DNA of 64,000 bases from Patescibacteria group bacterium. Lineage in GTDB: Bacteria; Patescibacteriota; JAQUNI01. The stretch spans positions 548,062-612,061 of the forward strand of contig JAQUNI010000001.1 of the NCBI GenBank assembly GCA_028717685.1, in the 5' to 3' direction. Position 1 is the first letter of the stretch; every line of letters starts with the position of its first letter. Positions 1 through 64,000 of the stretch are shown one piece after another. The notes below the pieces were generated by a model. That model was not told where the DNA came from. It saw only the letters and a list, made by a program, of their open reading frames with translations, and did not search any database. Made by a program: the position numbers and the translations under genes.

Positions 1-506
1 TCATTGGTTTTGTCGGGCGCGAGACCAGCGCGCGTCATCGCGGCTAAAATGCCGGTGAACATATAGCCCGTGCCGCAGCGGGGCTGGATGTTTTCATTGG
101 GGATTAAAATTAAGGGCAGCTTATCTTTTTGGCATAGTTTAGCGAGCTCGCCGCCAGTGGTAATGCCGATCATCTGGATTTTTTTGCGCCGGCATTCTTT
201 GTAAACACTCAACGTTTCTTCGGTATTGCCGGAAAAAGAAGAAGCAAAAACAAGGCTTTTAGTATTTGCTTCTTTGGGCAGGGAATAATTTTGGCAAATC
301 AAAATTGGCACTTTTATTTTGTCAGCGAGATAGGTTTCAATAATTGCCGCGGGCAGAGAAGAGCCGCCCATACCGGCAATAATGATGTTGGAATACTTTT
401 TTTTAGGCACCTTTACTTTTGTTGCAATAGTTAGCGCTTTGCCAAATTGGAGGGGAAAGTCCTTCAGGACTTTATACATATTAGCTTTGTCAATTGGGGA
501 AGGCAT
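1..506 (-). CDS. SIS-domain sugar isomerase (bifunctional phosphoglucose/phosphomannose isomerase-like). N-terminal part only; the C-terminus runs off the window start.
   Basis: Reverse translation from ATG (rc of 504-506) gives MPSPIDKANMYKVLKDFPLQFGKALTIATKVKVPKKKYSNIIIAGMGGSSLPAAIIETYLADK..., with an SIS-type GMGGS phosphosugar-binding loop. The ORF is open to position 1. Confidence 0.6.
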   Translation of the reverse strand, partial: MPSPIDKANMYKVLKDFPLQFGKALTIATKVKVPKKKYSNIIIAGMGGSSLPAAIIETYLADKIKVPILICQNYSLPKEANTKSLVFASSFSGNTEETLSVYKECRRKKIQMIGITTGGELAKLCQKDKLPLILIPNENIQPRCGTGYMFTGILAAMTRAGLAPDKTN

Positions 507-520
507 AGATGTAATAAGTT

Positions 521-650
521 AAAAATGAAAAATGTAAAATGTAAAATCATAATTCAAAATTAAAAATTTTGCATTTTACATTGTCTCGCTTTGCGAGATC
601 TCGCGAAGCGATGATAATTTTTCATTTTTTACTTTAAATTTTGAATTATG
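521..650. repeat. Composite palindromic intergenic repeat element, copy 1
   Basis: 7-nt-periodic arm (aaaatgtaaaatgtaaaatcataattcaaaattaaaaatttt), core near-palindrome TGTCTCGCTTTGCGAGATCTCGCGAAGCGATG, and an inverted arm copy (ataatttttcatttttt). A closely related copy lies at 50161-50250. Confidence 0.55.
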
Positions 651-655
651 AACTA

Positions 656-1672
656 TTATAGCATTTTCTGTTTGCGGGGAACAATATTTAAGTGCTCATA
701 AGCAAGATGGGTGGCAATTCTGCCGCGCGGGGTGCGGGTCAATAAACCCGCTTGCAATAAAAATGGTTCGTGCACATCTTCAATCGCGTCTTGTTCTTCG
801 GAAGAAGAAGCGGAGAGGGCATTCAAACCCACTGGTCCCCCGTCAAATTTTTCAATAATCACTTTCAATAGTTCGCGGTCAATGTGGTCTAAGCCTAACT
901 TATCAATTTCCAGCATAGCCAGGGCGGCTTCAACCACCTCCAGATTAATAAAACCGTCTGTTTTCACTTCGGCGTAATCGCGCACTCTTTTTAAGAGCCG
1001 ATTGGCGATTCTGGGCGTGCGGCGCGAACAGCAGGCAAGTTTTTTCAGAGCCGCCTTTTCTATCTTTTGCACTTTTAAGATGCGGCTCGCGCGCGCGATG
1101 ATTTGTTCAATCTCCTCTACTTCATAATAGCGAAGGCGATAAACCGAGCCGAAACGGTCGCGCAAAGGTGAGGAGAGCATACCGATTTTGGTGGTCGCGC
1201 CGATCAGGGTGAAACAGTTCAAGGGGAGGCGGATGTTTTTAGCCGAAGGTCCTTTGCCGATAATAATATCCAAAACCTGCTCTTCCATCGCGGGATATAG
1301 AATTTCTTCAATTTGGCGATTCATGCGGTGGCACTCATCAATAAAGAGGATGTCGCCATCTTCAAGATTAGTCAAAATCGCGCCCAAATCGCCGGGACGC
1401 TCTAGCGCAGGTCCGGAAGTAGTTTTAATCGCTACCCCCATTTCCCACGCGATGATATTGGCAAGGGTAGTTTTTCCTAAGCCTGGCGGTCCGTACAAAA
1501 GGATGTGCTCCAAAGGTTCTTTCCTTTTTTTTGCCGCGGCTAAAAAGATTGCCAGACTTTCTTTGATTTGAGCTTGACCAATGTATTCTTTAATAGTTTG
1601 CGGTCTAAGTTTTAAATCAAGATTTTTGTCTTCATTTTTTTCAGTATGGGAGACGACTGGACTTAATGGCAT
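656..1672 (-). CDS. ruvB: Holliday junction branch-migration ATPase RuvB
   Basis: 338 aa with Walker [12 protein letters not shown] and Walker [11 protein letters not shown]; length and overall layout match RuvB. Confidence 0.95.
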
Positions 1673-1701
1673 TTTGGTTTGGATTTAAACCTGTTCATTA
1701 T

Positions 1702-1730
1702 ATTATACAATTGATTTTGCGCATTGACAA
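1702..1730 (-). promoter_or_regulatory. Candidate sigma70 promoter for ruvB
   Basis: Minus strand reads TTGTCA (rc of 1725-1730), a 17-nt spacer, then TATAAT (rc of 1702-1707), about 25 nt upstream of the ruvB ATG. Confidence 0.4.
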
Positions 1731-1760
1731 AGATTTGTTTTGGATTTTCTCCGTAAGGGC

Positions 1761-1789
1761 TTGACAGGAAATTTTAACTGTGCTAATGT
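1761..1789 (+). promoter_or_regulatory. Candidate sigma70 promoter (TTGACA-17-TAATGT) driving the structured region that follows
   Basis: TTGACA at 1761-1766, exact 17-nt spacer, TAATGT at 1784-1789. Confidence 0.4.
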
Positions 1790-1796
1790 ACAGTGT

Positions 1797-2190
1797 TCGT
1801 CTGTAAACCCCGTTAGAGAATGAAGTTTTTTACCCCGCTTAGAAATTTATTTCTAACGGGGCTGACGGTGGCATTAAACCACCATTGGCGTCTCCAATGG
1901 GGTAAAGATGGTGCTTCTTAATCTGTAGGCGGTTTTGAAGAAGGGCTAATCTTTCTGCGATGGATATTTATAAAGCGCGAGTTACCCCTCACCTTTTGAG
2001 GATTTACTTTACATATAAAGGAAGTAAATGGTTTTGTTTTATCTTAGATCAAATTATTTGATCCTTAAAAGGTGGGGGGGGCAGACTTGCCTTATCCTCG
2101 GGGATTAGCCTTGCTCTCAAGTAGACTTGGGGGCGCACGTCTACAGATTAAGGGGCGTTATATCAGAGGTTTATGTTGTTGTTAAAATAA
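1797..2190 (+). ncRNA. Candidate structured RNA or long structured 5' leader, ~400 nt, family unknown
   Basis: No ORF of 60 aa or more, and GC higher than flanking spacers. Many hairpins (ggtggcattaaaccacc; gatcaaattatttgatc; atttactt...aagtaaat). Long-range pairing of cttaatctgtag (1917-1928) with ctacagattaag (2140-2151). Includes a TTAGAA-N6-TTCTAA palindrome at 1839-1856. Confidence 0.25.
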
Positions 2191-2205
2191 CAAAGGAGGA
2201 TATGA

Positions 2206-2400
2206 ATGATAAGAAACGGGACGATAGTTGATTTTATATTGTTGTCATGTTGGAATGGTGGGCTTTATGCTATTTTTGCCATTATTATATGGCAGTTGTT
2301 TAAAAAACACTTGAAGCTTCCTCAAGGAAGATGGGGAATGATTATAATGGATATAATCATTTTGGCACCCGTTGCCCTGTTTGTTTATCACTTGAGATAG
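2206..2400 (+). CDS. Small hydrophobic protein, 64 aa, two predicted TM helices
   Basis: Strong RBS AAGGAGG 8 nt before the ATG; hairpin plus T-run terminator at about 2418-2452. Confidence 0.45.
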   Translation: MIRNGTIVDFILLSCWNGGLYAIFAIIIWQLFKKHLKLPQGRWGMIIMDIIILAPVALFVYHLR

Positions 2401-2443
2401 AAGCGAATTTTTATTTTATGACGGGGTCTACTCGTCATTTTTT

Positions 2444-4321
2444 TTATTCCTCCTCATTTGCTACAGGTGGATTCTTTTTTGCTTCTGTCGGTGGGGGCGG
2501 TTTTTTTTGTTGATTTTCTATTTTAGGCGGAGTATTTCCTTTTTGTTCGCCTTTAACATCAGTTCCGCCTGTGCCTACTAAGAATACGGCGTTCCAAGGC
2601 TGGTATTTAGAATAAAAACTATCACGCAGAATTTCCTGCCCATCACGGGTTACGGCGCGGTGAAAAACCGTGGAAATGCCCTTATGTTCCTTTTCTATTT
2701 GTTTTTTTTCTCCTTTTTTCAGGGTGTTGGTTTCAATGTATTCCGGCGGGCTCGGGTTAACCCACCCTGAAGTATAGTATGGACCTTCAATGTTCACCTT
2801 GCGGCCGTCGTCCGTGCCGTAAAAATCAAAATAGAGTTTATTGCCAATGATGCGTTTTTGAATCAAGATATGGCCCGGCGTGTCGTTTTTAAAACGCAGA
2901 TCTGGATGAGGAATGTAAATCGTGGCATCCATTCCGGTTGGTTTATAATAAGAGACGACATATTTATGGGCTTTGCGTTCCGTGATCGGCAGTCCAGAAT
3001 ATATAGCCGCGCGGAAGAGGGTGGTGGAGACTTGGCACAATCCCCCGCCAAATTCGGGAATCGTTCCCTCGGGTTTTATCACAAGTTCTGGCTTGTAGCC
3101 CGTAGCCGCCGATACTTCGCCTAAAGTTTGAATAATGGAGAATTCTTCGCCCGGTTCAATTAAAACACCGTTCAGTTTTTCCGAGCCGACGCCAATATTA
3201 TGTTTGCGGTTTAAAGGAGAACCGGCAAAGTCTGATTCTCCCGTACCAATCAAAGTTTTAATGCCGAGTTCATCAATATTTTGATTGCTTACATTGGGCG
3301 TGACCGTGCGCACTGTGATTTCCGTTTTTTTCTCGCTTCCTTCGGTTGGGGTTTGCAGGGCGTTTTTAATCAATTCCATGGTTTCTTCTAAATCAATCTT
3401 TTTGCCATCTTGCCCTAATTCAAAAGCAACGACGCGATTGTTGTCAATTTTAAAACGGGCATCTTCAGGTTCCTGTTCAATTTCAGCGGCAACATTTTTT
3501 AAAAAGGCATCCGCGGTTTCCCTTTTTAAACCTGCTTCCATCATTTTGTTTTGGTTTAGTTGAAAGTCAACCCAAGAAACAAGCATTTTTGGAGAAACAG
3601 TCCAATATTTTTTTTCATAAGTAAGTTTTAGAGGCTTTTGAATCATTTCCTCCGCCATATTATAAGCATCTAGGACATTGGCGCGAGTCACTTCAGGGTG
3701 GCTTTCTTTAATAACTACCTCAATTTTTTGATCCTGAAGATTATCTAAACTATTTTTAATTTTTTGCTTGAGTTCCGCGAGGTCTATCTCTTGACCGATT
3801 TTCTCTTCTTTGATTTCAAAACCAGAATTTTTCAAAATCACTTCCGCCATCTCCGGTTTTACTTCTAAGAACGTCAGATTATTTTTTAGATATTGATCCA
3901 ACTTATCCTCGTCTAGTTCATATCGCAGAGGCAGATTCACGCCCCGTATCAGAATCGCAAGTTGGCTTTTTAACCTTTGAACAATATCCTTTTCGTGGCC
4001 TAGGAGAAACGCTTCGTCTAAAGTTTGGTTCACCTTGAAGGTAAGTCCGATATCTTTTTCAGCCAGGGGCCATTCCCTTTCTTTATAGAAAATAGAGACC
4101 CCCTGATTTTGAAAATAGTTGATACGTTCTTGCAAGATGCTTTGCGCCTCATTTTTACTTTTACCTCCGAGATCCAAACCCGCCACTTTAATACGGGGGT
4201 AAATTTTTTCGGCATAAAAGAGATTCTGCGTTAAAATAAAAACGCCAAATACCAGAAGGATGATGATAGTGAAAAACAATGGGAGATTCAGTTTATTCTT
4301 ATTCCTTTTAGGTTTAGACAT
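2444..4321 (-). CDS. VanW-family protein with an N-terminal membrane anchor
   Basis: 625 aa. N-terminal TM segment; C-terminal region with GGGLCQVSTTLFRAA typical of the VanW domain; Pro/Lys-rich tail. Confidence 0.75.
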   Translation of the reverse strand: MSKPKRNKNKLNLPLFFTIIILLVFGVFILTQNLFYAEKIYPRIKVAGLDLGGKSKNEAQSILQERINYFQNQGVSIFYKEREWPLAEKDIGLTFKVNQTLDEAFLLGHEKDIVQRLKSQLAILIRGVNLPLRYELDEDKLDQYLKNNLTFLEVKPEMAEVILKNSGFEIKEEKIGQEIDLAELKQKIKNSLDNLQDQKIEVVIKESHPEVTRANVLDAYNMAEEMIQKPLKLTYEKKYWTVSPKMLVSWVDFQLNQNKMMEAGLKRETADAFLKNVAAEIEQEPEDARFKIDNNRVVAFELGQDGKKIDLEETMELIKNALQTPTEGSEKKTEITVRTVTPNVSNQNIDELGIKTLIGTGESDFAGSPLNRKHNIGVGSEKLNGVLIEPGEEFSIIQTLGEVSAATGYKPELVIKPEGTIPEFGGGLCQVSTTLFRAAIYSGLPITERKAHKYVVSYYKPTGMDATIYIPHPDLRFKNDTPGHILIQKRIIGNKLYFDFYGTDDGRKVNIEGPYYTSGWVNPSPPEYIETNTLKKGEKKQIEKEHKGISTVFHRAVTRDGQEILRDSFYSKYQPWNAVFLVGTGGTDVKGEQKGNTPPKIENQQKKPPPPTEAKKNPPVANEEE

Positions 4322-4476
4322 AAAATCAACTTTATTTTAAAACTAAAACTATGAAGCGTTTTTTCGAGCTGCGGTTTAAAATTCTACGCTTTGCGTTTTT
4401 GTTATTTACCCCGTTATAGAACTTCGTTTTCTAACTATACTATACTATAACGAAAAGATGCTTTTTTTTCAAATTT

Positions 4477-4506
4477 AAAACCCTCTTTCCAAATAAAGAG
4501 GGTTTT
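4477..4506 (-). terminator. Hairpin terminator downstream of the 894-aa membrane/TPR gene
   Basis: Perfect 11-bp stem aaaccctcttt / aaagagggttt with a 6-nt loop, immediately 3' of the stop at 4547 on the minus strand. Confidence 0.5.
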
Positions 4507-4546
4507 GTTCGTTATTCATTCGTTATAATTTTTGGAAATCCAGTTT

Positions 4547-7231
4547 CTAGAGTTTGGATTCTAAATCTTGGACTTTTTGCCTGATCTGTTCATTATCCGG
4601 ATTAAGTTCCTGAACCCTTCGAATATTTTCTAAGGCTTTACCAATTTCACCCAGACTTTCATAAGCTAAGCCTAGACTATAGAGAGCATTTGCGTGGTTG
4701 GCATTTTGACTGACCACGAGATTGAAGGCATCCAGGGCGCGTTGGAAATCCAAGTTGTTTTTTAAGTCATTATGATCTCCGACCATTGCTTTATTGTAGG
4801 AAACGCGGCCTAATTCATAAATGATATCTTGATTTTGGGGAGCAATTTGATACGCGGCGCCGATTTGTTCTAAGGCTTCGTCAAACTGTTTTTTGTTTTC
4901 ATAAATCAGGGCAAGATAATAATGGGCGGCAAGGTAGTCTGGCTTTAATTCCACCGCCTTTTTGAAAGCTTCCAGAGCCTGATTATAGTTATTTTCCTGT
5001 TCTTCGCCTTCTGCCGTGGAAGCGGAAACCATATAGGCGCGTCCGAGTTTCGCTAAAAAGGTGGGATTCGTCGGCTCCAATTCCAGCGCTTTTTCATAAG
5101 ACTTAATCACCCATTCATTGGCGTTTCGCGAGTAGAGAGTTGTGTTTTCGTAGATTTGACCCCGAGCTTCCCATAGATTGACATCGCTAGGGGAAAGATC
5201 GGTAGCGAGTTTGGATTCGTTGATGCTATTGGCAACCAGGGTTTGAATTTGGTTAATGTCCGCCGCTTCTCCCTTGGCGGCTTCTAAATTAGCTTGGGTC
5301 AAGTAGTTTTGGGCTAGGGCTAAATAGTATATCGGTCGGTATTTGTTTAGCGTGACGGCACGGTTAAAGAGGCCGGTAGCTTCACTGTATTTTTCCGCGG
5401 CAATTTTCTCTAATCCTTGTTGATGGTAGACGTCCGCCAGATAAATTCTTCCAAGGTAAGTGAATAAAACCGTAACCATACAAAGGGCTAACACAAAGAT
5501 AAAAGAGAGAAACAGCGCGTATTTGGGCGAAGTCTTAAAGGAAAGCTTTGTTTTTTTAAATTCTTGGGGGCGATAGATAGTAATGAGGGCCATAATCAAC
5601 CCCATAGAGAGCCAGAAAGAAATTTGCAGCGTGGTGTTGGCGAAATTTAAGAAGTTAGCGAGCAACAGAGCCGCCCAAGCGCCTACGATACCTAAGATAA
5701 TAAAATCAGCATGCGGTTCGGGGCGCGCTATCTCTTCCTCCTCCTCTTCCTCTTCGTCTTCTTTGATTGTTCTAGTTTTTAAATCCACGACTCCTTTAGA
5801 TGATGGGGGGGGGAAGATTTTCCTTCCTGTTTTAAGGTTAATATTAATGTTCCGCGGTTCTTCCGTGGCTGGGAGGGCAGCCTCTCTCTCAATATTTGGG
5901 AGTTCTATTGGTGTTGGAGTTGTTGTTTCAGTCCTTTGTTTATTAGTGTTGCCAGAATCTATTATTTTTTCCGGGGGAGGGTTTAGGGTCGCGGATTTGT
6001 GAAACAAAGCAAATCTTGATTTTAAGAGGGATTGATGAGGAGGCAACGTTGTTTTTTGGGGCTTATTATTTATTCCAAAAAGATACTCTCTTCTTGATTT
6101 GATTAATAGGAGGCTGGAGGATCCAATAAAAATCAGAAGAATCACAATATAGGTTAATGCTCCTAAAGCGCCGCTGGTAGCTAAAAGTTCCAGATAGGTG
6201 TTATTGGCTTTGTCAAAACGGACATTCCAGATGATATTTTGGTTAAAGCTGGCTGGTCGGAAGCTTGAAAAATCATAACCGAAAGTCTCTGGACCGGAAC
6301 CGAAAAGAAAATTAAAGAAACCATGCCAGAGGGTATGGCGAGTAGTTTCCAAGGAAAGTTTAAAGCTTAGAGAAACCTCACTAGGTATCTTCCCTTTAAT
6401 AATAGAGGGAATACCCAATGTAGTGGCGAAAATAGCAATAACGAGGATAGCCGCGGGCACGATTAACCATCCTTTGTTAATATATTCTTTTTCCTTGGCG
6501 ATGCCGAAACTCAAGATAATAAACATACTTAGGATAAGGATATGCCAGGCTATTTTGAAATTAATCGTGTTGAGCAGAATAAGCGCAGCTAAAACCAAGA
6601 TTAAGATCAAGATTCTAAAGACGATATTCATTTTGGGCTTGAGTAGAAAAGCGGCGGCGATACTTAAGACAAAGGCGAGAAAGGTTACAAGCGACGAGAA
6701 GGAGCCTACGGGGTTGAAGGAAATGTTTTTCGCAAATTCAAAAGGCAGAATGAAGATATTAAAGATTTGGAGAAAAACAAAAACAATTAAAATAGTGGTA
6801 GAGATGAGAAGGCTTATACAAAGCCGCAATACTTTTTTGCGGCTGTTCACATTACTTACTATGATGAAATACAGAAGGGCGTAAAAGATAACACTTACCA
6901 AGCCCGTGGCGCCTTGGCCGTAAGCGCCTAAAATACTCGTTACGCGGTCCACCGAAAAAATGGTCGCCAGTCCATACACAATTAAAAAGGCTAGAATGGG
7001 AATATCCAGGGGGGTCCGTTTAATAATAAGTTTTTTGTTTAAAATTCCCTTGCCAAACCAAGCGAGATATCCAATCAGAACAGTAACAAAGAAAAGGACC
7101 TGTTTGGAGAATTCGGTGAGCTGCGGCGTAAAAGGAAGAAAAAAGAGGGGAACCGAAAAGGTCAACAAAATTAATACCCAAAGAATAATGTGGTCACAAA
7201 CAGAAGAAATCTTGTTTTGGATTGTAATCAT
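4547..7231 (-). CDS. Polytopic membrane protein (O-antigen-ligase-like N-terminal region) with a poly-Glu linker and C-terminal TPR repeats
   Basis: 894 aa. About 10 predicted TM helices in the N-terminal 400 aa. Poly-Glu run EEEEEEEEE. C-terminal TPR-like repeats such as YYLALIYENKKQFDEALEQ and ALYSLGLAYESLGEIGKALEN. Confidence 0.6.
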   Translation of the reverse strand: MITIQNKISSVCDHIILWVLILLTFSVPLFFLPFTPQLTEFSKQVLFFVTVLIGYLAWFGKGILNKKLIIKRTPLDIPILAFLIVYGLATIFSVDRVTSILGAYGQGATGLVSVIFYALLYFIIVSNVNSRKKVLRLCISLLISTTILIVFVFLQIFNIFILPFEFAKNISFNPVGSFSSLVTFLAFVLSIAAAFLLKPKMNIVFRILILILVLAALILLNTINFKIAWHILILSMFIILSFGIAKEKEYINKGWLIVPAAILVIAIFATTLGIPSIIKGKIPSEVSLSFKLSLETTRHTLWHGFFNFLFGSGPETFGYDFSSFRPASFNQNIIWNVRFDKANNTYLELLATSGALGALTYIVILLIFIGSSSLLLIKSRREYLFGINNKPQKTTLPPHQSLLKSRFALFHKSATLNPPPEKIIDSGNTNKQRTETTTPTPIELPNIEREAALPATEEPRNININLKTGRKIFPPPSSKGVVDLKTRTIKEDEEEEEEEEIARPEPHADFIILGIVGAWAALLLANFLNFANTTLQISFWLSMGLIMALITIYRPQEFKKTKLSFKTSPKYALFLSFIFVLALCMVTVLFTYLGRIYLADVYHQQGLEKIAAEKYSEATGLFNRAVTLNKYRPIYYLALAQNYLTQANLEAAKGEAADINQIQTLVANSINESKLATDLSPSDVNLWEARGQIYENTTLYSRNANEWVIKSYEKALELEPTNPTFLAKLGRAYMVSASTAEGEEQENNYNQALEAFKKAVELKPDYLAAHYYLALIYENKKQFDEALEQIGAAYQIAPQNQDIIYELGRVSYNKAMVGDHNDLKNNLDFQRALDAFNLVVSQNANHANALYSLGLAYESLGEIGKALENIRRVQELNPDNEQIRQKVQDLESKL

Positions 7232-7331
7232 AGAGTGAAAATTATTGATTATTTTTTATGCGCGTGTGGTAAAAAAAGACAAACTGCGCGATTCTTTTGC
7301 CATTAAAAGCGCATTGAAAGAGGCGCGCCTT

Positions 7332-7778
7332 TTATGTAGCTTCCACGGTGATTGTTTTTGTTTTGGCTTTAGAGGCTTTAGGGAGAACGATGGTGAGAAT
7401 GCCATTTTTTAATTCTGCTTTGATATTTTCTGCTTCCACATCCACGGGCAGAATCACGGAGCGGGAGAAAGGACCCCAGTAACATTCTTGATAGTAATAA
7501 TCCTCGGGTTTATTCCGCGCGTCATTTTTGCGCACGCCTTTGATGGTGAGCATGTCGTTGTTGATTGTGACGTCTAAATCTTCCGGTTTCACGCCGGCAA
7601 TAGTAGATTTGATCACAATTTCATTGGGAGTCTGATAGACATCAATGGTGAGTTGGCCTTCATAGTCTTGCGCGGGCTCTTCACGCGGCGGGATATTGCT
7701 CTCATTCCTTTGCGGAGCATTTTCCAGCGGAACATTTTTTGCTCCCGCCAATTTTTCCAAAAAAGTTTTTTTTGCCAT
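7332..7778 (-). CDS. Hsp20 / alpha-crystallin family small heat-shock protein
   Basis: 148 aa with an alpha-crystallin domain (…DMLTIKGVRKN…AELKNGILTIVLPK); RBS GGAGG present. Confidence 0.9.
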   Translation of the reverse strand: MAKKTFLEKLAGAKNVPLENAPQRNESNIPPREEPAQDYEGQLTIDVYQTPNEIVIKSTIAGVKPEDLDVTINNDMLTIKGVRKNDARNKPEDYYYQECYWGPFSRSVILPVDVEAENIKAELKNGILTIVLPKASKAKTKTITVEAT

Positions 7779-7864
7779 TTTATTTTGCCTCCTATTTCTT
7801 AATTATTAAAATTATTTACCCTCACGCTAAAGATTTTGGTGGTGAGGCTTTACCTCGTTAGACT

Positions 7865-7890
7865 CCGTTAGAAATAAATTTCTAACGGGG
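7865..7890. promoter_or_regulatory. GC-clamped palindrome ccgTTAGAAATAAATTTCTAAcgggg, a TTAGAA-N6-TTCTAA element
   Basis: Perfect 8+2+8 inverted repeat at 7868-7885. It abuts the stop of the PrsW-like gene and lies about 90 nt upstream of the hsp20 ATG. Confidence 0.4.
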
Positions 7891-8589
7891 CTAGCGGGAT
7901 TTACTATTGAGTTGGGCTTTTTTCCCTTTCAGGCCTTTGATCAGCTGATTTAAAGTGATAAAAATACCGAGGAGCAAGATGATTAGGAAGGGGATAGTCA
8001 TATTCAGTCTCAACGTAATCATAAAATTGTAGGCTCCATGGATGATGATGGCAATTAAAAGCCCGCGCAGGATTAGCTTTTTTTCCTCTTTCGGGTTAAA
8101 GCGGGCGCGACCTAAGTAATATCCGACAATACCAGAGGTTAAGGCATGCATTAGGGTGGCGGTAAAAAAGCGGAAGAGAATAATAGAAGGACCGCTGCCT
8201 AAGGTGGCCATCAGATTTTCCAGGGAAGCGAAGCCTAGACCCGCGACCGTGCCATAAATGATCCCGTCCAATCGTTCGTCAAATTCAGGGCGGCGGTAAA
8301 CCTTTCTTTTGATGACAAGATATTTTAAATACTCTTCCACCGGCGCAATCACGAGAAAAGTCCCCCAGATAATTTGACCGATGCTATTATTATCCGAGTA
8401 AGGCATAATGTAGTCCACGATAAATTCCAAGGCGGCTGCCGGTATGGTCATCAACATACCCCAGATGAAGATTTTAAAGACGAGCTTTAAGGGTTCCGGC
8501 TCTTCACGATCCTTGCGGCGATAAAAAATAAGCCAAAAAATTCCCGGCGAGAGCGCGATCAAGATGTAGAATAAAAGTCGCATAATCAA
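7891..8589 (-). CDS. PrsW-family intramembrane metalloprotease
   Basis: 232 aa polytopic protein carrying the PrsW signature motifs EEYLK, FASLEN, HALTSG and HGAYN. Confidence 0.7.
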   Translation of the reverse strand: MIMRLLFYILIALSPGIFWLIFYRRKDREEPEPLKLVFKIFIWGMLMTIPAAALEFIVDYIMPYSDNNSIGQIIWGTFLVIAPVEEYLKYLVIKRKVYRRPEFDERLDGIIYGTVAGLGFASLENLMATLGSGPSIILFRFFTATLMHALTSGIVGYYLGRARFNPKEEKKLILRGLLIAIIIHGAYNFMITLRLNMTIPFLIILLLGIFITLNQLIKGLKGKKAQLNSKSR

Positions 8590-8710
8590 AAAACGAGAAC
8601 GGTTGATTTCGCGTTCATTATAACAGAACGAGAGTTAGGAGGCAATGCGTGATTTTGAAAGAGCAGTAAGTTTGTTCTTTAAACTATAACGGGAAAGAAT
8701 GCGAAATACT

Positions 8711-8768
8711 GCATAAATAAAAAACTACCTCCCTGTGGTAAATCTTATCAAGATTTACAAAGAGGTAG
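8711..8768 (-). terminator. Rho-independent terminator for the minus-strand unit at 8789-11333
   Basis: Nested hairpin ctacctc…gaggtag with inner gtaaatctt/aagatttac, followed on the minus strand by TTTTTATTTAT. Confidence 0.55.
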
Positions 8769-8788
8769 TAAGGACGATGTAGCTCATC

Positions 8789-8986
8789 CTACGAATAAAG
8801 GTTCTTAGTACGCTTGATCAGTCTGTCCCTGATTGCGTCTATGAATCTGAGCCGCTCGGACTCGGATAGCCAGTAGCCACAGGGGAGGCCGGATTCCGGC
8901 ATATGATACCGGAGTCCGCGTCCATAGTTGAAACCGATTTCGGCCATTAACCACCCGAACATAGCTAGAGCCACGGACAAAATCAC
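8789..8986 (-). CDS. Hypothetical small protein, 65 aa, apparent GTG start
   Basis: ORF starts 5 nt after the stop of the upstream 780-aa gene on the same strand; no recognisable motif. Confidence 0.3.
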   Translation of the reverse strand: MILSVALAMFGWLMAEIGFNYGRGLRYHMPESGLPCGYWLSESERLRFIDAIRDRLIKRTKNLYS

Positions 8987-8990
8987 TATT

Positions 8991-11333
8991 TTAATAAGTC
9001 ACTTCCAAAAACGCTTTGTCAGTATGGTTCATAGAAAAAGTCAAAATTAAAAAATAACCCGGCTTATACATCGTCAATTGATAAGTCCCTTCATCCTGCG
9101 TTTTATAGCCCTGATTTTCAAGATAATCTTTTACCGCGGTCATATCGTCTTTGGTAACAATACGGTCAAATACATAACTGAGCATTGCTCCGCCCATATT
9201 GTCCGTCAGCTTGACTTGATCATTGTAAAGCTGATTCAAAATCGGCATCAACTCGTCGTGGATAGTCTGGCTCTTCTCATTAGTCGGTTCAACGGGGGTC
9301 TTCCCTTCGTAATTAATTTGCGGCCAAGTTCTTTTCGCGGTTGAAGTGTCGGTTGAATTTTGAAGCGGGGCGTCATAAGCAGAAACCGTAGGCGACTGCG
9401 GATAGAGAGTATCTTTAGAGCTGTTAAATGGGGCATAAACGGTAGTCTTTGCTTTTTTATAAAGAGAAAATTCTGGTTCTCGTTTTGTTAAATTGATTGA
9501 ATAGGGGACTACCCGCGCGCTTAAATCATTAGAAATAGCATAGGGCGTCATTATTTCCGTGACGATTTTATCATTATAATTTATAACCCAGCCAGCATTA
9601 TTTTTAACATTGCCGCTCGCGTCTAATTTTATCAGAAAACCGTCTTTATAATAGGTTATACTGCCATATGAAGCCGATTGAACTACATTAGTTTCGTATT
9701 CCCCGGCGATGATAGCCCCGCTATCCGCAGTCGCCTTCAAGACATAGTTGGCGGTTCCACGATGCGTATTGACCACTTTTGCCCAACTGATATTTAATTC
9801 TTGATCGGTTTTCATCATAAAAATGCCTTCACGAAAAGCATCCTGAACGGCTTTAATAGCCGCCTGAACTTTTTTCCAATCTTGCCGCGATTGTGCGGTT
9901 TTTTTGCTATCGTCTTTTAGTATTTCAGCTTCTCCATATTTTTCACTATACCATTTGCGCTGGACATTAACATTTTGAACTTTTGCTTGATAATCATCAT
10001 CAGCCCAAGTAATGGGGCCAACAAACATCAATTTACGGTCAGCTGTCGAAGAAACGGAAAAATTCAGCATCGGCACGCCAAATATATTAAAACCCAAAGT
10101 AATTTTTTTGACACGCTCCAGATTGCCTTCTGAATCAAATTTAAATCCTATTAAATAAGAATGGGGCAGTCCTGATTTCAGATCCATGCTGTCTGTCATC
10201 AAAGATAGTGCCGCGGATAAATTTCCCAGGACCAGATAGCCGTTGTCTTGCGTCTTAATTAGACCGCGGATATTACTGGCTCCCTGGCGCAACTTTTGAG
10301 AGCCGATTTCAAAGCCTCCGTCCGGATTCGGAACAGCCGCGGCCATTTCATAAGGTATGCCTTCAAGGCTTTTCGCCCATTCAAAATTAAAATTTTTATC
10401 AAATTTAGCTAATCCCGGATAAGTATCATAATTATAGGGAGGGTCTTTTTCTGAATTTGTTTCGGCGAAATTGCCCGCCAAGGCGTAACCGCCGTCGGGG
10501 GCCTGGATTAAATAAGAATCATTTTTGCGAGAAATAAAATTCTTTATATTTTTTGACCATTGAATGTTGCCGTTCTGATCAAATTGAAAAATTTTAAGCG
10601 ATGAGTAAGGTTGGTCATAATAAACCTCGCTGTCCTCTCCTCTTTTGTTGGGCGCCAGGTCGGTGATATTCGCGTAAAATAAAAGACCATTATCATTGGT
10701 TTCCAATAAAGAATTTTTCGCGTCTTCAACGAATGCATTGAAAGATTTGTTCCAAATCATATTGCCGTTCTTGTCTAATTTAGTAAGCAATATTTTATTC
10801 ACTTCTATTCCAGCATCAAATTCTTTGACTGTAATAAACCCCCAGACCTTAGAAGCCATTAAATATCCGCCGTTTTTCAGTTCAATAATCGATTGGACAT
10901 CTTCATCACCTCGAGGATTCAAAAGACTTCCGGCGCCGGGAGAGTTTTTAGTTTTCAAAAATTTCACCCACTGAATATTGCCTTGTTTATCAAGTTTGGC
11001 CACAAAACCATCCGGCGGGATAAACATGACATTGGGATTTGTCGTGCCGGAAACAATATAACCGCCGTCCTTAGTCGGCCAAGCGCCATTAATTCTCGTA
11101 GATACTAAGAGGCGATATGATTTTAAAAAAGTAGTATTGGGAAGAGGCATGGTCTTTAGTCCGGCAATAGGGAGAGCACGGCTTAACTTAGCGTCATCAA
11201 CAACCGGAATCTGATCATGAAAGAAATAAACCAAACTAAAACAGCTGGCTAATAAAACGATTAGCCCTAAAATTTTCCAGTTGCTCCTAATAAAAAAACG
11301 AATTTTTGCCATAACAATATTTTTCTGATTCAT
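8991..11333 (-). CDS. Secreted or membrane-anchored beta-propeller repeat protein (SBBP-like)
   Basis: 780 aa. N-terminal TM/signal segment. Repeated DGGY / NGN(I/M)xW motifs (KDGGYIVSGTT, KNGGYLMASK, APDGGYALAGNF, DQNGNIQW). Confidence 0.55.
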   Translation of the reverse strand: MNQKNIVMAKIRFFIRSNWKILGLIVLLASCFSLVYFFHDQIPVVDDAKLSRALPIAGLKTMPLPNTTFLKSYRLLVSTRINGAWPTKDGGYIVSGTTNPNVMFIPPDGFVAKLDKQGNIQWVKFLKTKNSPGAGSLLNPRGDEDVQSIIELKNGGYLMASKVWGFITVKEFDAGIEVNKILLTKLDKNGNMIWNKSFNAFVEDAKNSLLETNDNGLLFYANITDLAPNKRGEDSEVYYDQPYSSLKIFQFDQNGNIQWSKNIKNFISRKNDSYLIQAPDGGYALAGNFAETNSEKDPPYNYDTYPGLAKFDKNFNFEWAKSLEGIPYEMAAAVPNPDGGFEIGSQKLRQGASNIRGLIKTQDNGYLVLGNLSAALSLMTDSMDLKSGLPHSYLIGFKFDSEGNLERVKKITLGFNIFGVPMLNFSVSSTADRKLMFVGPITWADDDYQAKVQNVNVQRKWYSEKYGEAEILKDDSKKTAQSRQDWKKVQAAIKAVQDAFREGIFMMKTDQELNISWAKVVNTHRGTANYVLKATADSGAIIAGEYETNVVQSASYGSITYYKDGFLIKLDASGNVKNNAGWVINYNDKIVTEIMTPYAISNDLSARVVPYSINLTKREPEFSLYKKAKTTVYAPFNSSKDTLYPQSPTVSAYDAPLQNSTDTSTAKRTWPQINYEGKTPVEPTNEKSQTIHDELMPILNQLYNDQVKLTDNMGGAMLSYVFDRIVTKDDMTAVKDYLENQGYKTQDEGTYQLTMYKPGYFLILTFSMNHTDKAFLEVTY

Positions 11334-11666
11334 GCCGCTTTACCCAATTTGGAAATAATATTGCGATATATTACTTCCACTTCCTCTTTGTAAAGATAAC
11401 CTTCTCTTGCATAATTACTTACCAACGGAACAATAGTAATACCTTTATATTGATTTTTTGAGCAGCCCCACAGGGAACTTCACGTCGCTAAAGTCCCTTA
11501 AAACCTTGCGCCCGCCCGCCATGCCATGTATTGGCGGGTATGGTTTCAATACTTCCACAGCGGGGAAACTATTGTTTCCCCGACCCCCTTGCTTGGTTCG
11601 ATTCCTTTTAGATATTGAAAAGGCTATTTTCTATAACTGATTTTTTATTTTTAGATTGTTTATTAG

Positions 11667-11738
11667 TACCGCCACGGGGAATCGAACCCCGGTTTCAAGG
11701 ATGAAAACCTTGTGTCCTAACCACTAGACGATGGCGGC
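11667..11738 (-). tRNA. tRNA-Glu (anticodon TTC)
   Basis: rc is GCCGCCATCGTCTAGTGGTTAGGACACAAGGTTTTCATCCTTGAAACCGGGGTTCGATTCCCCGTGGCGGTA. Cloverleaf with anticodon loop TTTTCAT, T-loop GGTTCGATTCC and a 7-bp acceptor stem; CCA not encoded. Confidence 0.85.
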
Positions 11739-11974
11739 ATAGCAAGTGCAAAATTTAAAAATCCAAATTTAAAATTTAGGTAAATATACAAAGTGACTTT
11801 AGCATAGAGATTGAAATTTTTCAATAATTAAGATAGCGTGTAGATAAGTAATTTTTAATTTTGATTTTTTGATTTTTAGCTAATTTTTATTGAATTATTG
11901 TATTATTGTCTTGCTTATGATGGCAATAAAAATTAAGCAAATAAAAATTAGTTAAAAATTAAGAATTAAAAATT

Positions 11975-12985
11975 ATGTTGATCTTGGGTATTGAGACTTC
12001 TTGCGATGAAACAGCCGCGGCGGTGTTTCAAGATGGATGCAGAATTTTGTCTAACGTTGTTTCCTCACAAATTAAACTCCATACGCCTTATGGCGGGGTG
12101 GTGCCGGAAATCGCCTCTCGCGCTCATATGGAAAATATCATTCCAGTAATTCAAAAGGCTTTAGAAGAGGCTAAAGTAGAGGGAAAAGATTTGGATGCGA
12201 TCGCCGTCACCACGGGGCCAGGTTTGATTACTTCTTTAATGATCGGCGTGGATACTGCTAAAACCTTGGCTTATGCATGGGAAAAACCAATACTGGGCGT
12301 AAACCATATTGAGGGGCATATCTATTCAGTAAAGCTCAAAGCTCAAAGTTCAAAGCTCAAAAGTATAAAACTTCCGGCGATGTGCCTTACGGTTTCGGGA
12401 GGACATACAATGCTAGTTTTAATTAAAGAGTGGGGAAATTATGAGGTGATTGGCGAAACCATTGATGACTCTTGCGGGGAGGCCTTTGATAAAGTGGCTA
12501 AATTATTGGGCTTGGGTTATCCGGGCGGACCGATTATTGAAAAGCTGGCGCGAGGCGGCGGGAGACAGGCCTTTTCTTTTCCGCGGCCAATTTTAAATCA
12601 GGGTAATTTTAACTTCAGTTTTTCAGGCTTAAAAACCGCCGTGCTTTACCAAGCGCGTCGAATTAAGAAAATGGACAAAAAAGTTGTTCAAGATATTTGC
12701 GCCTCTTTTCAGGAGGCTGCCTTTGAAGTTTTAGTGATTAAAACTTTGCGGGCGGCGCGAAAATTTAAGGTCTCCACGATAATATTGGCAGGCGGCGTGG
12801 CCGCGAATCAAGCTCTTCAAAATTTTTTCAAAAAATCCTTGTCAGTTAATGATTACAAGTTACTTATTACTGATTTCCCTACTGATAACGCCGCTATGAT
12901 TGCAGGGGCGGCTTATCCGCGGGTATTAAAAGAAGACTATGATGACTGGCATAGTCTTCAGGCAGATCCTAACCTTAAACTCTAG
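11975..12985 (+). CDS. tsaD: tRNA N6-adenosine threonylcarbamoyltransferase TsaD (Kae1/YgjD family)
   Basis: Starts MLILGIETSCDETAAAV and contains the HIEGH metal-binding motif. Carries an in-frame low-complexity insertion VKLKAQSSKLKSIKL encoded by 7-nt tandem repeats at 12331-12370. Confidence 0.95.
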   Translation: MLILGIETSCDETAAAVFQDGCRILSNVVSSQIKLHTPYGGVVPEIASRAHMENIIPVIQKALEEAKVEGKDLDAIAVTTGPGLITSLMIGVDTAKTLAYAWEKPILGVNHIEGHIYSVKLKAQSSKLKSIKLPAMCLTVSGGHTMLVLIKEWGNYEVIGETIDDSCGEAFDKVAKLLGLGYPGGPIIEKLARGGGRQAFSFPRPILNQGNFNFSFSGLKTAVLYQARRIKKMDKKVVQDICASFQEAAFEVLVIKTLRAARKFKVSTIILAGGVAANQALQNFFKKSLSVNDYKLLITDFPTDNAAMIAGAAYPRVLKEDYDDWHSLQADPNLKL

Positions 12986-13083
12986 CTAATATTTATTTCG
13001 GATAATGAGGGGTAATAGTGAATCCCAAAAAGCTTCGCTTTTTTGAGAACATCGCTCCTTAAAATAAAGGCGATGAATATCAT

Positions 13084-14742
13084 TTAACTTACTCTTTTTA
13101 ATTCTTCCAGGGTGGTATCGCCCCGTATCACCTTGCGCAAACCGTCTTGGATCAAGGTAAACATTCCTCCTTGAATAGCCTCGCTGTAAATTTCTTCGGG
13201 CGCGCCGCGACTGGCGATTAATTTGCGAATTGTTCTGGAAATATGCATAATTTCAAAGATGCCGACCTGTCCTTTATAGCCAATATTTTCGCAAAGTGGA
13301 CACCCTTTGGACTTAAAGAGAGTTAATTTTTCTGGCAGGGGTATTTTATTTTGGGCGACTTTTTTAATTTTTTCATAAAGTTCCGGAGAGACATCGTAAG
13401 GCTTGCGGCACTCTTTGCAAAGAAGGCGTACCAATTTTTGGTTGATTAAAAGATTTAAGACGTTGGAGAGGTTTTGAGGGTCTGTGCCCATATTGGTGAG
13501 CTGCGTAATAATCTCGGGGGTAGAACCGGCATGGAGGGTAGAGAGGACTGTATGTCCGGTGGTGGCGGCACGAATGGTGATCTCCGCAGTTTCCGGATCT
13601 CTGATTTCCCCGACCATAATCACATCAGGATCTTGTCTCAACACGCCGCGCAGCGCCCGAGCGAAAGTGAGGCCTTCTCTTTCATTAATCTGGATTTGGG
13701 AAATCCCCTCAAGACGATATTCAATAGGATCTTCTAAGGTCATAATTTTAATTTCGGATGTCTTTCTGTGGCTTAAAAAAGCGTAAAGGGTAGTGGTTTT
13801 TCCGGAGCCTGTGGCGCCGGTGAGCAAAATCATCCCGCTAGTTTTACTAAGGTCGGTTTTTACTATCTCTAATTCTTCCTCGCTGATGCCTAAGTTTTCA
13901 ATCTTGAGCAGGTAATCACGATCAAGACCAAGCAGGCGCAGGGTAATTGCCTCCCCGTAATTAGTGGGCAGGGTAGAAATCCGAATGTCAATTTCCGCAT
14001 GATTGTGGTAAACAGTGAATCGGCCATCTTGAGGCATTTTTCTGACATTTAATTTCAGCCCCCCGATTAATTTTATTCGCGAAAGAAGACGGGGGTAAAT
14101 TTGAGGGGAGAAAGCAATAATGTCGCGCATAATTCCATCAATACGGAGGCGCAGAACCACTTCATTCTCTTTAGGCTCTAGATGGATGTCGCTCGCTCTT
14201 GCCCCAATGCCCCGCGCAATAAGGAGACTAATAATTTCTTCAGTATTTTTATTGATGAGAGCCGGCCCTAAGGCTTGCCAGGATTCCAGTTCCGAGGAGG
14301 CTCCCGCGATTAAATCCGAGGTGATTCTAATTTTTTCTTCTTCCGAAAGCGGAATTTTGATTTCACCAACCATGAGCGGATAAAGGGAAATGGCGTGTTC
14401 AAAACTGGCTTCCGAAACAAGGTAAATAATGCATTGATATTGTTTTTTCAATGTGTCAATAATACTTAAAGCGGCTTGGTTGTGAGGGTCAGTAATGCCC
14501 AATCTTAAAACATCCTTACTTTTATAGAAACAGATGATTTGGCCTTTTACGCTTTCAGCTTTGGAAATCAAAGTTAAAGCTTCAGATTCAATCGCCAGCT
14601 TTTGCAGATTAATGTAGGGTATTTTATTTTTTAACGCCAGGGCTTTAATCCTTTTTTCTTCAAAGCTAATGCTTTTTTCTTCCACGGTGCTGAAAAGTTC
14701 GGTAACATCTTGGGATTGTTGATTTTGAATATCTTTAGGCAT
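13084..14742 (-). CDS. Type II secretion / type IV pilus assembly ATPase (GspE/PilB family)
   Basis: 552 aa with a GspE N-terminal domain, Walker A GATGSGKTTTL, Asp/His boxes and a C-terminal CxxC…CxxC cluster. Confidence 0.9.
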   Translation of the reverse strand: MPKDIQNQQSQDVTELFSTVEEKSISFEEKRIKALALKNKIPYINLQKLAIESEALTLISKAESVKGQIICFYKSKDVLRLGITDPHNQAALSIIDTLKKQYQCIIYLVSEASFEHAISLYPLMVGEIKIPLSEEEKIRITSDLIAGASSELESWQALGPALINKNTEEIISLLIARGIGARASDIHLEPKENEVVLRLRIDGIMRDIIAFSPQIYPRLLSRIKLIGGLKLNVRKMPQDGRFTVYHNHAEIDIRISTLPTNYGEAITLRLLGLDRDYLLKIENLGISEEELEIVKTDLSKTSGMILLTGATGSGKTTTLYAFLSHRKTSEIKIMTLEDPIEYRLEGISQIQINEREGLTFARALRGVLRQDPDVIMVGEIRDPETAEITIRAATTGHTVLSTLHAGSTPEIITQLTNMGTDPQNLSNVLNLLINQKLVRLLCKECRKPYDVSPELYEKIKKVAQNKIPLPEKLTLFKSKGCPLCENIGYKGQVGIFEIMHISRTIRKLIASRGAPEEIYSEAIQGGMFTLIQDGLRKVIRGDTTLEELKRVS

Positions 14743-14863
14743 AATGTAGAAAGGTAAAATGTAAAGCGAAAAGTTTAAAGCAAAAATTCAAAATGCAAAA
14801 TATAAATATAGAAACACTAATTTATTTTACGCTTTTATTATACTCTTTTTATGGAAAACAAAA

Positions 14864-14908
14864 AGACCTTCCTTTTTCCACGCCTCTAGTCGTTATGTGG
14901 AAGGTCTG
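14864..14908 (-). terminator. Rho-independent terminator after the DHH-family gene
   Basis: Stem agaccttcc / ggaaggtct with an inner tccac/gtgga stem, followed on the minus strand by CTTTTTGTTTT. Confidence 0.5.
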
Positions 14909-14914
14909 TATATT

Positions 14915-16102
14915 TTAAGCGGGCAAGATTCCTTTAATTACATTCAGAATATCTTGTTCCATGTTGGCCAGAATACCTTCACTTTTCGTGAAAGAAATCA
15001 AATCATCGGGATTTTCTTTTACTTGGAAACCTTGTTCTTTAAATATCCTCTCAAGATTTTTCAAATCAATATTTTTATTCACCTTTTTGATTTTTAGATG
15101 GAAGGAGTTTGGCTTATCTTCCGCGAGGAGGAAGACGATTTCTGACTTCGCGGTATTATTTTTAAGATCAGATAAAATTTGATCCAGATGGGAAGCTTCA
15201 CTTTTTGATTTTTCAAAATCCACGGGAGAAAGGAGCGACCAGATTACTCTTTGTTCCGCCGCGGTTTTAAGACGCGCCAAGGTTCTTCCCCAAAGGCGGA
15301 GGTGAGATAAGGGACGCGTTTTATAAAAATGATGAATAATTATTTCCCTGTTCGCTCCCATCTCCACTAATTTGGCGGCGGTGGTAAAAGCCGCTGGCGT
15401 GGTGTTTTGGGCTTGGAAGCTCTCTGTTATGCCGATAATACCCGCTAATAGGCAGGTAGCGATTTCCGGGGTAATATTTTTAGGATCAAAAATTTGGAAG
15501 AGGGAAAATAGAATTTCCGAGGTAGAGGAGACAGCGGGCTCTGCGAGATTGATTTCGCCGAAATTTTCATTATTCGGGTGGCAGTCAATATTAACAAGAG
15601 GGGACTCATAGAAGATTTCCGCGTTTTCTTCATAAAGGCTGCCTAATTTTTCTAAGGTAGAAGTATTAAGAGTAATAATTAAATCGTATTTTGACTTCCC
15701 TTTTTTTGTTTCTATGTCGCGGGGTTCAAAGTAACCATTGCTGGGCGTAATATAGATATTCAGTTTATTATCCTTAATGCTATATTTAAACTGCTCTACC
15801 TTTGTTCGGCTGATATCCAGAGAAATAATAAAATCCTTGGCGCCTTTTAAATTAGATTTAAGGTCGGAGAAAGCAGGCAAAAAATCTAGGTCTTTCATTT
15901 TTTCCACTTGCGCTATCGGGTCGTTTTTTTTACCTATTTTATTCAGGAAGAGATGGAAGGCGAGGAGGCTAGACAGCGAATCAATGCTATTTTGAGCTTC
16001 GGCAATTAATAAGATTTCTTTGCTTGGCTCAATGATTTTTTTGATTTGTTCTTGGGAGGTGATTTCCATGGTGCTTTTGATTTTTTTGAAAATGTTTATC
16101 AC
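14915..16102 (-). CDS. DHH-superfamily phosphoesterase (NrnA-like), apparently degenerate
   Basis: 395 aa with DHH/DHHA1-like layout. Motif III reads CHP instead of DHH (VNIDCHPNN) and motif I lacks DxD, so catalytic competence is uncertain. Confidence 0.45.
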   Translation of the reverse strand: MINIFKKIKSTMEITSQEQIKKIIEPSKEILLIAEAQNSIDSLSSLLAFHLFLNKIGKKNDPIAQVEKMKDLDFLPAFSDLKSNLKGAKDFIISLDISRTKVEQFKYSIKDNKLNIYITPSNGYFEPRDIETKKGKSKYDLIITLNTSTLEKLGSLYEENAEIFYESPLVNIDCHPNNENFGEINLAEPAVSSTSEILFSLFQIFDPKNITPEIATCLLAGIIGITESFQAQNTTPAAFTTAAKLVEMGANREIIIHHFYKTRPLSHLRLWGRTLARLKTAAEQRVIWSLLSPVDFEKSKSEASHLDQILSDLKNNTAKSEIVFLLAEDKPNSFHLKIKKVNKNIDLKNLERIFKEQGFQVKENPDDLISFTKSEGILANMEQDILNVIKGILPA

Positions 16103-16269
16103 TTTAATTTATCGCATCTTATTAAAGGTGTCAAATAGGGTAAAATAAATTAAAATGCAAAATGTAAAATTATAATTAGAATTTTGTCATCTTCTTAATT
16201 TTTAGGTAAGATAAACAATGAAGCTTCGCGCTACATAGAGGCACAGAGAAGTAATTAAATAATAAAACA

Positions 16270-17061
16270 ATGAATCTTTGGCAAGTGATTATTTTAGGCG
16301 CTGTCCAGGGTGCTACGGAATTTATTCCGGTTTCCAGCTCGGGGCATTTAATTTTAGCGCTCCGATTTTTCGGTTGGGCGGACAGCGGCTTGAGTTTTGA
16401 TATAATTCTTCATTTTGGAACATTGGTGGCGATCCTTTTTTATTTTCGGGAAACTTGGCAAAAGCTGATAGTCGGATTTTTCAAATGGGAAGCAACTTCT
16501 CGGAAGCTTACTTTTGGAATTATAATCGGCACTATCCCTGCTGTAGTCGTAGGTTATTTTAGTGAAAAAATAATTGCTCAATATTTTCGTTCCGCTTTTG
16601 CCGTGGGGATTTTGATGATTTTGGTGGGTATAGGATTTATTACCATTGAATGGTGGAGAAGCAAGAAACAGGAAGCGCACGCGAAAGAAGTATTATCATT
16701 GAAAGATTATTTTGTTATCGGTTTGATCCAAAGTATTGCGTTGCTTCCTGGCGTATCGCGTTCTGGAACGACAATCGCGGCTGGGATGAGCCGCAAGCTC
16801 GCCCGCCGCGAAGCGGCCGAAGTCTCGTTCCTTTTGGCCGTTCCCGCGATTTTGGGAGCGACTGTTTATGATTTGGTAAAAAATTATAATATGTTGGTGG
16901 GAATTAAATTATCAATGTTGGCTATTGGTTTTTTGACTGCTTGTATTGTTGGCTATTTAAGTATTCGGTTTTTGATGTCCTATTTAAATCAGCATAAGCT
17001 CAATATATTCGCGTATTATTTATTCGTGGTTGGTTTTTTAGCAATTATTTTTAGCCTATGA
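16270..17061 (+). CDS. uppP: Undecaprenyl-diphosphatase UppP/BacA
   Basis: 263 aa polytopic protein with the EFIPVSSSGHL and PGVSRSG motifs. Confidence 0.9.
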   Translation: MNLWQVIILGAVQGATEFIPVSSSGHLILALRFFGWADSGLSFDIILHFGTLVAILFYFRETWQKLIVGFFKWEATSRKLTFGIIIGTIPAVVVGYFSEKIIAQYFRSAFAVGILMILVGIGFITIEWWRSKKQEAHAKEVLSLKDYFVIGLIQSIALLPGVSRSGTTIAAGMSRKLARREAAEVSFLLAVPAILGATVYDLVKNYNMLVGIKLSMLAIGFLTACIVGYLSIRFLMSYLNQHKLNIFAYYLFVVGFLAIIFSL

Positions 17062-17498
17062 GTTTAAAGCAAGCATTCCTGACTGACTCACCTGAAAAGA
17101 CAAAAAAGCTTGGCGAGATTCTCGCGCAAAGTTTGATGAGTAGCGTTCTGATTTGCCTTTATGGAGATTTGGGTAGCGGAAAAACTACATTTGCCCAAGG
17201 CTTCGCGGCTGGATTAGGTATCAGGGAAAAAATCACAAGCCCGAGTTTTGTCTTGATGAAAAGGTATTTATTAAAAAAGAAAGGTTTAAAATATTTTTAC
17301 CATTTTGATTGCTATCGTTTGCGCGAACCAGAAGAGATTTTGGCTTTGGGGTGGGAAGAAATTTTGGGGGATAATAATATTGTTTTAGTAGAATGGGCGG
17401 AGAAGATTCAAAAATATTTGCCGCAAGGGAGAATTGGAATAAGATTTGAGGTTTTAGGGGAGAGGAAGAGGGGAATTATAATAACGAATAACGCGTAA
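17058..17498 (+). CDS. tsaE: tRNA threonylcarbamoyladenosine biosynthesis ATPase TsaE
   Basis: 146 aa with P-loop GDLGSGKTTF and SPSF motif; start overlaps the uppP stop by 4 nt. Confidence 0.9.
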   Translation: MSLKQAFLTDSPEKTKKLGEILAQSLMSSVLICLYGDLGSGKTTFAQGFAAGLGIREKITSPSFVLMKRYLLKKKGLKYFYHFDCYRLREPEEILALGWEEILGDNNIVLVEWAEKIQKYLPQGRIGIRFEVLGERKRGIIITNNA

Positions 17499-17545
17499 TG
17501 AGTGAAGAGTTTTATTTGACATAAGAATTGATTTATGTTAAGATA

Positions 17546-17578
17546 AAAGAGCCTTATTGGGAGGCTCTTTTGATTAAT
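17546..17578 (+). terminator. Rho-independent terminator after tsaE
   Basis: Stem aaagagcc / ggctcttt, loop ttattgg, then TTTTGATT. Confidence 0.5.
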
Positions 17579-17615
17579 TCAGTTATTTTTGTTTTCAGAA
17601 TTGGAGGAAGGAAAG

Positions 17616-18404
17616 ATGGGGAAAATAGAGTATTTGTCCGTGTTGGATTTTGACGGGTGTTGCAACAGTCGGACCGGTGGACCTGGCGTGCCTTGGGATC
17701 TTAGTGGGATGGAGGGACTAGCCAAAACCATAGCCAAGGTTCCAGATAATTTTGGTGTTTGTCTACTCACCGGGCGCGGCGCGCAATACAGCTTGGCAGT
17801 TGCCGAAGCCTTGGGGCTTATCAAATATCATCCGGGGCTTTGGTCTGGATTTGAAGGCGGACTTATAATGGCGCAACATCTGCCTGATTGGCCGTGCGGA
17901 TACTCAAAGTGCGTAACAAAAGAGTATTTGGAAGCACGAGAGACTTTGGATATAACCCTTGCTTCGGCAATAAAAAAACGGGGCGGAAAACAAGAAAAAA
18001 AAGAGGTTTGTTTAACTTATAACCCGTCTCCAGACATGTCATTGGATGAATTGTTAGAATTAGCTAAGGAATTTGTCCGAGATCTAAGTTTGACTGAAAC
18101 AGTAAACTGCACCCGCACAAATTCCGCGGTGGACATCTGGCCCCTTGGAGGCTCCAAAGAAAATAATATCCTGGATCTATGCGATAAAAACGGCGTGGAT
18201 CCGAAAAATGTGCTTTATGTTGACGACGCCAAGGGGGGACTTCCTGTATTTGAGGTCGTTGGTTATTCCGGCGCGCCATATAATGCGCCAAAAGAAGTGC
18301 GTGAGGCGGCGAAGTTTCCGGCACCTAGTTATTCAGGGAGCGCGCCGTATGAAACGGCGTGGATTATTGAAACTTTTGTTGGATATATAGCAGTAAGGAG
18401 CTAA
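17616..18404 (+). CDS. HAD-superfamily phosphatase (subfamily IIB-like sugar-phosphate phosphatase)
   Basis: HAD motif I LDFDGC, Lys motif (WPLGGSKEN) and motif IV YVDDAKGG. ATG at 17616 has an RBS GGAGGAAGG; the track's upstream TTG start is unlikely. Appears noticeably GC-richer than its surroundings. Confidence 0.6.
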   Translation: MGKIEYLSVLDFDGCCNSRTGGPGVPWDLSGMEGLAKTIAKVPDNFGVCLLTGRGAQYSLAVAEALGLIKYHPGLWSGFEGGLIMAQHLPDWPCGYSKCVTKEYLEARETLDITLASAIKKRGGKQEKKEVCLTYNPSPDMSLDELLELAKEFVRDLSLTETVNCTRTNSAVDIWPLGGSKENNILDLCDKNGVDPKNVLYVDDAKGGLPVFEVVGYSGAPYNAPKEVREAAKFPAPSYSGSAPYETAWIIETFVGYIAVRS

Positions 18405-18429
18405 ATGAAAGAGCTCCTTTTTTATTTCT
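18397..18429 (+). terminator. Rho-independent terminator after the HAD gene
   Basis: Stem aggagct / agctcct, loop aaatgaaag, then TTTTTTATTT. Confidence 0.5.
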
Positions 18430-18557
18430 CAAATTTTAGCTAAAATGGTATGATAGGAATTAGAATTACGAAGTAGGAATCACGAATTATGAATTAAGAG
18501 CATCCAGAAGTTAGTTAAAGTTTATTGAAATTAAGAGTTTTATTGTTAAGTGAATTT

Positions 18558-21350
18558 ATGTCTTCTCAAAAAAGAAAGAAAAAATTTGTTCTCATTGATG
18601 CCAATGCGCTCGTGCATCGTGGTTTTCACGCTCTCCCCGCAACAATGACGACGAAGTCGGGCGAGATTGTGAACGCGGTTTATGGCTTTACTTTGGTTTT
18701 TTTAAATGTTTTGGCAAAATTAAAACCAGATTATATCGCCGCTTGTTTTGATTTGGCTGCGCCTACCTTTCGCCATAAAGCCTCGGATTTGTATAAGGCG
18801 CATAGAGTGAAGGGCGCGGATGAGCTTTATGCCCAGATTCCGCGGGTGAAAGAGCTATTGCGCGCTTTTAATATCCCTATTTTTACCAAGAAAGGTTTTG
18901 AAGCTGATGATTTAGTTGGCACTCTGGCGCGGCGGATTGGGCAAAAAAACAAAGATATTCAAACCATTATCGTGACTGGGGATTTGGACACCTTGCAGCT
19001 TGTCACTGATCACACACAGATTTTTACTTTACGCAAAGGCGTTAAAGATACAGTGCTTTATGATGAGAAAATGGTGCGGGAACGCTATAGTCTTAGCCCA
19101 GAACAATTGCCCGATTTCAAGGGTTTAGCCGGGGACGCTTCAGACAATATCCCTGGAGTTTACAAAGTAGGCGAGAAAAGCGCCATCCAAATTTTAAAAG
19201 CCTTTCACTCTATAGAAAATCTTTATGCCTTTTTAGATCAACATCCCGAAGAAGAGAAATTAAAATACAAGGGTTTAGAATTAAAGGGCAAGCTTTTGGA
19301 GAATTTAAGGAAATACAAAAAAGATTCTTTCTTAAGCAAAAAACTGGGTACTATTATCCAGGATGTGCCTTTAAAATTAGATTTACAGAAGTGCGTTCTT
19401 GTTGATTTTGACCGGCAAAAGGTTTTGAATCTTTTCCGCGAATTAGAGTTTCAGAGTTTAATTTCTAAGGTGCCCCAAAGTGAGCGACTTTCAGAATCCG
19501 CGCGTGGTCTCCAAATAAAGGATAAAAAGAAAAGTTGCGATTACAGGGTTATCAAGAGCTATGCCGAGCTGAACAATTTAGTTGTTCAGCTTCAAAACTC
19601 AAAAAATGGTTTTTGTATTGATACCGAGACCACGAGCGAGAAGCCAATGTTGGCAGAGTTAGTGGGCGTTAGTATTTGTTCTCAAGCGGGGCAAGCTTTT
19701 TATATTCCCGCGCGCTACCTGGATCAGGAAGTGTTATATGACGGCAAAAGCGCTTTGGAGGTTTTAAAACCCGTTTTAATAGATAAAAATTTGCCTAAAA
19801 TTGGTCATAATTTAAAATATGACTATATTGTTTTAGCGCGCGCTGGCGTTAAGATGCGGGGCATCCCCTTTGACACGATGCTCGCCTCTTATCTTTTGTC
19901 TCCCGGCTCGCGCGCGCATTCTTTAGACGCCCTTTCTTTTAATTTATTAGGACACGAGAAGATTAAGACCGAGACATTGATTGGCAAGGGCAAGCAACAA
20001 ATTACAATGAATTTAGTAAGCCTTCCTGAAATAGCGGAATACGCTTGCGAGGATGCGGATATGACTTTAAGGCTGATGCCGATTTTAAAGAAGAAGTTGC
20101 GGGGAGAAGGATTGGAAAAACTGTTTTGCGGCGTAGAAATGCCTTTGGTAAAAATTTTGGCGGAAATGGAAATGAACGGGATCCGCGTGGACCAGCATTA
20201 TCTTAAGGATTTGGATTGGGAAATTAATGTGAAGATCCGCCTTTTTGAAAAGCGGATTTACAACCAAGCCGGGCAAGAATTTAATATCAATTCCACGCGC
20301 GAACTGGAACAAATTTTATTCCATAAATTAGGTTTATCAACCCTAGGGATTAAAAGAACCAAAACTGGTTATTCTACTGCGGCGGAAGAATTGGGGAAAT
20401 TGCGCGCCAAGCATCCGATTATTGATTTAATCTCCCAATATCGGGAACTCTATAAATTAAAATCTACTTATGTGGCGGCGTTGCCTCGTTTAATCAACCC
20501 TAAAACCCGGAGAGTGCACACGAGTTTTAATCAGACCATTACGGCTACGGGCAGGCTTTCTTCTTCTGATCCGAATTTGCAGAATATTCCTATTCGGACG
20601 AAACTCGGGAACAGCATTCGCAAAGCCTTTGTGCCGGAAGAGGGATATAGCCTCGTGGCATTGGATTATTCCCAGATTGATTTGCGCGTCGTCGCCCATT
20701 TATCCGGCGACTTGCAGCTTATTGCCGCTTTTCAGGATGATCAAGACATTCACGCCGCCACCGCGGCAAAAATCCACAATGTTAACATTGAAGACGTGAC
20801 GCCGCGGATGCGCCGCGCTGCCAAAGCGATCAACTTCGGCTTAATCTATGGGATGAGCGCCTACGGCTTGGCGCAAAGTTTAAAGATTAGCCGCGAGCAG
20901 GCGGAGGAGTTTATTGAAAGTTATTTGGAAAGCTATCCTTCTTTGGAAGAATATGTGCAGAAAGTGATCAAATTTGCGAAAAAACACGGTTATGTGCGAA
21001 CGCTTTTGGGCCGTAAGCGTCTTCTCCCTGAAATCAATTCTTCCCAAGCGCAGATTGTGCGAGCCGCCGAGCGGATGGCGATTAATATGCCCTCCCAAGG
21101 AATGACCGCGGATATCATTAAAATGGCGATGATTGCGGTGCGCAAGATAATACAAAAGGATGCTCAAGAATGCCGCCTTTTGCTCCAGGTTCATGATGAC
21201 TTGTTGTTTGAAATTAAAACCGCAAAGGCTAAATTATGGGCGCGGAAATTCAAGAAGATTATGGAAGCTGTGTATAAGCTTAAAGTGCCTTTGAAAGTGG
21301 AGGTATCCGTGGGGAAAAATTGGGGGGTGATGAAGAAGATAGAAGTTTAA
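18558..21350 (+). CDS. polA: DNA polymerase I
   Basis: Has 5'-3' exonuclease, 3'-5' exonuclease and family-A polymerase motifs (DYSQIDLRV, QVHDDLLFE). ATG at 18558 (MSSQKRKK) is preferred over the upstream TTG. Confidence 0.95.
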   Translation: MSSQKRKKKFVLIDANALVHRGFHALPATMTTKSGEIVNAVYGFTLVFLNVLAKLKPDYIAACFDLAAPTFRHKASDLYKAHRVKGADELYAQIPRVKELLRAFNIPIFTKKGFEADDLVGTLARRIGQKNKDIQTIIVTGDLDTLQLVTDHTQIFTLRKGVKDTVLYDEKMVRERYSLSPEQLPDFKGLAGDASDNIPGVYKVGEKSAIQILKAFHSIENLYAFLDQHPEEEKLKYKGLELKGKLLENLRKYKKDSFLSKKLGTIIQDVPLKLDLQKCVLVDFDRQKVLNLFRELEFQSLISKVPQSERLSESARGLQIKDKKKSCDYRVIKSYAELNNLVVQLQNSKNGFCIDTETTSEKPMLAELVGVSICSQAGQAFYIPARYLDQEVLYDGKSALEVLKPVLIDKNLPKIGHNLKYDYIVLARAGVKMRGIPFDTMLASYLLSPGSRAHSLDALSFNLLGHEKIKTETLIGKGKQQITMNLVSLPEIAEYACEDADMTLRLMPILKKKLRGEGLEKLFCGVEMPLVKILAEMEMNGIRVDQHYLKDLDWEINVKIRLFEKRIYNQAGQEFNINSTRELEQILFHKLGLSTLGIKRTKTGYSTAAEELGKLRAKHPIIDLISQYRELYKLKSTYVAALPRLINPKTRRVHTSFNQTITATGRLSSSDPNLQNIPIRTKLGNSIRKAFVPEEGYSLVALDYSQIDLRVVAHLSGDLQLIAAFQDDQDIHAATAAKIHNVNIEDVTPRMRRAAKAINFGLIYGMSAYGLAQSLKISREQAEEFIESYLESYPSLEEYVQKVIKFAKKHGYVRTLLGRKRLLPEINSSQAQIVRAAERMAINMPSQGMTADIIKMAMIAVRKIIQKDAQECRLLLQVHDDLLFEIKTAKAKLWARKFKKIMEAVYKLKVPLKVEVSVGKNWGVMKKIEV

Positions 21351-21365
21351 TTTTGATTTAGTATT

Positions 21366-22310
21366 ATGATTCTTTTTTTATACGGCGAAGACACTTTTCG
21401 CTCGCGGGAAAAATTAAAACAGATTAGAGAGAAATTTTTAGAAAAAGACAGGCAGGGTTTAAATCTCACTGTTTTAAAAGAGGATATTACTTTTAGCCAT
21501 TTCCGCGATGTGGTGCGGCAGATGCCTTTTTTGGGGAAGACGCGATTAGTGATCTTGGAAAATCTCTCCCAAGCGAAAAAAGAGGAGCAGGAAAAAATTA
21601 TGAGTTTTCTAGGGCAGGAGCATATCCCCGCTTCCACGGTTTTAGTATTTTGGGAGGAGGGAGTCCCTGACGCGCGCCGTCATCTTTTTAAAACATTGGT
21701 CAAAATAGGCAAAAAAGAGGAGTTTGATTTATTGTCAGATTATAAGAGAGAGGAGTGGATTAAGGAGCAGGCGCACAGAGCGGGAGGGGCAATTGGAAAA
21801 GAAGCGATAGCGGAACTTAGTTTTCGTCTCGGCAGTAATCTTGACGCAATCAACAATGAACTGGAAAAATTATTAGCTTATAGAGCCAAAAAAGAAGTGA
21901 GGTTAGAGGATATAGAACTGCTTATTAAACCTAAATTAGAAACAGATATTTTTAAATTCGTGGATGCCTTGTCACAAAAAGAACGTGAACCAGCTTTAAA
22001 ATTCATCTACGATCAATTTAACCTCGGCACAGACAAACTTTACCTCGCGTCAATGATCGCATACGCCTTTCGCAACTTGCTCGTAATCAAGGACCTAGCA
22101 GAACAAGGTTCGCAGAGAGAGGGCATTATTCGGGAAACGCATTTACATCCTTTCGTGGTTCAAAAAAATCTGGCGGCGGCTGCCAAATTCAGCCTTTCGG
22201 AGTTGAAAAGAATTTATGAAAAATTATTAGACTTGGACATAAAAATAAAAACAGGGAAAGTAAATCCTGTTTTCGGTTTAGAGATGTTTATTTTTGGCGC
22301 GACCGCTTAA
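21366..22310 (+). CDS. holA: DNA polymerase III delta subunit
   Basis: 314 aa beginning MILFLYGEDTFRSREKL, the typical HolA N-terminus, with a delta-subunit helical C-terminal domain. Confidence 0.7.
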   Translation: MILFLYGEDTFRSREKLKQIREKFLEKDRQGLNLTVLKEDITFSHFRDVVRQMPFLGKTRLVILENLSQAKKEEQEKIMSFLGQEHIPASTVLVFWEEGVPDARRHLFKTLVKIGKKEEFDLLSDYKREEWIKEQAHRAGGAIGKEAIAELSFRLGSNLDAINNELEKLLAYRAKKEVRLEDIELLIKPKLETDIFKFVDALSQKEREPALKFIYDQFNLGTDKLYLASMIAYAFRNLLVIKDLAEQGSQREGIIRETHLHPFVVQKNLAAAAKFSLSELKRIYEKLLDLDIKIKTGKVNPVFGLEMFIFGATA

Positions 22311-22313
22311 AGA

Positions 22314-22586
22314 TTATTTTTGCGCTGCGATTTTGTTCCAAGCCAAAGTTAACCGCGATTTTTTGCGACTGGCGGTATTTTTTTTAATGACGCCATTTTG
22401 CGCAGCCTGACCCAAGGCTTTAATGGTCTTTTGGAGACTCACTTTTGCTTCTTCTTTTTTTCCGTCGGCAATGAGCTTGCGCATCGTTTTAACTAGTCGT
22501 TTTAGATTATTTTTAATTGGCTGATTTTTTGCGGTTCTTTTTTTCGTTTTTCTTAAATATTTTTTAGCCGCTTGTTTGTTGGGCAT
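22314..22586 (-). CDS. rpsT: 30S ribosomal protein S20
   Basis: Basic helical protein starting MPNKQAAKKYLRK and ending …KSRLTLAWNKIAAQK. Start trimmed to the ATG at 22584-22586 relative to the longer track ORF. Confidence 0.85.
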   Translation of the reverse strand: MPNKQAAKKYLRKTKKRTAKNQPIKNNLKRLVKTMRKLIADGKKEEAKVSLQKTIKALGQAAQNGVIKKNTASRKKSRLTLAWNKIAAQK

Positions 22587-22789
22587 AAATATTAGATTCA
22601 ATGAATTTATTATTGGTTTCAATATAGCATAGGCAAGTGAAATGATCAAATTTTTGCTTATGAATAATTTTTAATTTTTATTTCTTAATTTTTATTAAAT
22701 TTTCAATGTTTTAATTTTTAAACATAATTTTACGGCAATATTTCCATATGGCTTTCATTGTTTAAAAATGGAATTTGATTGGAAAGGAA

Positions 22790-24757
22790 TTATTTTTTAT
22801 GTTTCAACTGTTTAATCTGATCTCTTAATTTTGCGGCTTTTTCAAACTCAAGATTTTTGGCGGCTAATTCCATTTCGTCTTCTAATTCGTGAATGAGGTA
22901 TGCCAGTTCTTCTGGGGGTATGTTTTGAAGATCCAATGCCTCTTTTTTAGTTTTTTGGATTTCTTGGGTTGGCAGAAAATCCTTGATTTTTTTCTGGATG
23001 CCCCGCGGAGTAATTTTATGTTTTTGATTATAAGCTACTTGAACTTTACGCCGCCGAGACACTTCACTGATAGCGCGGCGCATTGAGCCTGTCATTTTAT
23101 CAGCATACATCAGCACTTTGCCGTCAATATGACGGGCGGCGCGGCCCATAGTTTGAATGAGGGCGGTTTCGCTGCGCAAGTATCCTTCTTTGTCCGCGTC
23201 TAGAATAGCGACTAAGGATACCTCCGGCAGATCTAATCCTTCGCGCAAAAGATTAATACCGACGATAACATCATATATTCCTTGGCGCAGTTTTTTCAAA
23301 ATATCCAATCTTTCCATGGTATCAATCTCGGAATGGAGATGATGCACTCTAAGATTGACTCCTTCTAAATATTGCGCCAGTTCTTCAGCCATTCTCTTGG
23401 TTAAAGTAGTTACCAGAATGCGCTGTTTTTTAGCGATTCTCTTTTTGATTTCATTTATTAAATCATCAATCTGGTTCTCTATGGGTCGCACCTCTATTGC
23501 TGGATCTAAAAGCCCGGTAGGGCGAACGAGTTGTTCCACAATTTGTTTTGAATTCTGGATTTCGTATGGTCCCGGCGTGGCGGAAACAAGGATTGACTGT
23601 CGCACTTTTTTCTCAAATTCAGCGAATTTTAAGGGCCGGTTATCTAGAGCGGAAGGCAATCTAAATCCATATTCAATCAACATTTTTTTGCGCGATTTAT
23701 CTCCAAAATACATACCGCCGATTTGCGGTATGGTCATATGCGATTCATCAATGAAAAGAAGAAAGTTTCGCGGGAAAAAATCAATTAGGGTGGAGGGCGG
23801 CTCTCCCGGAGCGCGATTATCCAAGTAGCGGGAATAGTTTTCAATGCCGTTGCAATAGCCGACTTCGCGCATCATTTCCAGGTCATAGCGCGTCCTTTGT
23901 TCGATCCTTTCCGCTTCCAGAGGTTTGTTTTCTTTTTGGAAAAATTTGATTTGTTCTTTAAGTTCTTTTTTTACCTGAACCAAAAAATTATTTATACCTT
24001 GAAGAGGGGTAATCCAGTGCCGCGCGGGAAAGATTTCGATTTCCGAGATGCTCTGGATTTTTTTTCCGGTTAAGCGGTTTACTGAAGAGATGTTCTCAAT
24101 CAAATCCCCGAAGAATTCAACGCGCATTATTTTTTTATCTTCCGAAGCGGGAAAGATTTCCAGGGTGTCGCCGCGGACCCTGAAGGTGCCGCGCGTAAAA
24201 CCAAGATCGTTGCGGGAATATTGGATGCGGGTGAGTTCGCGCAAGACTTCCTGGCGGTTCATGCGAGTTTTGATTTTTAAGGCGACGGCTTGGTCCTTGT
24301 ATTCTTGAGGCGAACCCAAGCCATAGATGCAGGATACTGAAGCCACAATAATCACATCTTGGCGGGTGAGGAGGGCGGAGGTCGCGGCATGGCGCAATTT
24401 ATCTATTTCTTCGTTAATATTGCTTTCCTTGGCAATATAGGTATCGGATTGAGGGATATAGGCTTCAGGTTGGTAGTAGTCATAGTAGGAAACAAAATAA
24501 TGTACGGCCGCCTCGGGAAAAAATTCTTGAAATTCGCTCGCGAGTTGCGCGGCGAGGGTTTTGTTGTGCGAGATCACTAAAGTCGGACGATCAATGTTTT
24601 GGATTACATTAGCCATCGTAAACGTTTTGCCGCTGCCGGTTACGCCAAGTAAAGTTTGATATTTATAGCCCTTTTTGACGCCTCGCGTCAATTTTTCAAT
24701 CGCCTGCGGCTGATCGCCAGCGGGCTTGAAAGGGGATTTAAGTTTGAATATTGACAT
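22790..24757 (-). CDS. uvrB: Excinuclease ABC subunit B
   Basis: 655 aa with [10 protein letters not shown], helicase motifs, the UvrB interaction domain and the C-terminal UVR motif [16 protein letters not shown]. Confidence 0.97.
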
Positions 24758-24834
24758 AAAAAGGTTATTTTTGTAAAATTTAGAGTTGTATTATTTATTG
24801 TAGCATAGATAGAAAAAGAAAGGAGTGATAATTG

Positions 24835-25065
24835 ATGCAGTTATGGAGAAATAAAGCAGACAATTCTTTGGCTGTGAGTAAGGACGTTTCAACTGGCTCG
24901 GGTGATCTAATTGTCATCGGTGAAGATGGAGAAGATGGTACCGTGGATATAGAAGATTGGGAACCGATTCCCTTAGAAGAATTTATGAAGGAGATAGGTA
25001 AATTAAGGAAGGGATTTGAGGCTGCAAAGAATGTGCCTTCAACGCAATTTTCGTTTCGACTCTGA
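24835..25065 (+). CDS. Hypothetical small acidic protein, 76 aa
   Basis: RBS AAAGGAG 9 nt upstream of the ATG; no recognisable domain. Confidence 0.3.
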   Translation: MQLWRNKADNSLAVSKDVSTGSGDLIVIGEDGEDGTVDIEDWEPIPLEEFMKEIGKLRKGFEAAKNVPSTQFSFRL

Positions 25066-25114
25066 AAAGAATTCTTTTTGATTTGGCATTTTTGTTTTTT
25101 AGGAGGAATAAGCT

Positions 25115-25276
25115 GTGGAAAGGGAACTTAAGTCTGGTGACTTGCTGAAGGATCCCGAGACAGGAGCATTATACATATTCCTAGGTGTTTTTATAGAAGA
25201 AGGGGGAAAGACAGTCCTTAAAATAAAATCACTGATGGTTGGTACTCTTGGAGTATGGGAAAATATAATTTTGTAA
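25115..25276 (+). CDS. Hypothetical small protein, 53 aa, GTG start; not in the ORF track
   Basis: Perfect RBS AGGAGG 8 nt before the GTG; 54 codons counted by hand. Reads VERELKSGDLLKDPETGALYIFLGVF… The opposite-strand track ORF 25099-25284 has no RBS. Confidence 0.25.
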   Translation: MERELKSGDLLKDPETGALYIFLGVFIEEGGKTVLKIKSLMVGTLGVWENIIL

Positions 25277-25426
25277 AAGTGCATGATAAAGAAAATGCCG
25301 CAATATCTTTATTAAAAGACATTAATGAAGAGAAAGCCTGCGCGGCAGGGTATCGCGACCAAACTATAAAGAAGTTTTCTGATGAGTAGCTGGTTCTTTA
25401 ATCAGATATTTGGAAGGGGACAAGTT

Positions 25427-25465
25427 AACTGAACTTTATAAGAAGGAGTTCAGTTTTTTATTTGC
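25427..25465 (+). terminator. Rho-independent terminator closing the small-ORF unit before ruvA
   Basis: Stem aactgaact / agttcagtt, loop ttataagaagg, then TTTTTTATTT. Confidence 0.55.
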
Positions 25466-25538
25466 TTTTGCTTCTTCTTTAGGCTAAAATAAAGATAATT
25501 CCTTTGATTCGTGATTCTTAATTCCTGATTCAACTTTT

Positions 25539-26105
25539 ATGATTTCTTATTTACACGGCAAAATTAAAATCAAAACGGATAAGTTTGTGATTTTAGAAGT
25601 GAATAATATTGGCTACAAGATTTTTGCGCCGCAGAATGTGCTGGAATCTTTGAATGCCGAAGGCGAGGAGCAAGAATTATTTATTCACCATCATGTTTCC
25701 GAGGATCGAGAGGAATTGTATGGCTTTTTGAACTTTCAGGACTTGGATTTTTTTGAGCTTTTGATGTCAGTTTCGGGCATTGGGCCGAAATCCGCACTTG
25801 GCGTGATGGCGCAAGCGGATACGCAAACTTTAAAGACAGCGATTATCACGGAAGATAAAAGTATTTTCACTAAAGTCTCTGGAGTGGGTCAAAAAACCGC
25901 GGAAAGGATTATTTTGGAACTGAAGACTAAAATACCGGCAGATATCACTTTGGGGGGTGGCAATCAGGATTTAGAGGCTTTAGACGCTTTAATTCATCTT
26001 GGCTATTCCCAAAAAGAAGCCCGCGAGGCTTTGCGGCAAGCGCCAAGAGGTTTAATCCTTGCCTCGGAAAGAATCAAATGGGCTTTGCAGAATTTAGGAA
26101 AATAA
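25539..26105 (+). CDS. ruvA: Holliday junction DNA helicase RuvA
   Basis: 188 aa with an OB-fold N-terminus (MISYLHGKI), an HhH pair (VSGIGPKSAL, VSGVGQKTAERI) and a C-terminal domain. Confidence 0.9.
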   Translation: MISYLHGKIKIKTDKFVILEVNNIGYKIFAPQNVLESLNAEGEEQELFIHHHVSEDREELYGFLNFQDLDFFELLMSVSGIGPKSALGVMAQADTQTLKTAIITEDKSIFTKVSGVGQKTAERIILELKTKIPADITLGGGNQDLEALDALIHLGYSQKEAREALRQAPRGLILASERIKWALQNLGK

Positions 26106-27143
26106 ATGAGAATTGTTGAAATAAATCAAAAAGAAGAGTTGAACAATTTTATTGTTCAGTATGGAGGCAGTAATTTTTTGCAATCTTGGGAATGGGGAGA
26201 GTTGCAAAAGAATTTAGGTAGAGACATCTGGCGCGTGGGGATAGAAGAAGCGGGAAAATTAGTTTTTTCCGCTTTGATTATCAAAAATAGACTGCCTTTG
26301 GGCAGGAGTTATTTGTATTGCCCGAGGGGACCGGTTTTTGAAAATTCAAAATTTAAAATTCAAAATTTAAAATTAGTTGGTTGGAAGCTGTTGTCAGAGA
26401 AGATAAGAGAAGTAGCTCAAAAAGAAAGAGCAGTTTTTTTCCGTTTTGATTATCCTGATTTACACTTGCCAGAGTTTCTGAAAGGCAAGGTTGTTCAATC
26501 TCCCAAGGATATTCAACCCAGAAGCACTTTAATTTGGGATATTACAGGGTCAGAAGAAGAAATTTTAGCCCAGATGAAGCCTAAAACGCGCTATAATATT
26601 CGTCTAGCGCAAAGAAAGGGGGTACGCGTCAGGCAAGGCGTAGAACAGACAGATTTAAATATTTTTTTAAGCTTAATTAAAGAAACCTCGCAAAGAGATG
26701 GATTTAAGATTCATCCGGAGTTTTATTATCAAAAAATGGTGGATTTTTTGGGTAAAGAAGGGATTTTAAAGATTTTTTTGGCTGAATTACAAGAAAAGGT
26801 TTTAGCCGCAAATTTAGTTTTGTTCTGGGGCGAGCGAGCGACCTACTTGCACGGCGCCTCGGGTAATGCGAATCGCAATGTGATGGCGCCGCACCTTTTG
26901 CAATGGGAACAGATTAGAGAGGCAAAACGGTTTGGTTGCAGGGAATATGATTTTTGGGGAATCATGTCGGAATTAGGAATCAGGAATCAGGAATTAGGAA
27001 TAAAGACCAATGATGAGCAGAGTTCTTGGGTAGGTATTACCAGATTTAAGAAGGGTTTTGGGGGCAGGGAAGTCAATTATGCCGGCACTTATGATTTCGC
27101 GCTTAATCATTCTTGGTATAAAATATATCGCCTATTTAAATGA
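26106..27143 (+). CDS. FemAB-family peptidoglycan interpeptide-bridge peptidyltransferase
   Basis: 345 aa with the FemX-like motif KPKTRYNIRLAQRKGV. Two in-frame low-complexity insertions are encoded by 7-nt tandem repeats at 26340-26376 and 26969-27004. Confidence 0.65.
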   Translation: MRIVEINQKEELNNFIVQYGGSNFLQSWEWGELQKNLGRDIWRVGIEEAGKLVFSALIIKNRLPLGRSYLYCPRGPVFENSKFKIQNLKLVGWKLLSEKIREVAQKERAVFFRFDYPDLHLPEFLKGKVVQSPKDIQPRSTLIWDITGSEEEILAQMKPKTRYNIRLAQRKGVRVRQGVEQTDLNIFLSLIKETSQRDGFKIHPEFYYQKMVDFLGKEGILKIFLAELQEKVLAANLVLFWGERATYLHGASGNANRNVMAPHLLQWEQIREAKRFGCREYDFWGIMSELGIRNQELGIKTNDEQSSWVGITRFKKGFGGREVNYAGTYDFALNHSWYKIYRLFK

Positions 27144-28480
27144 TTAAAAAACTAATTAAAAAATCTTTTCCTGAATCCTGGCTTCTTTTTTATCATAAAA
27201 TGTTAGCAGTTTTAGCGGATTGGATTTATCACTTTCCTTCTTCCCGAATGATTGTAATCGGGGTGACGGGCACGAATGGCAAAACTACGGTTTGCCATAT
27301 GATTCGGGATATTTTAGAGCAAGGGGGATTTCGCGTGGGGATGACTACTTCCATTGACTTTCAAGATGGGAAAAGGACTTGGGAGAATAATACCAAACAG
27401 GGAATGCCCGGTCGTTTTCGTTTGCGAAAGTTGCTCTCTCAAATGGTGGAAAACAAATGCGATTACGCGATTATTGAAACTACCTCCGAAGGTATCAAAC
27501 AGTTTCGCCATTACAGGATTGATTATAATATTGCCGTTTTTACTAATTTAACCCGCGACCATATTGAGTCTCATGGCTCTTTTGGGGCTTACCGCCAGGC
27601 AAAAGAGGAATTATTTAAAATTGTGAGCATCAAGAAGGATGGCGCGAGTATTATTAATTTAGATGATTCTAATGCCGAATATTTTTTGCGATATCAAGCG
27701 AAAAAAATTTATGGCTACGGGGCGCATTCGGAAAGAGCACGGGATGATCGAGTGACGGATCAGATTACCGCTGAAAATATCAAACTGTATCCTGAAGGTT
27801 CTGTTTTTACGGTTGGGGACAGGCTCTATAGTTTAGCTCTTGCCGGTAAACATAATATCTATAATGCCTTAGCTGGCATTTGCGTGGGTCTAGCCCAGAA
27901 TGTGCCTCCCGAGATGATTCAAAAAGCCTTGACGCGTTTCAATGGCCTTCCTGGTCGGCTTGAGGAAATTTCAAATCATCAAGGTTTTCGCATTTTTGTG
28001 GATTACGCGCATACAGAAGACGCTTTAGAGAATATTTATGAAACCTTGAAAGCGATGCCGCACCAAAGAATGATTGCGGTTTTAGGGGCGACCGGCGGTG
28101 GCCGCGATAAAAAAAAGAGACCAGAACTTGGTCGTTTAGCAGCGCGGTATTGCGATTTAGTTTTTGTGACGAATGAAGACCCTTATGACGAAGACCCGCA
28201 AGAAATTGTGAATCAGGTTTTTACTGGCGTGACCGCGGGCGGTGGAAAAACAGAAAAAGGGAACTGTTGGCACATTCTAGATCGCAGAGAGGCAATAAAG
28301 GAGGCAATCCGGAAGGCAAAAAAAGGAGACATTGTGATTATCACGGGCAAGGGTTGCGAGAGGGTAATGGCAGTCAAGTATGGATTTATCCCTTGGGACG
28401 ATCGGGAAGAGGTTAGAAAAATACTTGATCGGTTCACTCCGTTAGAGAAAGCCGCCGCCAAAGTGGCGGAAAAAATGTAG
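27140..28480 (+). CDS. Mur ligase family enzyme (MurE-like)
   Basis: Mur ligase P-loop IGVTGTNGKTT with central and C-terminal Mur ligase domains; translationally coupled (ATGA overlap) to the FemAB gene. Confidence 0.75.
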   Translation: MIKKLIKKSFPESWLLFYHKMLAVLADWIYHFPSSRMIVIGVTGTNGKTTVCHMIRDILEQGGFRVGMTTSIDFQDGKRTWENNTKQGMPGRFRLRKLLSQMVENKCDYAIIETTSEGIKQFRHYRIDYNIAVFTNLTRDHIESHGSFGAYRQAKEELFKIVSIKKDGASIINLDDSNAEYFLRYQAKKIYGYGAHSERARDDRVTDQITAENIKLYPEGSVFTVGDRLYSLALAGKHNIYNALAGICVGLAQNVPPEMIQKALTRFNGLPGRLEEISNHQGFRIFVDYAHTEDALENIYETLKAMPHQRMIAVLGATGGGRDKKKRPELGRLAARYCDLVFVTNEDPYDEDPQEIVNQVFTGVTAGGGKTEKGNCWHILDRREAIKEAIRKAKKGDIVIITGKGCERVMAVKYGFIPWDDREEVRKILDRFTPLEKAAAKVAEKM

Positions 28481-28527
28481 ATGTCGACCCTACTAGAAAG
28501 AAATTTCTAGACGGGGTTTAACGGGGT

Positions 28528-28959
28528 TCACGGTAAAAACCAGTATAACAAAAGGGTAAGAATGATTCCTAAAATTGCCCCTCCTAGCACTTCTGATAGA
28601 GTGTGCCCAATTTTCTCTCTTTGGATTACAAAGCCATTTTTTTTGTCGTCAGACAGTTCATATACTAGCTTATTAATTGCCTTACTGTGTTCGTCTAGAT
28701 AACGTCTTAAACCCAAAGCGTCGCGGACAATCAATATTGTAAAAACCATAGCCACAGCAAAAATACTGGAAAAGATACCCTCATAAAGGCCAATCAAGAT
28801 TAAGACGGAAAGGGAGAACGCTGTGTGGGTGCTGGGCATACCGCCGTAACCGATTAGAATACCGCGATTAAAGCTTTGCCCTTTGGCGAGTTTAATCGCG
28901 ATTTTAAGCACTTGGGCGACGAAGCCGACAATTAAAGGAATGAGAATAATTTGATACAT
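28528..28959 (-). CDS. Divergent PAP2 (DUF212-type) acid phosphatase-like membrane protein
   Basis: 143 aa polytopic protein with the GGMPSTHTA motif characteristic of the divergent PAP2 family. Confidence 0.6.
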   Translation of the reverse strand: MYQIILIPLIVGFVAQVLKIAIKLAKGQSFNRGILIGYGGMPSTHTAFSLSVLILIGLYEGIFSSIFAVAMVFTILIVRDALGLRRYLDEHSKAINKLVYELSDDKKNGFVIQREKIGHTLSEVLGGAILGIILTLLLYWFLP

Positions 28960-29117
28960 AAATTTGTGCCTCCGCTATTATTATACTATATAAAGAAGAT
29001 AAATTTCAAATTCAAAGCACTAAATCCTAAATAAATTACAATAGCCAAAATTCAAAATTAAAAACATAGATGAAAAGTTGAATTTTTGAGAATTGGAATT
29101 TTGAATTTATTTAGGAT

Positions 29118-29534
29118 TTGGGATTTGGTGCTTGGGATTTATATATTATGTTTCTATTTATCAATACTGCCCTAAATAATAAACTCACGATTGCCCTTGT
29201 GTCGTATACTCTCGGGATTTTGGATAGAACTGATTCAGATATTTACCAAAATCATTCGGAAAAGCTGTTGCCTGCGGTGGAAAAGTTGTTGTCCCAAAAT
29301 AAATTAATCTTGAAAGATTTAAAGGGTATTGGCGTGGTGCGCGGACCGGGCTCTTTTACGGGCGTGCGCGTTGGCGTCGCCTGCACTAATGCCTTGGGCT
29401 TTGCTTTAAACATCCCAGTAAAAGGAATAAGATATCAAGAAGGCAAAGATTTAGTGAAGCAAATTTTCCAGAGATTTCCTGGGGGTGGATTTGACAAACC
29501 TGTCGTTCCCTTTTATCAATATAAACCGGTATAG
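29118..29534 (+). CDS. tsaB: Short TsaB-like protein, N-terminal domain only
   Basis: Contains the TsaB hallmark GPGSFTGVRVGVA and LLPAVEKLL, but is 128-138 aa against about 230 for typical TsaB, so the C-terminal half is absent. The real start may be the ATG at 29148. Confidence 0.5.
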   Translation: MGFGAWDLYIMFLFINTALNNKLTIALVSYTLGILDRTDSDIYQNHSEKLLPAVEKLLSQNKLILKDLKGIGVVRGPGSFTGVRVGVACTNALGFALNIPVKGIRYQEGKDLVKQIFQRFPGGGFDKPVVPFYQYKPV

Positions 29535-29555
29535 TGATAAAGATGAGTAATACCC

Positions 29556-29583
29556 TTGACAGCCTTTTTACTTATGTTACACT
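29556..29583 (+). promoter_or_regulatory. Candidate sigma70 promoter for rpoB
   Basis: TTGACA at 29556-29561, 16-nt spacer, TACACT at 29578-29583; followed by a structured ~350-nt leader (hairpin agtcttt…aagact). Confidence 0.35.
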
Positions 29584-29933
29584 TAATCTATGGAAAATAA
29601 TATATTAGTTTCGGACTGTTAGTCTTTCCGAAAAGACTCGTTTTTGGTTGATCCAAAAGGAGATTTGTTTTATTTGCATTTTATTATAGCTATTATTGGC
29701 GGAATAATGCGGGTTTTAAGGAGCTGCCACAGAAGCGCCATACAGGGCGTTTACTAAAGCGAGAGATGGGGTATTCCATCTGTAGCTCCCACAATTTATT
29801 TTTTATTTGCGGCATTAATTTTATGCGCTCTATTAAAAAGATAAAAAATAAGAAAACTATAACTTCAAGTAAATTCTCCAATGAAGTAAATAAATTTCCG
29901 CCGCGGAAATATTTTACTACGAATCATGAGGTG

Positions 29934-32900
29934 ATGGAATTGCCTAATCTCATTGAAATCCAAACAAAATCTTATGATTGGTTTGTAAGCGAAGGTTTAA
30001 GGGAGCTTTTTGATGAAATTTCGCCGATTAAAGATTATTCCGGCAAAGAGCTGGAATTATATTTGAAAGACTATTATCTGGATGAACCTAAATATGATGA
30101 ACTGACGGCAAAGTCCCGTAATACTACTTTTGAATCTCCTTTGCGTTGCCAAGTGGAGTTAGTGAATAAGAAAACAGGCGAGATTAAGGAGCAAGAAATT
30201 TACCTTGGGGATTTTCCTTTAATGACACCCCGAGGTACTTTTATTATTAATGGCGTGGAAAGAGTAGTGGTTTCACAACTAATCCGTTCTCCGGGCGTAT
30301 TTTTTACCGCGGAGTTCAACGGGGAGCGCAGACTCTTCGGGGCGAAAGTAATTCCTAACCGCGGAGCTTGGTTGGAATTTGAAACTGACTCCCAAGGCGT
30401 CATTGCAGTGAAAATTGATCGCAAAAGAAAGGTGCCGGTGACGAGCCTTCTGCGTGCTTTTGGTTACACCACCAATGAAGAAATCAAAAGCCTTTTTAAA
30501 GAAGTGGATGCGCACCCGGATTTATCCTATATTCAAGTGACGATTAGTAAGGATCACGCTACAAATCAGGAAGAGGGATTGAAGGAAGTTTACAAAAGAA
30601 TTCGTCCAGGAGATCTCGCTACCGCGGACAACGCCCGCTCTTTAATTTATGCGATGTTTTTCAATTTTGACCGCTATGATTTTGGCAGGGTGGGCCGTTA
30701 TAAAATGAATAAGAGGCTCGGTCTCAATGCGCCGATAAGCAAAGAGGGGAGGGTTTTGCAGAAGGAGGATTTAGTCGCGATTATTCGTGAGATTATCCGT
30801 TTGAATAATACCCAGGGCGAGCTGGATGAAATTGACCATCTTGGGAATCGTCGGGTGCGGGCTGTGGGGGAGCTTATTCAAAATCGGTTCCGTGTCGGTT
30901 TGGCGCGCATGGAGAGAATTGTCCATGATCGGATGAGCACGATGGATTTATCCGTCATCACACCTTCTCAACTGATTAACGCTCGGCCAGTAATTGCGGC
31001 GGTGCGGGAATTTTTTATGTCTTCGCAATTATCTCAGTTTATGGACCAAACAAATCCTTTAGCGGAACTGGAACACAAGCGAAGATTGTCCGCAATGGGA
31101 CCGGGCGGGTTGCATAGGAAAAGAGCAGGATTTGATGTGCGCGATGTTCATCGTTCGCATTACGGCCGGATCTGCCCTATTGCCACGCCTGAAGGGCCGA
31201 ACATTGGTCTTGTCGGACATTTAGCGAGTTACGCTCGCCTCAATGAGTATGGCTTTATCGAAACGCCCTATCGCAAGGTAGTGCGGGAGGTGGAAAATAA
31301 ATCCGGAGAAACCAGCGGCGAGATTGCGCGGGGGACTTTTCAAGATAAAAAGGGGAGAATTATTGTGCGAGACGGCGAGGAGATTACTTTAAAGGCAGCG
31401 CGGGAAATAGCAAAGATGCCGTTAGAAAAAATCACAGTTAAACCTCACCTCACCAACGAGATAGTTTACCTCGATGCTTTTACCGAGGAGGCAACGGTGA
31501 CTGTGCCGGCGACCGTGAATCTAGACGCAAAAGGTTATTTTTTGGAACATAATGTGCGTTGTCGCGTTCAGGGCGAGCCTACGATCCGTTCCTCGGAAAA
31601 GATAGATTATGTAGATGTTTCGCCGCGTCAAATTGTGAGCATTACCACTTCTCTAATTCCTTTTTTGGAGCACGACGATGCCAGCAGAGCCTTAATGGGA
31701 ACGAATATGCAACGTCAGTCCGTATCTTGTATTATACCTGAAGCCCCTATAGTCGGCACAGGGACAGAATCCGCGGCCGCGCTTTATTCCGGACAGGTAG
31801 TGGTGGCGCAAAGCGAGGGCAAGGTTATTGAGGTTTCCTCGGATCAGATAAAATTATTAACAGAGGGTGGCGAAATTGAGAATTATCCTTTATTGAAGTT
31901 TGACCGCTCTAATGCCTCCACGTGCATGAATCAGCGTCCCTTGGCAAATAAGGGTCAGAGGGTAAAGAAAGGGGATGTTTTAGCAGATGGCGCGGCCACG
32001 GATCATGGTGAATTAGCTTTGGGTCAAAATCTTCTTGTCGCCTTTATGGCTTGGGAAGGGGGAAATTTTGAAGATGCAATTTTAATCTCCGATCGAGTCG
32101 TGCAAACCGATCGCTATAGTTCTATTCATATTGAAGATTTTTCTATTGATGTGCGGGATACCAAGTTGGGACCCGAGATGGTCACGCGTGATATTCCTAA
32201 TGTTAGCGAAGAACGTTTAAAAGATCTGGACGAAGAAGGAATTGTTCGCATCGGCGCTGAAGTATCCTCGGGAGATATCCTAGTAGGTAAAGTGACTTTA
32301 AAGGGGGAAAGTGACCTTTCTGCCGAGGAAAAACTCTTGAGAGCTATCTTTGGTGAAGAGGCGCGAGATGTCAAGGATACCTCTTTATATTTGCAGCACG
32401 GGGAACACGGCAAGGTTGTGGACATTAAGATATTTTCCCGTGATCAAGGAGATAAGTTGCCGACAGGGGTAATTAAAACTATTCAAGTAAGCGTAGCAAA
32501 TTTAAGAAAGATTCAAGTCGGTGATAAAATGGCGGGTCGTCACGGCAATAAAGGGGTTATTTCGCGCGTCGTGCCCCAAGAAGATATGCCCTTCTTAGAA
32601 GACGGGACGGGAGTGGATATTATTTTGTCTCCCTTGGGAGTGCCTTCACGGATGAATGTCGGACAGATTTTGGAGACCCATCTTGGGTGGGCGGCGAGAG
32701 ATTTGGGTTATCGGGTGGCGAGCCCAGTTTTAGATGGAGTGCCTGAAGAGATTGTGCGCCGCGAGCTCCTAAAGGCGGGTATACCTCCTGACGGAAAGGT
32801 GACCCTTTATGATGGTCGCTCTGGTCAACCCTTTATGGAAAAGGTGACAGTGGGGGTGATTTATATGATGAAATTAAATCACTTAGTGGAAGACAAAATG

Positions 32901-33227
32901 CACCAACGTTCCATAGGACCTTATTCTTTAGTTACTCAACAGCCCCTAGGCGGGAAAGCCCAGTTTGGCGGTCAGCGCTTTGGGGAAATGGAAGTTTGGG
33001 CGCTTGAGGCTTATGGCGCCGCCTATACCCTTCAGGAGATGCTAACGATTAAGTCTGATGATGTTTTGGGGCGCTCTAAAACTTATGAATCTATTATTAA
33101 AGGCGAGGAGATCCAACAACCGAATATACCCGAGTCTTTTAACGTATTAGTGAAAGAATTGAAAGGTTTGTGTTTAAATGTAGAGTTGGTCGGGGCAGAA
33201 GATAGAGAATCCAAAGGATCAAATTAA
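29934..33227 (+). CDS. rpoB: DNA-directed RNA polymerase subunit beta
   Basis: The conserved N-terminus MELPNLIEIQTKSYDWF begins at an in-frame ATG (29934) with RBS GAGGTGA; rpoB motifs run throughout. The track ORF extends upstream through non-homologous sequence. Confidence 0.97.
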   Translation: MELPNLIEIQTKSYDWFVSEGLRELFDEISPIKDYSGKELELYLKDYYLDEPKYDELTAKSRNTTFESPLRCQVELVNKKTGEIKEQEIYLGDFPLMTPRGTFIINGVERVVVSQLIRSPGVFFTAEFNGERRLFGAKVIPNRGAWLEFETDSQGVIAVKIDRKRKVPVTSLLRAFGYTTNEEIKSLFKEVDAHPDLSYIQVTISKDHATNQEEGLKEVYKRIRPGDLATADNARSLIYAMFFNFDRYDFGRVGRYKMNKRLGLNAPISKEGRVLQKEDLVAIIREIIRLNNTQGELDEIDHLGNRRVRAVGELIQNRFRVGLARMERIVHDRMSTMDLSVITPSQLINARPVIAAVREFFMSSQLSQFMDQTNPLAELEHKRRLSAMGPGGLHRKRAGFDVRDVHRSHYGRICPIATPEGPNIGLVGHLASYARLNEYGFIETPYRKVVREVENKSGETSGEIARGTFQDKKGRIIVRDGEEITLKAAREIAKMPLEKITVKPHLTNEIVYLDAFTEEATVTVPATVNLDAKGYFLEHNVRCRVQGEPTIRSSEKIDYVDVSPRQIVSITTSLIPFLEHDDASRALMGTNMQRQSVSCIIPEAPIVGTGTESAAALYSGQVVVAQSEGKVIEVSSDQIKLLTEGGEIENYPLLKFDRSNASTCMNQRPLANKGQRVKKGDVLADGAATDHGELALGQNLLVAFMAWEGGNFEDAILISDRVVQTDRYSSIHIEDFSIDVRDTKLGPEMVTRDIPNVSEERLKDLDEEGIVRIGAEVSSGDILVGKVTLKGESDLSAEEKLLRAIFGEEARDVKDTSLYLQHGEHGKVVDIKIFSRDQGDKLPTGVIKTIQVSVANLRKIQVGDKMAGRHGNKGVISRVVPQEDMPFLEDGTGVDIILSPLGVPSRMNVGQILETHLGWAARDLGYRVASPVLDGVPEEIVRRELLKAGIPPDGKVTLYDGRSGQPFMEKVTVGVIYMMKLNHLVEDKMHQRSIGPYSLVTQQPLGGKAQFGGQRFGEMEVWALEAYGAAYTLQEMLTIKSDDVLGRSKTYESIIKGEEIQQPNIPESFNVLVKELKGLCLNVELVGAEDRESKGSN

Positions 33228-33308
33228 CGAAGTCATCCCTTTCCGGGTAAAGGTCTTTTTCAAAATTTTAACAAAGTCATCATCACAAAGCGATTACTTT
33301 GTGGCTTC

Positions 33309-33872
33309 GTGATTATGTATCTTCCCACAACCCATATAGCTTTCGGTGTCCTAGGTTCTATATTGAGCAGTTTTATTTTGAAAGTTCCCTTGACGCGTGA
33401 AATGGTGGTTTTTGGAATGATTACTTCTGTTTTTCCTGACATTGATTATGTATATTATTTGGCGCGTTTTGGCATCAGACCCGCAAAATATAGCCATGAG
33501 CACCGCCAGGTCCTAACCCATAGCTTATCTCCTTATGTCGTCATCGCAGTTTTAATTTTTTTCTTTGGGAGTAAAGTTTGGGGCGCAACTTTTTTCCTTG
33601 CCTCTTTGTCACATTTAATCTTGGACAGCGTTCGTTCGCCTTGGGGCATTCGTTGGTTTTGGCCGTTTTCCAATCAATACTACAGCTTGAGCTTTAAGAG
33701 TGGTTTTCATGGCTTTACCAAAAAACAGTTAGACGAATTTACAAGTCAACGCAGTAATAAAGCCTGGGTAGACCGTTTCTTAAAGTGGGATAATCCTTAT
33801 TTCCTTTTTGAATTTTCAGTTATTATATTTTTAAGCGCATTCTTATTCTTTTTCTTCTTTAAATATTTTTAA
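33309..33872 (+). CDS. Membrane-bound metal-dependent hydrolase (YdjM/DUF457-like)
   Basis: 187 aa polytopic protein with His-rich motifs (HIAFG…, HSLSPY, LSHLILDS) characteristic of the YdjM/DUF457 family. Sits between rpoB and rpoC. Confidence 0.55.
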   Translation: MIMYLPTTHIAFGVLGSILSSFILKVPLTREMVVFGMITSVFPDIDYVYYLARFGIRPAKYSHEHRQVLTHSLSPYVVIAVLIFFFGSKVWGATFFLASLSHLILDSVRSPWGIRWFWPFSNQYYSLSFKSGFHGFTKKQLDEFTSQRSNKAWVDRFLKWDNPYFLFEFSVIIFLSAFLFFFFFKYF

Positions 33873-33996
33873 TTGAGATACAATTATCTCCCCGCCAGTC
33901 CGCCTGAGGCGGGTGGTAGCGGGGCCGCTCCACGAGATTTAATTTTTTTTGTAAGATGCCACAGGCTCAAGACCGTGGAGCTTTATCTATACCAAA

Positions 33997-36900
33997 ATGT
34001 CTAATATTACCCCTTTTAGAGCAATCAAATTAAAACTCGCCTCTCCTGAAGAAATTCTTGCTTGGTCATATGGAGAGATCACTCGTCCTGAAACCATTAA
34101 TTATCGCACCGGTAAACCGGAAAAGGATGGGCTGTTTTGTGAAAAGATTTTTGGTCCCACGAAAGATTGGGAGTGTTATTGCGGTAAATACAAAAGGATT
34201 CGTTATAAAGGAATTGTCTGCGACAAGTGCGGCGTGGAGGTAACCCGTTCCATTGTTCGTCGTGAGAGAATGGGGCATATTTCTCTAGCCGTTCCCGTAT
34301 CCCACATTTGGTTTTTGCGCGGCGTGCCTTCCAAGGTTGGCTTGGTGCTGAATCTCGGAGTACAGAGTTTGGAAAAAGTAGTCTATTTTGCAAGTTATAT
34401 TATTACTAAAGTGTATAAAGAAGCGAGAGAAAAAGCGAGGGTGCAGATTAATAAAGAGTTAAAAGTGAAACGAGAAGATATCATTCGCAGATATAAGGAA
34501 GTCGTCAGTTTATTAAAACAAGAGAAAGGCAAGGCGCTCTCGCGCCTCGAAACAAAAAGCAAGAGGGCAAAGATTGAGGCAGGATTTGATCAAAAGATTA
34601 TTGCAAAGCATAAAGAACGGGAAAAAGCGCTTGAAGAATTGTCGGGCGCTGTGTTACTTGCCCAGCGAGAGCTTGCTAGCATTAAACGTCTAGCCGTCAT
34701 CTCCGAATTGCAATACCGTAATTTTTCCTTAAAGTATGGCGAGGTATTTGAGGCGGGAATTGGCGCGGGCGCAATCCGAGATATTTTAGCTAAAATTAAT
34801 TTGGAGAAGTTGGCGCAAAAATTGAACATAGAGTTTAAAAAAGCATCTTCTACAGAGCAGAAGCGGCTTAAAAAAAGGATTTCTTTAGTAGAGGGTATGA
34901 TTCGAGCTAAGATTCGTCCCGAGTGGATGATTCTAACCGAGCTTCCGGTCATTCCCCCCGATCTTCGACCTATGGTTCAACTTGATGGAGGACGTTTCGC
35001 CGCTTCCGATCTTAATGATTTGTATCGGCGCATTATCAACCGCAATAATCGCTTAAAAAGATTGCAGGAATTAAATGCCCCGGAAGTAATCAAACGTAAT
35101 GAGAAAAGAATGTTGCAAGAAGCAGTGGATGCTTTAATTGACAATGAAGCGCGGCACGGCAAGGTGGCCTCTTCTACTACAGGACAAAAAAGAGTTTTGC
35201 GATCGGTGGCGGATATGCTCAAAGGCAAGCAGGGCCGTTTCCGACAAAATCTTTTAGGGAAGCGCGTAGATTACTCTGGTCGCAGCGTAATCGTTGTGGG
35301 ACCGAAACTGAAGTTGCATCAATGTGGCATTCCTAAAAAAATGGCATTGGAGCTTTTTAAGCCTTTCGTTATTTCTAAACTTATTCAAAAAGAATATACC
35401 CATAATGTCCGCTCGGCGGGTAAACTTTTAGAGGCTGGTACTCCGGAGGTTTGGGATATTTTGGAAGAGGTAATTCGCGATCAGTATGTCCTTTTGAATC
35501 GCGCCCCAACCCTGCACCGTTTGAGTATTCAGGCTTTTAAACCTATTCTTATCGAAGGTAAGGCAATTCAAATTCACCCTATGGTGTGTAGCGCTTTTAA
35601 TGCTGATTTTGATGGCGATCAGATGGCAGTCCATGTTCCTTTGACGCGGATGGCGCGGGAGGAAGCAAGGAAGATTATGCTTTCCTCGCGCAATTTACTC
35701 AAGCCGGCAACCGGCGAACCAATCACTACTGCTTCTAAAGATATTGTGTTGGGTTGTTATTATATGACAAGAATTAGAGAAAAAGCGAAAGGGGAAGGCA
35801 AGATCTTTGCTACGCCCGAGGAAGCTTTATTGGCGCATGAGGAAGGGATTGTTGATATTCAAGCCCTGATTTTTGCAAGAATGAATTCGGGGGAGAAAGT
35901 TCAGACCTCCGTGGGCAGAATTATTTTTAATCAAATTTTACCTCCCGCTTTAAGGTTTCAAAATCAAGTCATGGATAAAAAGGCATTGAAAAATTTGATT
36001 GATTCCTGCCTGAAGAGATATGGTCGGAAACGAGCAGTTAAACTGATTGATGACATTAAGGACATGGGTTTTGAATATTTGACTCGTTCAGGGCTTTCTT
36101 GGGGGATGAATGACCTTCAGATTCCTGCCAGGAAAGAAGAGATTTTGAAAAAGGCGGATATAGAGGTAGATCAGATTTACAGGCAATTTAAGGAAGGACT
36201 TTTAACCGACGAGGAACGTTATACCAAGGTTTTAGAGATTTGGGCTCGCACTAAAGATTTAATTACCAAGGAAGCCGAGAAAGCAATAGATAAATATGGG
36301 CCATTATACTCAATGTTGGATTCTGGAGCGCGAGGGAGCTGGAGCCAGGCTTCCCAAATGATTGGGATGAAGGGACTCGTTGCTAATCCTGCCGGCAAGA
36401 CCATTGAATTGCCGGTGAAAGATAGCTTTAAAGAAGGCTTTTCGGTATTGGAGTATTTCATTTCCACTCATGGCACGCGGAAGGGAATGTCGGATACTGC
36501 CCTGCGCACCGCCACCGCGGGTTATTTAACCAGAAGGCTCGTGGACGTGGCGCAGGATATGGTGGTTCGGGATGGGGATTGCGGCGATACCAAGGGACTT
36601 TTAATTACAAGAGAGGAAACCGAAGAAATGGGCGAGACCATCGCTGAAAGGGTAACCGGTCGGGTCTCTTTAACTAATTTGCGCGATTTGAAAACAGGCG
36701 AGATTATTGTGAAAAAGGGCGATCTTATTGATGAGGAGCAAGCGAAGAAAATCGCCAAGATTGATCCTGGCGAGTTCTATATCCGTTCGTCCCTTACTTG
36801 TAAGACAGTAAAGGGTATCTGCCAAAAATGTTATGGTTGGGATCTCGGGCACAAACAGTTGGTTAGGCTAGGGGAAGCGGTAGGGATTATTGCCGCTCAA

Positions 36901-37839
36901 TCCATCGGGGAGCCAGGGACCCAGCTTACGATGCGCACCTTCCACACCGGAGGTGTGGCGGAAGGAGATATTATTCAAGGGTTACCTCGGGTGGAAGGAC
37001 TTTTTGAATGCCGACCCGTCAAAAATCCAGCAGTCATGGCGGAAGTGGATGGCATCATGGATATTGAAAACCGCGGTGATCAAAAAATCGTCAGGATATT
37101 TACTAAAGACATCATCACTGACCGTTATTCACTGCAAGGCAAAAAAGCAAGAGTAGAGAATGGTAGTTATGTGGAGGCTGGTGAAGAATTGGCTATTTCG
37201 GATAAAGGTCAGAAGATTAAAGCTAAAGCTGCTGGTATTGTGAAGATCCAAGGGGAAGAATTATCCGTGGTAAGAGAACAAAATGCGGCTCAAGAACATC
37301 TTTTACCTTTGGAAACACCTTTATGGGTAGAAAAGGGGCAGGAGGTTATAAGGGGTGATCAATTTACCGAAGGTTATTTAGACTTACGCAAGTTATTTAA
37401 GGTTTCGGGCGCGGAAGCAGTGCAGAAATATATTATTTGTGAAGTACAGCGTATTTATTCTACCCAAGGTCAGGATATTAATGATAAACATATTGAAATT
37501 ATCACGCGTCAGATGTTTTCCAAGGTAAGCGTGGAAAATCCCGGAGACTCCGATTTCATCCCTGGCGCTATCATAGATAAATTGCGTTTTGAACGCGCGA
37601 ATCAGGCATTAAAAAAACAAGGTCGCGAAGAGATTACAGGCGAACATCTTCTCTTGGGGATCACGAAGGCTTCCTTAAATACCGAAAGCTTTTTATCCGC
37701 TGCCTCCTTTCAAGAAACTGCTCGGGTGCTCATAGAGGCCGCGGTGATGAATAAAGAAGATAAACTGGAAGGATTAAAGGAAAACGTGATCATTGGTCGT
37801 TTAATCCCGGCGGGCACAGGTTTTAGAAGAGATGTCTAA
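33997..37839 (+). CDS. rpoC: DNA-directed RNA polymerase subunit beta'
   Basis: 1280 aa with the zinc-binding CxxC…CxxC N-terminus, the NADFDGD catalytic loop and the large in-protein insertion typical of some lineages. Confidence 0.97.
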   Translation: MSNITPFRAIKLKLASPEEILAWSYGEITRPETINYRTGKPEKDGLFCEKIFGPTKDWECYCGKYKRIRYKGIVCDKCGVEVTRSIVRRERMGHISLAVPVSHIWFLRGVPSKVGLVLNLGVQSLEKVVYFASYIITKVYKEAREKARVQINKELKVKREDIIRRYKEVVSLLKQEKGKALSRLETKSKRAKIEAGFDQKIIAKHKEREKALEELSGAVLLAQRELASIKRLAVISELQYRNFSLKYGEVFEAGIGAGAIRDILAKINLEKLAQKLNIEFKKASSTEQKRLKKRISLVEGMIRAKIRPEWMILTELPVIPPDLRPMVQLDGGRFAASDLNDLYRRIINRNNRLKRLQELNAPEVIKRNEKRMLQEAVDALIDNEARHGKVASSTTGQKRVLRSVADMLKGKQGRFRQNLLGKRVDYSGRSVIVVGPKLKLHQCGIPKKMALELFKPFVISKLIQKEYTHNVRSAGKLLEAGTPEVWDILEEVIRDQYVLLNRAPTLHRLSIQAFKPILIEGKAIQIHPMVCSAFNADFDGDQMAVHVPLTRMAREEARKIMLSSRNLLKPATGEPITTASKDIVLGCYYMTRIREKAKGEGKIFATPEEALLAHEEGIVDIQALIFARMNSGEKVQTSVGRIIFNQILPPALRFQNQVMDKKALKNLIDSCLKRYGRKRAVKLIDDIKDMGFEYLTRSGLSWGMNDLQIPARKEEILKKADIEVDQIYRQFKEGLLTDEERYTKVLEIWARTKDLITKEAEKAIDKYGPLYSMLDSGARGSWSQASQMIGMKGLVANPAGKTIELPVKDSFKEGFSVLEYFISTHGTRKGMSDTALRTATAGYLTRRLVDVAQDMVVRDGDCGDTKGLLITREETEEMGETIAERVTGRVSLTNLRDLKTGEIIVKKGDLIDEEQAKKIAKIDPGEFYIRSSLTCKTVKGICQKCYGWDLGHKQLVRLGEAVGIIAAQSIGEPGTQLTMRTFHTGGVAEGDIIQGLPRVEGLFECRPVKNPAVMAEVDGIMDIENRGDQKIVRIFTKDIITDRYSLQGKKARVENGSYVEAGEELAISDKGQKIKAKAAGIVKIQGEELSVVREQNAAQEHLLPLETPLWVEKGQEVIRGDQFTEGYLDLRKLFKVSGAEAVQKYIICEVQRIYSTQGQDINDKHIEIITRQMFSKVSVENPGDSDFIPGAIIDKLRFERANQALKKQGREEITGEHLLLGITKASLNTESFLSAASFQETARVLIEAAVMNKEDKLEGLKENVIIGRLIPAGTGFRRDV

Positions 37840-37847
37840 AAGTATTG

Positions 37848-37876
37848 CCTAAAAAGTTTTTTAGGTTGTCTTTTTA
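37848..37876 (+). terminator. Rho-independent terminator after rpoC
   Basis: Stem cctaaaaa / tttttagg, then TTGTCTTTTTA. Confidence 0.5.
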
Positions 37877-38117
37877 TGTCAAGCCTTTTGATATTGTTGG
37901 GGTAATATTTTTAAGGGTTTATATACATTATCAAATTGTAAAGCCTCTCATTTTGAATTTAGAATAATTTAAGGTGTGCAACCTTTTTGTTGAAAAGAGG
38001 TTGTTTTTGTTTTTTAAAACAAAAAATGTTATAATTTATTTAATTCCCTTACCTCGTTAGAGGAAGCCGCCGATTTTAATCGGTGGTCAATACTGGTCTG
38101 GTTTATTTATTAAAAAA

Positions 38118-40457
38118 ATGGATCTTATGTTTCATTCTCCGAACGCGCGGCGCCGGGGCAGACCCAAAGGAGCAAAAAGCAGAAGAAGGGGTCGGCCTCC
38201 GAAAAAACAAAGCATTATGGGAGAGAGCCATGAGGAATTAATTTCCCGCCTTAATCCCCGTATGACACGGGCAGTGGTTTTAATCTTGTTTTTCATAAGC
38301 GGCGCTCTAGGGGTTTTAAGTGTCTTTGGTCGTGCCGGCATTTTAGGACAATATTGTAAACTTCTTCTCATTAATCTTTTTGGCTGGTCTTATTTTTTTA
38401 TCCCATTTTTTATTTTGATCTTGGCTTATTTTGTTTTGAGAGCTCAACATTATCATTTGCGTAAATGGAATTATCTCGGTGCGGCTTTGTTTTTAGTAAA
38501 TTTAGTCGCTTTATTCCAGCTGATTTTAGCCCGCAATTTGGGTTTTCAGGAGATGAAAGGAATCGCCGGCGGCGGTTATTTAGGTTTTGCGGCCACCTTT
38601 TTTCCCCAGAAATTTTTAGGCCTCGGGGGTAGTTTGGTTTTGGTAGTTGGACTTTTTGTTCTAGGCGTCTTCTTAATGTTTAATATTTCTTTAAGGGGTG
38701 TGGCCCAAACTACAAAAGAGGGACTAAATAAAGCTCATTTATTGGGCGCGAAATTGAAATTCGGGCAAGGGGATGATGTTGCGATTAGGGATTTGGATGG
38801 CGAGCCGAATTTAATGAGCACCGCAGAGATTGAAAAAGCAATGCGGCGGGAACAAAAGAAAGATCGGCCCCAGATTCATTTACCTGTGGATGTGGATTTA
38901 AATATAGCAAGCAGTAAGAGAGCAGAATCTTTCATTGATACTAGTTGGATTCTACCCCCTCTTACTCTCCTTAAAGAAGCGCGAGGCAAGCCAGTATCGG
39001 GTAATATCCGATTGCGCTCGCAGATTATTCAAAAGACTCTAGCGGATTTTGGCATTGCGGTGGAAATGGATCAGGTGAATATAGGGCCCACTGTGACCCA
39101 ATACACCCTCAAGCCAGCGACGGGCGTGAAGCTTAGACAAATCACTACTCTCCAGAACGATCTCTCTCTCGCCCTTGCCGCTCATCCGATCCGTATTGAA
39201 GCGCCGATTCCGGGAAAGTCATTGGTGGGGATTGAGGTTCCTAATCAAGAGGTGGCTTTAGTGCGCCTTAAAGATATTCTTGTTTCTGATCAATTTTACG
39301 GTTTAAATTCTGATCTTAAGATTGCTTTAGGCAAAGATGTGGCGGGGCATCCGGTAGTTACGGATTTGGAGAGGATGCCTCATCTTTTAATTGGAGGAGC
39401 GACCGGCAGCGGCAAATCCGTATGCTTGAATGGCATTATTTTAAGTCTTTTATATCAGCGTTCGCCAAGGGAATTAAAATTTATTCTTGTGGATCCTAAA
39501 AGAGTAGAGATGACTAGTTATAATGATCTCCCTCATCTTTTAACGCCCGTGGTTACGGAACCCAAAAAGACCGTTAATGCTTTAAAATGGGCTGTTAAAG
39601 AGATGGACCGCCGTTTTCAAGTTTTGTCGGAAGCAGGGAAGAGAAATATAGGAGGCTTTAATGCGGCTTGTGTTCCGGAAGAACGTTTACCTTATATTGT
39701 AGTTGTTATTGATGAACTAGCCGATTTAATGGCCGTGGCCGCTAATGAGGTTGAAGCCGCTATTGTGCGGCTGGCGCAAATGGCGCGGGCGACTGGGATT
39801 CATCTTGTAGTTGCCACTCAAAGACCATCGGTTGATGTCATCACAGGCTTAATTAAAGCTAATATTACGAGTAGAATTGCTTTTAATGTCGCGAGCCACA
39901 TTGATTCGCGGACAATTATCGATACCGCGGGCGCAGATAAACTCCTTGGTAACGGTGATATGCTTTTTATTTCCTCCACAGAAAGTAAACCTAAACGGAT
40001 TCAGGGTGCTTTAGTATCGGATTCAGAGATTGAGGGAGTGGTGAAATTTTTAGGCAAACGAGAAGAACCCGAGTTCAATCCTGAAGTAACGGAAAAACAA
40101 GGCCGCTTGGGTTTCGGGGGTGTCCCTTTGCCCGAGGGGGAGGAAGAAATTGACGATGAGTTGTTTGAAGAGGCAAAAAATTTAGTAATTCAATCCGGCA
40201 AGGCTTCAGCTTCTCTTTTACAACGTCGCTTAAAGGTGGGTTATGCCCGCGCCGCCAGGCTTTTAGATTATTTAGAGGAGCAGGGGATTGTGGGGCCGTC
40301 AGACGGCGCGAAGCCGAGAGAGATTTTAACTAAAGGGAATGTGCAGATTATTAATGCCAATGGCGAATCCCAGAATACAGGGAATCAGGTCTTACGAGAG
40401 GATCTGGAACGGATTAAAACTTTTGAAGATGAAGAAAGGAATAATGGGAATTATTAA
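38118..40457 (+). CDS. ftsK: DNA translocase FtsK/SpoIIIE
   Basis: Basic AT-hook-like N-terminus (RRRGRPKG, RRRGRPPKK), four TM segments, motor domain with GGATGSGKS, and a C-terminal winged-helix gamma domain. Confidence 0.9.
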   Translation: MDLMFHSPNARRRGRPKGAKSRRRGRPPKKQSIMGESHEELISRLNPRMTRAVVLILFFISGALGVLSVFGRAGILGQYCKLLLINLFGWSYFFIPFFILILAYFVLRAQHYHLRKWNYLGAALFLVNLVALFQLILARNLGFQEMKGIAGGGYLGFAATFFPQKFLGLGGSLVLVVGLFVLGVFLMFNISLRGVAQTTKEGLNKAHLLGAKLKFGQGDDVAIRDLDGEPNLMSTAEIEKAMRREQKKDRPQIHLPVDVDLNIASSKRAESFIDTSWILPPLTLLKEARGKPVSGNIRLRSQIIQKTLADFGIAVEMDQVNIGPTVTQYTLKPATGVKLRQITTLQNDLSLALAAHPIRIEAPIPGKSLVGIEVPNQEVALVRLKDILVSDQFYGLNSDLKIALGKDVAGHPVVTDLERMPHLLIGGATGSGKSVCLNGIILSLLYQRSPRELKFILVDPKRVEMTSYNDLPHLLTPVVTEPKKTVNALKWAVKEMDRRFQVLSEAGKRNIGGFNAACVPEERLPYIVVVIDELADLMAVAANEVEAAIVRLAQMARATGIHLVVATQRPSVDVITGLIKANITSRIAFNVASHIDSRTIIDTAGADKLLGNGDMLFISSTESKPKRIQGALVSDSEIEGVVKFLGKREEPEFNPEVTEKQGRLGFGGVPLPEGEEEIDDELFEEAKNLVIQSGKASASLLQRRLKVGYARAARLLDYLEEQGIVGPSDGAKPREILTKGNVQIINANGESQNTGNQVLREDLERIKTFEDEERNNGNY

Positions 40458-40550
40458 TACGCGAATCAGGAATCAGGAAGTTAAAAAAATCGGGCAAAAG
40501 CCCGATTTTGTAATTGAAATAAGAAGAATCGTTTTTTTTATTTAATCTCC

Positions 40551-42179
40551 TTACTTGATTCTTTTCGCGCTCGCGCGAATAAATTCCAGAAACAACGGAT
40601 GTGGATGCAGGGGTCGGGAAGTGAATTCGGGGTGAAATTGGGTGGCTAAGAAGAAAGGATGCGAGGCGAGTTCAATAATTTCTACGAGATTTCTTGCCGG
40701 GTTAATTCCGCTGACCGCTAATCCCTTCTTCTCTAATATTTTACGATACTGGTTATTAAATTCATAGCGGTGGCGGTGGCGTTCCGCAATGTGGGTTTTA
40801 TTGTAAGCGCGGCGCGCGATTGTGTTTGGCAGAATCTCGCACGCATAATTGCCCAGACGTTGCGTGTCCCCGTATTTTTTGTTTTTTAAAAATTCTTTTT
40901 GTTCGCTCATTAAGCTAATCACAGGATAAGAGGTTTTAGGATTGATTTCTGTGGTGTGGGCGTTTTTCATCCCCGCCACATTGCGGGCAAATTCTATAGT
41001 GGCGAGTTGCATGCCGTAGCACAAGCCCAAGAAAGGAATCTTATTTTCCCGCAGATATTGGATGGCTAAAATTTTTCCATCCACACCTCGTGAACCATAC
41101 CCGCCGGGCACGATGACGCCATCGTAATTTTTTAGCTCGGTTAAATCTTTGGGGTTTTTTTCATATTTTTCACTGGCAAGCCATTGAATAATTGGCTTTA
41201 AATGATTAGCCCAAGCGGCGTGTTTTATTGCTTCTATGACCGAGATGTATGAATCTTCCAGCGTAAAATCGCCGGTTTGAAAATATTTTCCCACAATACC
41301 GATTTTTACCTCTCTTTTGACGTTTTTAATTGTCTGCACTAATTTTCTCCAAGCCGCAAGGTCGTTTTTTCTTGGTTTAAGATGAAAGTGGGCGAGAATT
41401 TTTTCGCCTAATTTTTGTTCATCCAGAATGAGGGGCACCTCATAAATTGATTCTACATCCGGGTTAGAAATTACGTGTTCTTTGAGCACGCTGCAAAAGA
41501 CGGAAATTTTGTCTTTCCTTTTCTCGTCTAAAGGCCGGGCAGCGCGGCCGATTACAAAATCAGGCTGGATACCCGCGGCATTTAAAGTGCGGACAGAATA
41601 TTGGACAGGTTTGGTTTTCATCTCTCCTACAGTAGAGGGAATAGGGAGGTAAGAAACATGGACATGGGAGACGTGTTTGGGGTCTTCCCATTTCATCATC
41701 CGATTTGCCTCCAAAAAAAGTACCCCCTGATATTCGCCGACCGTGCCTCCGAGTTCAACAATCACAAATTCAGCTTTAGCTTTTTTCCCCGCTTCCTTGA
41801 CGCGGCAAATAATTTCTTCGGGAACGTGAGGCACCACTTCCACATCCTCCCCATCATATTCCAGGTTCCTTTCGCGGCGAATCACCGCCTCATAAATCTG
41901 ACCGGTGGTTAAAAAATTGGAAGCGTTAAGGTCTGTTTCTGTAAATCTTTCATAAGAGCCAATATCCTGATCAGTTTCAATGCCATCGTCTGTGACAAAG
42001 ACTTCGCCATGTTCAGTCGGTCGAATCGTGCCCGCGTCAATATTAACATACATTTCGCATTTGACATTGGTGACGCGATAGCCTTTCGCTTGTAAAAGTT
42101 TAGCAATGGAAGCGGCGGTAATCCCTTTGCCTAGGCTAGAGATTACGCCGCCGGAGATGAAAATGTATTTAGTGGTCAT
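40551..42179 (-). CDS. pyrG: CTP synthase
   Basis: 542 aa with an N-terminal synthetase domain (ISGGVISSLGKG) and a C-terminal glutamine amidotransferase domain (GLCYGMQ, catalytic His-Glu pair). Confidence 0.97.
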   Translation of the reverse strand: MTTKYIFISGGVISSLGKGITAASIAKLLQAKGYRVTNVKCEMYVNIDAGTIRPTEHGEVFVTDDGIETDQDIGSYERFTETDLNASNFLTTGQIYEAVIRRERNLEYDGEDVEVVPHVPEEIICRVKEAGKKAKAEFVIVELGGTVGEYQGVLFLEANRMMKWEDPKHVSHVHVSYLPIPSTVGEMKTKPVQYSVRTLNAAGIQPDFVIGRAARPLDEKRKDKISVFCSVLKEHVISNPDVESIYEVPLILDEQKLGEKILAHFHLKPRKNDLAAWRKLVQTIKNVKREVKIGIVGKYFQTGDFTLEDSYISVIEAIKHAAWANHLKPIIQWLASEKYEKNPKDLTELKNYDGVIVPGGYGSRGVDGKILAIQYLRENKIPFLGLCYGMQLATIEFARNVAGMKNAHTTEINPKTSYPVISLMSEQKEFLKNKKYGDTQRLGNYACEILPNTIARRAYNKTHIAERHRHRYEFNNQYRKILEKKGLAVSGINPARNLVEIIELASHPFFLATQFHPEFTSRPLHPHPLFLEFIRASAKRIK

Positions 42180-42529
42180 AATATTGAATGCAAAAATTAA
42201 AAATCAATCTTTCGACTGCGCTCAAGATTGATGGTGAATAAAGTCGAACCATCAAAACGATAGTGTAAAATGTTAAAATTTCTATTTATTTTAATTTTAC
42301 AAAATATAAAAACCCTTAATTATAGTTAAAATTATTTACAGGGTTTTTTTTAATTCTTATATTTAGTTCTAACTTTATTTTATTTGTGTTAAGATAAAAA
42401 GTCAAGGGGAGGTTATCCGCCTCCACAAGTTAAAAAGACCGCTTTTATCTCAAATAGGCGGAGCTACACTTTTGCCAATGATTCCATAAAAAGTTAAAAT
42501 GATAATAGGGATTTAGAATATTTAAAACA

Positions 42530-43528
42530 ATGACCAGTTTTAGTTCTAAAAAAATTCAAGGGGAAACCTTTGGCGAGATTTTAAAGAAGAAAAGAAAGAG
42601 CATGGGCTACAGTCTTAAGCAGGTTTCGCATCGCCTCAAGATTAACTTCGGTTATCTTAAAGCTCTAGAGGCGGAAAGTTTGCAGGGGTTGCCTCCTCCT
42701 GTTTATGTGCGGGGGTTTTTAAAGCATTATGCTCGTTTTTTAGGGCTTCCAGAGGAGACAATTTTACGATATTATAGGACAGAGCGGAATATTTTAGATA
42801 ATCTTCATCCGGAGGAAAATCTGGTTTATCAAAGTAAAATCAAGAGAGTTTCTCTTTTGAATATCAGCCCAAAGGCAGTCAAATTCGGTTTTATCGCCTT
42901 AGGGATAGTGATGTTTTTTATCTATTTGGGATGGGAACTCTCGGGGTTTTCTGCCCCGCCGTCACTGAAGATTATTTCTCCGCAGGAGAATGAAAAGGTG
43001 ACTACCGACTCCATGGTGGTTGCAGGGGAGAGCGAGAAAGAGGCAGAAGTTTTTATTAATGGTCAGCCGGTTTTTGTGGACGAGGAGGGCAATTTTCGGG
43101 AGCAGATTATTCTCAACGCAGGCGTGAACCCCATTGAGATTTTAGCGCGGAATAAAATAGGGCGGGAACGCAGAGTAGCAAGGAATGTTTTAGTTTATTT
43201 GCCGGCGAATGCGGGCGCCGTAATGGACGCGGCGAAAGAAAATAATAAGGAGGAAAAACTCCAAGAGTTATCATTGCTCGTTAAGATTAAGGAGGGCGCG
43301 ACTTGGATTTCAGTAGATACGGACGGGACTAATGTTTTTCAGGGGACAATGTTGCCGGAAACTTCGCGGGAGTTTAAGGCGCGCGATAAAATCACGATTA
43401 CCTCCGGGAGCGCGGGCAATACTTATATTGTCTTTAATGGTCAGGATTTAGGAAATTTAGGTGAAAACGGGGATGTGGTTCGAAATGTAGAATTCACAAA
43501 GGATCTTAAAATACCAGATAAAAATTAA
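42530..43528 (+). CDS. RodZ-like cytoskeleton protein (XRE helix-turn-helix, TM segment, DUF4115-type C-terminus)
   Basis: N-terminal HTH (GEILKKKRKSMGYSLKQVSHRLKI), a single TM segment and a beta-rich C-terminal domain. Confidence 0.55.
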   Translation: MTSFSSKKIQGETFGEILKKKRKSMGYSLKQVSHRLKINFGYLKALEAESLQGLPPPVYVRGFLKHYARFLGLPEETILRYYRTERNILDNLHPEENLVYQSKIKRVSLLNISPKAVKFGFIALGIVMFFIYLGWELSGFSAPPSLKIISPQENEKVTTDSMVVAGESEKEAEVFINGQPVFVDEEGNFREQIILNAGVNPIEILARNKIGRERRVARNVLVYLPANAGAVMDAAKENNKEEKLQELSLLVKIKEGATWISVDTDGTNVFQGTMLPETSREFKARDKITITSGSAGNTYIVFNGQDLGNLGENGDVVRNVEFTKDLKIPDKN

Positions 43529-43531
43529 TTT

Positions 43532-44164
43532 ATGTCTTACAAAATCAAAGCAAAAAATTTGGAGAAAATGTTTAATTTTTTACATCAGGTGGAACACTTA
43601 AAATCCACCTTGAGGTATACCTCGCTCGCGAGCGGACGCAAGGAATCCAGCGCAGAACATTCTTGGCGACTAGCTTTGATGACTTTTCTCGTCGCTGAAG
43701 CATTAAAATTGGATTTAGACAGCAATCGCGCTGTCAGAGTCGCCCTTGTCCATGACATTGCTGAATCCGTCACAGGAGATATTGATGCCGTTAAGATTGG
43801 CAGAAAGGAATTTTCCAAAGAAGAGAAACATCGCCTTGAAATTAAAGCGATTAAAAAGATCAAAAATAAATTACCCTTAGGACTTAGCCGCGAAATTCAT
43901 GATTTATGGTTTGAGTATGAGAAAAGTTTAACCCCGGAAGCAAAATTCGTAAAGGCGCTGGATAAGTTAGAGACCTTAACCCAACTTGCAGAGGCAGGTT
44001 ACAAAACTTATGACGCGCCAGAGTTTATCGCGAATTATGCTGATTTGAGTGTGCAGAATTTTCCTGCTTTAAAGGGAATGTTGAAAATCGTGAAACGCAA
44101 ACTCAAAACAGAATTTAGGAAGGGGGATATTCCTTGGAAAAAGGAATATAGCACTTATCCTTAA
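43532..44164 (+). CDS. HD-domain phosphohydrolase (YfbR-like 5'-deoxynucleotidase family)
   Basis: H…HD…D motif (HSWRLALM…LVHDIAESVTGD…) typical of HD-domain hydrolases. Confidence 0.7.
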   Translation: MSYKIKAKNLEKMFNFLHQVEHLKSTLRYTSLASGRKESSAEHSWRLALMTFLVAEALKLDLDSNRAVRVALVHDIAESVTGDIDAVKIGRKEFSKEEKHRLEIKAIKKIKNKLPLGLSREIHDLWFEYEKSLTPEAKFVKALDKLETLTQLAEAGYKTYDAPEFIANYADLSVQNFPALKGMLKIVKRKLKTEFRKGDIPWKKEYSTYP

Positions 44165-44166
44165 TT

Positions 44167-44202
44167 TTAGAAGTTGCTTTCTAATATTTCGTGGGTTATA
44201 AT
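44167..44202 (+). promoter_or_regulatory. recA promoter (TTGCTT-17-TATAAT) overlapped by the palindrome TTAGAAGTTGCTTTCTAA
   Basis: -35 TTGCTT at 44174-44179, -10 TATAAT at 44197-44202. The TTAGAA-N6-TTCTAA palindrome at 44167-44184 spans the -35, the classical position for a repressor operator. Confidence 0.45.
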
Positions 44203-44252
44203 AAATTAATCTTTTTTATCCTCTTTTCTTTCAGGAGGGGAGAAGAAATAAA

Positions 44253-45275
44253 ATGACTAAAATTAATACTATGGAGGAGGGAAAATCCCAAGCCGTGGAA
44301 ATGGCGGTGAGCCAGATTAAAGAGAGGTTCGGCGAGGGTTCAATTATGAGATTGGGTGAAGCAAAGATTATGCAGGTAGAAGCGATTCCGACTGGTTCAG
44401 TTTCGCTGGACATTGCTCTTGGTATTGGCGGCGTGCCGCGAGGCCGGGTGATTGAAATTTTCGGCCCTGAATCTTCCGGCAAAACGACGTTAGCTCAACA
44501 TATTGTCGCTACGGTGCAAAAGCGCGGAGGAGTAGCGGCTTTTGTGGATGCGGAACACGCTTTGGATCCTGATTATGCTAAAGTGATTGGCGTGAATATC
44601 AATGATCTTTTTATCTCCCAGCCGGATACGGGTGAACAGGCTTTAGAGATTGTAGAAACTTTAGTCCGTTCCAACGCGATTGACGTGGTGGTAGTGGACT
44701 CGGTAGCAGCTCTTACTCCTCGGGCTGAGATTGAAGGCGAGATGGGGGACAGCCACATGGGCTTGCAAGCGCGTTTAATGAGCCAAGCCCTAAGGAAACT
44801 CACTGCGGCTATTTCTAAATCCAAAACCACGGTGATATTTTTAAATCAAACACGGATGAAGATCGGCGTTTTTTTCGGTAATCCCGAGGATACCACGGGA
44901 GGAAAGGCATTAAAATTTTATTCCTCGGTGCGCATTGAATTGAGGCGGGCGGCGCAAATTAAACAAGGCGATAAGATTATCGGCAATCGCGTGAAAGCGA
45001 AAGTAGTGAAGAATAAAGTGGCGCCGCCATTCCAAACCTGCGAATTTGACATTATGTATAATGAAGGAATTTCTTACGCAGGGGATTTGGTTGATATGGG
45101 AGTATTTTATAAAATTTTAACTAAAAGCGGTTCTTGGTATCAGTTAGACGAGGAGAAACTGGGACAGGGCAGAGAGACGAGCAAGCAATATTTAAGAAAT
45201 AATCCCAAGGTCGCGGAGATGATTCAGAAGAAGATTTGGGAGAGAGTGAATGAGCAAAGAAAGGCAGAGGTTTAG
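44253..45275 (+). CDS. recA: Recombinase RecA
   Basis: 340 aa with Walker [10 protein letters not shown] plus the L1 and L2 loops; RBS GGAGGGG. Confidence 0.97.
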
Positions 45276-45475
45276 GTTGTGGATAACTTTTGAATCCATT
45301 GTTCGATTGTTCCATTGCTCAACTGTTACAGGTTCATTTTATTTTCCAAAAGATAAGGTCAACAATCGAACAATAGAACAATTGAGCAATCAAAATTCAA
45401 GACAGGATTAAATCCAATAAAAAAATAACCTTTAAGCGATGTTAGGTTATTTTTTATTTTCGTTATTAAAAAATT

Positions 45476-46033
45476 TTATGCTCGCTCTACGTACTCCCCT
45501 GTTTCCGTATTTACTTTTACTTTATCTCCTTTCTTAATGAACAGGGGAACGGTTAGTTTGGCATCTGTTTCTAAGGTGACCTGTTTGGTTCCTCCTTGAG
45601 CTGTGTCGCCGCGCACATCCGGAGGCGCGTCAACAACTTCAAGCACTACTTTCAGGGGGAGGTCAATGGTTATTGGTTGACCCTTAAAGATTAAGACATC
45701 AGTGCTTGTTCCTTCTTTAAGAAATTGCGCCTTCAGACCAATTTCTTTTTGCGGGAGACCAAACTGTTCATAAGTCTTTTCATCCATAAAATAGAAAATT
45801 TTGCTGTCTTTATATAAAAATTGAACCTTATTTTTAGTAATATCCGGCTCTTGAAATTTATCGTTGCCCTTAAAGTTTTTACTAAGGACATTTCCCTTGA
45901 TGAGATTTTTCAATCTTGTTTGCTGCACTGCGCCGCCGCGGCCCAATTTAACATGTTGGGAAGCAATCACTGTGTAGGGTTCGCCATTATATTCAATATT
46001 GGTGCCAATTTTTAAATCATTGATATCCAGCAT
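45476..46033 (-). CDS. efp: Elongation factor P
   Basis: 185 aa with the three-domain EF-P layout and the KPGKG-equivalent loop (VKLGRGGA). Confidence 0.95.
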   Translation of the reverse strand: MLDINDLKIGTNIEYNGEPYTVIASQHVKLGRGGAVQQTRLKNLIKGNVLSKNFKGNDKFQEPDITKNKVQFLYKDSKIFYFMDEKTYEQFGLPQKEIGLKAQFLKEGTSTDVLIFKGQPITIDLPLKVVLEVVDAPPDVRGDTAQGGTKQVTLETDAKLTVPLFIKKGDKVKVNTETGEYVERA

Positions 46034-46042
46034 AGTGGAGTT

Positions 46043-46252
46043 TTATTTAATTGTGTAAGGAAGAAGGGCCATCAAGCGGGCATTTTTAATCGCGCGCGCT
46101 AATTTGCGTTGATGGAATGAACAAGTGCCTGTTCTCTTTTTGGGTCTGATTTTACCATAATTAGACAAGCACCGTTTGATTAATTCTACATTCTTGTAGT
46201 TAATATTTTTCTTGGGGTCAACGCAAAAACGACAATATTTTTTAGGTTGCAT
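46043..46252 (-). CDS. rpsR: 30S ribosomal protein S18
   Basis: 69 aa (…RFCVDPKKNINYKNVELIKRCLSNYGKIRPKKRTG…) in an rpsF-ssb-rpsR arrangement. Confidence 0.9.
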   Translation of the reverse strand: MQPKKYCRFCVDPKKNINYKNVELIKRCLSNYGKIRPKKRTGTCSFHQRKLARAIKNARLMALLPYTIK

Positions 46253-46342
46253 AAATGAGTTAGTAACTAGTAATCAGTAATCCGTAATTGGTAAAATATT
46301 AAAAATTGTCACTGATTACTAGTACAATTTATCAGTTATTTT

Positions 46343-46897
46343 TTAAAACGGTATATCTTCAATGCTAATGCCTTCATCTTCTTCCTTTTTTTCTGGAGCG
46401 CGCGGTTTCGCCTCCTGTTCAGATGTTATTGTTTCATTCTCCGTTTCTCTGGTTAACTCCTCTTCTACATTAATGGTGGGGATTTCGGAGGCGGGGGCGG
46501 GGGGAGTTACCGTGGCGGTAGGAGCGGGTGCGGCTTGCTGATTAGGATAAGGAGACCTTCCTTGGGTGCGCGGCGGGGATAACATAATCATATCCCGGGC
46601 TATAATCTCGGTGCGATAGCGCTTGATGCCATCTTGGCCTTCCCAGTCATGAGTCTGGAGCGAGCCTTCAATATAAACTCGGTCCCCTTTTTTTAAGTAT
46701 TGACCGCAAATATCGGCTAGCTTGCGCCAGGCGACAATATTATGATATTCAACATTTTCTTGTTTCTGACCCTGGGCATTTGTCCAGACGCGGTTGGTAG
46801 CAATACCAAAATTAGCCACCGCATCTCCCGAAGGGATATTGCGGGTTTCCGGATCGCGGGTTAAGCGCCCGATAATCATTACTTTATTGAGGTCCAT
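46343..46897 (-). CDS. ssb: Single-stranded DNA-binding protein
   Basis: OB-fold N-terminus, a Pro/Gln/Ala-rich linker and an acidic tail ending DIPF. Confidence 0.9.
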   Translation of the reverse strand: MDLNKVMIIGRLTRDPETRNIPSGDAVANFGIATNRVWTNAQGQKQENVEYHNIVAWRKLADICGQYLKKGDRVYIEGSLQTHDWEGQDGIKRYRTEIIARDMIMLSPPRTQGRSPYPNQQAAPAPTATVTPPAPASEIPTINVEEELTRETENETITSEQEAKPRAPEKKEEDEGISIEDIPF

Positions 46898-46945
46898 TTT
46901 ATTTGTACTACCTCCTTGTTGTTTTGAATTAAAAAATTAGATATT

Positions 46946-47449
46946 TCAAAGCACTTCTTCTTTTAGGATCTCTTCCAATTTTTTATCCAAGTCTTCCATT
47001 TCAGCTTTAGGCTCTTTAGAGGTTTTAGAGATTTTTTTCTTCTCGGAGGGCGCTTCTTCTTGGGGAAGAGAGATTGATTTTTCAGCCTCTGGCTTAGGAA
47101 GAGCGGGTTCAGCTTGTTCTATAATATTTTCTTTTTCTTCGCTCTGAATGGCAGTTTCTTTTTCCTCTGTGACCGCTGTTAACAAAAATCTTAAGAGATG
47201 GACTACAGATTTCAGTTTTTTATCTAAAGAATCTACTTGATCTTTATTTAATTTAAACCAGGTGATATGATAATAACCTTGTTTAAAGTGTTTAATCTTG
47301 TAAGCCAAATCTTTCAGTCCCCAATATTCTTCTTTCTTAATCTCGCCACCCGATTCTTTAATAATGTTATTCGCTTGGGCAATTTTTTCCGCCGCTTCCT
47401 TTTCAGAGATTTGTGGCGAAAAAAGATACATTATTTCGTATTTGGGCAT
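46946..47449 (-). CDS. rpsF: 30S ribosomal protein S6, with an acidic/Lys-rich C-terminal extension
   Basis: N-terminal MPKYEIMYLFSPQISEK… matches S6; first gene of the rpsF-ssb-rpsR unit. Confidence 0.9.
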   Translation of the reverse strand: MPKYEIMYLFSPQISEKEAAEKIAQANNIIKESGGEIKKEEYWGLKDLAYKIKHFKQGYYHITWFKLNKDQVDSLDKKLKSVVHLLRFLLTAVTEEKETAIQSEEKENIIEQAEPALPKPEAEKSISLPQEEAPSEKKKISKTSKEPKAEMEDLDKKLEEILKEEVL

Positions 47450-47693
47450 TATTTTTCTTCTATTTTTAACAATATTTATATGGTAAATAATAGCAGAGAA
47501 ATTTTAAAAAAGCAAGGATAATGTCTGAATCTGGATTTTGGAATTTGAAATCCAGATTAAAGTTCTTTCTATGAAAAATCCATATTTTGGATTCAAGGTT
47601 TAAGATTCTGTCCTTTATTCTCTTGCTAAAGTCATTAAAAGAGAGTATAGTGTTTTTATTAAAATTTAATTTTGAGATTTTTAAAGTAAAAAT

Positions 47694-49127
47694 ATGAGAA
47701 TCAATCCTTTCGTTTTCAGAAACTATGATATCAGGGGCATTGTGGGCAAAGAGCTAGATAGCGAGAAAGTATACGCAATTGCCAAGGCGTATGGAACTTT
47801 TTTACAAAGAAGAAAAATACGCCAGGCAGTAATTGGCAGAGATTGTCGGGTGAGCGGAGAAGAATTTAAAAAAGTATTTATTAAAGGTCTTAGAGAGATG
47901 GGCATTGATCTTATTGATATTGGTATGGTGATGACGCAAATGATGTATTACGCGCAATACCGTTTCCAGACCAATGGCGGGGTAATGATTACAGCCTCTC
48001 ATAATCCGTATAATTTTAATGGATTTAAGCTGGGAATTGGTTTTTCCCTGACAACTGGGCCGGAGGAAGTGCAGGAGATAAGAAAAAATACTCAAACCGA
48101 GCGGTATTACGTTTCAAAAAAGAAAGGTTCTATCACAAAAGCTGACATCAGAGAAGATTATTTTAATGATGTTTTAAAGCGTCTTCGTTTAAAGAGAAAG
48201 TTTAAGGTTGTCGTTGATTTTAGGCATGGAACACCCGCTATGTATGTTCCTGAACTTTTCAAAAGAGCGGGTTGCAAACTGATTTTACGCAGAGAGAATG
48301 TGGATGGCAATTTTCCGGCGGGGACCCCGGATCCTACTGATGAAAAATTCATCAGGGAACTTGGCAAGGTTGTTCTTGCCGAGAAAGCCGATTTAGGACT
48401 CGCATTTGACGGCGATGGCGATAGGATAGGAATGGTTGACGAAAAGGGAAATATTTTATGGAATGATGTTGTGGTGGCAATTTTCGCGCAAGAAATATTA
48501 GAGAGATTTCCTAATTCAAAAATTATTTATAATACGCTTTGTTCACAGGTGGTTCAGAAAGTTATTAGTCGGAATGGCGGGATTCCGATGATGTGGAGAA
48601 CCGGACACTCATTTATTAAGAAAAAAATCGCTGAAGAGCAAGCCGCATTCGGAGGAGAACTTTCCGGACATTTTTTCTTTAATGATAATGCCTATGGTCA
48701 TGACGATGGAACATACGCCGCATTGAGAATTTTAGAGTATTTATCTGATAAAAAGCTTTCATTGAGTAAATTGTATCAAAGTTTTCCGCGATATATTTCC
48801 TCGCCCGAGATTAAGATTGGATGCGCGGATGAGAGAAAAGTCGCTGCTGTTGCGGATATTGCTAAAAGGTTTAGAAAGGATTTTCCGAACGCAAAAATTA
48901 CTGACGCGACAGTTATTCCAGGAGATGATGGAACACGCGCTGATTTTGATGATGGTATGATGATTTTTAGATATTCTCAAAATGGCCCATATATTACGGT
49001 CAAATTTGAAGCGCGGAGCAAGAAAGTTTATGATAAGCGGAAGAAATATGTCCGGGAAATGCTGGAAAGATATCCTGAAATGATTTGGGAAGACCAGCTG
49101 TGTGTTAATCTTGAATCACTTCAGTAA
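47694..49127 (+). CDS. Phosphohexomutase (phosphomannomutase/phosphoglucomutase family)
   Basis: Active-site TASHNP, metal-binding DGDGDR, sugar-binding GELSGH and phosphate-binding motifs. Confidence 0.9.
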   Translation: MRINPFVFRNYDIRGIVGKELDSEKVYAIAKAYGTFLQRRKIRQAVIGRDCRVSGEEFKKVFIKGLREMGIDLIDIGMVMTQMMYYAQYRFQTNGGVMITASHNPYNFNGFKLGIGFSLTTGPEEVQEIRKNTQTERYYVSKKKGSITKADIREDYFNDVLKRLRLKRKFKVVVDFRHGTPAMYVPELFKRAGCKLILRRENVDGNFPAGTPDPTDEKFIRELGKVVLAEKADLGLAFDGDGDRIGMVDEKGNILWNDVVVAIFAQEILERFPNSKIIYNTLCSQVVQKVISRNGGIPMMWRTGHSFIKKKIAEEQAAFGGELSGHFFFNDNAYGHDDGTYAALRILEYLSDKKLSLSKLYQSFPRYISSPEIKIGCADERKVAAVADIAKRFRKDFPNAKITDATVIPGDDGTRADFDDGMMIFRYSQNGPYITVKFEARSKKVYDKRKKYVREMLERYPEMIWEDQLCVNLESLQ

Positions 49128-49208
49128 ATAAATACCGCAAGAATGATTAGTGTTGTTTATACCTCTTGTGGATAATTTTTTTGACTCTCTATTGCAGAGT
49201 ATGATAAA

Positions 49209-49243
49209 GTATGATAGTATCATATTGAATCATACTTTTTTTA
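49209..49243 (+). terminator. Rho-independent terminator after the phosphohexomutase gene
   Basis: Stem agtatgat / atcatact followed by TTTTTTTATT. Confidence 0.5.
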
Positions 49244-49317
49244 TTAACAAATTTTTTAAAAGTGGTTAACAGACCCCCTCCAACCTCCCCCTTGGTAAGG
49301 GGGAGAAAATTATAGCG

Positions 49318-50160
49318 ATGTCCAGAGAAAGATTAACAATTACCATTAACAAACGACTCATCGGCTTATTAGACGATTTTATTGACGGTGAGAAGATCCG
49401 CAACCGTTCGCACGCGATTGAGTATCTTTTGAGTAAAACGCTGGCGCCCAAGGTTTCGCGCGCGATTATTTTAGCGGGTGGCCAAGGCTTAAAAATGCGG
49501 CCTTTTACCTATGAAATGCCGAAGTGTTTGATTCCAGTGCGCGGCAAACCTCTTCTCGAGCACACTTTGGATTTATTAAAGAAATATGAAATCCGCGACA
49601 TTGTGATTACGATCGGACACCTGGGAGAGAAGGTGCGGAATCATTTTGGCGACGGCTCGCGGTTCGGGGTAAAAATTACCTATGCGGATCAAGGAGAGGG
49701 TTTTCGGGGGACGGGCGGCGCTTTGAAGGTGGCAAGGAATCTAGCGGGACATCCTTTTTTGCTTTTCTATGGAGACGTCTTAGCAAATATTGATTTAAAT
49801 GATTTGATTGACTTTCATAAAAGCCATGGCAAAACAATGACGATGGCTTTAACGAGCGTGGAGGATTCATCGGTTTGGGGAGTGGTGCAGCTTCACGGCT
49901 CCCAAATCCGGGATTTTGTGGAAAAGCCTAAACAGAGCCAGAGATTATCGCGGCTTATCAACGCAGGGATTTATGTCGTGGAGCCTAAGATTTTTGATTA
50001 TTTCCCCGGAAAAAATATTTTTCGCCTGGAAGAAGATGTTTTCCCAAAGCTCGCGCAAAGCGATGAACTATATGGCTATCCTTTTGAGGGGCAATGGTTT
50101 GACATTGGCACGCCTGAAATTTACGCGCGGGTGATTAAGGAGTGGAACGGGATCAAATAA
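49318..50160 (+). CDS. Sugar-1-phosphate nucleotidylyltransferase with an N-terminal ribbon-helix-helix (CopG-like) domain
   Basis: Residues 1-45 (ERLTITINKRLIGLLDDFIDGEKIRNRSHAIEYLL) match the RHH beta-alpha-alpha pattern. The remainder is an NTP-transferase fold (ILAGGQGLKMRP…, GTGGAL, YGDVL). Just upstream, a hairpin ctccccc/gggggag includes the RBS. Confidence 0.7.
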   Translation: MSRERLTITINKRLIGLLDDFIDGEKIRNRSHAIEYLLSKTLAPKVSRAIILAGGQGLKMRPFTYEMPKCLIPVRGKPLLEHTLDLLKKYEIRDIVITIGHLGEKVRNHFGDGSRFGVKITYADQGEGFRGTGGALKVARNLAGHPFLLFYGDVLANIDLNDLIDFHKSHGKTMTMALTSVEDSSVWGVVQLHGSQIRDFVEKPKQSQRLSRLINAGIYVVEPKIFDYFPGKNIFRLEEDVFPKLAQSDELYGYPFEGQWFDIGTPEIYARVIKEWNGIK

Positions 50161-50250
50161 ATGAAAAATTGTCTCGCTATGCGAGATCTGGCGGAGCCAG
50201 AAAAATGAAAAATGCAAAATTGCAATGCAAAATTAAAAATTGAATAAGAG
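50161..50250. repeat. Composite palindromic intergenic repeat element, copy 2 (reverse orientation relative to copy 1)
   Basis: AATGAAAAATTGTCTCGCTATGCGAGATCTGGCGGAGCCAGAAAAATGAAAAATGCAAAATTGCAATGCAAAATTAAAAATTGAATAAG. The core differs from copy 1 at about 4 positions. Confidence 0.55.
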
Positions 50251-50390
50251 ATTTTTTAGATTGCAGGGTTGCGTTTTTTATTTTTTTGATCAGTTCTTTT
50301 TTAAGTTGGTTTAAATCTTTGATTTGAACCAAAATGGTTCTTTATGATTTATGATTTGGTGGTATTGGATTTTTGGATAAGGGAGGAGCA

Positions 50391-50657
50391 ATGAGATCTT
50401 TTGATGAGGTTAAACAGGATATCTTGAGTCAGATTGAGCACGTGGCGTCAGTAAGATGCGATAGTACAGTAGCGGCTTGCTCTTTGAGGCGGAGAGAGAA
50501 TATAAAATTCAGAATAAGTGGAGGGAGTTGCCCTGGAGCAAAGAGTGTTTGTGACGATGTGGAAGGCGCTTCTTCTATCCAAGGGCTGAAAGATAGCTTA
50601 GGCAGTCTAATGTGCGTTCAAACAATGTTTGGAGATATTTTGAAGGAGGGTGAGTAG
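50391..50657 (+). CDS. Hypothetical small protein, 88 aa, Cys-rich; first of a three-gene cassette
   Basis: RBS GGGAGGAG 6 nt before the ATG. Five Cys residues (…VRCDSTVAACSLRR…GGSCPGAKSVCDD…LMCVQ…). Confidence 0.4.
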   Translation: MRSFDEVKQDILSQIEHVASVRCDSTVAACSLRRRENIKFRISGGSCPGAKSVCDDVEGASSIQGLKDSLGSLMCVQTMFGDILKEGE

Positions 50658-50869
50658 TGGAGGAGGAAGAAATTTTTGACATTTTGCCTAGGCCCACAAA
50701 GAATATTAGTGCCGAGGAGATTCAGATGGCACTAATTGAGCTGCAAAATGCAGGAATAAAAACTTTTATGGGGGGTTATGATGTAGAAGCTTTGTTGATG
50801 TCAGTTTCAGAAGAAGGGGGGCAAGATGAACTTGGGGAAGTATATAGAGAATCTCAAGAACGATCTTGA
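50657..50869 (+). CDS. Hypothetical small, highly acidic protein, 70 aa, GTG start overlapping the upstream stop
   Basis: RBS GAAGGAGGG; start coupled to the stop of the previous ORF (TAGTGG). Begins MEEEEIFDIL. Confidence 0.35.
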   Translation: MEEEEIFDILPRPTKNISAEEIQMALIELQNAGIKTFMGGYDVEALLMSVSEEGGQDELGEVYRESQERS

Positions 50870-51041
50870 GAATGGGGGCGTGGCAGATGATTCGGTCGCT
50901 GTACTTTGTTATATTACAGCAGCGAATCGTGCTAAAGAAGTTATCCAAGCAGGCGGACCAGAAAAAGAGACTGCTCAAAGTTTTCTAGATCTTTGTATGC
51001 AGTCAGGCTGTGAAGGTTTAAGAACTGTTGTAGCTCTATAA
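50826..51041 (+). CDS. Hypothetical small protein, 71 aa, four Cys; overlaps the previous ORF by 44 nt in another frame
   Basis: RBS GAAGGGGGG before the ATG; C-terminus …LDLCMQSGCEGLRTVVAL. Confidence 0.35.
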   Translation: MNLGKYIENLKNDLENGGVADDSVAVLCYITAANRAKEVIQAGGPEKETAQSFLDLCMQSGCEGLRTVVAL

Positions 51042-51064
51042 TTAGTTCTTTGTTTGAAATCAAA

Positions 51065-51116
51065 AGACCGTGTGTAATTAAGACCCTTCTTAATTATTAC
51101 ACGGTCTATTTTTTTA
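51065..51116. terminator. Long bidirectional terminator between the small-ORF cassette (+) and trpS (-)
   Basis: A 17-bp stem gaccgtgtgtaattaag / cttaattattacacggtc flanked by A-run/T-run on both sides. Confidence 0.6.
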
Positions 51117-51148
51117 GAGATTTTAGATTTTCAATTTTAGATTTTAGA

Positions 51149-52126
51149 CTATCTCACCCCAATTTTCTCTCGTATTTCTTGCAAATTTTTCCCCGCGATT
51201 TCGCGCGCCCTTTTTGCGCCCTCAATTAAAATATTTTTTACTTCTTCGGGCTTTTGTTTCAACTCCGCATATTTTACACGCATATCGCCAAAGTGCAAGG
51301 CAATGTTTTGAGCCAAGATTTTCTTGCATTCCACGCAGCCCAAATTTCCCGAACGGCAATCTCTTTCAATGGTTTTTACTAAATCGGGGAGGGAGAATAA
51401 TTTGTGCAAGGCAAAGATATTGCATTTTTCTGGATGCCCCTTATCGCCCTTTTTTATTTTTTTAGGGTCTGTAAAAGCATTGCGCAATTTAGCGTCAATT
51501 TCTTCTTGGGATTCAAAGAGCCCAATGTAATTATTCAAAGTTTTGCTCATCTTGTTTTTACCGTCCAAGCCCATAATCCGCGGCGCTTCGGTTTTTAAGG
51601 TTTGGGGCAGAGGAAAGGTTTCGCCGAAACGTTTATTAAAGCGCTCGGCGATAAAGCGAGTAAATTCCAGATGAGGATCTTGGTCTTCGCCAACAGGAAC
51701 AGCATCGGTTTTGTAAACTAAAATGTCGGCCGCCATTAAAACAGGGTAAGAAAGCAGGGCTAAATTCAGATTATCTGGAAATTGTGTTTTTTTTTCTTTA
51801 TAAGTGGGCATGCGCTCTAACATCCCCAAGGGAGTGAGCGCTCCCAGAATCCAAGCAAGTTCAGTTTGTTCCGGGACATAAGATTGGACAGTCAAAATGG
51901 ATTTTTGAGGGTCAATACCGCAAGCGAGAAGACCAGTAGCCATCTCTATAATTTCTGAGCACAAGGTTTCTGGCTCAAAAGGCGTGGTTAAGCCATGGTA
52001 GTCCACGATTTCAAAGACACATTGGTATTGATCTTGCAGTTCCACCCAATTTTTAATTGCACCAAAATAATTGCCTAAATGTAGAGTACCCGATGGTCTG
52101 ATTCCTGAAAATAATTTTTTCTCCAT
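51149..52126 (-). CDS. trpS: Tryptophan--tRNA ligase
   Basis: 325 aa with a HIGH-type N-terminus (GIRPSGTLHLGNYFG), KMSKT, and a Cys cluster CxxGNLGCVEC. Confidence 0.95.
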   Translation of the reverse strand: MEKKLFSGIRPSGTLHLGNYFGAIKNWVELQDQYQCVFEIVDYHGLTTPFEPETLCSEIIEMATGLLACGIDPQKSILTVQSYVPEQTELAWILGALTPLGMLERMPTYKEKKTQFPDNLNLALLSYPVLMAADILVYKTDAVPVGEDQDPHLEFTRFIAERFNKRFGETFPLPQTLKTEAPRIMGLDGKNKMSKTLNNYIGLFESQEEIDAKLRNAFTDPKKIKKGDKGHPEKCNIFALHKLFSLPDLVKTIERDCRSGNLGCVECKKILAQNIALHFGDMRVKYAELKQKPEEVKNILIEGAKRAREIAGKNLQEIREKIGVR

Positions 52127-52213
52127 ATTTTTGGAATTAGTCGCGCATTAGTCAAGCGGCTATTTTTTTCAGATAATATCACGCAGAATGACTATTTTAA
52201 AATTTTTGGTTTA

Positions 52214-54001
52214 CTATGCTCCAATAATCACAGGTAAAATCATTGGCCGGCGCTCTGTGCGCTTAAACAGATATTCACCGATTTCTTCCCTGATTCGCGA
52301 TTTAATGTAAGCCTCATTCACGCTTAATTCTTTTTTACCTTTTGTATCTACAATCTTTTTGATTTGATTTTTGACTTCTTTCAGTAGTTTATCAGATTCT
52401 TTCATATAAATAAAGCCGCGAGAGACAATATCTGGTTCGCCAATTAAAGCGCCGTTATCCTTGTTGACAGTGATAATCACCACGAACATTCCATCTTTGG
52501 CCATTTGCTGACGGTCGCGCAAGACTACATGGCCAACATCGCCGATACCGAGGCCATCAACTAGGACATAGCCAGAGGGTACTTTATCTTTTAAGATAAG
52601 CCCTTTCTGTTCTTGGTCAATATTCAGGATTTGACCGTTCTCCATAATAAAAATATTTCCGCTCGGTATGCCCAGTTCCCGGGCAATCCAAGCATTATTC
52701 ACGAGCATATGATGTTCTCCGTGGATCGGGACAAAATATTTTGGTTTCAGGAGGGAGAGCATTAGTTTCATATCCTCTTTATGGGCGTGTCCTCCAGTAT
52801 GAATATCCATAATTTTTTCATAAAATACGCGCGCGCCTAGGCGGAAGAGGTTATCCATCATATTATAGATGGAGCGTTCATTTCCTGGGATGGGAGATGA
52901 GGAGAGAATAATGGTATCCCCTTTATGAATTTTAACTTCTCTATGTTCTTGGCGGCTCATTCGGGCGAGGGCGGATGACTCTTGACCTTGACTTCCCGTA
53001 GCCACAATTACCACTTTATTATCGGGTAAGTTTTTGGCTTGTTTCAGGCTAATGACTGTATCAGGAGGAATTTTTAAGTAGTTAAGGCGCACAGTAATTT
53101 CCACTGCTTTTTCCAGCGACATTCCCGAGAAGGCGAGTTTACGGCCGGTTTGATAAGCAGAGTTTACAGCCTGCTGGATTCGGCTGATCAAAGTAGAAAA
53201 AGTGGCCATAATAATGCGTCCTTTAGCGGTTTCAAAGATGCGGTGCAATGTTCTACCAATCTTTTTTTCAGAGATAGAGTGGCCTTCTTTTTCGGCGCTT
53301 GTGGAGTCGCACATCGCGACAAGGACACCTCTGCCTCCGAGGAGTGCGATGCGCGAGAAGTCGCTCGGTTTTTCGTCAACAGGCGTGTAGTCAAATTTAA
53401 AATCACCAGTCGTCACGCACAGCCCGACGGGGGTGTAGATGGCGATGCCCACACCATCCGGAATATTATGATTGACGCGAAAGAATTCTAATTCAAAATT
53501 GCCGATCCGGATATTGTCATTGACCGTGAAGGTATTGAGACGCGCTCTTTTGTCCATTCCAAATTCTGCCAAGCGATCACGGATGAGTTCAATGGTGAGG
53601 GGCGTACCATAAAGGTAGGGGTTGCCTAGTTTTTCCAAAAGATAAGGGATTGCCCCAATATGATCTAGATGACCATGCGTAAAAATTATGCCGCGAATTT
53701 TATGCTTATTTTTAACAAGGTAAGAGATATCCGGGATCACATAGTCAATGCCGAGCATTTCTTCGTTGGGAAACATTAGCCCCATATCAATCACGATAAT
53801 ATCATTTCCATATTCAAAAACCGTCATATTTTTACCCACCTCTTCCAAGCCGCCTAAAGGAACGATTTTTAGGTTTGAGTCGCGAGGCTCGGAAAGAGGG
53901 GGAGACGGGATAGACTTGATAGCGGGTGGAAGTGTGGGTAGGGGTTTGGTAGTAAACTTTGGTTTTTTGTGATGAAGCATGATATAAAGGTCAAAAGTCA
54001 A
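52214..54001 (-). CDS. rnj: Ribonuclease J (beta-CASP metallo-beta-lactamase RNase)
   Basis: HxHxDH motif FTHGHLDHIG with beta-CASP motifs. The N-terminal 45 aa are Pro-rich; the functional start may be the ATG at 53980. Confidence 0.9.
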   Translation of the reverse strand: MTFDLYIMLHHKKPKFTTKPLPTLPPAIKSIPSPPLSEPRDSNLKIVPLGGLEEVGKNMTVFEYGNDIIVIDMGLMFPNEEMLGIDYVIPDISYLVKNKHKIRGIIFTHGHLDHIGAIPYLLEKLGNPYLYGTPLTIELIRDRLAEFGMDKRARLNTFTVNDNIRIGNFELEFFRVNHNIPDGVGIAIYTPVGLCVTTGDFKFDYTPVDEKPSDFSRIALLGGRGVLVAMCDSTSAEKEGHSISEKKIGRTLHRIFETAKGRIIMATFSTLISRIQQAVNSAYQTGRKLAFSGMSLEKAVEITVRLNYLKIPPDTVISLKQAKNLPDNKVVIVATGSQGQESSALARMSRQEHREVKIHKGDTIILSSSPIPGNERSIYNMMDNLFRLGARVFYEKIMDIHTGGHAHKEDMKLMLSLLKPKYFVPIHGEHHMLVNNAWIARELGIPSGNIFIMENGQILNIDQEQKGLILKDKVPSGYVLVDGLGIGDVGHVVLRDRQQMAKDGMFVVIITVNKDNGALIGEPDIVSRGFIYMKESDKLLKEVKNQIKKIVDTKGKKELSVNEAYIKSRIREEIGEYLFKRTERRPMILPVIIGA

Positions 54002-54086
54002 ATCTCAAAAGTTAAAAGTATCATTCTGAATTTTTTATTGTAGTTAAGATTTGAGTTTTGATTTTTGAGTTTTGAGTTTATGTTAG

Positions 54087-54171
54087 TGCTGGGAGGGAGA
54101 TTTGAACTCCCATGGTATTGCTACCGCTAGCCCCTGAAGCTAGTGCGTCTGCCAAATTTCGCCATCCCAGC
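54087..54171 (-). tRNA. tRNA-Leu (anticodon CAG)
   Basis: rc is GCTGGGATGGCGAAATTTGGCAGACGCACTAGCTTCAGGGGCTAGCGGTAGCAATACCATGGGAGTTCAAATCTCCCTCCCAGCA. 85 nt with a long variable arm and anticodon loop TTCAGGG. Confidence 0.85.
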
Positions 54172-54339
54172 ATTTTTTGAAAAGGCGCATCACGGCAGCG
54201 ATTTTCAGACAAGAATCGTGATTTTCTGAAGATCTCGCGCAGTGATAGCAAGAAGAGAGGTTAGAATAAACCCTTGCAATTTGGTTAATCAATAAATTAT
54301 TATTTTGTTTTTTATTTAAAAGGGGAGGAAAAAACAGTT

Positions 54340-56202
54340 TTATTCGTCTTGGCGTAAGAGTTGCCTTTTTTGTTCTGTATACCAGTAGGATAGTCCCGCA
54401 AAACGTTCGTAAGGGAAGACGACCTTTTCACTTTCAATACCTTTGATTTTTTTATTGACGCCGCAGAGATAGATGGATCTGTAGAGAGGAATAACTGGTA
54501 TTTCTTGATTTAATATTTGTTCTAATTTTTTGTAATCTTCTTGCTGTAAGATCGGGTCATCGATAGTTTTTAGTTCTTCTAGAATTTTATCCGCTTCTGT
54601 GTTTTCAAAAGAAGCTAAGTTTAATCCGGGGTCGCGGATTTGCGAAGAATGCCAAAAGATATAAAGATCAGGATCGTGGACTAACACTTCTCCGTAGATG
54701 AGGGCGTCAAAATTACGCGGTCGGATATATTCTTGTTGAATTTTTGCCGTATTATAGGATTCCGTGATCAGTTCAATTCCCACTTGTCTGTAGGCGGTTT
54801 TTAGAATTTCCGCGGTTTGGACATATTCCGTCCAATCCGTAGTCACAAGAGTAAAACTTAAACGGTCTTTACCTTTAGCATATATTCCATCCGTCCCTTT
54901 TGTCCAGCCCTCTTTTTCTAAAATTTGCTCTGTTTCTTGGGGGTTAAACTCCCGTTTGGTAAGATTTTCTACATCCCTCGGGGCTGAAGCCCTTTCGGGA
55001 CTGAAGTCTGCCAAGAGAAGGGGGGAGTAGGTTATTTGTCCGGCGTCTGCGATAGCTTCCTCAATAATTTGTTTCTTTGGGGTCGCATATTCTAAGGCTT
55101 CGCGAATATACTTCTCTTTAAATAATTTATTGCGGTTTGGATTTAGAAATATAGAATATATATGAGGCAATTCTAGAGAGTAGAGATTTAGAAAGTCGTT
55201 ATTAGCAAGTTTATTTTTATATCCTTTAGGAATATAGCCCGTTCCATCAATCTGGCGGCTTTGCAGATCTGAAAGTAGAGTATCAAAATCGGGATAGAAT
55301 TGGAAATTTAGTTTTTCTAGATAGGGCTTCAGACCATAATAATTAGGGTTCGGCTTTAAGGAGTAGGATTCAATGCCGCCTTCTTTGTTTTTTTTAAGTT
55401 TGTAAAATTGCCATGGTCCAGAGCCGATTGGTTTTAGATTATATTCAGATAAAGGGGCGTTCGCCGAGGGGATTGTTTCCCAGATATGCATGGGCAGGAT
55501 GCCAAAGGTGAGCATGGAAAGAAAGGGAGCATAGGGTTCTTTGAGGGTAAACTTAAGTTTTAATGCGTCGATTTTTTCCATTTCTACGCTCAAAAAACTT
55601 GAGCGCAGGGGGCTTTTAAAGTCCGGGTCTTGAATTCTGTGAATGGTGAAAATAATATCGTCAGTAGTCAAAGGCTCGCCATCCTGCCAGATGAGGTTAG
55701 GCTTTAACGTGAATGTATAGGTCTTTTTATCCTCTGAAATTTCATAATCTCGGGCTAAGTCTGGAACCAATTCCTGTTTGTCATTATAAATCATTAAGCC
55801 GGAAAAGATGAGGTAGGCGAGATCCATATCAATGTCGTTGGTTTGGGCCAGAATAGGATTCACGTATTTAGGCTGACCTACTAGCCCCTCGGTATATTGC
55901 CCCCCTTGGGCTGGCACTAATTTGGAGTGCTTCAGATAATAGATATCTATCCAAAAGACAACACTGGCAAGAATGATGCCGCTTAAGATAAAGATCACGA
56001 TCCGCTCCCAAGGTTTCAAGGTGCGGGGGATATTAGCAATCTGTTTTAATTTAGGAATGCGGATTTTCTTTGATTCTTCTTTAGAAAAAAAGGAAGTCCG
56101 CAGGGGGCGGATTTGTTTTAGGCCATCCAGGGATTTTTTGAAGAGAGAGGAGGAAGAAAGATTAGAGGATACTTCTTTCTCTTTTTCCCCGATTTTGGAC
56201 AT
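54340..56202 (-). CDS. ABC transporter substrate-binding protein, family 5 (oligopeptide/nickel type), membrane anchored
   Basis: 620 aa with an N-terminal TM anchor after a Ser/Lys-rich segment; length and composition typical of SBP_bac_5. Confidence 0.7.
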   Translation of the reverse strand: MSKIGEKEKEVSSNLSSSSLFKKSLDGLKQIRPLRTSFFSKEESKKIRIPKLKQIANIPRTLKPWERIVIFILSGIILASVVFWIDIYYLKHSKLVPAQGGQYTEGLVGQPKYVNPILAQTNDIDMDLAYLIFSGLMIYNDKQELVPDLARDYEISEDKKTYTFTLKPNLIWQDGEPLTTDDIIFTIHRIQDPDFKSPLRSSFLSVEMEKIDALKLKFTLKEPYAPFLSMLTFGILPMHIWETIPSANAPLSEYNLKPIGSGPWQFYKLKKNKEGGIESYSLKPNPNYYGLKPYLEKLNFQFYPDFDTLLSDLQSRQIDGTGYIPKGYKNKLANNDFLNLYSLELPHIYSIFLNPNRNKLFKEKYIREALEYATPKKQIIEEAIADAGQITYSPLLLADFSPERASAPRDVENLTKREFNPQETEQILEKEGWTKGTDGIYAKGKDRLSFTLVTTDWTEYVQTAEILKTAYRQVGIELITESYNTAKIQQEYIRPRNFDALIYGEVLVHDPDLYIFWHSSQIRDPGLNLASFENTEADKILEELKTIDDPILQQEDYKKLEQILNQEIPVIPLYRSIYLCGVNKKIKGIESEKVVFPYERFAGLSYWYTEQKRQLLRQDE

Positions 56203-56206
56203 ATTG

Positions 56207-56422
56207 TTAAATTAATACGTTCACTAACGCTATCGCGCCAAAGGCAATAGCTAAAAATATAGTCGCGCGAAAGACAATTTTTTCCACGCCTCTTTTAGTG
56301 CGGTAAAATCCTCCTTCGCCGCCAAAAGCACTGCCTAAACCTGTGCCGCGGGCTTGGACTAAAATCGCCGCCGTGAGCAATATTGCGAGGATAATCTGGA
56401 CAATTTTTAATATTTGTGACAT
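56207..56422 (-). CDS. secG: Preprotein translocase subunit SecG
   Basis: 71 aa with two TM helices and a Gly-rich loop (GTGLGSAFGGEGG). Confidence 0.8.
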   Translation of the reverse strand: MSQILKIVQIILAILLTAAILVQARGTGLGSAFGGEGGFYRTKRGVEKIVFRATIFLAIAFGAIALVNVLI

Positions 56423-56727
56423 ATTAAAACAAGGTCTTGCTTAAAACAAAAGGTGATTATAGAATACCATTTTAGAGTGGAGGAGTCAATAAGAAGGGAA
56501 GCAGGAATAGGGAATAGGGAATTATAAATAATAAATAATTCTTTTATCTCTTTATTTCTAATTCATTTTATTGTTCTTTTTATCCAGTGTTCTTTTAATC
56601 ACAAAGACACTCTTGCCGGAGATTTTCATTTTCGGCAAGATTTTTCTGTTTCGGTTTTTGATTTTTTGCTGGGCTCTTTTAATTGGGTGGGTCATAGGTA
56701 TTTGATATTTAGAAGGAGGTATTTTTT

Positions 56728-56961
56728 ATGGGTGGAGCAGGAAGAGTTGATTGTGGTCTGTCTAATAAGGGAGATTCTTATCCGAATTCTCCAATGAACT
56801 ATTCAGATCCGGTAGAATTTATAGCCACACCATCAAGATTACAAGAGAGGGTTGATGCCTTAGAAGCACAAGTTGCAGAACTTACCGAGTTAGTTAAGAA
56901 GCTCCAAAAAGGAGAAAAAGACGAGGAGGCTGACTTATTTGCTCGGACAGAGTTAAGTTGA
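56728..56961 (+). CDS. Hypothetical small protein, 77 aa, with a C-terminal coiled-coil
   Basis: Strong RBS GAAGGAGG; hairpin terminator gctgat/atcagc plus T-run at 57023-57046. Confidence 0.4.
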   Translation: MGGAGRVDCGLSNKGDSYPNSPMNYSDPVEFIATPSRLQERVDALEAQVAELTELVKKLQKGEKDEEADLFARTELS

Positions 56962-57082
56962 AAGGAGGATTTTCGCGATATTGCGGCAGATTTAGTTATC
57001 TAGAGCCCTTATAACGATTAAGGCTGATGAGAAAATCAGCTTTTTGCCAACATTCAGTTGGCTTTTTTTATTTTTTCCCTTT

Positions 57083-57212
57083 GTTGGCTCCATAGTGGCG
57101 TTAGCCCTATGGAGCCATAATGCAAGCCGTGAAGAGAAAATATGATCAGACTTTATGTGCATTGCGGCTCCATAAGCTCCTCGCTTCGCTCGGGGACTAT
57201 GGAGCCAACAGA
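57083..57212. repeat. Cluster of GGCTCCATAG / CTATGGAGCC(AAC) motifs forming two hairpins; a further copy at 59548-59565
   Basis: gttGGCTCCATAG (57083-57095) pairs with CTATGGAGCC (57106-57115). GGCTCCATA (57167) pairs with TATGGAGCCaac (57197-57212). The same 18-mer GGGGACTATGGAGCCAAC recurs upstream of uvrA. Confidence 0.5.
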
Positions 57213-57309
57213 GTCATTAAAGAGCAAGGCAGACAAAGAGACGATGATATCTTCCAAATTATACTTTAACTTTTCAAGACTTAGGTCTGCTCTTCTAATC
57301 TCTGGACTT

Positions 57310-58929
57310 TCAGTCCAGAGTGGTTGGGTTTAACAAATTTTTACTTCTTAATTTATGGTGATAGGCGATCGCAAAGCGGTGAGCTTCGTCGCGAATGCGT
57401 TTTAAGAGCATCAGACCCGCGGAAGCCAGAGGAATGCTAATGGGTTCTTTTTGATGGGGAATATAGATTTGTTCTAATTTTTTCGCCAGCGCGCAGAGGG
57501 GAATTGTGATTTGGTATTTTTTGAAGACCTGAAGAGCGGCATTGAGTTGAGGTTTGCCGCCATCCACTAAAATTAAATCTGGCAGAGGCCAGCTATCCTT
57601 TTGATTAATTCTTTTCAGGCGGCGAGCGAGGATTTCCCGCATCATAGCGACATCATTGGGGGAGTGGATGGTTTTAATTTTAAAGCGGCGGTAGGAATTT
57701 TTTTGAGGTTTGCCGTTTTCGAAAACAATAAGAGAACCGCTCGCCTCTTGACCCTGAATATTGGAGATATCATAAGCCTCAATCCTTTGAGGAGGTTTTT
57801 TAAGCCTTAAATAGCTCGCAAGTTCAATAAGCGCCTTTTCTATTTTTCTTTTTTGCGTTTTTTCTGTTCTGATGCGCGTTTTTAAATACTCACGGGCGTT
57901 TTTTTCTCCCATTTTGATCAGTTTTCTCTTTGGGCCTTTCTGGGGGACAGTGAGTTTTGCTCTAAGGAGAGGCGTTTTTTTCACTGTGGCGGGGAGGATA
58001 ATCTCTTGAGGTTGATTCTCTTTGTAAAAATAGTATTCACCTATAAATCTTTGCAAAATTTCGTTGTCTGTTTTTTTCATTGTATGCAGAAGGATAAAGT
58101 TTTCTTTACCTATGAGATGCCCTTCGCGAATACGGAAAAGATTCACCACGGCCATCTTTTTGCCGCGGGTGACGCTAATCACATCTTGGCTTTTTAAATC
58201 GCGGCTTACTACTTTTTGTTTTTCCTGAATTTTTTCTAAGGCTAAAATCCGATCGCGCAGGATAGCCGCGGTTTCAAAATTTTGTTTAGCGCTTTCCTTC
58301 CCCATTTTCTTTTTTATTTCTCGGATAATAGGGAGATTATGACCGCGCAAAAAAGAAGTAATCTCGCTAATAATTTTTTGGTATGCTTCTCTCTCTATTT
58401 TATTCTCGCAAGGGGCAGGGCAGAGTTTGAGGTGCGAGAAAAGGCAGATGCGATGGGGTAAAATTCGGCAGGAGCGGTAGGGAAAAATTTTGCGCAAGAC
58501 TTTAAGGGTGGTGCGCGCTTCGTCGCTCGCAGGATAGGGTCCGAAAAGAATACCCTCTTCCTTTTTGGTTTTGCGGTTTTCCCTTTCTATAAAAACGCGA
58601 GGGAATTTTTCAGCCGTGATTTTAATGTAAACATAGGATTTGTCGTCCTTGAAGACAATATTATAGCGGGGCCTATATTTTTTGATTAGATTATTTTCCA
58701 AAAGCAGGGCTTCCTGCTCGTTGTCCACGACAATATGTTCTAGGCTTTTAGCGCGAGCGAGCATAAGCTTTTTATCAGGCGCAAGGTTCTCTTGATTTCT
58801 GAAATAAGAAGCAATCCTTTTTTTAAGGTTTTTGGCTTTACCCACATAGATTACCTTTTGATTCTGATCGCGGAAGATATAGATGCCGGGAGCAGGAGGG
58901 AAGTTTTCTTGACTTATTTTGAGGTTCAT
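57310..58929 (-). CDS. uvrC: Excinuclease ABC subunit C
   Basis: GIY-YIG N-terminus (GIYIFRDQNQKVIYVGKAKNLKKR), UvrBC-interaction region and an RNase H-like endonuclease domain. 539 aa, so the C-terminal HhH region appears short or absent. Confidence 0.93.
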   Translation of the reverse strand: MNLKISQENFPPAPGIYIFRDQNQKVIYVGKAKNLKKRIASYFRNQENLAPDKKLMLARAKSLEHIVVDNEQEALLLENNLIKKYRPRYNIVFKDDKSYVYIKITAEKFPRVFIERENRKTKKEEGILFGPYPASDEARTTLKVLRKIFPYRSCRILPHRICLFSHLKLCPAPCENKIEREAYQKIISEITSFLRGHNLPIIREIKKKMGKESAKQNFETAAILRDRILALEKIQEKQKVVSRDLKSQDVISVTRGKKMAVVNLFRIREGHLIGKENFILLHTMKKTDNEILQRFIGEYYFYKENQPQEIILPATVKKTPLLRAKLTVPQKGPKRKLIKMGEKNAREYLKTRIRTEKTQKRKIEKALIELASYLRLKKPPQRIEAYDISNIQGQEASGSLIVFENGKPQKNSYRRFKIKTIHSPNDVAMMREILARRLKRINQKDSWPLPDLILVDGGKPQLNAALQVFKKYQITIPLCALAKKLEQIYIPHQKEPISIPLASAGLMLLKRIRDEAHRFAIAYHHKLRSKNLLNPTTLD

Positions 58930-59142
58930 AGGATAATTGTGAATTGAAATTTGGGCAGTTTGGTTCTTTATTATATTATAGATTTTGATTATTTTTTTGG
59001 AAAGGATGGAAAATCTAAAATCTTTTAGAAAGAGAGGGAGAAATGAAAGTGATTAATGAGGATGAATTAGAGAATTGCATAGAGAATATAATTTCGGAAA
59101 TAGTGGATTTTGAGGATGGGATCGTCTAGAAGCTGTTTGATG

Positions 59143-59465
59143 TTTTGGGAGTTGGTTCTTTGGAAAGTTTAGGGGGTGAACCAACATTTTTAGACGACTT
59201 GGCGAGTGAGGTAGGTGGAATTTTAAGGAAGGGAAAAGCAAGTCTTAGCCAAGATAGAGGTTTAGAAGATATTTTAAAACAAATTGAGGAAAGAATATTG
59301 GTAGTTATTGTAGAATTTGTTAACAGTGTTTTAGATGCCGTTGATTTTGACAAAGGCAGAATAAATATTACTTTAAGGTGCCGCAAACCTTCCTCGGTTC
59401 TGCATGGAAAGATTAAAGGAATAATTGAAGATTATTTAACAGAAGAAACCAGCAATACTGCGTGA
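59143..59465 (+). CDS. Hypothetical protein, about 106 aa, TTG start
   Basis: ORF with no ATG start and no clear RBS; preceded by a 28-aa mini-ORF with RBS GAGGGAG. Confidence 0.25.
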
Positions 59466-59659
59466 TTAGATTCTCGCAGTTTTTTTTATTGGAAGGGAAT
59501 GGAGTCGCACGGATATTTTCATCTTGCAATATGACTCCACAGCCCCTTTGGGGACTATGGAGCCAACACCCTATTATCAAGTTTTGACCCAAGGGCTTTT
59601 TTGGTATATAATTATAAAGTTTAAAAATTTTTAAGTAAGATAATTCAAAACAAAAAATA

Positions 59660-62500
59660 ATGCCGAAGAAAATTATTATCCGCGGGGCGCGGGTGCATAA
59701 TCTAAAAAATATCAATCTAGAGATTCCACGAGATAAATTAGTGGTTTTTACTGGTTTGTCCGGCTCGGGAAAGTCCTCGCTTGCCTTTGATACGATTTAT
59801 GCCGAAGGTCAGCGCCGTTATGTGGAGAGTCTATCCGCTTACGCGCGGCAGTTTTTAGGTTTAATGGATAAGCCGGATGTGGATCAAATCGAAGGATTAT
59901 CACCAGCGATTTCCATTGATCAGAAATCCGCTTCCTCTAATCCGCGGTCTACAGTGGGCACGATTACTGAAATTTACGATTACTTACGTTTGCTATTCAG
60001 CCGCGTCGGCAAACCTCATTGCCTTTCCTGTGGCAAGCCGATTACCGCCCAGACAGCGAGCCAGATTACAGACAAGATTCTTGCCCTTCCTCGCGATTCT
60101 CGGGTAATTATTTTAGCCCCCTTGGTGCGCGATCGCAAAGGCGAACATAAACGGGAAATGGCAGAGATTCAAAGAGCAGGGTTTGTGCGGGTGCGTTTAG
60201 ATGGAGTGATATTAGAATTGGAAGAGGCGCTTCAGGGCAATATTAATCCTAAAAAGAAACACACTTTAGAGATTGTGGTGGATCGGCTAGAGATCAGTGG
60301 AAACAAAGAAAACAGAGAGCGGGTTGCCGATTCCATAGAGACAGCATTAAATTTAGGCAATAGTTTAATTATTGTGCATAATCTGAACACCAGTGAGGAC
60401 TTGATGTTTTCAGAAAATTTTGCCTGCCCGGAATGCGGCTTAAGTCTGCCTAGCTTAGAACCGCGCGATTTTTCTTTTAATTCGCCGCACGGCGCCTGCC
60501 CGGAATGTACTGGTCTTGGCACTAAGTTAGAGGTTGACCCTCTCTTAGTGATTCCGAATAAAAGGCTTTCTATTTATGAGGGCGCGATTCGGCCCTGGGC
60601 AAGGAGCGCTTCGCGCAATGGTTGGTATATTCAGATGTTGGAAGCAGTGGCTTCTTATTACGGTTTTTCCTTGAGCACCCCTGTGGCAGGGCTTAAAAAA
60701 AAGGATCTGGAGATTATCCTTTATGGGACTGCCGATACCCGCATTCCTACCGCGTTTAAAAGAGATTATCGTTATTTGCAAGCCGAAATTCCTTTTGAAG
60801 GGGTGATCCCTAATTTGGCTCGGAGATATCAGGAGACAGAATCTGATTATGTGCGCCGTGAGATTGAAAAATATATGCGCATTTATCCTTGCCCCACTTG
60901 CAATGGTATGCGTCTCAAAAAAGAAATTTTAGGGGTAAAGATTATGGGGCGTTCCATTGTGGATATTGCGCAAAAGGACATTGCTGAAGCCATAACTTTC
61001 TTCCAAAATTTAGAAAAGGATTTAAACGCTCGGGATAAAATTATCGCTAAGCAGATTTTAAAAGAGATCCGCGCCCGTCTTTCTTTTTTGCAAAATGTGG
61101 GTCTTTCTTATTTAACTTTGGATCGGCCGGCAGCCTCCTTGGCGGGCGGCGAATCCCAAAGAATCAGGCTCGCAACCCAGATCGGTTCTGCTTTAGTCGG
61201 CGTGCTTTATATTCTGGATGAACCCTCTATTGGTTTGCATCAAAAAGACAATGTGCGCTTAATTGAAACCTTAAAAAAATTGAGAGATCAGGGTAACACG
61301 GTAATTGTAGTGGAACATGATGAAGAAATGATTTTAAACGCCGACTTTATCGTGGATATCGGACCAGGGGCGGGGAGAGAAGGCGGGGCAATCGTCGCTT
61401 GTGGAACACCGGCAGAGATTAAAAGGAACAAACGTTCTCTTACGGGTCAATATTTAAGCCGTCATCTGGAGATTCCCTTGCCTCAAAAATATCGTCCTGG
61501 AAGCCACAAAAAAATCACCATTTATGGCGCTTCGGCGCATAATTTAAAAGAGATTACCGCGGAGATTCCTTTGGGCAAGCTAGTTTGCGTTACCGGCGTT
61601 TCGGGTTCGGGTAAATCCACTTTAATCTGCGATATCTTGGCGCGGTCCTTGGCTCAATATTTTTATCGCGCCCGCACCCTACCGGCTAAACATAAGAAGA
61701 TCACGGGTTTTTCATATCTGGACAAAGTGATCAGTATTGATCAATCACCGATTGGCCGCACTCCGCGTTCCAACCCGGCGACTTATACTGGCGCATTCAC
61801 CCACATCCGTGATCTTTATGCGGCAACTCAGGAGGCCAAAATTCGAGGTTATCGCGCGGGTCGTTTTAGTTTTAATGTGAAAGGAGGTCGGTGCGAGGCC
61901 TGCCGGGGTGAGGGTTTAGTCAGGATTGAAATGCAGTTTCTGCCGGATGTGTATGTGGAATGCGAAGAATGTAATGGCACCCGTTACAACAAAGAAGCCC
62001 TGGAGATTTATTACAAAGATAAAAATATCGCTGATGTTTTAAAAATGACCGTGGCAGAAGCTTTGCAGTTTTTCCGCAATGTGCCAGCGATATATCAAAA
62101 ATTAATAGTTTTATGCGATGTGGGTTTGGATTATATTCAGTTAGGTCAACCTGCACCTACTCTTTCTGGCGGCGAAGCGCAAAGAGTGAAACTCGCTAGC
62201 GAACTCGCGCGGCGCGCTACAGGGAAGACCCTGTATATTTTAGATGAACCGACCACGGGTTTGCATTTTCACGATGTGGGAAGGCTGTTGGCGGTTTTAA
62301 ACCAACTGGTGGATAAAGGCAATACGGTTTTGGTGATTGAGCATAACTTAGATGTCATCAAATCCGCGGATTGGATTATTGATTTGGGACCGGATGGCGG
62401 GGAGGCGGGCGGCTATCTTGTAGCGGCAGGCACGCCGCGCCAAGTCGCCAAAGTGAAAGCAAGTTATACGGGACAGTTCTTGAAGAAATACTTTCAATAA
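59660..62500 (+). CDS. uvrA: Excinuclease ABC subunit A
   Basis: 946 aa with duplicated ABC ATPase modules (two Walker [19 protein letters not shown], signature LSGGE) and zinc-finger CxxC pairs. Confidence 0.97.
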
Positions 62501-62649
62501 TTTTTAATTTTTAATTCTGAATTTTAAATCAAATCCAAATTTTAAATTCTTAATTTTAAAACTTTTTTTTCTTCGTTTTAAACTTTAAAATTCAAGCATT
62601 TAAAATTGATTTAAAATTAAAAATTTATAATTTAAAATTTTATTTAAGG

Positions 62650-63609
62650 ATGAAAGCTGGTATTCAAAAAAATATCTTATACACTCTCACCTTTTTTGAT
62701 TTGATTGGCAAACCTTTGACCATTTTTGAGTGTTGGCAATATCTTTTTAATGTCTTTCCCTTGAAATCCGGAGCAAGCATTATAGAGATAGAGAGTATTC
62801 TTCGGAAACATCCGAAGGTAGCAAATTTTCGTGGTTTTTATTTTTTGAAAGGCCATAGAGGGTTAGTGGACAGAAGGCGGAGAGAACATAATTTTTCTCA
62901 AGTTAAATGGAAGAGAGCGCGCCGCGCCGCCCGTCTTTTGTCTTATGTGCCCTTTGTGAGGATGGTCGCGGTCTGTAATACCGTGGCTTTTGATACAGCC
63001 GGAAAAGGAAGTGATATTGATTTTTTAATTTTAGTCCAGAACGGAAAAATGTGGACTACCCGCTTTGCGGTTACTTTTCTCGTCTCCTTTCTGGGCCTTA
63101 GAAGACATCATCGCAAAATCGCTGACCGCATTTGCCTGTCTTTTTATTTAGCGGACAATTGTTTGGATTTAAGAAGAGTGGCTTTAAGGAAAGAAAATGG
63201 CGCGATTAATGATCCTTATTTAGTTTATTGGACGAGTAAGGTGAGTCCTGTTTACGATGAAGGGAGGGGAAAATCTTTTTTATTACAAAACAATTGGATG
63301 CGTAAATATCTTCCAAACTATATTCCTTATTCGGGAGTAGGGAGGCGCGTTATTCAAAATAATCTTCCAAAAAAGATTTGGAAAAAAAGCATAGAATGGT
63401 TATTGTGTTCAATTTTTGGCAATTTAGGCGAAGATATTTTAAAGAAATTACAACTCGCTAAAATGTCACACAATACCAAAAGCGTGGCGCGCGAACAAAA
63501 TACGAAAGTGATTATTTCGGATCAAATCCTGAAATTTCACGAACGGGATTTAAGGGGGTTTTATCAAGAGGGGCTTGACAAGAAATTTAATTTTGCTAAA
63601 ATAATTTAG
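62650..63609 (+). CDS. Nucleotidyltransferase-fold (Pol-beta superfamily) protein of unknown function
   Basis: Minimal NTase signature GKGSDIDFLIL (GS…DxD) at about residue 115, a possible third acidic site near LADNCLD, and a basic Arg-rich segment. Confidence 0.4.
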   Translation: MKAGIQKNILYTLTFFDLIGKPLTIFECWQYLFNVFPLKSGASIIEIESILRKHPKVANFRGFYFLKGHRGLVDRRRREHNFSQVKWKRARRAARLLSYVPFVRMVAVCNTVAFDTAGKGSDIDFLILVQNGKMWTTRFAVTFLVSFLGLRRHHRKIADRICLSFYLADNCLDLRRVALRKENGAINDPYLVYWTSKVSPVYDEGRGKSFLLQNNWMRKYLPNYIPYSGVGRRVIQNNLPKKIWKKSIEWLLCSIFGNLGEDILKKLQLAKMSHNTKSVAREQNTKVIISDQILKFHERDLRGFYQEGLDKKFNFAKII

Positions 63610-63614
63610 CACTC

Positions 63615-63643
63615 TTGACAGGAGTCTGCTAATTCTCTATAAT
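63615..63643 (+). promoter_or_regulatory. Consensus sigma70 promoter for groES
   Basis: TTGACA at 63615-63620, 17-nt spacer, TATAAT at 63638-63643. Confidence 0.55.
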
Positions 63644-63683
63644 TAATTATTATTAGAAATTAAATCCAATAAATCAAAAAATT

Positions 63684-63974
63684 ATGATCATCCAACCTTT
63701 AGACGACAAAGTGGTGATTAAACCATTAGATGAAGAAGAAAAAACCAAAGGCGGCATTGTTTTACCTGATACCGCGGAGAAAGAAAAACCCGAAAAAGGA
63801 AAAGTGGTAGCTGTTGGTCCGGGCAAAATTTCGGATAATGGCGCGAGATCTCCGATGATGGTTAAGAAAGGGGATGTGGTTTTATTTACTAAATACAGCC
63901 CGAATGAAATCAAGATTGACGGCAAAGAGGTTTTAATTGTTTCTGAATCTGACATTTTAGCAATCCTTAAATAA
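63684..63974 (+). CDS. groES: Co-chaperonin GroES
   Basis: 96 aa (…[11 protein letters not shown]…[25 protein letters not shown]…) with the mobile-loop region. Confidence 0.95.
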
Positions 63975-64000
63975 TTTTAAAACTTGTAACTAATAAACTT

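Follow-up and report, generated by a model that had tools for sequence, protein, structure and literature searches.

The gene at 49318..50160 (+ strand) of the window, the 64-kb stretch of DNA analyzed here, encodes a protein whose N-terminal domain, judged from sequence profiles and structure models, is a genuine DNA-binding domain of the ribbon-helix-helix (RHH) type fused to a sugar-1-phosphate nucleotidylyltransferase. Many ultra-small bacteria and archaea have this fusion gene too, and a predicted DNA target of the protein recurs beside it. We propose, with a probability of roughly 0.78, that the fusion protein is a self-regulating "trigger enzyme" in the style of PutA and BirA, which would repress its own promoter together with neighboring sugar-phosphate genes. 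As in such enzymes, the DNA-binding domain and the enzyme share one polypeptide, and the candidate operator lies over the predicted −35/−10 elements of the gene. Computation shows the fusion, its fold, and how conserved and specific the motif is; that the fusion protein binds this DNA we infer from the co-occurrence of gene and motif.

The open reading frame encodes 280 residues and begins with MSRERLTITINKRLIGLLDDFIDGEKIRNRSHAIEYLL. A preliminary description had placed the gene at 49270–50160; its end agrees with ours, but the true reading frame starts at 49318, and the earlier start takes in the leader. More than 120 protein clusters at 53–100% identity cover 98–100% of the query and thus represent full-length orthologues, which rules out a mis-called start as the origin of the N-terminal domain. 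Fusion orthologues were found in 401 species genomes. Annotation pipelines label these proteins simply "nucleotidyltransferase", so that the DNA-binding domain has been overlooked in hundreds of genomes.

The RHH domain spans residues 1–47 (49318..49458, + strand) and consists of the strand RLTITI followed by helices at residues 12–25 and 30–42. Its detection required orthologue profiles rather than the window sequence alone. When residues 1–47 of the window protein were searched by themselves, no Pfam family was matched, and a single-sequence search against the PDB returned a weak match to NikR (E = 0.65). By comparison, PF01402 (RHH_1) was matched by 21 of 22 orthologue N-termini, with a best E-value of 1.1e-6, and a profile built from the orthologue N-termini matched RHH proteins only in the PDB, namely E. 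coli NikR (3.7e-4), CopG (0.021) and P. horikoshii NikR (0.037). AlphaFold models place residues 1–11 in an extended conformation ahead of the two helices; the beta-strand is not formed in the single-chain monomer model, as expected for the RHH fold. Searching with the N-terminal model, Foldseek ranked the RHH domain of E. coli NikR in the top three positions (probability 0.99, TM 0.76, rmsd 1.2–1.7 Å), followed mostly by other RHH proteins, with E-values (0.07–0.18) that are weak because the domain is short. The domain is also the best-conserved part of the protein (mean column identity 73%, vs 63% for the whole protein), and the segment IRNRSHA and E35 are invariant across orthologues. The earlier assignment of the first ~45 residues to an RHH domain is therefore well founded. 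The RHH segments of two subunits would pair into a two-stranded beta-ribbon that reads GTATGA(TA) sites.

The remainder of the protein is an ordinary NTP-transferase, as previously described. The nucleotidylyltransferase domain comprises residues 48–280 (49459..50157, + strand), and Pfam NTP_transferase (PF00483) is matched over residues 49–273 with E = 7e-42 and 144.1 bits, against a cut-off of 21.2. The closest solved chains are a CugP-like UGPase (8x7s) and the GDP-mannose pyrophosphorylases 7x8j and 7d72; Foldseek likewise matched GDP-mannose and UDP-glucose pyrophosphorylases at E = 1e-22. All NCBIfam matches of the fusion protein were partial and below cut-off (best 157 bits vs 292–440), so that none of the named equivalogs (ManC, GalU, RmlA, MurU, GlmU and others) was assignable and sugar and nucleotide specificity were not assigned. 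The linker between the two domains is about 5 residues long, and the signature loop AGGQGLKMRPFT begins 5 residues past the RHH domain. In the orthologue alignment, G54, G55, G57, R61, P62, K69, D153, E202, K203 and D262 are invariant within the window's subfamily.

An alternative that we consider unlikely is that the protein does no more than regulate through DNA binding, and that its nucleotidylyltransferase domain has turned into a ligand sensor and stopped making nucleotide sugar, much as GMPPA acts for GMPPB. The loop of the window protein, AGGQGLKMRP, departs from the canonical G-G-x-G-x-R-L-x-P in carrying Lys at the Arg position and Arg two residues on, and the form GGxGLKMRP, with Lys replacing the canonical Arg of the GGxGxR loop, is that of the CPR proteins. 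Moreover, clear pseudoenzyme relatives exist: in derived proteins, the enzyme domain is degenerate and lacks the GGxGxR loop while the RHH domain is retained, a GTATGAT site lies within ~20 nt of the ATG, and two of the three sit before a separate ManC-type enzyme, followed at the one such locus that extends further by PGM/PMM and a ROK kinase. That these relatives keep the RHH domain and such a site also speaks for our main proposal. Against a pure sensor, K69, D153, E202-K203 and D262, which are known catalytic or substrate-binding positions in this enzyme family, are all kept in the window's subfamily, the Woesearchaeota homologue has the canonical loop GGRGTRLRP, the Pfam score is high, and no second enzyme of the same type is adjacent in the window. 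We assume that the fusion enzyme is catalytically competent.

The promoter region of the fusion gene holds what we regard as the most informative feature of the locus, which the preliminary description had missed. A sigma-70-like promoter was identified by consensus scan at 49181..49210 (+ strand), with a −35 element TTGACT (49181–49186), an 18-nt spacer and a TG-extended −10 element TAAAGT (49205–49210); its TTGAC is kept in close relatives. A candidate operator overlaps the predicted start site as well as the −10 element and the spacer; in its core (GTATGATAAAGTATGATA; 49199..49216, + strand), GTATGATA stands twice in the same orientation, with a period of 10 bp. Two inverted copies follow, ATATGATA and GTATGATT on the minus strand (49218..49235), and together with the core they form a four-site palindrome at 49198–49236 with 19-nt arms that are 84% complementary. 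The half-sites are GTATGA at 49199 and 49209, TCATAT at 49220 and TCATAC at 49230, and the inverted copies are also conserved at the loci L004, L005 and L006. The window contains TATGA-N5-TATGA just twice: the + strand has it at the core, and the − strand has it where the neighboring inverted copies lie. Just 5' of the −35 element, and likewise kept in close relatives, lies TTGTGGATAA (49166..49175, + strand), an exact match to the complement of the DnaA-box consensus TTATCCACA. As RNA, the operator palindrome forms an interrupted hairpin of 18 bp with a U-run behind it (49196..49245, + strand; ΔG −16.7 kcal/mol, z = −4.4), and none of 200 shuffled sequences folded equally well. A terminator scan of the window did not list this hairpin, probably owing to its AU-rich stem; if transcribed from upstream, the palindrome possibly serves as an intrinsic terminator of the preceding PGM/PMM gene.

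The leader downstream of the operator offers a second potential control point, since the preliminary description had proposed a 7-bp hairpin at 49286–49308 that sequesters the ribosome-binding site. A hairpin does exist, but it has 9 bp and lies at 49285..49305 (+ strand), with the GC-rich arms CTCCCCCTT and AAGGGGGAG and the loop GGT; its standing as a conserved regulatory part did not hold up. That expression might be controlled mainly at translation through this element seems to us quite improbable, although the perfect stem (ΔG −16.3 kcal/mol) is the only site of its kind in the window, against an expectation of 0.02, and no further copies as a repeated element were found. The only SD-like sequence, GGAG, is located in its 3' arm, and its distance of 12 nt to the ATG lies within the spacing range of the few SD-bearing genes of this genome. 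Most genes of the genome, however, have no SD, the z-score of the hairpin in its context is only −1.0, and an Rfam scan of 47400–50500 returned noise only (IRES_Pesti at 18.6 bits vs a gathering score of 180). The hairpin is also absent from relatives at 98%, 91% and 81% protein identity, in which the segment from operator to ATG ranges from 0 to ~165 nt, cannot be aligned and contains other hairpins or none. In many orthologous loci, just 2–27 nt separate the operator from the ATG behind it, an indication that leaders are short or lacking. Since aligned sequences of close relatives do not share the hairpin, we rejected it as a conserved regulator, and we read it as a probable lineage-specific insertion.

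In contrast to the leader, the operator is conserved in many lineages of Patescibacteria. In 44 of 78 loci, the 260 nt upstream of the orthologue contain TATGA-N5-TATGA on the coding strand, corresponding to 45 matches in 19.9 kb of upstream sequence vs 19 in 936 kb elsewhere (111-fold enrichment); Markov-resampled upstream regions gave a mean of 0.05 matches. Flanking positions that the search left unconstrained are likewise conserved (consensus tttGTATGATAnaGTATGATAat). In four close relatives, promoter and operator are kept while the neighboring leader cannot be aligned, implying conservation beyond mere shared ancestry. At other loci, a −35-like hexamer, TTGA[CT]N, precedes the first repeat, its end lying 9 nt (19 cases) or 5 nt (8 cases) away. 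The other 34 loci lack the strict motif directly upstream; some of these genes follow uppS within an operon, and degenerate sites occur at some of the loci.

We also approached the motif from the opposite direction, using 120 metagenome loci that hold the exact 18-mer. Seven of these place it directly 5' of bacterial RHH-enzyme genes, a further 13 between glpX and an archaeal RHH-enzyme gene or the contig end, and 6 more directly 5' of unrelated ParD-type RHH antitoxins with the beta-strand ER(M/V/L)TITL. The motif-associated proteins of L099 and L108 have K-x-A-x-T in place of R-x-T-x-T, so the DNA-reading code would not be strict. Variants were too few (RISIT in L082 and L083, KIAIT in L099 and L108) for any conclusion on covariation between strand and operator.

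These distributions bear on whether the GTATGATA repeats are instead bound by another factor or are plain promoter or terminator sequence, with the RHH domain serving only to oligomerize the enzyme, which we hold to be very unlikely. Several observations could be read in this way: the repeats resemble a −10 hexamer (TATGAT), the window palindrome with its U-run is terminator-like, a TrmB-like regulator neighbors the fusion gene in 13 loci, and a DnaA-box-like copy (≤1 mismatch) lies 23–61 nt upstream of 30 of 62 operator sites, where ~1.6 would be expected. Yet the motif accompanies the RHH-enzyme gene both where promoters are of the bacterial sigma-70 type and where they are of the archaeal BRE/TATA type, it is essentially missing from the remaining ~0.9 Mb scanned, and palindrome and U-run are lacking at most loci. 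In addition, the antitoxin genes preceded by the same 18-mer encode the same beta-strand, and NikR, the closest structural relative, has an identical half-site. For its near confinement to the fusion gene and its neighbors, and its presence at archaeal promoters, we also rejected the motif as a general promoter feature.

RHH domains are common as antitoxins and some toxins are nucleotidyltransferases, but a fused toxin-antitoxin-like module is scarcely credible here, as the enzyme belongs to the sugar-1-phosphate nucleotidylyltransferase family rather than to the Pol-beta-type NTases, and hundreds of genomes retain the gene in synteny with genes of sugar-phosphate metabolism. Identity as a type II RHH antitoxin was rejected on similar grounds: the RHH domain is joined to a metabolic enzyme, and the neighbors in the window are PGM/PMM and tRNA-synthetase genes.

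The gene neighborhood ties the fusion protein to sugar-phosphate metabolism. The preceding gene (47694..49127, + strand) carries the Pfam domains PGM_PMM_I–IV and is thus the phosphohexomutase, a phosphoglucomutase/phosphomannomutase (PGM/PMM), previously assigned to this position. PGM/PMM adjoins the fusion gene in 11 of 80 loci and lies directly or closely downstream of it in Woesearchaeota. A SIS isomerase had also been linked to the gene; a partial minus-strand ORF matching PF01380 is indeed present at the window start, but it lies 48 kb away and is unlinked to the fusion gene. It is plausible that PGM/PMM and the fusion enzyme together make GDP-mannose or a related nucleotide sugar, with PGM/PMM supplying the sugar-1-phosphate substrate. 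In Patescibacteria relatives, the operator also precedes genes for PFK, a PfkB kinase, a HAD phosphatase and a guanylate-kinase-like protein. A conserved ~330-aa protein is encoded downstream of fusion orthologues; it had no match in Pfam, in NCBIfam or in a single-sequence search of the PDB, and its profile gave weak protein-kinase matches only.

In DPANN archaea, the motif lies between divergent glpX-aldolase-GAPDH and RHH-enzyme-PGM/PMM genes. When three Woesearchaeota/Nanoarchaeia loci were picked by protein rather than by motif, all three had the operator and the same gene order. The archaeal operator is positioned upstream of both BRE/TATA-like elements, and is thus compatible with activation as well as repression. 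Homologues of the fusion gene are also present in Altiarchaeota.

We propose the following mechanism. The C-terminal domain, which resembles GDP-mannose/UDP-glucose pyrophosphorylases, would act as a hexose-1-phosphate nucleotidylyltransferase of that type. The four predicted sites, with centers 10–11 bp apart (49199–49235), would extend over the start site as well as the −10 element and the spacer, such that protein bound over its own promoter would block RNA polymerase and bring about autorepression. The idea that the enzyme regulates its own expression had been put forward in the preliminary description, and it gains support from the predicted GTATGATA-N2-GTATGATA element over its own promoter and the conservation of this element near orthologues. 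Since the operator is also found at other sugar-phosphate genes, the protein may locally regulate how triose and hexose phosphates are converted to nucleotide sugar. The presentation of the RHH pairs could change with the occupancy of the active site, because the RHH domain is tethered only ~5 residues from the NTP-binding loop. If we commit to a guess, co-repression would be by the end product, with an NDP-sugar-bound or NTP-bound form of the protein acting on the operator; repression and ligand alike are predictions.

A broader reading, to which we would give slightly less than even odds, is that the RHH-nucleotidylyltransferase and GTATGATA-N2-GTATGATA form one transcription factor/operator module common to CPR and DPANN (Woesearchaeota/Nanoarchaeia), which senses the nucleotide-sugar or hexose-phosphate pool. 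It might then be, in each lineage, a principal regulator linking upper glycolysis/gluconeogenesis (glpX, aldolase, GAPDH, PFK) to the supply of envelope sugar nucleotides, operating on sigma-70 promoters in one group and BRE/TATA promoters in the other, and may have spawned the pseudoenzymes as pure sensors. To our knowledge, Patescibacteria and DPANN are mostly uncultivated, with very small genomes and few recognizable regulators, and their metabolic control is almost uncharted. Literature searches on the fusion, the motif and the lineages returned nothing relevant and no description of such a system, which points to the self-regulating RHH-nucleotidylyltransferase and its candidate operator being undescribed so far. 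If the same operator serves bacterial and archaeal promoters, it would be a clear case of a regulator crossing domains with its binding site, and the correspondence of GTATGA with NikR and ParD-type antitoxins contributes one more case toward a recognition code for RHH domains. The unit is cheaply testable, comprising a protein expressible in E. coli, a defined 18–40 bp target, few candidate ligands and a predicted regulon.

Among known systems, NikR is the closest RHH protein by both sequence profile and fold, and it shares the R-x-T-x-T strand, the NRS start of helix 2 and the general design of an N-terminal RHH domain with a C-terminal ligand-binding oligomerization domain. In the profile alignment, R5, T7 and T9 of the family correspond to R3, T5 and T7 of NikR, the residues that reportedly read the bases, as described by Schreiter and colleagues in 2006. 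The GTATGA half-site is likewise shared, the E. coli NikR operator being GTATGA-N16-TCATAC (PMC7055735). NikR, however, places two inverted half-sites 16 bp apart, whereas the fusion gene has tandem direct repeats 10 bp apart, beside which, in the window's clade, the inverted copies stand, again unlike the NikR arrangement. The NikR ligand is a metal, while that of the fusion protein would presumably be a sugar nucleotide. Membership of the NikR family was rejected, as the NikR C-terminus is an ACT-like nickel-binding tetramerization domain with a His/Cys nickel site, while residues 48–280 of the fusion protein are an NTP_transferase domain.

MetJ, Arc, CopG and omega are RHH proteins whose dimers bind cooperatively to short tandem repeats overlapping a promoter; in contrast to the fusion protein, they are small and stand-alone, some with small-molecule co-repressors, and none is fused to an enzyme. 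The GMPPA/GMPPB pair combines a GDP-mannose pyrophosphorylase with an inactive paralogue that acts as a GDP-mannose sensor. The closest solved relatives of our enzyme domain include GMPPB and plant VTC1, and the ~211-aa degenerate RHH proteins encoded before a ManC-type enzyme may follow the same logic of an inactive paralogue as sensor, although GMPPA lacks an RHH domain and acts allosterically within a protein complex rather than through DNA. BirA and NadR each join a DNA-binding domain to a nucleotidyl-transferring enzyme, with the bound nucleotide ligand or intermediate as co-repressor, but use a winged-helix/HTH in place of an RHH domain and belong to other enzyme superfamilies (adenylate-forming enzyme or nucleotidyltransferase). 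The best functional analogy is trifunctional PutA (RHH, proline dehydrogenase and P5C dehydrogenase), in which RHH domain and enzyme are likewise fused and which acts as the repressor of its own regulon (PMC5293562). Its enzyme family and pathway are unrelated to those of the fusion protein, and it switches by flavin reduction and membrane binding, of which nothing is indicated here, but both proteins carry an N-terminal RHH domain on a metabolic enzyme.

Judging from its matches, the C-terminal part of the fusion protein (280 aa; ORF 49318-50160, + strand) is a hexose-1-phosphate nucleotidylyltransferase, to which we assign no named sugar or nucleotide specificity: as the preliminary description had stated, an NTP-transferase follows the N-terminal domain (Pfam NTP_transferase, residues 49-273, E = 7e-42), NCBIfam matches to mannose-1-phosphate guanylyltransferase, archaeal GlmU, MurU, RmlA and others were all partial and sub-threshold, and the nearest solved chains were a CugP-like UDP-glucose pyrophosphorylase (8x7s) and the GDP-mannose pyrophosphorylases VTC1 and GMPPB. 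None of the alignments to these chains starts before query residue 42. The phosphohexomutase described upstream, at 47694-49127, indeed carries four PGM/PMM domains; the SIS gene proposed as a pathway partner is present, as an incomplete ORF at the start of the window, but lies 48 kb from the fusion gene. Downstream, 50160-50370 is AT-rich with simple repeats, and three small ORFs that overlap or adjoin one another (94, 70 and 71 aa; 50373-51041) gave no Pfam match.

Residues 1-47 alone had no match in Pfam and a weak NikR match in the PDB (E = 0.65). PF01402 RHH_1 was matched by 21 of 22 orthologue N-termini, and the family profile recovered only RHH proteins from the PDB (E. coli NikR, E = 3.7e-4; CopG, 0.021; P. 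horikoshii NikR, 0.037). AlphaFold placed an extended segment (residues 1-11) before helices at 12-25 and 30-42, both in the full-length model (pLDDT 86) and in one of residues 1-47 alone (pLDDT 80). With the latter model, the top three Foldseek matches were E. coli NikR chains (probability 0.99, TM 0.76, rmsd 1.2-1.7 Å, 33-36% identity), followed mostly by other RHH proteins such as MazE-mt1, CdbA, ParD, PrpA and Reg576. Together, these data bear out the RHH-type domain claimed earlier. A mis-called start codon can be dismissed as its source, since query coverage was 98-100% in all of the best 120 database clusters (53-100% identity), and the extension is thus not absent from orthologues. Relatives are encoded in 401 species-representative genomes, and in a 30-sequence alignment the N-terminus was the best-conserved part (mean column identity 73% vs 63% overall), with T7, I8, D19, D23, I27-R28-N29-R30-S31-H32-A33 and E35 invariant. 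Because helix 2 runs to residue 42 and the enzyme's first strand, directly before the NTP-binding loop, begins at 48, the two domains are tightly tethered.

The fusion gene is preceded by a promoter-like site (-35 TTGACT, 49181-49186; TG-extended -10 TAAAGT, 49205-49210) overlapped by AGTATGATAAAGTATGATAGTATCATATTGAATCATACT (49198-49236), in which two direct GTATGATA repeats 10 bp apart are followed by two inverted copies. TATGA-N5-TATGA occurs twice in the 64-kb window, both times within this candidate operator. If transcribed from upstream, the four-site palindrome would form an interrupted stem of 18 bp (dG -16.7, z -4.4) with a U-run behind it, so it may also terminate the PGM/PMM transcript, but termination does not account for the direct repeats in many loci having no palindrome. 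Upstream regions were listed for 79 orthologous loci (51-98% protein identity), drawn from many candidate phyla; in 44 of 78, the tandem repeat lay on the coding strand, no more than 260 nt from the start codon. Motif density was 111-fold higher upstream (45 per 19.9 kb) than elsewhere (19 per 936 kb, both strands), and Markov-resampled upstream regions yielded a mean of 0.05 matches. Positions left free in the search pattern were also conserved (consensus tttGTATGATAnaGTATGATAat), and a -35-like hexamer, TTGA[CT]N, ended 9 nt upstream of the first repeat in 19 cases and 5 nt upstream of it in 8, so that the repeats cover the spacer and the -10. Most copies not directly before the fusion gene were likewise non-random, lying in the same loci upstream of neighbouring genes whose products were a PfkB sugar kinase, a HAD hydrolase, a guanylate-kinase-like protein, phosphofructokinase and a conserved protein of unknown function.

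A DnaA-box-like 9-mer, TTATCCACA or its complement, was also observed just upstream of the -35 in the window (49166-49175) and in L004, L006, L020, L023, L049, L062, L065, L069, L072, L073 and other loci. Of 62 operator sites, 30 had a copy with at most one mismatch 23-61 nt upstream (about 1.6 expected), and the element may constitute a second regulatory input, through DnaA or another factor. Promoters in the window do not generally carry it: the only two exact copies (49166-49175 and 45276-45286) are both intergenic.

Between the window and its close relatives L006, L004 and L005 (98%, 91% and 81% protein identity), promoter and operator aligned near-perfectly, and the operator-to-ATG stretch did not align at all. 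The hairpin proposed to sequester the RBS in this leader is real, a perfect 9-bp stem (CTCCCCCTT-GGT-AAGGGGGAG, 49285-49305; -16.3 kcal/mol) that is the only such hairpin in the window and contains the leader's only SD-like sequence, at a spacing seen in the few SD-bearing window genes; it is, however, absent from the closest relatives, whose leaders hold other palindromic insertions or are missing. SD-like sequences within 20 nt of the start were found in only about 5 of 39 larger window genes, and the operator-to-ATG distance is only 2-27 nt in many orthologues, suggesting that leaderless or SD-independent initiation is widespread. Given these short leaders and its absence from the closest relatives, we treat the hairpin as a lineage-specific insertion outside the conserved system, with a local translational effect possible. 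The operator-to-start leader is also a hot spot for small GC-rich palindromic insertions (L006 2860-3000; L031, L042, L001, L048), with GTCATTGCGAGGAGT...ACTCCTCGCAATGAC in L006 and GTCATTGCGAGCAAAGCGAAGCAATCC in L031 and L042. These resemble miniature inverted-repeat elements, of which the window hairpin may be a remnant.

We also scanned a metagenome collection for the exact 18-mer GTATGATAWAGTATGATA, which returned at least 120 loci. Among the 120 listed, it lay directly upstream of bacterial RHH-enzyme genes in 7, and 13 had one conserved archaeal arrangement in common, with the motif 36-105 nt upstream of glpX (class II fructose-1,6-bisphosphatase), followed in the loci examined by a class I aldolase (or DeoC-family protein) and archaeal GAPDH, and 53-192 nt from a divergent gene whose 284-298-aa product starts MKER(V/I)TITLDKNLISQIDKRIDG..IKNRSQEIE. 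This product is an RHH-NTP_transferase that matches the window protein end to end at 48% identity, and PGM/PMM comes after its gene. Its database relatives, labelled Woesearchaeota, Nanoarchaeota or Nanoarchaeia, are all annotated just as nucleotidyltransferase. The operator (exact in two, GTATGATGAGATATGACAA in one) and the same gene order recurred in all three further loci selected for their protein and not for the motif. The L145 operator (8206-8223) sits between a pair of oppositely directed BRE/TATA-like elements. This divergent layout is fixed across L145 (5096-10593), L207, L208 and L209 (Woesearchaeota/Nanoarchaeia), with GAPDH, aldolase (class I, or DeoC-type in L208) and glpX encoded on one strand, the RHH-enzyme gene together with PGM/PMM on the opposite strand, and a control region of ~100-145 nt between them in which two BRE/TATA-like elements flank the operator. 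Seven loci labelled 'uncultured archaeon' or Altiarchaeota (L032, L035, L041, L050, L051, L057, L067) encode the bacterial-type (IRNRSHAIE) form at 53-57% identity and have only partial or rearranged TATGA/TCATA sites upstream, e.g. TCATATATTGTAGTACGCTATATGA in L050, which suggests transfer between domains with some operator drift.

In six further listed loci (L112, L122, L156, L161, L179, L201; contigs of 57-63% GC from high-GC bacteria), the 18-mer preceded, by 4-26 nt, genes for small RHH antitoxins of the ParD type with the beta-strand ER(M/V/L)TITL; this is an independent instance in which strand and site are both those of the RHH-enzyme family. The rest look like chance matches or simple repeats. 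In the profile alignment, R5, T7 and T9 of the family fall on R3, T5 and T7 of NikR, and NRS at the start of helix 2 on the NRS of NikR. In the NikR-DNA structure of Schreiter et al. (2006), base contacts are reportedly made by strand residues R3, T5 and T7. The RHH domain of the fusion protein likely reads the GTATGATA motif. The E. coli NikR operator is GTATGA-N16-TCATAC (PMC7055735), so that an R-x-T-x-T strand and GTATGA sites are common to three unrelated RHH contexts: NikR, the ParD-type antitoxins and the RHH-enzyme family. The code is not strict, as two motif-associated proteins have K-I-A-I-T.

An RHH-only profile search of 1.84 billion cluster representatives returned 598 proteins (E ≤ 1e-3). 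Near-full-length matches that were checked or placeable by size were mostly the fusion, and many shorter ones were fragments or N-terminal pieces. A class of ~205-224 aa, to which the protein P0138 is similar, keeps the RHH domain with a degenerate enzyme domain lacking the GGxGxR loop. In each of the three loci examined for such ~211-aa proteins (L205 38-1721, L206 875-4510, L204 285-923), a GTATGAT site lay no more than about 20 nt from the start codon. A canonical ManC-type guanylyltransferase gene immediately followed two of them, with PGM/PMM and a ROK kinase after it in L206, which extends further. These proteins look like pseudoenzyme sensor-regulators derived from the fusion, suggesting that the enzyme fold acts as the regulator's ligand sensor and linking the family to GDP-mannose-type pathways.

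Around the fusion gene, recurrent neighbours were a TrmB-like regulator and PFK (13 loci each), PGM/PMM (11), a guanylate-kinase-like protein (9), and GAPDH and PGK (6 each). Directly downstream, in 18 of 80 loci, stands the conserved unknown protein mentioned above, of ~330 aa (L001 4948-5976, L018 2910-3902, L069 4211-5242 and 15 others), absent from the window and without a match in Pfam or NCBIfam. With K55, D157, N162 and D178 invariant and protein-kinase catalytic cores as weak profile matches, it is possibly a small-molecule (sugar-1-?) kinase supplying the transferase. In six loci forming one group (L055, L070, L077, L081 and two others from that neighbour cluster), several of them from Gottesmanbacteria, the fusion gene comes directly after uppS (undecaprenyl-diphosphate synthase) and a mevalonate-diphosphate decarboxylase-like gene, an adjacency linking it to lipid-carrier-dependent envelope synthesis; the upstream sequence of the four named loci held no operator of the fusion gene's own.

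Most likely, the enzyme domain would drive oligomerisation, and RHH pairs would occupy adjacent GTATGATA sites on one DNA face, blocking the promoter and producing autorepression; in other genomes, adjacent sugar-phosphate genes would be repressed as well. The state of the active site would set DNA affinity, and purely by inference we favour end-product co-repression, since the Woesearchaeota operator would govern the complete path leading from triose phosphate up to nucleotide sugar. As the archaeal operator lies upstream of both TATA boxes, either sign of regulation would be possible in archaea.

We found no description in the literature of an RHH domain fused to a sugar-nucleotide pyrophosphorylase, with a defined operator common to CPR bacteria and DPANN archaea, and current annotation (NCBIfam, database protein names) does not recognise the fusion. 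BirA and NadR are known enzyme-repressor fusions, as is PutA (PMC5293562).

Follow-up and report, generated by a model that had tools for sequence, protein, structure and literature searches.

A repeat bracketing uvrC probably belongs to a REP family cognate to a Patescibacteria RAYT clade

REP/REPIN-RAYT systems have been characterised mainly in Proteobacteria. REP stands for repetitive extragenic palindrome. The REP-associated tyrosine transposase (RAYT, or TnpA_REP) is an HUH/Y1 single-strand DNA nuclease, and E. coli REPs stabilise upstream mRNA. The closest described systems are the REP, BIME and REPIN elements and the RAYT (TnpA_REP) proteins of E. coli and Pseudomonas (PMC3116915, PMC3337134, PMC6006769; PDB 4ER8). 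REP superfamilies are defined by GT[AG]G or CGTC tags (PMC3733652, PMC6006769), and in those with CGTC the stem measures 8-9 bp, the loop 4-5 nt, and the tail is CCA (PMC3733652). For Patescibacteria/CPR, literature searches turned up no account of a REP or a RAYT; the one mention, in a preprint, is of a RAYT KO match and concerns an archaeon only.

The window analysed here is a 64-kb stretch of DNA in which a short motif recurs on both sides of uvrC. The motif is very probably the stem and head of a REP from a family cognate to one Patescibacteria RAYT clade, with three non-autonomous units in the window that make up one complete REPIN and half of an older one. The defining association backs this reading, the repeat flanking RAYT genes in relatives. 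A tblastn search of the 64 kb found no RAYT gene, so we infer an active cognate transposase in the source organism only from those relatives. The features of the region are as follows.

57046..57062, + strand: intrinsic terminator of a small plus-strand ORF (56728-56961); context, outside the element
57054..57077, - strand: relic of the last 7 codons and stop (EKIKKAN*) of an ancestral long uvrC, on the far side of the REPIN
57079..57213, no strand: complete REPIN, a 135-bp inverted doublet of two head-outward REP units and a spacer (inverted repeats I3 and I5; RNA fold)
57081..57125, + strand: REP unit 1, GGC/GCC inner-stem subtype (covariance model R1, 63.8 bits, E 8.6e-23); GTT head, stem GGCTCCATAG/CTATGGAGCC at 57086-57116, then the conserved 3' flank ATGCAA
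57126..57156, no strand: REPIN spacer, kept between REPIN copies at different loci (alignment A5)
57157..57211, - strand: REP unit 2, CCCC/GGGG subtype, 21-nt loop, containing an exact GGGGACTATGGAGCCAACA (R1, 40.1 bits, E 3.8e-13)
57214..57309, - strand: non-coding, from the present uvrC stop to the REPIN; tentatively, by position and length, a decayed HhH-coding region of uvrC
57310..58929, - strand: uvrC, 539 aa, without the HhH domain; context
59495..59523, no strand: what is left of the spacer and of a lost partner REP's inner arm (TGGAGTC, 59500-59506; alignment A3 with L110)
59524..59569, - strand: REP unit 3, surviving half of an older REPIN (R1, 58.6 bits, E 1.2e-20); hairpin GACTCCACAGCCCC-TTT-GGGGACTATGGAGCC at 59533-59564, exact 19-mer at 59550-59568
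59584..59612, + strand: uvrA promoter-like site that agrees with the consensus at 11 of 12 positions and lies 15 bp downstream from REP unit 3 (uvrA ATG at 59660); context

A preliminary description of this DNA had the motif repeated five times. That count holds for the 10-nt core CTATGGAGCC, which is exact in the window at 57086 (-), 57107 (+), 57197 (+) and 59555 (+) and has one mismatch at 57166 (-), all five copies clustering around uvrC only. It does not hold for the full 18-mer, exact in the window at two sites only (57192-57209 and 59550-59567), and it missed a sixth, diverged arm, CTGTGGAGTC, on the minus strand at 59533-59542. At one mismatch or fewer the core has nine matches in the window versus 2.5 +/- 1.4 expected, and none of 100 shuffles reaches nine; the remaining four, each with one mismatch, are isolated sites scattered through the window. 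The 18-mer copy placed earlier at 59548-59565 is real and lies 2 nt further on, because 59550-59567 is the only exact site there. An inverted copy with three mismatches occupies 57083-57100 (0.05 matches expected), and the exact direct repeat is in fact 19 nt long, GGGGACTATGGAGCCAACA, at 57192-57210 and 59550-59568.

The two hairpins reported 3' of uvrC are both present, at 57086-57116 (11-nt loop) and 57166-57206. The non-coding stretch that holds them, from the small ORF stop at 56961 to the uvrC stop at 57310, is 348 bp long and not 340. The third copy does lie just upstream of a uvrA promoter region, being followed at once by the promoter-like TTGACC-17-TATAAT (59584-59612). What was taken for another hairpin beside it, TGGAGTC with GACTCCA, is no separate feature: GACTCCA belongs to the REP hairpin, as its inner arm, and TGGAGTC is left over from the lost partner REP.

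R1, which was built from units of other genomes with the window sequences left out, finds exactly three REP units in the 64 kb (E 1e-13 to 1e-22), and the next match that does not overlap them has E = 0.08. Three units per 64 kb is a low density for a REP family. Every unit has GTT as its 5' head and a 10-bp stem that includes a conserved T·G; its other parts are a bulged T, a short stem whose pairs covary, and a loop that varies. When 37 distinct units of other genomes are aligned, each position of the GTT head is conserved at 90% or more and the next G is invariant. Within the 10-bp stem 99% of cells are paired, the 13 pairs together are 98.5% paired, and stem position 8 is U·G in 32 of the 37 units; as a control, sliding the pairing partner by one to three columns drops pairing below 50%. 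The inner 3-bp stem covaries among CG, GC and UA, with 18 cells changed on both sides versus 2.9 in shuffles, 0 of 500 of which reach the observed value. All three window units fit R1, and the units match the class description of short (about 20-50 nt) imperfect palindromes capable of hairpin formation. They carry neither a GTAG/GTGG guide nor a terminal CGTC; the head GTTG stands at the position of GTAG with another sequence. Such guides are typical of the described REP families and are not a strict requirement of the class. The four arms of the REPIN nest into one long hairpin (outer 57079-96/57196-213, inner 57108-24/57158-74).

The association with transposase genes was seen at six loci in related genomes, where the motif stands in inverted orientation beside a 180-aa gene that scores as a RAYT, at one of them on the downstream side only. 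The gene at L006:5316-5858 reaches 103.8 bits against NCBIfam NF047646 REP_Tyr_transpos (cutoff 80; E 7e-30) and 20.4 bits against the IS200 model (cutoff 55), and its sole PDB match is 4ER8, the E. coli TnpA_REP, at weak similarity (E 0.0035). Head-outward motif copies lie on both sides of this gene. The motif also flanks both sides of four further RAYT genes (L116-L119, 63-89% identity) and lies downstream of another (L032, 88%), whose upstream side is cut by the contig end. The HuH motif and catalytic Tyr are invariant across the clade. A RAYT at 69% identity carries the co-varied REP GGTTCAATAG...CTGTTGAACC, RAYTs at 49% identity or less carry other REPs, and more distant RAYT relatives are flanked by REPs ending in ...CGTCG.

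The exact 18-mer occurs at 26 genome loci, 21 of them in at least seven Patescibacteria-type MAGs: Doudnabacteria (7 loci), MAG138 (8 loci), DP16D_bin.9, RS_2_6, Moraniibacteriota, MAG021 and MEGAHIT-1.518. In these seven the partner arm is present and the motif is found singly, in tandem or as inverted doublets. For the Doudnabacteria MAG the count is at least seven exact 18-mers on six contigs and one RAYT locus; MAG138 has at least nine 18-mers on eight contigs. The five loci outside the Patescibacteria group have no partner arm and fit chance expectation. REP-like extragenic palindromes had been among the first candidates, to be abandoned if the motif was absent elsewhere in the genome and the region neither conserved nor transcribed. 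The search for the motif elsewhere, carried out in relatives only, found the 18-mer dispersed at unrelated loci in many Patescibacteria MAGs and the same repeat flanking RAYT genes, which bears that candidate out.

The window REPIN and a copy at an unrelated Doudnabacteria locus (L022) are identical at 124 of 132 aligned positions, spacer included, and the spacer is also conserved with a second unrelated locus (L003). Because REPIN and spacer together match copies at unrelated loci, we take the doublet to be the unit that is copied. All three window units stand outside supported genes. Across loci, 22 of 59 units (37%) fall in open frames of at least 120 aa versus 83% for background sequence in a naive test; REP units are depleted in such frames and not excluded from them, and clear intragenic cases in other genomes are read through in frame. 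A scan of viral_contigs with the hairpin pattern gave two matches, which have no head, inner stem or 3' flank of the unit; their surroundings appear coding by eye, and they look like chance.

Comparison with relatives suggests different ages for the copies on the two sides of uvrC. The REPIN 3' of uvrC appears to be derived, inserted about 25 nt ahead of the stop codon of the ancestral uvrC. It is absent at three orthologous loci, L110, L112 and L114, where UvrC is 92%, 85% and 64% identical. L112, whose UvrC has 584 aa and PF14520, has intact coding sequence at the REPIN site, and by blastn it is homologous to the window again from 57078, 1 nt beyond the REPIN. It has 154 bp of HhH coding sequence versus 136 diverged bp (57214-57349) and the 135-bp REPIN in the window. 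On the far side the EKIKKAN* relic agrees at 6 of 7 residues with ERIKKAN* of P0002 (tblastn), and the terminator site 57046..57062 is conserved in L112 and L114. The REPIN occupies the former 3' coding end of uvrC, beside what is tentatively a decayed HhH-coding region. The decay is read from position and length; tblastn gave no significant residue-level similarity of 57214-57309 to the HhH domain and recovered the EKIKKAN* relic of the C-terminal end alone. The copy upstream of uvrA is probably older, common to the close relative L110, and decaying. L110 has a full REPIN at this site, and alignment A3 with it runs at 89% identity up to the remnant at 59495-59523 and at 40% beyond. L115 has no copy upstream of uvrA. 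A Logan contig of the uvrC locus stops at a REP.

A different explanation would be that the repeat acts as RNA, either as a structured small RNA gene, as the preliminary description proposed, or as a 3'-UTR element serving as terminator, stabiliser or riboregulator. The fold is strong on both strands (the REPIN as RNA has an MFE of -69 kcal/mol and z = -6.7, with z = -5.6 on the other strand), the inner stem covaries, the conserved U·G counts as a proper pair on the GTTG strand alone, and the E. coli REPs set a precedent as mRNA stabilisers. The hairpin covariation, however, is equally expected of a single-strand DNA substrate. No Rfam model matched the elements, whether over the whole window at gathering thresholds or over 56900-59700 at E <= 1, and ARAGORN found two tRNAs only in the window, both unrelated. 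Units lie in both orientations to neighbouring genes, inside ORFs and flanking a transposase, and the element is mobile and conserved in sequence at non-orthologous sites. In a terminator scan neither hairpin was followed by a T-run, whichever strand was read, so the REP hairpins are not intrinsic terminators. We regard an RNA function as very unlikely.

The idea of a regulator site linked to the uvr genes, LexA-like or for another repressor and governing uvrC and uvrA, is largely refuted and now seems barely credible. The copies do bracket uvrC, one ends 15 bp before the uvrA promoter-like site in an arrangement conserved in L110, and one Parcubacteria contig has a RAYT and REPs between a uvrC-like gene and uvrB. 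However, uvrA and uvrC are at none of the other motif loci. The comparison of the uvrC 3' flank, which had been proposed as a check, goes against a uvr-linked site as well, the copy there being missing from the orthologous loci and the uvrA-upstream copy from L115. The unit itself, a 31-55 nt hairpin with a variable loop, is unlike an operator, and it flanks transposase genes.

It is just as hard to credit a MITE or PATE moved by another enzyme, whether an IS200/IS605 TnpA or a DDE transposase that uses terminal inverted repeats. The 135-bp element does have 18-nt terminal inverted repeats, and its hairpin ends are also like those of IS200/IS605. Against this, no target-site duplication was found at the REPIN ends, which is the expectation for HUH transposition, and single hairpins often occur, alone or in tandem. 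The score of the flanked gene is well above the REP_Tyr_transpos cutoff and well below that of IS200, and neither tnpB nor a DDE gene lies beside copies at any of the loci examined. Two further candidates were rejected: an integron attC, considered for GTTGGC/GCCAAC ends like GTTRRRY/RYYYAAC, by reasoning without a dedicated attC search (units are inverted pairs or tandem and not one per cassette, flank a Y1 transposase and have no integrase nearby), and CRISPR, on account of the irregular spacing and inverted orientations of the copies.

As a REP, the repeat would be moved in a way that can be proposed by analogy with E. coli TnpA_REP and IS200/IS608 TnpA. Recognition by the RAYT would take place on single-stranded DNA and involve both the 5' GTT(G) head and the folded hairpin, including the bulged T and conserved T·G that the hairpin contains. 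The GTTGGCTCCATAGTCCC...GGGCTGTGGAGCC hairpin is a putative single-stranded RAYT substrate, and GTTGGCTCCATAGTCCCCGAAGGGGCTGTGGAGCC is a single-stranded REP sequence that may be a target of the clade RAYT. Cutting and rejoining beside the hairpin would copy the doublet to new sites with no target duplication. Any influence on uvr expression, as an mRNA 3'-end stabiliser or a roadblock, would be a mere by-product.

The repeat is very probably ordinary selfish or domesticated DNA, and neither an RNA gene nor a uvr regulator. As an element its kind is ordinary and its lineage little studied; it differs by its GTTG head and its unusual conservation across candidate phyla. A broader view, for and against which we would weigh the case about equally, is that it belongs to an undescribed Patescibacteria-wide REPIN-RAYT system with a GTT(G) guide and a REP near-invariant across candidate phyla, marked by very long vertical co-persistence under strong constraint or by frequent transfer among these bacteria, and by remodelling of genes by its copies (in-frame insertions, and the uvrC 3' end with its HhH loss). 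Clade RAYTs are 63-76% identical where UvrC is about 43-49%, and with the near-invariant REP this points to vertical co-persistence or frequent transfer.

REP/REPIN-RAYT systems would now extend to ultra-small, streamlined Patescibacteria genomes, with a different head and unusual cross-lineage conservation. Patescibacteria REPs might be used as a marker, and the debate on whether REPINs persist vertically or move horizontally could be tested on them. Two practical points concern the repeat itself: REP repeats break short-read assemblies, and REP copies can change the ends of genes, of which the lost uvrC HhH domain may be an example here and the in-frame insertions are examples elsewhere.

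The likeness to the REPs of E. coli and Pseudomonas is close. Short imperfect palindromes with an unpaired 5' head occur as singles, as inverted doublets forming a long hairpin, and in clusters; a transposase gene lies, once among the loci sampled, between inverted REPs (a 'REPtron'); target duplication is absent; and REP and RAYT co-vary. As in BIME Y and Z, two REP subtypes are joined in one doublet. The differences are the head, GTTG and not GT[AG]G, the Patescibacteria host, and a longer stem of 10 + 3-4 bp in which one T bulges and a T·G is fixed, with a loop that ranges widely, from 3 to about 30 nt. With IS200/IS605 ends and gene-less PATEs the system shares a Y1 HUH enzyme, subterminal hairpins on single-stranded DNA and the lack of target duplication. 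Unlike in IS200/IS605, the hairpins are inverted to each other and not in the same orientation, the enzyme fits the RAYT model, and there is no tnpB. The CGTC-tagged REPs, including the Rickettsia palindromic elements (RPEs; PMC3733652), are likewise small palindromic repeats in reduced genomes, and like RPEs the Patescibacteria units are sometimes inserted in frame in protein-coding genes, although the CGTC tag is absent here. Finally, REPs are as a rule specific to one species, but here several candidate phyla share an identical 18-mer.

The repeated motif around uvrC is real. Its 10-nt core, CTATGGAGCC, occurs exactly at 57086 (minus), 57107 (plus), 57197 (plus) and 59555 (plus) and with one mismatch at 57166 (minus). 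With up to one mismatch allowed, the window holds nine matches, against 2.5 ± 1.4 in shuffled sequences, and none of 100 shuffles reached nine. The preliminary description counted the motif five times, which holds for the core but not for the full 18-mer GGGGACTATGGAGCCAAC, exact only at 57192 and 59550, with an inverted copy at 57083 carrying three mismatches. The exact copy reported upstream of uvrA is present, but it begins at 59550, 2 nt from the position first given. The two direct copies match exactly over 19 nt, and a sixth arm (CTGTGGAGTC, 59533-59542, minus strand) had been missed. The four arms at 57083-57209 do form the two local hairpins described earlier; a single nested hairpin (outer arms 57079-96/57196-213, inner arms 57108-24/57158-74) is more stable, with an RNA fold of -69 kcal/mol (z -6.7) and a DNA fold that is also significant.

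At all Patescibacteria loci, the 18-mer belongs to a single type of hairpin unit, here called a REP, of which it forms the head and outer arm. Read on the head-first strand, its sequence is GTT-GGCTCCATAG-T-CCC(C)-loop-(G)GGG-CTGTGGAGCC-N3-4-TGCAA, and copies are found singly, as doublets inverted with the heads outward, and in tandem arrays. We aligned 37 distinct units, all from other genomes. Conservation is at least 90% at every head position (G, T, T), and the 10-bp stem is 99% paired, with a bulged T and a U·G at position 8 in 32 of the 37. This T·G pairs on the GTT-head strand only. The inner 3-bp stem covaries among CG, GC and UA, with both sides changed in 18 cells versus 2.9 in shuffles (0 of 500 reached this); as a control, sliding its partner by one to three columns left pairing below 50%. 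No T-run follows the hairpins. A covariance model (R1) built from these units, with the window sequences left out, finds exactly three units in the 64 kb:

57081-57125, plus strand, REP unit 1 (E 9e-23)
57157-57211, minus strand, REP unit 2 (E 4e-13)
59524-59569, minus strand, REP unit 3 (E 1e-20)

R1 also scores reverse-strand echoes of these sites, and its best match not overlapping them has E = 0.08. Elsewhere in the window, two hairpins with a common arm, CCGTTAGAAAT.../...ATTTCTAACGG(GG), lie at 1808-1861 and 7865-7888 and could represent a further family of small palindromic repeats in this genome.

The repeat is dispersed. Searching one genome per species, we found the exact 18-mer at 26 loci, 21 of them in seven Patescibacteria-type MAGs: Candidatus Doudnabacteria SO_2017_SWC_9 (seven loci on six contigs), MAG138 (eight loci), DP16D_bin.9, RS_2_6, a Moraniibacteriota MAG, MAG021 and MEGAHIT-group-1.518. 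The five matches outside Patescibacteria are in GC-rich genomes and without a partner arm, a number within chance expectation. Members of the family can be read through within genes, reminiscent of Rickettsia palindromic elements: in DP16D_bin.9 an entire REPIN (two inverted REPs and their spacer) lies in frame between the two domains of one GT4 glycosyltransferase (L119:17082-17188, ..TVGSIVPDSVRTVEPNAGTLAPQPRRKVGDYGAS..), and in MAG021 a single REP contributes GSTAPVAAGDYGAN to an ORF (L010:3914-3955). The mixed orientations and contexts of the units argue against a small RNA gene, one of the candidates first proposed, which is also without Rfam support.

A different palindromic repeat, GTCATTCCCG...CGGGAATC / tgtcattcctgcgaaagcaggaatcc, is found on the upstream side of uvrA in a relative with a 64% identical UvrC (L115:3040-3140) and, in another MAG (L020), about 150 nt 5′ of a motif copy at 1573-1590 (minus). 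The window has only isolated half-sites of it (34948, 21099). This may be a second REP-like family of Patescibacteria.

The association with a transposase gene identifies the family. In the Doudnabacteria MAG, one motif copy lies directly 3′ of an ORF ending ...ANYIHENPVKKEYV...WIYSSARN. Against NCBIfam NF047646, "REP-associated tyrosine transposase" (RAYT), this 180-aa ORF (L006:5316-5858) reaches 103.8 bits (cutoff 80, E 7e-30), versus 20.4 bits (cutoff 55) against the IS200 model; it passes Pfam Y1_Tnp, and 4ER8 (E. coli TnpA_REP) is the one PDB entry related to it. The gene sits between head-outward motif copies, GTTGGCTCCATAGTCCCaagcggaagcgaGGGCTGTGGAGCCaaaaTGCA upstream and GCAttttGGCTCCACAGCCCCttcGGGGACTATGGAGCCAAC downstream. 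Such bracketing of a RAYT by its REPs, the REPtron, is a hallmark of REP-RAYT systems (PMC6006769, PMC3116915). The RAYT has 943 relatives at E <= 1e-20, many of them in Patescibacteria at 60-89% identity, some named "transposase" or "REP element-mobilizing transposase RayT" at source, and the HuH histidines and catalytic Tyr are invariant in the clade. Four more loci (89, 71, 69 and 63% identity), among them a Pacebacteria contig, a Parcubacteria contig and DP16D_bin.9, itself a source of 18-mer matches, all carry R1 REPs on both sides, plus upstream and minus downstream. At a fifth (L032, 88%) the REP is downstream and the contig end cuts the upstream side. REP and RAYT vary together: a metagenome RAYT at 69% identity has a co-varied version, GGTTCAATAGTCCCC...GGGGCTGTTGAACC, and RAYTs at or below 49% identity have unrelated REPs, many headed GTTCGGCG. 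We found no RAYT gene in the 64-kb window, so its REP copies are non-autonomous.

Metagenome RAYTs 40-48% identical to the clade (L033-L059) are flanked by their own REPs, many of them with GTTCGGCG at the start and a G·T wobble within (e.g. GTTCGGCGTAGTCTCCAGACTACGTCG); a GTT-type head may be common to a wider RAYT group. NCBI places one RAYT of the clade (P0210, 65% identical) in a MAG of a Promethearchaeota archaeon, the result either of misbinning or of a transfer between domains. In Parcubacteria GCA_018897195.1 (L117:8478-12487), a RAYT with its REPs is flanked by a short uvrC-like gene (457 aa) and by uvrB; this second case of REPs close to uvr genes is probably a coincidence.

Of the two sites in the window, one lies 3′ of uvrC. 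A protein listed by NCBI under Candidatus Doudnabacteria shares 92% identity with the window UvrC, and the source organism is a Doudnabacteria relative. Relatives keep the order uvrA, small ORF, uvrC, small ORF, secG, SBP, RNase J, and the 135-bp doublet 3′ of uvrC (the REPIN at 57079-57213) is absent from three of them (L110, L112 and L114, UvrC 92, 85 and 64% identical). L112 encodes a longer UvrC (584 aa) that retains the C-terminal (HhH)2 domain (PF14520), which the window's 539-aa UvrC (57310-58929, minus) lacks. Homology between L112 and the window breaks off at 57350 and restarts at 57078, 1 nt beyond the REPIN, where EKIKKAN* (57077-57054), the final seven codons of the long uvrC, survives. 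Given this and its absence from relatives, the REPIN is a derived insertion about 25 nt ahead of the stop of the ancestral uvrC. Between the REPIN and conserved uvrC are 136 bp that match the 154-bp HhH coding region in position and length and are tentatively its decayed remnant. Clean deletions removed the domain in L110 and L114, which suggests repeated loss within the clade. Copying involves the doublet as the unit, since it agrees, spacer included, in 124 of 132 aligned positions with a copy that the Doudnabacteria MAG carries at an unrelated locus.

The present uvrC stop codon lies within a perfect hairpin (57300-57320; 9-bp stem, 3-nt loop, CTCTGGACT-TTC-AGTCCAGAG), at the very point where the frame diverges from that of long-form UvrC. 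The sole public contig encoding this exact UvrC (Logan SRR22315509_3537967, window 57183-59815) ends at 57183, within REP unit 2, about 10 nt ahead of the 19-mer that recurs at 59550, which suggests that the repeat breaks short-read assemblies.

Upstream of uvrA, the element has decayed. The orthologous site in L110 holds a complete REPIN. Its identity with the window is 89% over the first REP and as far as the middle of the spacer, and falls to 40% beyond, where the window has lost the second REP. The supposedly separate hairpin tggagtc…gactcca arises from pairing between the inner arm of the surviving REP and a relic of the corresponding arm of the lost one. The surviving REP, unit 3, ends 15 bp ahead of a uvrA promoter-like site, and L115 has no such REP upstream of uvrA. 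A regulator site linked to the uvr genes, as also proposed, is contradicted by this absence of the element from orthologous sites and by other motif loci, which are without uvr genes. Hairpins occurring alone or in tandem, the transposase model scores and the lack of any target duplication at the REPIN ends (57079-57213) contradict a DDE-type MITE or an IS200 PATE.

The extragenic palindrome reading thus stands, on RAYT flanking and dispersal in Patescibacteria MAGs. By analogy with E. coli TnpA_REP and IS608 TnpA (summarised in PMC6006769), the RAYT would recognise the folded single-stranded hairpin and its 5′ head, then cut and rejoin beside the hairpin. The T·G and bulged T are plausible features for strand-specific recognition.

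Functionally and by most defining features, the repeat is a REP/REPIN-RAYT system. Our literature search, of incomplete coverage, found no description of REPs or REPINs in Patescibacteria; RAYTs of the clade are already labelled as such by automatic pipelines. Described REP families have GT[AG]G or CGTC heads (PMC3733652, PMC6006769), whereas the head here is GTTG, the stem is longer and bulged, the loop is very variable, and the host lineage is Patescibacteria. Also unlike those families, the REP is nearly invariant across candidate phyla, between which the RAYT is 63-76% identical and UvrC about 43-49%.
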